Part shown: positions 1 to 24,000 of the stretch, one piece after another | Layout of the letters: the number at the start of each line of letters is the position of its first letter | Position numbering within the stretch: position 1 is the first letter of the stretch | Origin: Sulfuritalea hydrogenivorans sk43H | Lineage (GTDB): Bacteria > Pseudomonadota > Gammaproteobacteria > Burkholderiales > Rhodocyclaceae | Direction of reading: 5' to 3' | DNA length: 24,000 bases | Assembly: GCA_945870205.1 (NCBI GenBank) | Contig: CAMBRI010000009.1 | Coordinates: 6,287-30,286, forward strand | Program-made: the position numbers and the translations under genes | Notes under the pieces: generated by a model | What the model saw: the letters and a program-made list of their open reading frames with translations, nothing else | The model's database searches: none | Told to the model about the DNA's origin: nothing

Positions 1-17
1 TCCAGTGCGCCATTATT

Positions 18-1748
18 TCAGACTCTCGCCATGCGTCGTGGACGCCAATTGACCAGTTCACCAGCCGGCATCGGCTGCCCGATACCGTGTCCCTGACCGA
101 CTTCGCAACCCATGTCCAGCAATGCCTGGTAGAGGGCTTCGTTTTCCACCCCTTCCGCCACGATGTTCATGTCGAAGGCCCGCGCCAGGGCAATGATGCC
201 ATGCACCACGGCGTAGTCACCCTTGTCGTCCAGCATGTCGCGAACAAAGGACTGATCTATTTTCAGCGTATCGACATCGAGCTTGCTCAGGTAGGTGAGC
301 GAAGAATAACCGGTGCCGAAGTCATCCAGCGCGAAACCCACGCCTAGTTCCCGACACGCCTTGATCAGGCCGCTGATCCTGGTGATGTCATCGAGCGCCG
401 CGGTTTCCAGCACTTCGATCTGCAAGCCGCGCAAATCCGTGAGCCGTCCCCGATCCAGGGCGCTCTGTTTTAGTCTCTGCACGAAGCCCGGCGATTGCAG
501 ATGATAGGCCGAGATGTTGATGCTCAATTCGATCTCGAACGCCGCCTCGCGCCATTGGCGTCGCTGGTCCATGGCGCTGCCGATGACCCATTCGCCCAGT
601 TCGATTTCCAGCTCGGTGTTTTCCACCGCGCGCAAGAATTCTTCCGGCAGCAGGCAGCCGCGCTGGGGATGATTCCAGCGCAGCAAGGCCTCGGCGCCGA
701 CCAGGCGGCGCGTGCGCATCTCCACCTTGGGCTGGTAGTAGAGCTCGAATTCACCGTGAGCCAGGCCGTGCCGTATCTGCAGCAACAATTCATGGTGGGA
801 GCGGGCGCGCTGGTCGCTCGCCGGATCGAACAGGTGATAGCGATTCTTGCCCGCCGCCTTGGCCACATACATGGCCTGGTCGGCATGACGCAGCAAGGTT
901 TCGGCATCCTCTTCGTCGTCCGGATACAGGGCCACGCCGATGCTGGCACTGATGCTGAGCACAGTGTCATTGAGAGCGATTGGCTGCTTGATGCTTTCCA
1001 GCAGGCGCTGCAGGCTGCCCACGCATTCTTCCGGCACCTGCAAGCCGACCAGCAGCACGACGAACTCATCGCCGCCCAGACGCGCCACCGTATCGTCCTC
1101 GCGCACCGCCTCCTTGATGCGCCGCGTGATTTCCACCAGCAGTTTGTCGCCGGCGCCATGGCCAAAGCGGTCGTTAACCGGCTTGAAGCCGTCGAGATCG
1201 AGATGGCACACGGCCATCAGGCCGCGGTCGCGCTTGGTGCGCGCCAGGGCCTGTGCCAGGCGGTCGCCCAGCAGCACACGGTTGGGTACGCCGGTCAGCG
1301 CGTCGTAATGCGCCATGTGCTTCAGTTGCTGTTCGTGTTCGCTGCGCTCGGTAATGTCCGCCGCCAGTCCGATGATGCCCCGAATGCTGCCATCATCGTG
1401 GTGCAGCCGAACTTTGGTGATTTCCAGAAGATGCTCGCGGCCATCGACAAAGGGCAGCCACTCGCTCGAAAGGTGCGGCGAGTCCTGCGCCAGGCATTCC
1501 CGGTCCGAGCGCAGGCAACTCGCGGCAACACTGGCTGGCATTACATCGGCGTAATGACCGGCGGCAAGGAATTGCGCCTCCGTGATGCCCGTCGAATCGC
1601 AGAAGCCGCGATTGACGAATTGCACCTTGCCGCGTACGTCTACCATCCAGATGCCGATGGGGGCATTGTCCAGAATCGCCTGGAAGAGGCCACGCTCATT
1701 GTCGATGGAAGGCATATGGAGCAAAACGTTTTTTGATTCGTCAGGCAC
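18..1748 (-). CDS. PAS-GGDEF-EAL signalling protein (c-di-GMP turnover)
   Basis: 576-aa ORF. N-terminal PAS-like segment (LFQAILDNAPIGIWMVD). GGDEF domain with intact RLGGDEFVVLL. EAL domain with EALLRW, DDFGTGYSSL, KIDQSFV and AEGVE motifs. Confidence 0.9.
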   Translation of the reverse strand: MPDESKNVLLHMPSIDNERGLFQAILDNAPIGIWMVDVRGKVQFVNRGFCDSTGITEAQFLAAGHYADVMPASVAASCLRSDRECLAQDSPHLSSEWLPFVDGREHLLEITKVRLHHDDGSIRGIIGLAADITERSEHEQQLKHMAHYDALTGVPNRVLLGDRLAQALARTKRDRGLMAVCHLDLDGFKPVNDRFGHGAGDKLLVEITRRIKEAVREDDTVARLGGDEFVVLLVGLQVPEECVGSLQRLLESIKQPIALNDTVLSISASIGVALYPDDEEDAETLLRHADQAMYVAKAAGKNRYHLFDPASDQRARSHHELLLQIRHGLAHGEFELYYQPKVEMRTRRLVGAEALLRWNHPQRGCLLPEEFLRAVENTELEIELGEWVIGSAMDQRRQWREAAFEIELSINISAYHLQSPGFVQRLKQSALDRGRLTDLRGLQIEVLETAALDDITRISGLIKACRELGVGFALDDFGTGYSSLTYLSKLDVDTLKIDQSFVRDMLDDKGDYAVVHGIIALARAFDMNIVAEGVENEALYQALLDMGCEVGQGHGIGQPMPAGELVNWRPRRMARV

Positions 1749-1838
1749 GGAAACCGGCGCAGATGATTTTACGTCCTGTGCGGCACGCAGGACATCCGGC
1801 TCGGAGCTTGTGAATTAATTGGCACCGACCTCCCCGTC

Positions 1839-1935
1839 CGTCATTCCGGCGCAAGCCGGAATCCAGTGCATACCTGAGGTATCCGTGAAAACAATCGGAT
1901 AGACGAACTGGACCCCGGCCTTCGCCGGGGTGACG
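1839..1935. repeat. 97-bp element made of two 28-nt inverted arms, each itself a GC hairpin
   Basis: 1839-1866 (cgtcattccggcgcaagccggaatccag) matches the reverse complement of 1908-1935 (ctggaccccggccttcgccggggtgacg) at 22/28 positions. Four of the six mismatches are paired changes (tt/aa versus cc/gg) that preserve each arm's own hairpin. A small central palindrome atacc-tga-ggtat is present. The element lies between the NlpC/P60 stop and the GGDEF-EAL start. Confidence 0.7.
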
Positions 1936-1973
1936 AGTACGGAAATCGGGCGGCGATGAATTTTCAGAGCCAC

Positions 1974-2534
1974 TCAGTCGAAGTAGGTCCGACCTTCCTC
2001 AAAGCGCGCCGCAAACCAGCCTTTTTTCAGGCTCTCGGTACGCACCTTGCCGCGACTGTTGGGAGCATGGACGAAGCGATCGTCGCCGATGTAGATGCCG
2101 ACATGCGAATAGGATTTGTTGCGCGTGTTGAAGAAGACCAGGTCGCCGGGACGCAAGGCGGCGGCCGGCACCGGTTTGCCCAGATTTGCCAGATCGGCCG
2201 CCGACCCCGCCAGACGCATGTCGGCCGACTTCTGATAGACGTAGCTGACCATGCCGCTGCAGTCGAGCCCGGCCTCGGGGTTCTTGCCGCCAAAGCGGTA
2301 ACCGGTTTCGATCAGGCCCAGCGCGAACAGCACCACGTCGTAGGCCTTGCCATTGAGCTTTGCCGCATTGCTTGCAGCGGCGACCCCTGCCGCTTCCTTT
2401 GCTGCATCGCCGGCGCCGGCTCGGGAACTGACCGGCGCCGGCGCCTGGCCGCCAACGGGCAGCACGCCGCAGGCACCGAGCACCAGCGTCGAACTGGTCA
2501 GCACTGCGGCAAGCGAATGGCGGGGGGCGGGCAT
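1974..2534 (-). CDS. NlpC/P60 (C40) family peptidoglycan endopeptidase lipoprotein
   Basis: 186-aa ORF. Signal peptide ends in the lipobox-like LVLGAC. Catalytic Cys context LDCSGMVSYVY, then GDLVFF and SHVGIYIGDDRFVHA (His). Confidence 0.85.
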   Translation of the reverse strand: MPAPRHSLAAVLTSSTLVLGACGVLPVGGQAPAPVSSRAGAGDAAKEAAGVAAASNAAKLNGKAYDVVLFALGLIETGYRFGGKNPEAGLDCSGMVSYVYQKSADMRLAGSAADLANLGKPVPAAALRPGDLVFFNTRNKSYSHVGIYIGDDRFVHAPNSRGKVRTESLKKGWFAARFEEGRTYFD

Positions 2535-2593
2535 AAGCCCGAATCTAATCCGCTACACTGCTGCCGATAGACCCAAACAAGGCAGAAAACCTC

Positions 2594-3724
2594 ATGCAAA
2601 TCCGCGCCGCCGTGCTGAGCAAGATGGAGCGACCGCTCCCCTACGCCCAAACCCGACCGATAGTCATCGAAACCATCAACCTCGCCGGGCCCGGCCCCAA
2701 CGAAGTGCTGGTGCGGATTACCGCCGCCGGGCTGTGTCATTCCGACCTGTCGATCGTCAATGGCGACCGCCCGCGACCGATGCCGATGGCGCTCGGCCAC
2801 GAAGCCGCCGGCATCGTCGAGGAAACCGGTCCCGGCGTCACCGACCTGGTGCGCGGCGACACAGTGGCGCTGGTGTTCGTGCCCAGTTGCGGCCACTGCC
2901 TACCCTGCCTTGAAGGCCGCCCCGCACTGTGCGAGCCCGGTGCCGTGGCCAACACGGCGGGCACCATGGTCGGCGGCCACCGCCATCTCTCTCGCGTCGA
3001 CGGTACACCGCTGAACCACCAGGTCGGTGTTTCCTGTTTCGCCGAATATGCCGTGGTAAATCGCGGCAGCCTGGTCAAGGTGATTCCCGATCTGGCGCCT
3101 GATGTGGCGGCGATTTTCGGCTGCGCGGTGCTGACAGGTGTCGGCGCGGCGATCAACTCGGCACAGGTGCGCCTTGGCCAGACCGTGGCCGTGGTGGGCC
3201 TGGGTGGCGTCGGCCTGGCAGCCGTGCTGGGTGCGCTGGCCGCCGGGGCGAGGCAAGTCATCGCCGTCGATACCCTGCCGGCGAAACTCGACACCGCCCT
3301 TGCGCTGGGCGCGACGCTAGCCTTTCGTGCGGATGACCCCGACCTCGTGGCGCAGATCAAGGCCGCCACCGGCGGTGGCGTGGATATCGCCATCGAAGCC
3401 GCCAGTTCGGTTCAGGCGCTCGACTCCGCCTACAAGATGACGCGGCGCGGCGGCACCACCGTCACCTGCAGCCTGCCGCCGCCGTCGCACACATTCAATG
3501 TGCCGGCGGTAAACCTGGTTGCCGAAGAACGCACGCTCAAAGGCAGCTACCTCGGATCTTCGGTGCCGGTGCGTGACATTCCGCACTACATCGCCCTGTT
3601 CAAGGCCGGCCGCCTGCCGGTGGACAAGCTGATCACGCATCGCCTGAGGCTGGACCAGATCAACGAGGGCTTCGACCGGCTGGCCTCCGGCGAAGCCGTG
3701 CGCCAGGTGATCCTGTTCGACTGA
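2594..3724 (+). CDS. Zn-dependent alcohol dehydrogenase family oxidoreductase
   Basis: 376-aa ORF. Catalytic-Zn motifs GLCHSD and GHEAAG. Structural-Zn cluster CGHCLPCLEGRPALC. Rossmann motif VVGLGGVGL. Confidence 0.85.
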   Translation: MQIRAAVLSKMERPLPYAQTRPIVIETINLAGPGPNEVLVRITAAGLCHSDLSIVNGDRPRPMPMALGHEAAGIVEETGPGVTDLVRGDTVALVFVPSCGHCLPCLEGRPALCEPGAVANTAGTMVGGHRHLSRVDGTPLNHQVGVSCFAEYAVVNRGSLVKVIPDLAPDVAAIFGCAVLTGVGAAINSAQVRLGQTVAVVGLGGVGLAAVLGALAAGARQVIAVDTLPAKLDTALALGATLAFRADDPDLVAQIKAATGGGVDIAIEAASSVQALDSAYKMTRRGGTTVTCSLPPPSHTFNVPAVNLVAEERTLKGSYLGSSVPVRDIPHYIALFKAGRLPVDKLITHRLRLDQINEGFDRLASGEAVRQVILFD

Positions 3725-3725
3725 A

Positions 3726-4904
3726 ATGAGCGCCAGACGCCATCTATTCACCTCCGAATCCGTCTCGGAAGGCCACCCGGACAAGCTCGCCGACCAGATT
3801 TCAGACGCGATCCTGGATGCCTTCCTGGCCCGCGAGACAACGGCCAAGGTCGCCTGCGAAACCCTGGTTGCCGATAATCTGATTGTCATCGCCGGCGAGT
3901 TCCGGACGGCTGATCCCGGAGTCTTCGACGACGTTCGCGGCCGTGCCGAGGAGATCGCCCGCCAGGTTCTGAAGGACGCCGGCTACCGTGACGCCGATAC
4001 CGGCATCGACCCGGACCGCTGCGAAGTGCAGGTACGCTTCAATCATCAGTCGATCCAGATCAACAAGGGCATCGTGCTGGCCAACGGTCAGCTCGGCGCC
4101 GGCGATCAGGGGCTGATGTTCGGCTATGCCTGCGACGAAACGCCGGACCTGATGCCGTACCCGATCTGGTTGGCGCATCGGCTGGTGCAACGCCAGGCCG
4201 AGCTCAGAAAATCCGGCGCCCTGCCCTGGCTGCGCCCCGATGCAAAAAGCCAGGTGACCGTGCTCTATGAGGGCCAACGAATGGCCGGCATCGCCAGCGT
4301 GGTGATCTCGACCCAGATCGAACGCGATCTCGATCCGGCCTGGGTCGCGCAGCAGGTCACGCATGAAATCATCGACCCGGTGCTGGCCGCGCGCGCGCGC
4401 GCGCCGGCATTCCGCATCTGGGTCAATCCGGCCGGGCCCTTCGAAATCGGCGGTCCGCATGGCGACACGGGGCTTACCGGGCGCAAGATCATCGTCGACA
4501 CCTATGGCGGCGCCTGCCCGCACGGCGGCGGTGCCTTCTCCGGCAAGGACCCGAGCAAGGTCGATCGCTCGGCGGCTTACATGGCGCGTTACATCGCCAA
4601 GAACATCGTTGCCGCAAAACTCGCCCGCCGCTGCCTGGTGCAGATCGCCTATGCCATCGGCGTCAGTGACCCGGTGTCGGTGATGATCGACACCCAGGGC
4701 ACGGCGCGCATCACGGACACCGCCCTGGAAACGGCGGTGAAGAAAGTATTCCATCTCACACCGAGCGGCATCATCGCGGCACTCGACCTGGCGCGGCCGA
4801 TCTACCGCCAGACCGCGAGCTATGGCCATTTCGGCCGCAGTGACATCGACCTGAACTGGGAGCGCACCGATCAGGTCGAAGCGCTGAAGCGGGCGCTGGG
4901 CTGA
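3726..4904 (+). CDS. metK: S-adenosylmethionine synthetase (divergent MetK)
   Basis: 392-aa ORF with hallmark MetK blocks: HLFTSESVSEGHPDKLADQISDAILDA, GAGDQGLMFGYA, LPWLRPDAKSQVT, TGRKIIVDTYGG, GGAFSGKDPSKVDRSAAY. The ATG lies 1 nt after the ADH stop (tgaaATG). Confidence 0.92.
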   Translation: MSARRHLFTSESVSEGHPDKLADQISDAILDAFLARETTAKVACETLVADNLIVIAGEFRTADPGVFDDVRGRAEEIARQVLKDAGYRDADTGIDPDRCEVQVRFNHQSIQINKGIVLANGQLGAGDQGLMFGYACDETPDLMPYPIWLAHRLVQRQAELRKSGALPWLRPDAKSQVTVLYEGQRMAGIASVVISTQIERDLDPAWVAQQVTHEIIDPVLAARARAPAFRIWVNPAGPFEIGGPHGDTGLTGRKIIVDTYGGACPHGGGAFSGKDPSKVDRSAAYMARYIAKNIVAAKLARRCLVQIAYAIGVSDPVSVMIDTQGTARITDTALETAVKKVFHLTPSGIIAALDLARPIYRQTASYGHFGRSDIDLNWERTDQVEALKRALG

Positions 4905-4906
4905 GG

Positions 4907-4957
4907 GCCGCCGCCGCGCACGTGGCGGTGGCGGTGGCGGTGGCGGCGGCAGTTTTT
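4907..4957 (+). terminator. Probable intrinsic terminator after metK
   Basis: gccgccgcc (4907-4915) pairs perfectly with ggcggcggc (4942-4950) and is followed by agttttt (T-run 4953-4957). The stem interior contains (GTGGCG)x4 at 4922-4945. Confidence 0.6.
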
Positions 4958-5236
4958 CGGGTGTCGGACAGACCCCGGCTTCCTACGTAGAAACCGCAGT
5001 TTTCAGCGTAAAGCACGGATAAACAAAGCTGGTCCGGTTTGAGACTATTGGGCTCAATCGCATGCGTGCGTTCCGCGCGCATGAAGAGCAGTGTCTTGTC
5101 GAGCCCGGATTCAGCATGTCCGCAACGACCGCAAGTGATGCAGCATTTTCAACGAGACCCCAGGAAAATTCGTCACCGCCATGTTTTCGACTGAAATCGA
5201 CACCAGGTCTTTTGAACGCTGCGCAAGGGCGTCGCG

Positions 5237-11336
<6,100 letters not shown>

Positions 11337-11344
11337 GCGCACCC

Positions 11345-11746
11345 TCAATCCGCCAGCGCGGGCACCTCGCGCTTGCTGCCGTCATCGTTGATCGCGACAT
11401 AGGTGAATTGCGCCTCGGTGACTTTGACCACCACCGGATTTGTCGGATTGCGCTCGGCATAAACCTGCACGTCCACGGTGATCGACGTCCGGCCGACCTT
11501 CACCACGTTGGCGTAGAAACTGACAATGTCGCCGACCGAGATTGGCTGCTTGAACAGGAAGGAATTCACCGCCACGGTGGCGATGCGGCCGCGTGCCAGG
11601 CGCATTGCCGGTATGGCGGCGGCGATGTCGCATTGGGCCATGACCCAGCCGCCGAAAATGTCGCCATTGCCGTTCATGTCGGCCGGCATCGGCATCACGC
11701 GCAGCACCGGCTCACGACCCGGTATGAGTACTCCGTGGTGAGGCAT
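11345..11746 (-). CDS. YciA-like hotdog-fold acyl-CoA thioesterase
   Basis: Motif [26 protein letters not shown] is typical of YciA-type thioesterases. The ORF track start is 11803, but I prefer the ATG at 11746 (MPHHGVL), which has GGAGAG 5 nt upstream. The upstream extension is explained as a relic of another gene. Confidence 0.8.
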
Positions 11747-11799
11747 CAGCGCTCTCCGCTCTGCAAGTAATTCATCGGACCTCCAGTATAGTGGGCGAC
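11746..11799 (-). pseudogene. Orphan 3'-terminal fragment of a fadB-like gene (encodes ..VAHYTGGPMNYLQSGER*)
   Basis: On the minus strand this reads cac tat act gga ggt ccg atg aat tac ttg cag agc gga gag cgc TGA. The real fadB-like 3' end at 13926-13979 reads ccc tat acg ggt ggg ccg atg aat tat ttg agc aaa ggt gcc gcg TAG. Nine consecutive residues are identical (YTGGPMNYL), and all four nucleotide differences within them are synonymous. The TGA overlaps the thioesterase ATG as TGATG. Confidence 0.7.
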
Positions 11800-12195
11800 C
11801 CATACAGGAGCCGTGAGAATCTCACAACTCCGCCAGAACACGCCGACGTTCTAACGCTCATGGCACCCAGTACCACCCGCCGGAGATGAAGCGCGCAAAC
11901 GGCAAATTGAAGGCCCCCGCCCCCGTTCCACGGCCGGCCCTGCATGGCCGGCCGCCAGCGGCGGCGCGAAGCAGTGCTTGGCGAAATCCCGCCTACGCCC
12001 CCTTCCCAGGGCGGGGCTACCAGTCGGCTCGCTTCGCTCGGTTATCACCAGCCGCTTCGAACGAGTTGTTCCATTACGTTAAATTGAGAGTTCGGAGCAT
12101 TTCTCTGCTTTTCATGCCATTCTGTTCGGAATGGACAGGTTTTGCGGATATTTTCGTGTTCAGTTGCACCGCAATTCGACACCCAACTGACCCGC

Positions 12196-12224
12196 TTGCA
12201 TTTCCCCAATTGAGGGCCGATAAT
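12196..12224 (+). promoter_or_regulatory. Sigma70-like promoter for the NTase/HEPN pair, implying a leaderless mRNA
   Basis: TTGCAT (12196-12201), exact 17-nt spacer, GATAAT (12219-12224). The ATG at 12232 begins 8 nt after the -10 hexamer and has no Shine-Dalgarno sequence. The surrounding DNA is AT-rich. Confidence 0.5.
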
Positions 12225-12231
12225 CCCCGTA

Positions 12232-12876
12232 ATGGGGAACGAGAAGCCAACTTCAATCGCAGACGTCCTGTTTTCCGGTGTGCAGCAACGGGTGATCGGC
12301 CTGTTGTTCGGGCAGCCGGATCGGTCCTTTTACGCCAATGAAATCGAGAGGTTAGGAAAAACCGGGCGTGGCGCCTTGCAGCGCGAACTGGAGCGCATGA
12401 CGGCCTCGGGCTTGGTAACGCTGACGGTGATCGGAAAGCAAAAGCACTATCAGGCCAACAAGGTTTCGCCCATCTTCAACGAACTGCGCGGAATCGCGGT
12501 CAAGACCTTCGGCTTGTCCGACATCCTGCGACTTGCTCTGGCCCAATTCATCCCGGAAATCGTTTTTGCGTTCATTTTTGGATCGGTGGCCAAAAACACC
12601 GATACGGCCGCGAGCGACATCGATGTGATGGTGATCGCCGACGGATTGAGCTACAGCGTCCTGTTCGAAGCTCTGACGAAAGCCGAGGAAACCCTGGGTC
12701 GCAAGGTCAGCCCAACGCTCTATTCGAAGGAAGAATTCAACAAGAAGCTGGCGGGAGACAACCACTTCGTGAGCCGCGTCCTCAACCAGCAAAAAATCGT
12801 CCTTATAGGAGACGAAAGTGCTATCCGCACAGGAAAACCTGCAGAACCTGCTGAAGATCGGCAAACTCAAGGCTGA
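12232..12876 (+). CDS. wHTH plus minimal nucleotidyltransferase protein (MntA-like antitoxin candidate)
   Basis: 214-aa ORF. N-terminal winged-helix-like region (VQQRVIGLLFGQPDRSFYANEIERLGKTGRGALQRELERMTASGLV). Pol-beta-type NTase signature FGSVAKNTDTAASDIDVMVI (GS..DxD). Confidence 0.75.
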   Translation: MGNEKPTSIADVLFSGVQQRVIGLLFGQPDRSFYANEIERLGKTGRGALQRELERMTASGLVTLTVIGKQKHYQANKVSPIFNELRGIAVKTFGLSDILRLALAQFIPEIVFAFIFGSVAKNTDTAASDIDVMVIADGLSYSVLFEALTKAEETLGRKVSPTLYSKEEFNKKLAGDNHFVSRVLNQQKIVLIGDESAIRTGKPAEPAEDRQTQG

Positions 12877-13249
12877 ACCCCCAAATTCGAGGGAACTTGA
12901 CGGACTGCTAAGCTCCGCCGGACGAAAGTTGCCCGACGCCGAGAACCTGTCGCTCTCGCCCGATAGCCGCTTTAGTCTTGCCTATGACGCAGCCCATACC
13001 TTCGCCCTCGCCGCCTTGCGCTGGCATGGCTATCGCTCGGAAAACCGGTACATCGTTTTTCAGGTTCTCGGGCACACCCTGAATTTTCCGACAGCCAAAT
13101 GGCGATTCCTGGATAGCTGCCATCAGAAACGGAATGCCGCGCTGTACGAGGGCGACTACACCGACGACGAGCAACTGATAAAGGAACTCGTTGCGGCTGC
13201 AAAGGACTTGAAGGCTGCTGTGGAGTCGCTGGGACCGGTCCGCACATGA
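12818..13249 (+). CDS. HEPN-like protein (HepT-like toxin candidate, atypical motif)
   Basis: 143-aa ORF. The GTG start at 12818 is preceded by AGGAG (12807-12811) with a 6-nt spacer, and the gene overlaps the NTase gene by 59 nt. All-helical-looking sequence. The C-terminal segment WRFLDSCHQKRNAALYEG contains R-N-x3-Y where DUF86/HepT-type proteins have R-N-x3-H, plus an adjacent R-x5-H (RFLDSCH). Confidence 0.6.
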   Translation: MLSAQENLQNLLKIGKLKAEPPNSRELDGLLSSAGRKLPDAENLSLSPDSRFSLAYDAAHTFALAALRWHGYRSENRYIVFQVLGHTLNFPTAKWRFLDSCHQKRNAALYEGDYTDDEQLIKELVAAAKDLKAAVESLGPVRT

Positions 13250-13272
13250 CATTACCAAGCATTGGCGATTCG

Positions 13273-13462
13273 CCCCATCACCCAGGGCAATCGCATGAAG
13301 GATGCTCCCTCCCCTTCAAAGGTTGGGGTGGGGATGGGACAAAACAAGCATGGGGAAGGACAGCAAACCACGTCATCGAACCCCATCCCCCTCCCGGCCT
13401 CCCCCTTGAAGGGGGAGGAGAACACCACGGTGTCATTCATGCGATTGCCCTGCCCCATCACC
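13273..13462. mobile_element. 170-bp MITE-like element with 17-bp perfect terminal inverted repeats and 10-bp flanking direct repeats
   Basis: The left terminal repeat cagggcaatcgcatgaa (13283-13299) is the exact reverse complement of ttcatgcgattgccctg (13436-13452). It is flanked on both sides by ccccatcacc (13273-13282 and 13453-13462). The interior arms are imperfect inverted copies carrying G/C-tract hairpins, for example cctccccc-ttgaa-gggggagg. There is no coding capacity. Confidence 0.7.
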
Positions 13463-13637
13463 GTCTCGCCAGCGCCGACTTTTGCGACAGGTTCAATGTG
13501 ACCCTCGCGTCAGGACGGCGTACTGTATCAATGCTTCGTTTGCGCCGATTCCAACGCTACTTCGCAGCTGCCGCATTCAAGCAAGGTATCCGCGCTGTTT
13601 GCCGGAAGGTTAATGGCAATTGATTGAACAGGACCCC

Positions 13638-13925
13638 TCAGCCCTCGGCAGAGTAAATGAGTTGCCGTCGATGCTTCAGTGCGAGAAATACCACCTCAAC
13701 TTTGGAATGGGCGTACAAGGCAACGTGCCGGCTTAACACGTACTCGCGCAAATTCGGCAGACCCGCCTGTGTCGCAAGCGCTTGCACTGAATTGGCTCGC
13801 AACCGTGCTTGTGCTGAACGTCCGCCGAGAAAACGTGCCGGGCGCCCATTGGCTGGCAACCAGCTCACGACGGCTACCATTTCACGCAACTCCTGCTTCA
13901 GGCGCGCCGCGGCGGGTAACGCTCT
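13638..13925 (-). pseudogene. ParE/RelE-like toxin relic lacking its native start and any antitoxin gene
   Basis: The reading frame directly after the fadB-like TAG, and in the same frame, reads RALPAAARLKQELREMVAVVSWLPANGRPARFL...LREYVLSRHVALYAHSKVEVVFLALKHRRQL. This resembles ParE-family layout: N-terminal A..(D/E)L.E(I/M)......N...A.RF and C-terminal Y-hydrophobic strand-H.R. Only a TTG (13889) or ATG (13880) internal start is available. The similarity was judged by eye. Confidence 0.3.
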
Positions 13926-15869
13926 CTACGCGGCACCTTTGCTCAAATAATTCATCGGCCCACCCGTATAGGGCGCAAAGCCGGTGCCGAAGATTACCCC
14001 GGCATCGGCCAGTTCCGCATCCGCCACCACGCCATCCTTCACCAGGCGTTGCGTGGCTTCGAGCAGCGGCTTCAGCAGGCGCTGCGCAAGCTCCGAATTC
14101 GCGCCGCCACCGCCCGACTTCTGCGCCTTGCCATCCACCCATGCGTAGAAGCCCTTGCCCGACTTCTTGCCGAGATTTCCAGCACTGACCAGTTCAATCA
14201 ATTTTTTGGGCGGATCGGCCTCACCCACCAGTTGCCGGCCCGCGGCCACGGCGACGTCGAGCCCGACGGTATCGGCCAGTTCGATCGGGCCCATCGGCAT
14301 GCCGAAGGCCAGCATCGCGGCATCGATGGCTTCCGGCGCGATGCCTTGATCGACGCAGCGCATGGCCTCGTTCATGTAGGGCGCGAGCACGGCATTGACC
14401 AGGAAGCCCGGCGCATCCTTGACCGGCAGCGGCAGCTTGTCGATCCGGCGCACGAAAGCAGCGGCGCGCTGCGCCACTTCCGGCGCGGTGATCTCACCGG
14501 CTACCACTTCCACCAGCGGCATCATCATTACCGGGTTGAAGAAGTGGATGCCGACCAGGCGCGAGGGGTTCTTGAATGTCGCGGCGATGTCGGCGAGCTT
14601 CAACGAGGATGTGTTCGATGCGATCAGCGCACCGGGTTTGGCGCGCGCCTCGATGTCGGCGAACAGCGCCTGCTTGGCTTCAAGGTTCTCGAAGATGGCC
14701 TCGATGATGACGTCGGCCTGGCGCACGCCGTCGCCCTTCGGGTCGGCAATCAGGCGGTCGAGCGCGAAGCGGGCCAGCATCTTGTCGCGCAGCTTCTTTT
14801 CGAGGAATTTCGCGGCACGGCCGACGGCCGGCGCAATGCGTTCGATGGACTGATCCTGCAGCGTCACCGTCATGCCGCGCAGCACGCACCAGGCGGCAAT
14901 GTCGCCACCCATGACCCCGGCGCCGACCACATGCACATGGCGCGGGGCGAAACCGGAAGCCTCCTTGCCAAAGCCCTTGAGCCGGTCCTGCAGGAAGAAA
15001 ACCCGGATCAGGTTGCGCGTGGTCGGGTGTTTGACCAGCGCGTCGAGCGAAGTGGGCCGATCCGCCGGCACCGCCAGCGTGTTGCCGCCGTAGTTCTGCC
15101 ACTGATCGATGATGGCGTAGGGCGCCGGGTAGTGTTCCTGCCGGGCGCGCTTGGCCACCTGCTTGCGGACAGCGCTGGCGACCATGCCTTTCAGCGGCCC
15201 GTTCATCAGCTTCTGCATGAACGGAAGCTTTTCCTGGCGCGGCGGCTTGCCCGACAGCACCAGCATGCGCGCCGCATTTTCCATGACGCGCGGCGGCACG
15301 CATTCGTCGGCGAGGCCCATTTTTTTCGCGCGGTTGGCGTCGATATTCTTGCCGGTCAGCATCATGTCCAGCGCCGCCGCCGGGCCAACTATTTGCGGCA
15401 GGCGCAGCATGCCACCCCAGCCGGGGACGATGCCGAGCATGACTTCCGGCAGCGCGAACTTGGTGCCCGGTTCATCGACCGCGATGCGGTAGCGGCAGGC
15501 CAGGGCCAGTTCGGTGCCGCCGCCCATGCAGTGGCCGCGCACCAGCGCCAGCGGCGGGTAGCTCACGTCCGCCAGTCGGTTGTAGCTGTCCCAGCCGCGC
15601 TTGATCAGCGCTCTGGCCTTTTCCGGAGTGTCGGCTGAAGTGAATTCCTCGATGTTGGCGCCGGCGATGAATCCGGCTTCCTTGGCGGATTTGAAGATCA
15701 GACCCTTGGGGGGATTCTTTTCGCATTCATCGAGGATGAGTCCGAGTTCGGTCATCACTGCCGCGCCCAGGGTATTGGTCGAGGAGTCGGCGGTGTCGAG
15801 GATGGCCCAGGCGAGCCCCGCATTTGGGGCGCTTGTCTCGCGTTCGAGTTTCCAGTGCGTGTAAGTCAT
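13926..15869 (-). CDS. Bifunctional enoyl-CoA hydratase / 3-hydroxyacyl-CoA dehydrogenase (FadB/FadJ-like)
   Basis: I place the start at the ATG at 15869 (MTYTHWKLE), which overlaps the thiolase stop as TGATG. The longer track ORF to 16136 overlaps the thiolase gene. N-terminal crotonase fold (GFIAGANIEEF, GHCMGGGTELALAC). 3HCDH Rossmann motif (VHVVGAGVMGGDIA). C-terminal 3HCDH domain. Confidence 0.88.
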   Translation of the reverse strand: MTYTHWKLERETSAPNAGLAWAILDTADSSTNTLGAAVMTELGLILDECEKNPPKGLIFKSAKEAGFIAGANIEEFTSADTPEKARALIKRGWDSYNRLADVSYPPLALVRGHCMGGGTELALACRYRIAVDEPGTKFALPEVMLGIVPGWGGMLRLPQIVGPAAALDMMLTGKNIDANRAKKMGLADECVPPRVMENAARMLVLSGKPPRQEKLPFMQKLMNGPLKGMVASAVRKQVAKRARQEHYPAPYAIIDQWQNYGGNTLAVPADRPTSLDALVKHPTTRNLIRVFFLQDRLKGFGKEASGFAPRHVHVVGAGVMGGDIAAWCVLRGMTVTLQDQSIERIAPAVGRAAKFLEKKLRDKMLARFALDRLIADPKGDGVRQADVIIEAIFENLEAKQALFADIEARAKPGALIASNTSSLKLADIAATFKNPSRLVGIHFFNPVMMMPLVEVVAGEITAPEVAQRAAAFVRRIDKLPLPVKDAPGFLVNAVLAPYMNEAMRCVDQGIAPEAIDAAMLAFGMPMGPIELADTVGLDVAVAAGRQLVGEADPPKKLIELVSAGNLGKKSGKGFYAWVDGKAQKSGGGGANSELAQRLLKPLLEATQRLVKDGVVADAELADAGVIFGTGFAPYTGGPMNYLSKGAA

Positions 15870-17170
15870 CAAACTGCCTCCACCAATACGGCACCGCCCT
15901 GCCCGCCGCCTATGCAGATCGTGGCGATGCCGCATCTGCTGCGTTTGCCACCCTGTTCGCGCCGCAGGATGTGCAGCAGATGCAGCACGATGCGCGCACC
16001 CGAGGCCCCGACCGGATGACCCAGTGCGATGGCGCCGCCGTCGACGTTCAGCTTTGCCGGGTCCAGAGTGCCCAGCGGCGCGTCCAGACCCAGTTCGTCC
16101 TTGCAATAGGCGGGGTCTTCCCAGGCCTTGATGCAACCCATCACCTGTGCGGCGAAGGCCTCGTTGATTTCCCAGGCGTCAAGGTCGTTCAGGCCGAGGC
16201 CGTGGCGCTGCAGGATGGGTGTCGCCGCATGCACCGGGCCGAGGCCCATCTGCGCCGGGTCGAGGCCGGCCCATTGCGTGTCGGTGATCCTGCCGATGGG
16301 TGTCAGCTTGTACTTCTCCACCGCCTCGCTTGATGCCAGCAGCAGCCAGGCGGCGCCATCGGTAATTTGCGAACTGTTGCCCGGCGTGATCTTGCCGTAG
16401 CTGCGATCGAAGAAGGGCTTGAGTTTGGCCAGGCCCGCGAGGTTCGAGTCATGGCGCACACCGTCGTCTTCGGCATACACCGTGCCGTCGCTGCCGATCA
16501 GCGGCACGATTTCATCGAAGCGGCCGGCCTTCTGCGCGGCCGATACCTTCTGGTGGCTATCGACCGAGAAGGCATCCATCTGCTGGCGCGAAATGCCGAA
16601 CTTCCAGGCCAGGTTCTCGGCGGTCTGGCCCATCATCAGGTTCACCACCGGGTCGGTCAGGCCCTTGACGATGCCGATCACGGGGGTGAGCAGTGCGCCT
16701 ATGCGCAGTTTGGCGAACATGCCGAGGCGGGCACCCAGCGTGCGTGCCTGCGCCATCCGCGAGAACCACATGACCATCTTGTCCGAATAGAGCAGGTGGG
16801 TGCGCGACAACGCATCGACACCGCCGGCCATGACAAGTTGCGAGCGCCCGTTCTGAATGTTGGCGATGGCCGAATCGATGGCCTGCATCCCTGAGGCGCA
16901 GTTGCGCATCACGGTCCAGCCCGGCACCTTGTTGCCGCAACCCAGGCGCAAGGCAATAACGCGGCCAATATTGACTTCATCAACGCTGGGACCGGCGCAT
17001 CCGACAATCACTTCGTCGAGCTGGTCGGGGGCAAAGGGCTGGCGCGCCAGCAGGACGCGGCCGGAGATCGTGGCGAGGTCGGAGGCCGAAAAGGGGCCGG
17101 GGACGTTGCGCGATTTCAGGAAGGGTGAGCGGGCGCCATCGACGATATAAACGGGTTCGAATTTGCTCAT
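15869..17170 (-). CDS. Acetyl-CoA C-acyltransferase (3-ketoacyl-CoA thiolase, FadA/FadI type)
   Basis: 433-aa ORF. Active-site Cys context MRNCASGMQAIDSA. NSSQITDGAA, NEAFAAQ, GGAIALGHPVGASGARI and C-terminal CIGGGQGGAVLVE. Has the FadI-like insertion (ARTLGARLGMFAKLRIGALL). Confidence 0.9.
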   Translation of the reverse strand: MSKFEPVYIVDGARSPFLKSRNVPGPFSASDLATISGRVLLARQPFAPDQLDEVIVGCAGPSVDEVNIGRVIALRLGCGNKVPGWTVMRNCASGMQAIDSAIANIQNGRSQLVMAGGVDALSRTHLLYSDKMVMWFSRMAQARTLGARLGMFAKLRIGALLTPVIGIVKGLTDPVVNLMMGQTAENLAWKFGISRQQMDAFSVDSHQKVSAAQKAGRFDEIVPLIGSDGTVYAEDDGVRHDSNLAGLAKLKPFFDRSYGKITPGNSSQITDGAAWLLLASSEAVEKYKLTPIGRITDTQWAGLDPAQMGLGPVHAATPILQRHGLGLNDLDAWEINEAFAAQVMGCIKAWEDPAYCKDELGLDAPLGTLDPAKLNVDGGAIALGHPVGASGARIVLHLLHILRREQGGKRSRCGIATICIGGGQGGAVLVEAV

Positions 17171-17172
17171 GA

Positions 17173-19509
17173 CTAGGCCGCCTTGCGCAGGGTTCCGCTG
17201 AGGGGCGGGGTCGACACCTGTTCCGGGGCGAAATCCTGCGGGAAGTCATCGACGGCGATGGCCTTGTCGCGCAGCACGATGCGCCGCTGCAGCAGGGCCT
17301 GCTCCTCGGCGGAAATGACGCCGGCCTCGCGGGCGTGGGCAGCCATGCTTGCCGCATCGCCGGCGCCAACTCTTCCATCCCTGACCGCGGCGCGGATGCG
17401 CGCCTCGATCGGCTCGGCAGCCATGGTGGCCTCCAAGGCCAGTTCGACGACGCCGACGGCGTCATTCTCATCGCGCGGCACATACATGCCGGCGGTGAGG
17501 CGGTCGCGCGTCGCCGAGGGTTCGATCAGCATGCGCGCCACCGCGTGGCCGAGCTTGTCGGACGGCACCTCGTAGGGGCGACCGAGCGGGAAGATGTACC
17601 AGTGCAGCAGGGCGGCAATGAAGCGGCTGGGGTAGTTCGAGATCACGCCCTCGAAGGCGTTCTGCATCTTGAACATGGCGTCCCAGATCGCCCAGTGCAT
17701 CAGCGGTGCATCGGCGGCCTGGCGGCCCTCGTCCTCGTAGCGCTTGAGCGTGGCGGAACACAGGTACATCAGGGACAGGATGTCGCCCAGTCGCGCCGAG
17801 AGCTTTTCCTTGCGCTTCAGGTCGCCGCCCATGACGAACATGGAAACGTCGGAGATGAACGCGAAGGCCGCCGAAAAGCGCGTCAGTTGCTGATAGTAGC
17901 GCCTGGTTTCGGGCGCCACGCCAGCCGGCGCCGGGCCGAAGTGCGAACCGGTAAGACCCATGCTCCAGGCGCGGAAACCGCGGCTCCAGGAAAACCAGAG
18001 ATGGCTGGACAGGGCCTTGTCGAAGTCGCGCAGTCCCTTCGTCGCATCGGGTTCGCGCGCCGCTTGCATTTCCTTCAGCACATACGGATGGCAGCGGATC
18101 GCTCCCTGGCCGAAGATGATCAGGCTGCGGGTCAGGATGTTGGCGCCCTCGACAGTGATGGCGACCGGGATCTGCTGGTAGGCGCGGCCCATGAAATTGT
18201 TCGGCCCGAGGCAGATGCCCTTGCCGCCGAGAATGTCCATGGCATCGTTCACCACCTGCCGGGTGCGCTCGGTGACGTGGTACTTGACGATGGCCGAGAC
18301 TACCGAGGGCTTTTCGCCCAGGTCGATGGCGCCGGCGGTCATGGTCCGCGCCGCGTCCATCATGTAGGTGTAGCCGCCCATGCGCGCCAGGGGTTCCTCG
18401 ATGCCTTCGAACTTGCCGATGGCGGTCTTGAACTGGCTGCGGACGCGGGCGTAGCCACCGGTGGCGCGTACCGCGAGCTTGGCCATGCCGGTGTTGGAGG
18501 ATGGCAGCGAAATAGAGCGCCCCGCCGCCAGGCATTCCATGAGCATGCGCCAGCCCTGGCCGGCCATGGCCGGCCCGCCGATGATCCAGTCGAGCGGCAT
18601 GAACACGTCCTGGCCCGAGTTCGGCCCGTTCTGGAACACGGCATTGAGCGGGAAATGGCGGCGGCCGATGTTCACGCCGGGATGGTCGGTCGGCACCAGC
18701 GCGCAGGTAATGCCCAAATCATCGACCTCACCCAGCAGATGGTCGGGGTCGTGCAAACGAAAAGCCAGGCCGAGGATGGTGCAGATCGGCCCCAGCGTGA
18801 TGTAGCGCTTGTCCCAGGTGACGCGCATGCCGGTCACTTCCCGGCCTTGCCACTGACCCTTGCAGACGATACCGAGGTCGGGGATGGACGCAGCGTCCGA
18901 GCCGGCATGGGGGTTGGTGAGGGCGAAGGCGGGAATTTCCAGGCCCTTGGCCAGTCGCGGCAGGTAGTGGTTCTTCTGTTCCTCGGTGCCGTAGTGCAAC
19001 AGCAGTTCGGCCGGGCCGAGCGAGTTGGGGACCATGACCGAAACCGCGGCTACCGAGCAGCGGGTCGACAATTTCTGCACCACCGCCGAATGGGCAAGGG
19101 CAGAAAACTCGAGGCCGCTATAGCGTTTCGGGATGATCATGCCGAGGAAGCCCTTTTCCTTCACGTAGGCCCAGACCTCGGGCGGCAGATCGTGATGGAT
19201 CTGGGTGGTCGCCCAATCGTTGGTCATGGCGCACAGCGCCTCGCATTCGGTGTCGAGAAAGGATTGCTCCACCGCCGACAATTTTGGCTTCGGGTAATCG
19301 AGCAGCTTCTGCCAGGCCGGCTTGCCGGAGAACAACTCGCCCTCCCACCAGACGGTGCCGGCTTCCAGGGCCTCTTTTTCGGTCTGCGACATCGCCGGCA
19401 GCAGCTTCTTGTAGGCGGCGAACATCGAGCCCGTCAGCACGGCGCGGCGCAGGGGTGGCAGCAAGAGTATGGCGGCCGTCGCGGCGATCAGTGTCAATAA
19501 CCAGGTCAT
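17173..19509 (-). CDS. fadE: Large membrane-anchored acyl-CoA dehydrogenase (FadE type)
   Basis: 778-aa ORF, collinear with my recollection of E. coli FadE: TEKEALEAGTVWWEGELF, VPNSLGPAELLLHYGTEEQK, FALTNPHAGSDA, ITCALVPTDHPGV, AGQGWRMLMECLAAGR, VEGANILTRSLIIFGQGAIRCHPY. Strong SD AAGGAG 5 nt before the ATG. Confidence 0.92.
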   Translation of the reverse strand: MTWLLTLIAATAAILLLPPLRRAVLTGSMFAAYKKLLPAMSQTEKEALEAGTVWWEGELFSGKPAWQKLLDYPKPKLSAVEQSFLDTECEALCAMTNDWATTQIHHDLPPEVWAYVKEKGFLGMIIPKRYSGLEFSALAHSAVVQKLSTRCSVAAVSVMVPNSLGPAELLLHYGTEEQKNHYLPRLAKGLEIPAFALTNPHAGSDAASIPDLGIVCKGQWQGREVTGMRVTWDKRYITLGPICTILGLAFRLHDPDHLLGEVDDLGITCALVPTDHPGVNIGRRHFPLNAVFQNGPNSGQDVFMPLDWIIGGPAMAGQGWRMLMECLAAGRSISLPSSNTGMAKLAVRATGGYARVRSQFKTAIGKFEGIEEPLARMGGYTYMMDAARTMTAGAIDLGEKPSVVSAIVKYHVTERTRQVVNDAMDILGGKGICLGPNNFMGRAYQQIPVAITVEGANILTRSLIIFGQGAIRCHPYVLKEMQAAREPDATKGLRDFDKALSSHLWFSWSRGFRAWSMGLTGSHFGPAPAGVAPETRRYYQQLTRFSAAFAFISDVSMFVMGGDLKRKEKLSARLGDILSLMYLCSATLKRYEDEGRQAADAPLMHWAIWDAMFKMQNAFEGVISNYPSRFIAALLHWYIFPLGRPYEVPSDKLGHAVARMLIEPSATRDRLTAGMYVPRDENDAVGVVELALEATMAAEPIEARIRAAVRDGRVGAGDAASMAAHAREAGVISAEEQALLQRRIVLRDKAIAVDDFPQDFAPEQVSTPPLSGTLRKAA

Positions 19510-19535
19510 GGCAATCTCCTTGTAGTCATTCGAGG

Positions 19536-20207
19536 TCAGGCGGCGCGCCGGGCGCGCTGCTTTTTGGCCGGCTTGGCCTGGATTTCAGGAAGCGGCGCGC
19601 GCAAGCCGCCGATGAGGAAGCTCATCAGTCGGGCGTAGAGTGCATCGGGGTCGGAATCGTCGATCGGCCCCAGCAGACGCAGCGCATCGGCCCCTGAAAT
19701 GGCGTAGGACAGGGCGCCCATCATGAAATGAAAACGCCAGAGGAATTCCTCCTGCGGCACGTCGGGCAGGGCCTTGAAGAAGGCCGCCTTGAAGCGGGCG
19801 ATGACTTCGGCGTATTCCTCGGCCAGAAACGTGCGCACGAAATCGGTCGGTTCCGTGTAGGTACGGCCCAGCAGGCGCATGAAGGTCTGGCCGCCATTCT
19901 TGTCGGCGGCCATGCGGATCGCCACGCCGAAGAAGGCTTCAACAATCTGGCGTGGCTTCAGCGGCGCGCCCCTGGCCTCGGCTTCGAAGGCATCCAGCGC
20001 GGCGATGCGCTGCTCGTTGAGCCAGGTCAGGCGGCGGCGGAACACCGCCTCGATCAGGGACTCCTTCGAGCCGAAGTGATAATTCACCGCGGCCAGGTTG
20101 GCCTGTGCCCCGGTGGTGATCATGCGCAGCGTCGTTGCATCGAGGCCATGCTGCACCAGGAGCTTTTCGGCGGCGTCGAGAATGCGAGAGCGGGTGTCGG
20201 GTTCCAT
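19536..20207 (-). CDS. TetR-family transcriptional regulator (PsrA/FadR-like candidate)
   Basis: HTH region RSRILDAAEKLLVQHGLDATTLRMITTGAQANLAAVNYHFGSKESL. I prefer the ATG at 20207 (MEPDTRS) over the track's TTG at 20228. It lies 26 nt upstream of fadE on the same strand. Confidence 0.85.
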   Translation of the reverse strand: MEPDTRSRILDAAEKLLVQHGLDATTLRMITTGAQANLAAVNYHFGSKESLIEAVFRRRLTWLNEQRIAALDAFEAEARGAPLKPRQIVEAFFGVAIRMAADKNGGQTFMRLLGRTYTEPTDFVRTFLAEEYAEVIARFKAAFFKALPDVPQEEFLWRFHFMMGALSYAISGADALRLLGPIDDSDPDALYARLMSFLIGGLRAPLPEIQAKPAKKQRARRAA

Positions 20208-20225
20208 GGACGGGCAGGCCTTTGA

Positions 20226-20259
20226 CAAACAAGAGTTTCAAACAGTTGTTTTAAGTTTG
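20226..20259. promoter_or_regulatory. Candidate TetR/PsrA-type operator(s)
   Basis: CAAAC-aaga-GTTTC at 20226-20239 fits the PsrA-type half-site pattern (G/C)AAAC-N2-4-GTTT(G/C). A further CAAAC (20239-20243) and GTTTG (20255-20259) are adjacent. The site lies 19-52 nt upstream of the tetR ATG and overlaps the predicted -10/TSS. Confidence 0.4.
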
Positions 20260-20282
20260 CATAGGGACGGAGCGGATGTCAA
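20254..20282 (-). promoter_or_regulatory. Candidate sigma70 promoter of the tetR-fad operon
   Basis: On the minus strand: TTGACA (20282-20277), 17-nt spacer, CAAACT (20259-20254). Confidence 0.4.
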
Positions 20283-20358
20283 TCCCCGACCGACTCCGGG
20301 TTGCCCGCGCCAAGCAGGATTCGCACCGTCTCCGCGGCGCCCGCAGGGGGAATCGGCA

Positions 20359-20387
20359 TTGACCGGGCTGGGGAGGTCAAGGATACT
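20359..20387 (+). promoter_or_regulatory. Candidate sigma70 promoter for the DUF342 gene
   Basis: TTGACC (20359-20364), 17-nt spacer, GATACT (20382-20387). It is followed by the palindrome ggcct-tgc-aggcc at the expected TSS. Confidence 0.35.
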
Positions 20388-20428
20388 CGGGCCTTGCAGG
20401 CCTGTTTCCTGCACCCGGAATCCACCCG

Positions 20429-22447
20429 ATGGCCCAGCCAGATCACCATCCAGCACTTTCGCCCGAGCCGCCGGCGCCCTTCGACCCAGGGCGCACGACG
20501 ACGGTCGGCGCCCTGGGCGCGGGCGAGATTCTGCTGCCGGACTTCGTTGTCCGCGACGCAAGCGGCGTGATGGTAGACGCCGGCAAGATGGTGGGCCTGG
20601 GCGAAATGCAACGCCTAGTTGATCGGGTATTCACGGCGGGCTCCTTCTTCGTCGGTCTCGACTATGCCGCCCTGTCGCAACTGCTTTATCCGCCCGCGGC
20701 CGCGGTGCCCCTGAGCGCCCGCGCGGAGGCGGGCATGGTGCGCATCGCCGACGGCATTGCCCCGTTCACGGACGAGCGGCGCGAACTGTACAAGGCAGCG
20801 AAGCCCGCCGACAGCGGTGCCCGCATCGAATATGTTTTTTCGCCAGTACGTTTCGAGCGCATCGTTGAAGTGCCCATCTTCGGCGATGTGGATGCGGACG
20901 GCCAACCGATCCTGACCGGCTACGACAAACAGGTTCGCTACGAGCCGACCATGCTGAATGTCGACGAATTTGTCGCCGCCATGTGGGCCCGGGGCATTCG
21001 CAGCGGCATCGATATCGCCGCCGTGCGTGCCGCCATCGCTTCGGGACGCGACGAGCGCGTGGACATCGCACGACGTCTGGATCCCAAGCCCGGCACCGAT
21101 GCGACGGTGCAGGAACAGACCGAGGCCCTGCATCGTGATGATTCACCGTCCATCCTGCCCAGCGGCAAGGTCGATCTGAGTCATTTCAAGAACCATTTCC
21201 CGCAGGTATCGGCCGGCACCTGCCTGCTCAAAAAGCAGCCCAGAAACCTTGGCGTACCGGGCCTGGACACCGACGGCACGGTGCTGGAAGCCGCCCTGCC
21301 GCGCGACTTCGAGCTGGAAGAGCTGGCCGGTCTTGGCACCCGGATCGAGCGCACCGCCAAGGGCGAATTCCTGTTCGCGGCGCGCGATGGCTTCCTCAAC
21401 ATCGACACCAAATCGCATCAGATCTCGATTACCGAAAAGATCATCAATCGCGAGGGAGTAAGCCTGCGCACCACAGGCAACCTCACGCTGGCCGGAGACC
21501 AGTACGAAGAACACGGCGAGGTGCAGGAGCGCCGGGTGGTGGAAGGCAAGCACATGATCTTTCATGCCGACGTGTTCGGCGAGATCGTGTCGAATGGCGG
21601 ACACATTCATCTGCATGTCAATCTCGCCGGCGGCAAGGTGAGGAACACCGGAGGCCTGATCCAGATCGACGGCCGCGCTTCGCGTGCCGTGCTCGATGCG
21701 CGCAGCGGCGAAGTGCAGGCGAAGTATGCCGAAGGCAGCATCGTGATCGCCGGCAAGGTAAGGCTGGTCCGCGCGGTAGCCTGCGACATCGTCGCCGAAG
21801 ACGTCGAAATCGATGAAGCGATCGGCTGCACCATCGCGGCGCGGCGCATTCGCATTACCAGCGCCGGGGGGCGCCGGGGAACAGAAACGCTGCTTACGGT
21901 CTGCGTTCCCGACTTTGCCGCGCTCGACAAGCGGCGGACCGAATCGGGCAAGGAGATCGACAAATTGAAGCAGCGCATCGCCGCCAAGCAGGTGGTGCTC
22001 GACGAGCGCATGGCAACGGCCGAGATTCGAAAGTACATCACCGCGGACCGGCGGATTCGCTCCGGCGAACTCAAGCTGACGCCGGCCCAGGATGAGCAGT
22101 GGCACCACGCAACGCAGAAACTAGCCGGGGCCCTGTTCCAGATCCAGACCTTGCAGAAGGAAATCGAGGTGCTCAATGCGGGCCTTGCTGAACTCGACGA
22201 GCAACTGGAAGCCCTGAACACGCAAAGAGCCGCGGCAGGCGTCGATATTCGTTGCGAAGTAGCCAAGCTGACCGGCGATGTCGCGGTGCAGACCATGGCC
22301 ATTCCGCCCGATGCGGCTGTATTCGGCGACGCGGAAGTCGGCGAAATCAAGCACCGGCTGCGCGACACGCGCGTGGTGCGACAGCGACTGTTCCGCGGCG
22401 AATCCGGTCGCTTTGCGTGGACCTGGACGCCGCCGGCGACGAACTGA
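20429..22447 (+). CDS. DUF342/FapA-family protein (beta-helical core plus C-terminal coiled coil)
   Basis: 672-aa ORF. Central region has DUF342-like features: GVPGLDTDGTVLEA, FAARDGFLNID, TTGNLTL. Repetitive beta-helix-like turns follow (HIHLHVNLAGGKVRNTGGLIQIDG..AEGSIVIAGKVRLV..AEDVEIDEAIGCTIAARRIRI), then heptad-rich KEIDKLKQRIAAKQ and LQKEIEVLNAGLAELDEQLEAL. The start is uncertain: 20429, or 20570 (MVDAGK). Confidence 0.7.
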   Translation: MAQPDHHPALSPEPPAPFDPGRTTTVGALGAGEILLPDFVVRDASGVMVDAGKMVGLGEMQRLVDRVFTAGSFFVGLDYAALSQLLYPPAAAVPLSARAEAGMVRIADGIAPFTDERRELYKAAKPADSGARIEYVFSPVRFERIVEVPIFGDVDADGQPILTGYDKQVRYEPTMLNVDEFVAAMWARGIRSGIDIAAVRAAIASGRDERVDIARRLDPKPGTDATVQEQTEALHRDDSPSILPSGKVDLSHFKNHFPQVSAGTCLLKKQPRNLGVPGLDTDGTVLEAALPRDFELEELAGLGTRIERTAKGEFLFAARDGFLNIDTKSHQISITEKIINREGVSLRTTGNLTLAGDQYEEHGEVQERRVVEGKHMIFHADVFGEIVSNGGHIHLHVNLAGGKVRNTGGLIQIDGRASRAVLDARSGEVQAKYAEGSIVIAGKVRLVRAVACDIVAEDVEIDEAIGCTIAARRIRITSAGGRRGTETLLTVCVPDFAALDKRRTESGKEIDKLKQRIAAKQVVLDERMATAEIRKYITADRRIRSGELKLTPAQDEQWHHATQKLAGALFQIQTLQKEIEVLNAGLAELDEQLEALNTQRAAAGVDIRCEVAKLTGDVAVQTMAIPPDAAVFGDAEVGEIKHRLRDTRVVRQRLFRGESGRFAWTWTPPATN

Positions 22448-22457
22448 ACCTAAATTC

Positions 22458-22605
22458 CTCACCACAGAGACACAGAGGCACAGAGAAAGCCAAAGAATCA
22501 ATGGCTTGCCGATTCGATACCCATCACCCCACGGGTGAGTGCATGAAACACGGCAAGCACTTGTTTTTCCTCTGTGTCCTCTGTGCCTCTGTGGTTCAAC
22601 TGAGG
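22458..22605. repeat. ~150-bp nested palindromic element built on CACAGAG heptads
   Basis: The outer arm ccacagagacacagaggcacagag (22462-22485) matches the reverse complement of cctctgtgtcctctgtgcctctgtgg (22569-22594) with one indel and one mismatch. Outermost pair cctca/tgagg. Inner perfect 8-bp pair gcttgccg (22504-22511) / cggcaagc (22551-22558). Innermost hairpin tcaccc-cac-gggtga (22524-22538). It lies between convergent genes. Confidence 0.7.
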
Positions 22606-22614
22606 TTTTAAGGA

Positions 22615-23109
22615 TCAATGCTTGGAACGGCGCCCGCTATCGAGCTTGCGCCACTGCCCGGGGCGCTTGGCCTTGTCCACCGCCGCCTTGGGCTTGGGCA
22701 CCAGCATGTTCCGGCCAGGGCCTTTCAGGAAGGTCCGGTGCGCCAGAATTGCGGCGCTCACCGTTTCCGTCGCCAGCCGGATCGCCGTGCCTTCGACCTT
22801 GGGTGCGTAGCCGGCAAGCTCCTGCTTGATGGCGAGCAGGCGTTCCGCGGGCTCGGCCTTTCGCTTGCGCGGCACTCCGGCCATGAACTCCATCGCTTCC
22901 GGGGTCAGCGTGAAACGGCCGGCCTCTTCGCTGATCAACCCGTTGGTGGACAGCCGCAGAAACGCCGCCGCCATATCCACGTCGAGTGGAATCGAGCCGT
23001 GCAGCAGGTCCGCCGCCGCCATGATTTCGGCGAGTTCCGCCGCGCGGCGCTTGGAAGCGAGCGCGGTCGCCATCAGAAGAAGTACATCCACATCATGGAT
23101 CGGGTGCAT
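22615..23109 (-). CDS. Hypothetical protein, no family recognised
   Basis: 164-aa ORF with an ATG start and a weak AAAGG SD. Helical Ala/Leu-rich N-terminal half, and a lysine/arginine-rich tail (KPKAAVDKAKRPGQWRKLDSGRRSKH). Coding status rests on length and position only. Confidence 0.5.
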   Translation of the reverse strand: MHPIHDVDVLLLMATALASKRRAAELAEIMAAADLLHGSIPLDVDMAAAFLRLSTNGLISEEAGRFTLTPEAMEFMAGVPRKRKAEPAERLLAIKQELAGYAPKVEGTAIRLATETVSAAILAHRTFLKGPGRNMLVPKPKAAVDKAKRPGQWRKLDSGRRSKH

Positions 23110-23130
23110 GCAATAACCTTTGAATGAGAC

Positions 23131-23155
23131 AAAACAGCCACTGCCTGGCAGCGGC
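23131..23155 (-). terminator. Probable intrinsic terminator after the GST gene
   Basis: The minus strand reads gccgctg-ccagg-cagtggc followed by tgttttgtctc. The stem has one mismatch. Confidence 0.45.
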
Positions 23156-23172
23156 GCGAGGGAACGCGCGAT

Positions 23173-23859
23173 CTAGGCCGACATGACGACCGGACCGCCC
23201 TTGGCGATGGCGCGCTGATAAGCGGGCCGGGCGACCATTCTGGCCTGGTAGGCCTGCAGCCGCGGATAGCGTCCGTTGCCGGCGCGCGACAGAGCGGCCT
23301 CGACGGCAAAACTCATCTGGAAATCCGCCACCGTCATCTGTTCGCCGGCAAACCACGCGTGCGTCGCCAGGTGCTCTTCCATGAATTTCATGGCCGTTGC
23401 CACGTTCGGGTCGACCAGTTTCGCCAGCACGCCGCTGCAGATCTTGCGCGCAATCGGCCGCACGAAAAACGGCATCGGCTGCTTCGGAATGCTCATGAAC
23501 ACCAGCTTCATCACCAGCCAGTTCATCAATGAGCCTTCGGCATAATGCATCCAGAAGCGGCACTGCCGGTACTGCGGCGTACCAGCAGCGGGTTGCAGGT
23601 TTGCCACGTCGCCCCGGCCCTGGTCGCCATAACGCTCAACCAGATATTCGAGTATCGCGCCCGACTCGGCAATCGTCAGGTCGCCGTCGCTAATCACTGG
23701 CGACTTGCCCAGCGGATGTACGGCGCGCAGTTCGGGCGGCGCCAGACGCGTAACCGGGTTGCGCTGGTAGCGCTTGATTTCGTAAGGCACGCCGAGCTCT
23801 TCGAGCAGCCACAGGACACGCTGCGAGCGCGAGGTTTCGAGATGATGGACGGTGATCAT
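23173..23859 (-). CDS. Glutathione S-transferase family protein
   Basis: I place the start at the ATG at 23859 (MITVHHLETSRSQRVLWLLEELGVPYEIKRYQR), a typical GST N-terminal thioredoxin-fold start. It is followed by GKSPVI and an alpha-helical C-terminal domain. The track ORF extends to 23925. Confidence 0.85.
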   Translation of the reverse strand: MITVHHLETSRSQRVLWLLEELGVPYEIKRYQRNPVTRLAPPELRAVHPLGKSPVISDGDLTIAESGAILEYLVERYGDQGRGDVANLQPAAGTPQYRQCRFWMHYAEGSLMNWLVMKLVFMSIPKQPMPFFVRPIARKICSGVLAKLVDPNVATAMKFMEEHLATHAWFAGEQMTVADFQMSFAVEAALSRAGNGRYPRLQAYQARMVARPAYQRAIAKGGPVVMSA

Positions 23860-24000
23860 GCTGCCAAGTATAGACAGCGCTACCGACCGACGCCGGAAAA
23901 CATTCGCCGTTGGTCTCTGGCACATGGGCTGCCCCCCCGCATCGAAAGCCTATGGATCACGTGAAAACCGCATAATTGACCGCTTCACGCCATCGATGCA

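What the first reader, a model, noticed from the sequence alone, without database searches (positions are those of the whole stretch)
11746..13979. Duplicated, synonymously diverged fadB 3' end brackets a 2.2-kb integrase-less islet that splits a beta-oxidation operon
The functional 3' end of the fadB-like gene (13926-13979, ..FAPYTGGPMNYLSKGAA*) has a second copy 2.18 kb downstream (11746-11799, ..VAHYTGGPMNYLQSGER*). Across the nine shared residues the DNA differs at four positions: acg/act, ggt/gga, ggg/ggt and tat/tac. All four are synonymous third positions, so these are two diverged copies of one coding end rather than a chance repeat.

The downstream copy ends in TGATG overlapping the thioesterase start. 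The thiolase-fadB junction in the same operon (15867-15871) uses the same coupling. I therefore infer that the native order was fadB-thioesterase, and that the intervening DNA arrived carrying its own fadB-3' mimic. This is how integrative elements that target gene 3' ends behave.

The insert is more AT-rich. My hand counts give 24/60 G+C for the line starting at 12061 and 31/60 for the lines at 12721 and 13081, against 39/60 for the fadB line at 14041. Its genes run antiparallel to the operon. It holds a toxin-antitoxin-like pair, a MITE-like element and a toxin relic, but no recombinase. It could be a decayed island, a cis-mobilisable att-flanked cassette, or an element moved by an unrecognised mechanism. 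About 250 bp of GC-rich non-coding DNA (11804-12060) inside it remains unexplained.
Basis: partly seen in the sequence, partly recalled or inferred. Interest (0 to 1): 0.75.

Follow-up and report, generated by a model that had tools for sequence, protein, structure and literature searches.

The report
Gene islet splitting a fatty-acid operon
A 2.2-kb patchwork of foreign DNA (a toxin-antitoxin-like defence pair, a dead toxin gene and small repeats) sits between two normally overlapping fatty-acid genes, at a spot where related bacteria repeatedly gain and lose genes; it looks like an ordinary insertion hotspot, not a new kind of mobile element.

Summary
The last codons of fadB (13944-13976) recur 2,180 bp downstream (11764-11796), directly before the thioesterase start. 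They match at 27/33 bases, and all four differences within the nine shared codons are synonymous.

About 20 Sulfuritalea-like relatives have an empty site, where fadB overlaps the thioesterase (TGATG). About 23 others carry different genes at the same junction, each with a different fadB tail. None of 20 inserts encodes a recombinase.

Junction positions differ between independent insertions. The window's left junction abuts a truncated parE-like toxin gene. The new fadB tail (LSKGAA*) is six unrelated codons, not a fadB mimic.

The orphan copy probably persists because it carries thioesterase expression signals. TATACT is invariant in 20 empty-site genomes, free to vary in occupied fadB copies, and kept in 17 of 19 remnants.

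The cargo is an MNT/HEPN-type pair (PADLOC candidate PDC-M05), a MITE with a 10-bp target duplication, a ParE-like relic and dispersed GC-rich repeats.

Best reading: a non-autonomous islet in a recombination hotspot, made by C-terminal displacement through illegitimate or homology-facilitated recombination. A decayed or trans-mobilised att-flanked element is not excluded. Interest is modest.

The parts
15869..17170 (-). Thiolase gene. Its stop overlaps the fadB start (TGATG).
   Evidence: Pfam Thiolase_N/C; junction sequence
13926..15869 (-). Functional fadB (enoyl-CoA hydratase / 3-hydroxyacyl-CoA dehydrogenase, 647 aa). Native up to ...YTGGPMNY(L).
   Evidence: Pfam ECH_1, 3HCDH_N, 3HCDH; 85-90% aa identity to Sulfuritalea/Rhodocyclales fadB
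13926..13946 (-). Displaced-in tail of fadB: TTG AGC AAA GGT GCC GCG TAG (LSKGAA*). Foreign to the empty-site tail (L[QNK]SGE[HR]*). Homologous at DNA level to the tails of L103 (LNNVAE*) and L035 (LDKDVA*).
13944..13976 (-). Upstream copy of the direct repeat, inside functional fadB. It contains TATACG at 13965-13970.
13641..13905 (-). 5'-truncated ParE-like toxin relic, with no antitoxin. The called ORF is 80 aa (13641-13880). Homology continues upstream to about 13905, in the same frame as fadB.
   Evidence: phmmer gave 60 hits. Full-length relatives are 124-130 aa, and the relic matches their C-terminal ~80 aa. Pfam ParE_toxin on relatives, P0246 24.1 bits. Alignment. Full-length relatives follow a Phd/YefM antitoxin gene.
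13273..13462 (.). MITE: a 170-bp element (13283-13452) with 20-bp terminal inverted repeats (95%), flanked by a 10-bp target-site duplication CCCCATCACC (13273-13282 and 13453-13462).
   Evidence: Inverted repeat I3; sequence. Same-species contig L089 diverges exactly at the element end, so a second copy or an assembly join exists there.
12818..13249 (+). HEPN-like partner (143 aa). Matches PADLOC PDC-M05B. Invariant R96-x5-H102.
   Evidence: PADLOC 8e-59. No Pfam family. Invariant columns. AlphaFold model pLDDT 91.6. Best PDB folds are HEPN and HepT toxins, TM 0.57-0.64, Foldseek E 0.01-0.1.
12232..12876 (+). wHTH-nucleotidyltransferase (214 aa). Matches PADLOC PDC-M05A. MntA-like minimal nucleotidyltransferase.
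   Evidence: Pfam Polbeta/NTP_transf_2; PADLOC 8e-79; NCBIfam MntA 34 bits, below its cut-off of 60
12099..13250 (+). The transferable two-gene module with its promoter region. It is the unit shared with other genomic contexts.
   Evidence: 88.6% nt identity over exactly this span with L100-L102, which lie in a different context. 78% with L104-L108, where it sits between a Ser/Thr kinase gene and thiF.
11800..12098 (.). GC-rich non-coding filler made of dispersed REP-like repeats, plus a palindromic motif GTGAGA-T-TCTCAC (11813-11825).
   Evidence: Pieces at 11850-12082 recur at unrelated positions in L011, L014, L020 and L096, beside the remnant in L003 and L050, and in Burkholderia megaplasmids. 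Only a sub-threshold Rfam hit, CC0196, 23.8 bits against a gathering score of 35. Motif.
11746..11799 (-). Orphan fadB 3' end (..YTGGPMNYLQSGER*) with the native tail. It holds TATACT (11785-11790), GGAGAG (11752-11757) and the TGA that overlaps the thioesterase ATG.
   Evidence: conservation analysis
11345..11746 (-). YciA-like acyl-CoA thioesterase (133 aa). In relatives it is the last, translationally coupled gene after fadB.
   Evidence: Pfam 4HBT. NCBIfam YciA 131.9 bits, below the equivalog cut-off of 162. Synteny.

Best explanation
The segment 11800-13925 is a non-autonomous, composite islet. It sits in a recurrent insertion and recombination hotspot at the fadB / yciA-like thioesterase junction of Sulfuritalea-like Rhodocyclales.

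Shown:
- The ancestral state is fadB overlapping the thioesterase.
- Foreign DNA has been joined to fadB just after the last constrained residues (..GGPMNY). fadB now ends in six foreign codons.
- The original 3' end survives as an orphan immediately before the thioesterase.

Inferred mechanism: 'C-terminal displacement' by illegitimate recombination, most plausibly homology-facilitated. A short homologous anchor in the fadB 3' end supplies one joint and a non-homologous joint supplies the other. This leaves a short staggered duplication. Later indels remodelled the islet (MITE insertion, REP accretion, loss of the phd and 5' parE sequence, module gain). Homologous recombination in the conserved flanks then moved it between lineages.

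Inferred reason for the recurrence and the duplication: selection, not site-specific enzymology. Only joints within the ~20-nt unconstrained tail keep fadB intact. Where the cargo points away from the thioesterase, only events that leave a copy of the fadB 3' end in front of the thioesterase keep its expression signals. Those signals are a -10-like TATACT about 38 nt before the ATG, the GGAG ribosome-binding site, and the start codon.

The cargo is an MNT/HEPN (type VII toxin-antitoxin-like, PADLOC candidate PDC-M05) addiction or defence module. The islet no longer has any means of moving by itself. The longest identical run between the repeats is 11 nt.
For: Empty sites are seen in about 20 relatives and different occupants in about 23. 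These include Ada/AraC+EamA, Phd-PIN, an MFS transporter, Sir2, a SoFic-like protein, and MNT/HEPN with or without HNH and TPR genes. There are at least five unrelated fadB tails.

On an NJ tree of the fadB body, occupied states are scattered among empty ones. L018 and L021 carry the tail of another clade on a native fadB body. This indicates recombinational transfer.

No recombinase family appears among 109 ORFs from 20 inserts, nor in the window.

Boundaries differ between events. The right joint lies about 5 nt (L099), 52 nt (window, L045), 66 nt (L018) or 85 nt (L035) before the thioesterase ATG. The left switch in L018 lies 60-100 nt before the stop.

L099, whose MFS cargo is co-directional, has no duplication and no TATACT.

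The window's left joint lies within about 20 nt of a truncated parE-like gene. In the largest clade the fadB tail is simply the antisense of a convergent Ada/MGMT gene end (sequence).

The TAT and ACT third positions have entropy 0 in 20 empty-site genomes, against 1.16 and 1.0 in 23 occupied fadB copies. TATACT is retained in 17 of 19 remnants even where the flanking remnant has decayed.

The islet is a patchwork. The 1,152-bp module occurs on its own in other contexts. The MITE has its own target duplication. The repeats are dispersed. The sister islet in L103 shares the junction but holds other genes.

Precedent for this mechanism and pattern exists at rhs and T6SS loci (PMC5361080).
Against: In the three loci with a fresh duplication (window, L035, L018), the native-to-foreign switch in fadB falls within the last ~100 nt. 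In the window and L035 it is compatible with a switch at TATAC. This is tighter than a long homologous anchor would predict and is what a short attP-like mimic would give.

Most occupied fadB copies in separate lineages share GGG at the second Gly codon, which no empty-site genome has.

The window/L103 tail and the L035 tail are homologous although their fadB bodies belong to different clades.

Homology-facilitated illegitimate recombination is rare where it has been measured (PMC5361080, PMC3240628). Natural competence of this organism is unknown.

No canonical sigma-70 promoter is found at the remnant, because no good -35 is present. The promoter role of TATACT is therefore inferred from conservation only.

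All same-species contigs carry the islet, so no gain or loss is seen within the species.
Confidence: 0.55

Rival explanations
1. The islet is a decayed or cis-mobilisable integrative element. A site-specific recombinase recognises an attB in the fadB 3' end. That recombinase has either been lost from the islet or is encoded elsewhere and acts in trans. The 33-nt repeats are attL and attR. Different cargoes in relatives are different members of one cassette-like family.
For: Direct repeats of the target gene's 3' end bracket the insert and the target ORF is kept intact. This is the classical pattern of e14 in icd, with its icdC orphan (PMC13626634).

Empty sites exist. The same junction is used repeatedly.

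The native-to-foreign switch in the window and in L035 is compatible with one point, TATAC.

A homologous tail plus about 20 nt is shared by the window/L103 and L035 despite different cargo and different fadB clades.

The closest parE-like homologue (P0241) lies next to a tyrosine integrase gene in L109. One relative (L017) has three tandem tyrosine recombinases within the variable region.
Against: No recombinase is present in 20 inserts or in the 24-kb window. The L017 trio sits 350 bp inside an already occupied site and is absent from relatives with the same tail.

Right boundaries differ by up to 80 nt, and L099 has no repeat at all.

The L018 crossover lies 15-55 nt upstream of TATAC.

Sequence conservation between the window and L035 stops about 20 nt after the stop codon. 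No conserved arm or inverted-repeat binding sites are evident.

The left end abuts a truncated toxin gene rather than an intact element end.

Only 11 nt are identical between the repeats.

No fadB-3'-like sequence was found in 2.9 million viral contigs.
Confidence: 0.25
2. The occupied state is old in the genus. A single ancient insertion created the duplication. The many 'empty' genomes are revertants, formed by homologous pop-out between the two fadB-end copies. The variety of cargo reflects internal turnover only.
For: Recombination between the direct repeats would regenerate exactly the empty configuration with the native tail. Internal turnover is evident in the contrast between the window and L103, the Phd-PIN additions, and the L018 deletion derivative. 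One empty locus (L042) is nested in the large occupied clade.
Against: Outgroups (Niveibacterium-like and other Rhodocyclaceae) have fadB directly followed by the thioesterase, so adjacency is ancestral.

At least five unrelated tails and joints argue for several primary events.

The remnants of the window, L018 and L035 are intact and carry the lineage-specific native tail. That is not expected for sequence that has been non-coding since an ancient event.
Confidence: 0.12
3. The downstream copy is the last remnant of a second, deleted fadB paralogue that once preceded the thioesterase.
For: A second fadB-like fragment was seen by tblastn in L035.
Against: In the window no fadB homology extends upstream of about 11799. 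The local alignment score is 16 against a shuffle mean of 18 (p=0.87).

The L035 fragment is only about 85 nt and is near-identical to L035's own fadB end.

No relative has two fadB genes at this locus.

The remnant aligns to the single-copy fadB-thioesterase junction of empty-site relatives.
Confidence: 0.02

Closest known systems
e14 / phage 21 integration into E. coli icd, leaving the icdC orphan 3' fragment (PMC13626634 and Hill et al. 1989 cited therein)
   Same: Inserted DNA is bracketed by two copies of a gene's 3' end. The upstream copy completes a functional gene. The orphan lies at the far end. The differences are conservative or synonymous.
   Different: e14 encodes its own integrase and excises on SOS induction. 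It supplies a genuine 50-odd-codon replacement end and uses one defined att core. Here there is no recombinase, only nine shared codons, and a new tail of six unrelated codons. Boundaries also differ between independent insertions.
C-terminal displacement with orphaned 3' fragments at rhs, CDI and T6SS effector loci, attributed to homology-facilitated illegitimate recombination (PMC5361080; Jackson et al. 2009 cited therein; PMC3240628)
   Same: A conserved gene body acts as anchor. A new 3' end plus cargo is inserted. The old 3' end is pushed downstream and kept. The process recurs at the same locus, needs no element-encoded recombinase, and spreads further by ordinary homologous recombination.
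   Different: In those systems the displaced part is a functional toxin domain with its immunity gene. Here it is a 6-7-codon unconstrained tail of a metabolic enzyme. The orphan seems to be kept for the downstream gene's expression signals rather than as an immunity or toxin reservoir.
Core defence hotspots between conserved flanking genes, e.g. cDHS1/2 of Pseudomonas aeruginosa (PMC10250203)
   Same: A variable, lower-G+C region is bounded by the same core genes in all strains. [quoted passage not shown]
   Different: The scale differs: 1-5 kb here against a median of 26 kb. The P. aeruginosa hotspots adjoin non-coding RNA genes. This one lies inside an operon, between two translationally coupled genes. 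About half of its occupants are ordinary transport or repair genes.
Type VII MntA/HepT (MNT-HEPN) toxin-antitoxin systems; PADLOC candidate PDC-M05 (cargo only)
   Same: A minimal nucleotidyltransferase is followed by an overlapping HEPN-fold protein with an Rx4-6H motif. Both genes match the PDC-M05A/B models over their full length.
   Different: The nucleotidyltransferase has an extra N-terminal winged-helix domain and scores below the NCBIfam MntA cut-off. The HEPN partner matches no Pfam family. Neither toxicity nor phage defence has been tested.

Membership tests
Site-specific integrative element (integrase-mediated island or prophage targeting a gene 3' end) | Encodes, or lies next to, a tyrosine or serine recombinase | tested here: not met
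   No recombinase in the islet or the 24-kb window. None among 109 ORFs of 20 inserts at the same site in relatives. The only recombinases seen are the L017 trio, a secondary insertion.
Site-specific integrative element (integrase-mediated island or prophage targeting a gene 3' end) | attL and attR share an identical core at the exact element boundaries | tested here: inconclusive
   The repeat is 33 nt at 82% identity, and the longest identical run is 11 nt, CCGATGAATTA. This is compatible with an old att pair or with a decayed staggered duplication.
Site-specific integrative element (integrase-mediated island or prophage targeting a gene 3' end) | Independent insertions use the same crossover position | tested here: not met
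   Right joints lie about 5, 52, 66 and 85 nt before the thioesterase ATG. The L018 left switch lies 60-100 nt before the stop. L099 has no repeat.
Site-specific integrative element (integrase-mediated island or prophage targeting a gene 3' end) | The element supplies a homologous replacement for the displaced 3' end | tested here: not met
   The new tail LSKGAA* is unrelated to the native L[QNK]SGE[HR]*. It lies directly before a parE-like relic. In the largest clade the tail is the antisense of an Ada/MGMT gene end.
Site-specific integrative element (integrase-mediated island or prophage targeting a gene 3' end) | Empty sites exist in related genomes | tested here: met
   About 20 relatives have fadB overlapping the thioesterase. 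None was found within the same species.
Site-specific integrative element (integrase-mediated island or prophage targeting a gene 3' end) | Excision to a circle and restoration of attB | not testable with these tools
   This needs reads or PCR from a culture or sample. Pattern scans for related junctions found nothing.
C-terminal displacement by homology-facilitated illegitimate recombination | Conserved 5' gene body, variable 3' end, with the former 3' end orphaned downstream | tested here: met
C-terminal displacement by homology-facilitated illegitimate recombination | Non-homologous joint at variable positions, cutting through unrelated sequence | tested here: met
   Variable right joints. 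The left joint lies beside a truncated parE-like gene.
C-terminal displacement by homology-facilitated illegitimate recombination | Donor-type tract in the anchor gene next to the insert | tested here: inconclusive
   L018 has about 60-100 nt of donor-clade sequence. L035 and the window have at most about 40 nt. Gene conversion between the repeats cannot be excluded.
C-terminal displacement by homology-facilitated illegitimate recombination | Host takes up and recombines foreign DNA (competence or conjugation) | not testable with these tools
   The organism is known only from metagenome contigs.
MITE (13283-13452) | Short non-coding element with terminal inverted repeats and a target-site duplication, present in several copies | tested here: met
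   20-bp inverted repeats at 95%. 10-bp duplication CCCCATCACC. The alternative flank in L089 implies a second copy. Only one copy lies within the window.
MntA/HepT-type (type VII) toxin-antitoxin / PADLOC PDC-M05 | Nucleotidyltransferase plus an overlapping HEPN-fold partner with Rx4-6H | tested here: met
   PADLOC 8e-79 and 8e-59. Invariant R96-x5-H102. HEPN/HepT best folds, TM 0.57-0.64. NCBIfam MntA is below its cut-off.
MntA/HepT-type (type VII) toxin-antitoxin / PADLOC PDC-M05 | Toxicity neutralised by AMPylation; phage defence | not testable with these tools
   Experimental.
ParE toxin (relic at 13641-13905) | Full-length ParE fold with a cognate upstream antitoxin | tested here: not met
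   The relic matches only the C-terminal ~80 residues of 124-130-aa relatives. No antitoxin gene is present, whereas relatives follow phd/yefM.

The most novel reading that the evidence does not exclude
The fadB 3' end of Sulfuritalea-like bacteria is the attachment site of a cassette-capture system. An unrecognised, trans-acting site-specific recombinase would insert small integrase-less cassettes (toxin-antitoxin pairs, Fic, Sir2, transporters) at or next to TATAC. It would displace the fadB tail each time. This would be a chromosomal gene-capture platform analogous to an integron, but embedded in the last codons of a metabolic gene.
Probability: 0.1. Interest if true: 0.75.

Novelty: new member of a known kind. 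Interest (0 to 1): 0.33.

Why it matters
This is a compact natural example of how genes are wedged between two translationally coupled operon genes without killing either. The upstream gene accepts a new, unconstrained tail. The downstream gene keeps a copy of the old 3' end because that copy appears to hold its own start signals.

It also identifies a usable hotspot, fadB|yciA, for finding small defence and toxin-antitoxin modules in Sulfuritalea-like freshwater and groundwater bacteria.

It carries a caution for genome scans. A duplicated gene end that differs only at synonymous sites does not by itself prove an att-flanked mobile element. Selection on an embedded regulatory signal and on the coding copy can produce the same picture.

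If the TATACT box proves to be an internal promoter, the locus would show a dead coding fragment preserved as a promoter-bearing leader.

Tried and rejected
- **Viral contig scan.** I scanned for a fadB-3'-like sequence (TAYACNGGNGGNCCNATGAAYTA) as a possible phage attP. There were no matches.
- **JGI metagenome scan.** I scanned for the window/L035 tail consensus and found nothing, not even the same species. A circle-junction search there would therefore have been uninformative and was not run.
- **Protein search with the fadB C-terminal 200 aa.** It returned mostly contig-end fragments. It was useful only for showing tail hypervariability and for three extra contexts.
- **Sigma-70 promoter scan of 11300-14100.** No site was found, so the promoter role of TATACT rests on conservation alone.
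- **Rfam scan of the islet.** Only a sub-threshold CC0196 hit fell in the GC-rich repeat. There are no tRNA or tmRNA genes in the window.
- **Test for longer decayed fadB homology upstream of the remnant.** An apparent by-eye similarity was not significant (p=0.87).
- **Idea that the new tail is the in-frame N-terminal part of the parE-like gene.** Spacing is collinear with relatives, but residue identity upstream of about 13905 is not convincing. It is left as a possibility only.
- **Extended homology between the window's right end and the upstream region of the L100 module.** Only a 19-nt palindromic motif is shared, in inverted orientation.
- **Plasmid and phage collections.** There are only distant (64%) module relatives on a few plasmids and nothing in phages.
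- **Integron-cassette reading.** I considered and rejected it: there is no integron integrase, no attI context and no attC-like structure at the boundaries.
- **XerCD/dif-hijacking reading.** I considered and rejected it: the repeat does not resemble a dif site (own knowledge of the dif consensus; not formally scanned).

Full report
**1. Observation**

The window's minus strand carries a beta-oxidation operon: a TetR regulator, an acyl-CoA dehydrogenase, thiolase (15869-17170) and fadB (13926-15869). A YciA-like thioesterase (11345-11746) lies 2.18 kb further on.

The end of fadB and the DNA just before the thioesterase share a direct repeat, 13944-13976 and 11764-11796. It is 33 nt long at 82% identity. 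No shuffle of the window gives a match as good: score 18 against a maximum of 15 in 300 shuffles.

The nine shared codons (YTGGPMNYL) differ at four bases, all synonymous third positions. The downstream copy runs into TGATG over the thioesterase start. The thiolase/fadB junction uses the same overlap.

**2. Relatives show both empty and occupied sites**

A scan of one genome per species with fadB returned 80 loci. The nearest are Sulfuritalea and other Rhodocyclales genomes assembled from metagenomes, at 85-90% amino-acid identity.

In about 20 of them fadB ends ...YTGGPMNYL[QNK]SGE[HR]* and its TGA overlaps the thioesterase ATG. This is exactly the arrangement implied by the window's downstream copy. 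The window's 11700-11791 aligns at 90% with that junction in L012. More distant relatives (Niveibacterium-like and others) also have the two genes adjacent. Adjacency is therefore ancestral and the 2.2 kb is an insertion.

About 23 other loci have something else between the two genes, 0.9 to 5.1 kb or more. The occupants are:
- an Ada/AraC-MGMT regulator plus an EamA transporter;
- Phd-PIN toxin-antitoxin pairs;
- an auxin-efflux-type carrier;
- an MFS transporter;
- a Sir2 deacetylase;
- a SoFic-like protein;
- a PLP enzyme;
- a rhomboid protease.

Each kind of occupant comes with its own fadB tail after ...PMNY: LANR*/LASRG*/LANKG*, LQTRGA*, LKTKFQ*, LETGKA*, LDKDVA*, LNNVAE*, and LSKGAA* in the window. 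That tail is hypervariable throughout the order, so it is not under constraint.

On a neighbour-joining tree of the fadB body, occupied loci are scattered among empty ones. L018 and L021 combine a native-type fadB body with the tail and cargo of the large occupied clade. Cargo therefore also moves between lineages by recombination.

Within the window's own species, every contig found (more than 20, from several samples) carries the same islet. No empty allele was seen.

**3. What the islet contains**

Listed in the direction of fadB transcription:

1. *The six-codon tail.*
2. *A ParE-like relic.* Its 80-aa ORF matches only the C-terminal two-thirds of 124-130-aa proteins. Those proteins score weakly as ParE toxins and follow a Phd/YefM antitoxin gene in other genomes. 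Here the N-terminal ~45 residues and the antitoxin are missing. The homology starts within about 20 nt of the fadB stop.
3. *About 180 bp of spacer.*
4. *A 170-bp MITE.* It has 20-bp terminal inverted repeats and a 10-bp target duplication, CCCCATCACC.
5. *A two-gene module on the opposite strand.* One gene encodes a winged-helix nucleotidyltransferase. The other encodes a 143-aa protein with no Pfam family. The pair matches PADLOC's candidate defence system PDC-M05 over full length (8e-79 and 8e-59). The small protein has an invariant R-x5-H motif. Its confident predicted fold (pLDDT 91.6) is closest to HEPN domains and HepT toxins. The module 12099-13250 recurs as a unit in unrelated contexts, at 88.6% and 78% nucleotide identity.
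6. *About 300 bp of GC-rich DNA.* It is built from repeats that occur at other places in related genomes and in Burkholderia megaplasmids.
7. *The orphan fadB end.*

A related genome (L103) has the same fadB tail junction and the same module, but HNH, TPR and other genes in place of the relic and the MITE. The islet is therefore an accreted patchwork with a history of its own, not one intact element.

**4. Why the orphan copy is kept and why the differences are synonymous**

Among 20 empty-site genomes the third positions of TAT and ACT never vary (entropy 0), although neighbouring third positions do. Among 23 fadB copies separated from the thioesterase, the same positions vary freely (entropy 1.16 and 1.0).

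In 17 of 19 occupied loci..CC[C/G]TATACTG.. survives 29-38 nt before the thioesterase ATG, followed by a GGAG box. This holds even where the rest of the remnant has decayed beyond recognition.

One of the two exceptions is L099, the only locus found whose cargo consists solely of a gene on the same strand as the thioesterase and able to drive it. The other exception, L049, is a distant outgroup.

The simplest reading is that the fadB 3' end contains a DNA-level signal for thioesterase expression, most likely a -10 box. I infer this from conservation. A consensus scan finds no full sigma-70 promoter.

The coding copy can change only synonymously. The orphan copy is frozen by its regulatory role.

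**5. Mechanism**

Against a self-encoded or conserved site-specific system:
- no recombinase is present in the window or in 20 inserts;
- the joints fall at different positions;
- one event has no duplication;
- one joint lies beside a truncated gene;
- in the largest clade the new tail is merely the antisense of a convergent gene's end.

This is the pattern described as C-terminal displacement with orphaned 3' fragments. It has been attributed to homology-facilitated illegitimate recombination at rhs and T6SS loci (PMC5361080). Selection explains the apparent site specificity. Only the ~20-nt unconstrained tail can be hit without harming fadB. With outward-facing cargo, only events that leave the fadB end in front of the thioesterase keep that gene expressed.

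I give this explanation 0.55.

The site-specific alternative keeps 0.25, for four reasons:
- in the three loci with a fresh duplication, the switch to foreign sequence lies within the last ~100 nt of fadB;
- occupied copies in separate lineages share a GGG codon that is absent from empty sites;
- the window/L103 and L035 share a homologous tail on different fadB backgrounds;
- e14 in icd is a close classical precedent (PMC13626634).

An ancient single insertion with repeated pop-out gets 0.12. A deleted paralogue gets 0.02.

**6. Verdict**

The finding is real and was carefully observed, but its more exciting interpretation is not supported. It is a new example of a known kind of thing: a small, non-autonomous islet in a core-gene-flanked hotspot (compare PMC10250203), formed by tail displacement.

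Two points are modestly interesting. The fadB|thioesterase junction is used recurrently across a genus. And a dead coding fragment is probably preserved as the promoter-bearing leader of the next gene.

Noticed in passing
L017:2806-5775: Three tandem tyrosine-recombinase genes (328, 330 and 341 aa) lie inside the variable region, 350 bp downstream of fadB in one relative. This layout is that of a 'recombinase in trio' element (name from own knowledge). It is absent from relatives with the same fadB tail, so it is probably a secondary insertion.
   Followed up: partly
L089:3000-3500 versus window 13452-13470: One same-species contig matches the window from the thioesterase up to the MITE. At the exact end of the MITE it switches to unrelated genes (MoeA, M48 peptidase, tryptophan-halogenase fragments) instead of fadB. 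The cause is either a second MITE copy producing an assembly join or a real rearrangement through the MITE.
   Followed up: partly
window 11810-11828; L100:1056-1078: A 19-nt motif with a perfect 6-1-6 palindrome (GTTGTGAGATTCTCACRGC) lies just beside the orphan fadB end. It also lies upstream of the closest copy of the nucleotidyltransferase module in another context, in the opposite orientation. In L100 it is part of a ~58-nt tandem repeat. Its function is unknown.
   Followed up: partly
window 11904-12001: A GC-rich hairpin-containing repeat (GGCCGGCCATGCAGGGCCGGCC...) gives a sub-threshold Rfam hit to Caulobacter sRNA CC0196 (23.8 bits against a gathering score of 35). It recurs in several Sulfuritalea loci and, at 79%, in unannotated intergenic DNA of Burkholderia megaplasmids.
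   Followed up: partly
window 13881-13928: The parE-like relic is in the same reading frame as fadB. They are separated only by the fadB TAG and 14 further codons. Read-through of that stop would fuse fadB to the toxin fragment.
   Followed up: no
window 11747-11803: An in-frame ATG at 11803-11801 would add 19 residues (MGRPLYWRSDELLAERRAL) to the thioesterase by reading the orphan fadB end in another frame. Gene callers and relatives use the ATG at 11746.
   Followed up: no
L003:10950-11030 and other loci of the LANR-tail clade: In the largest occupied clade a convergent Ada/AraC-MGMT gene ends on the opposite strand exactly at the fadB stop. The fadB tail ..ANR* is therefore encoded by the antisense of that gene's last codons.
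   Followed up: partly
L082, L084, L086 (same species), region corresponding to window 5000-7800: Strains of the same species differ upstream of the large sensor kinase. The 842-aa hybrid kinase of the window is replaced by two unannotated genes plus an Hpt fragment, or is truncated next to a DDE transposase.
   Followed up: no
L109:5001-6531: The closest full-length relative of the parE-like relic (66% identity) lies convergent with a tyrosine integrase gene, 110 nt away and beside arsenic-resistance genes.
   Followed up: no
L104-L108 (e.g. L104:6001-7018): The same MNT/HEPN module (81% aa identity) sits wedged between a Ser/Thr kinase gene and thiF in another lineage. The HEPN gene's stop is 1 nt from the thiF start. 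This is another case of the module lodging tightly against a core gene without any mobility gene.
   Followed up: no
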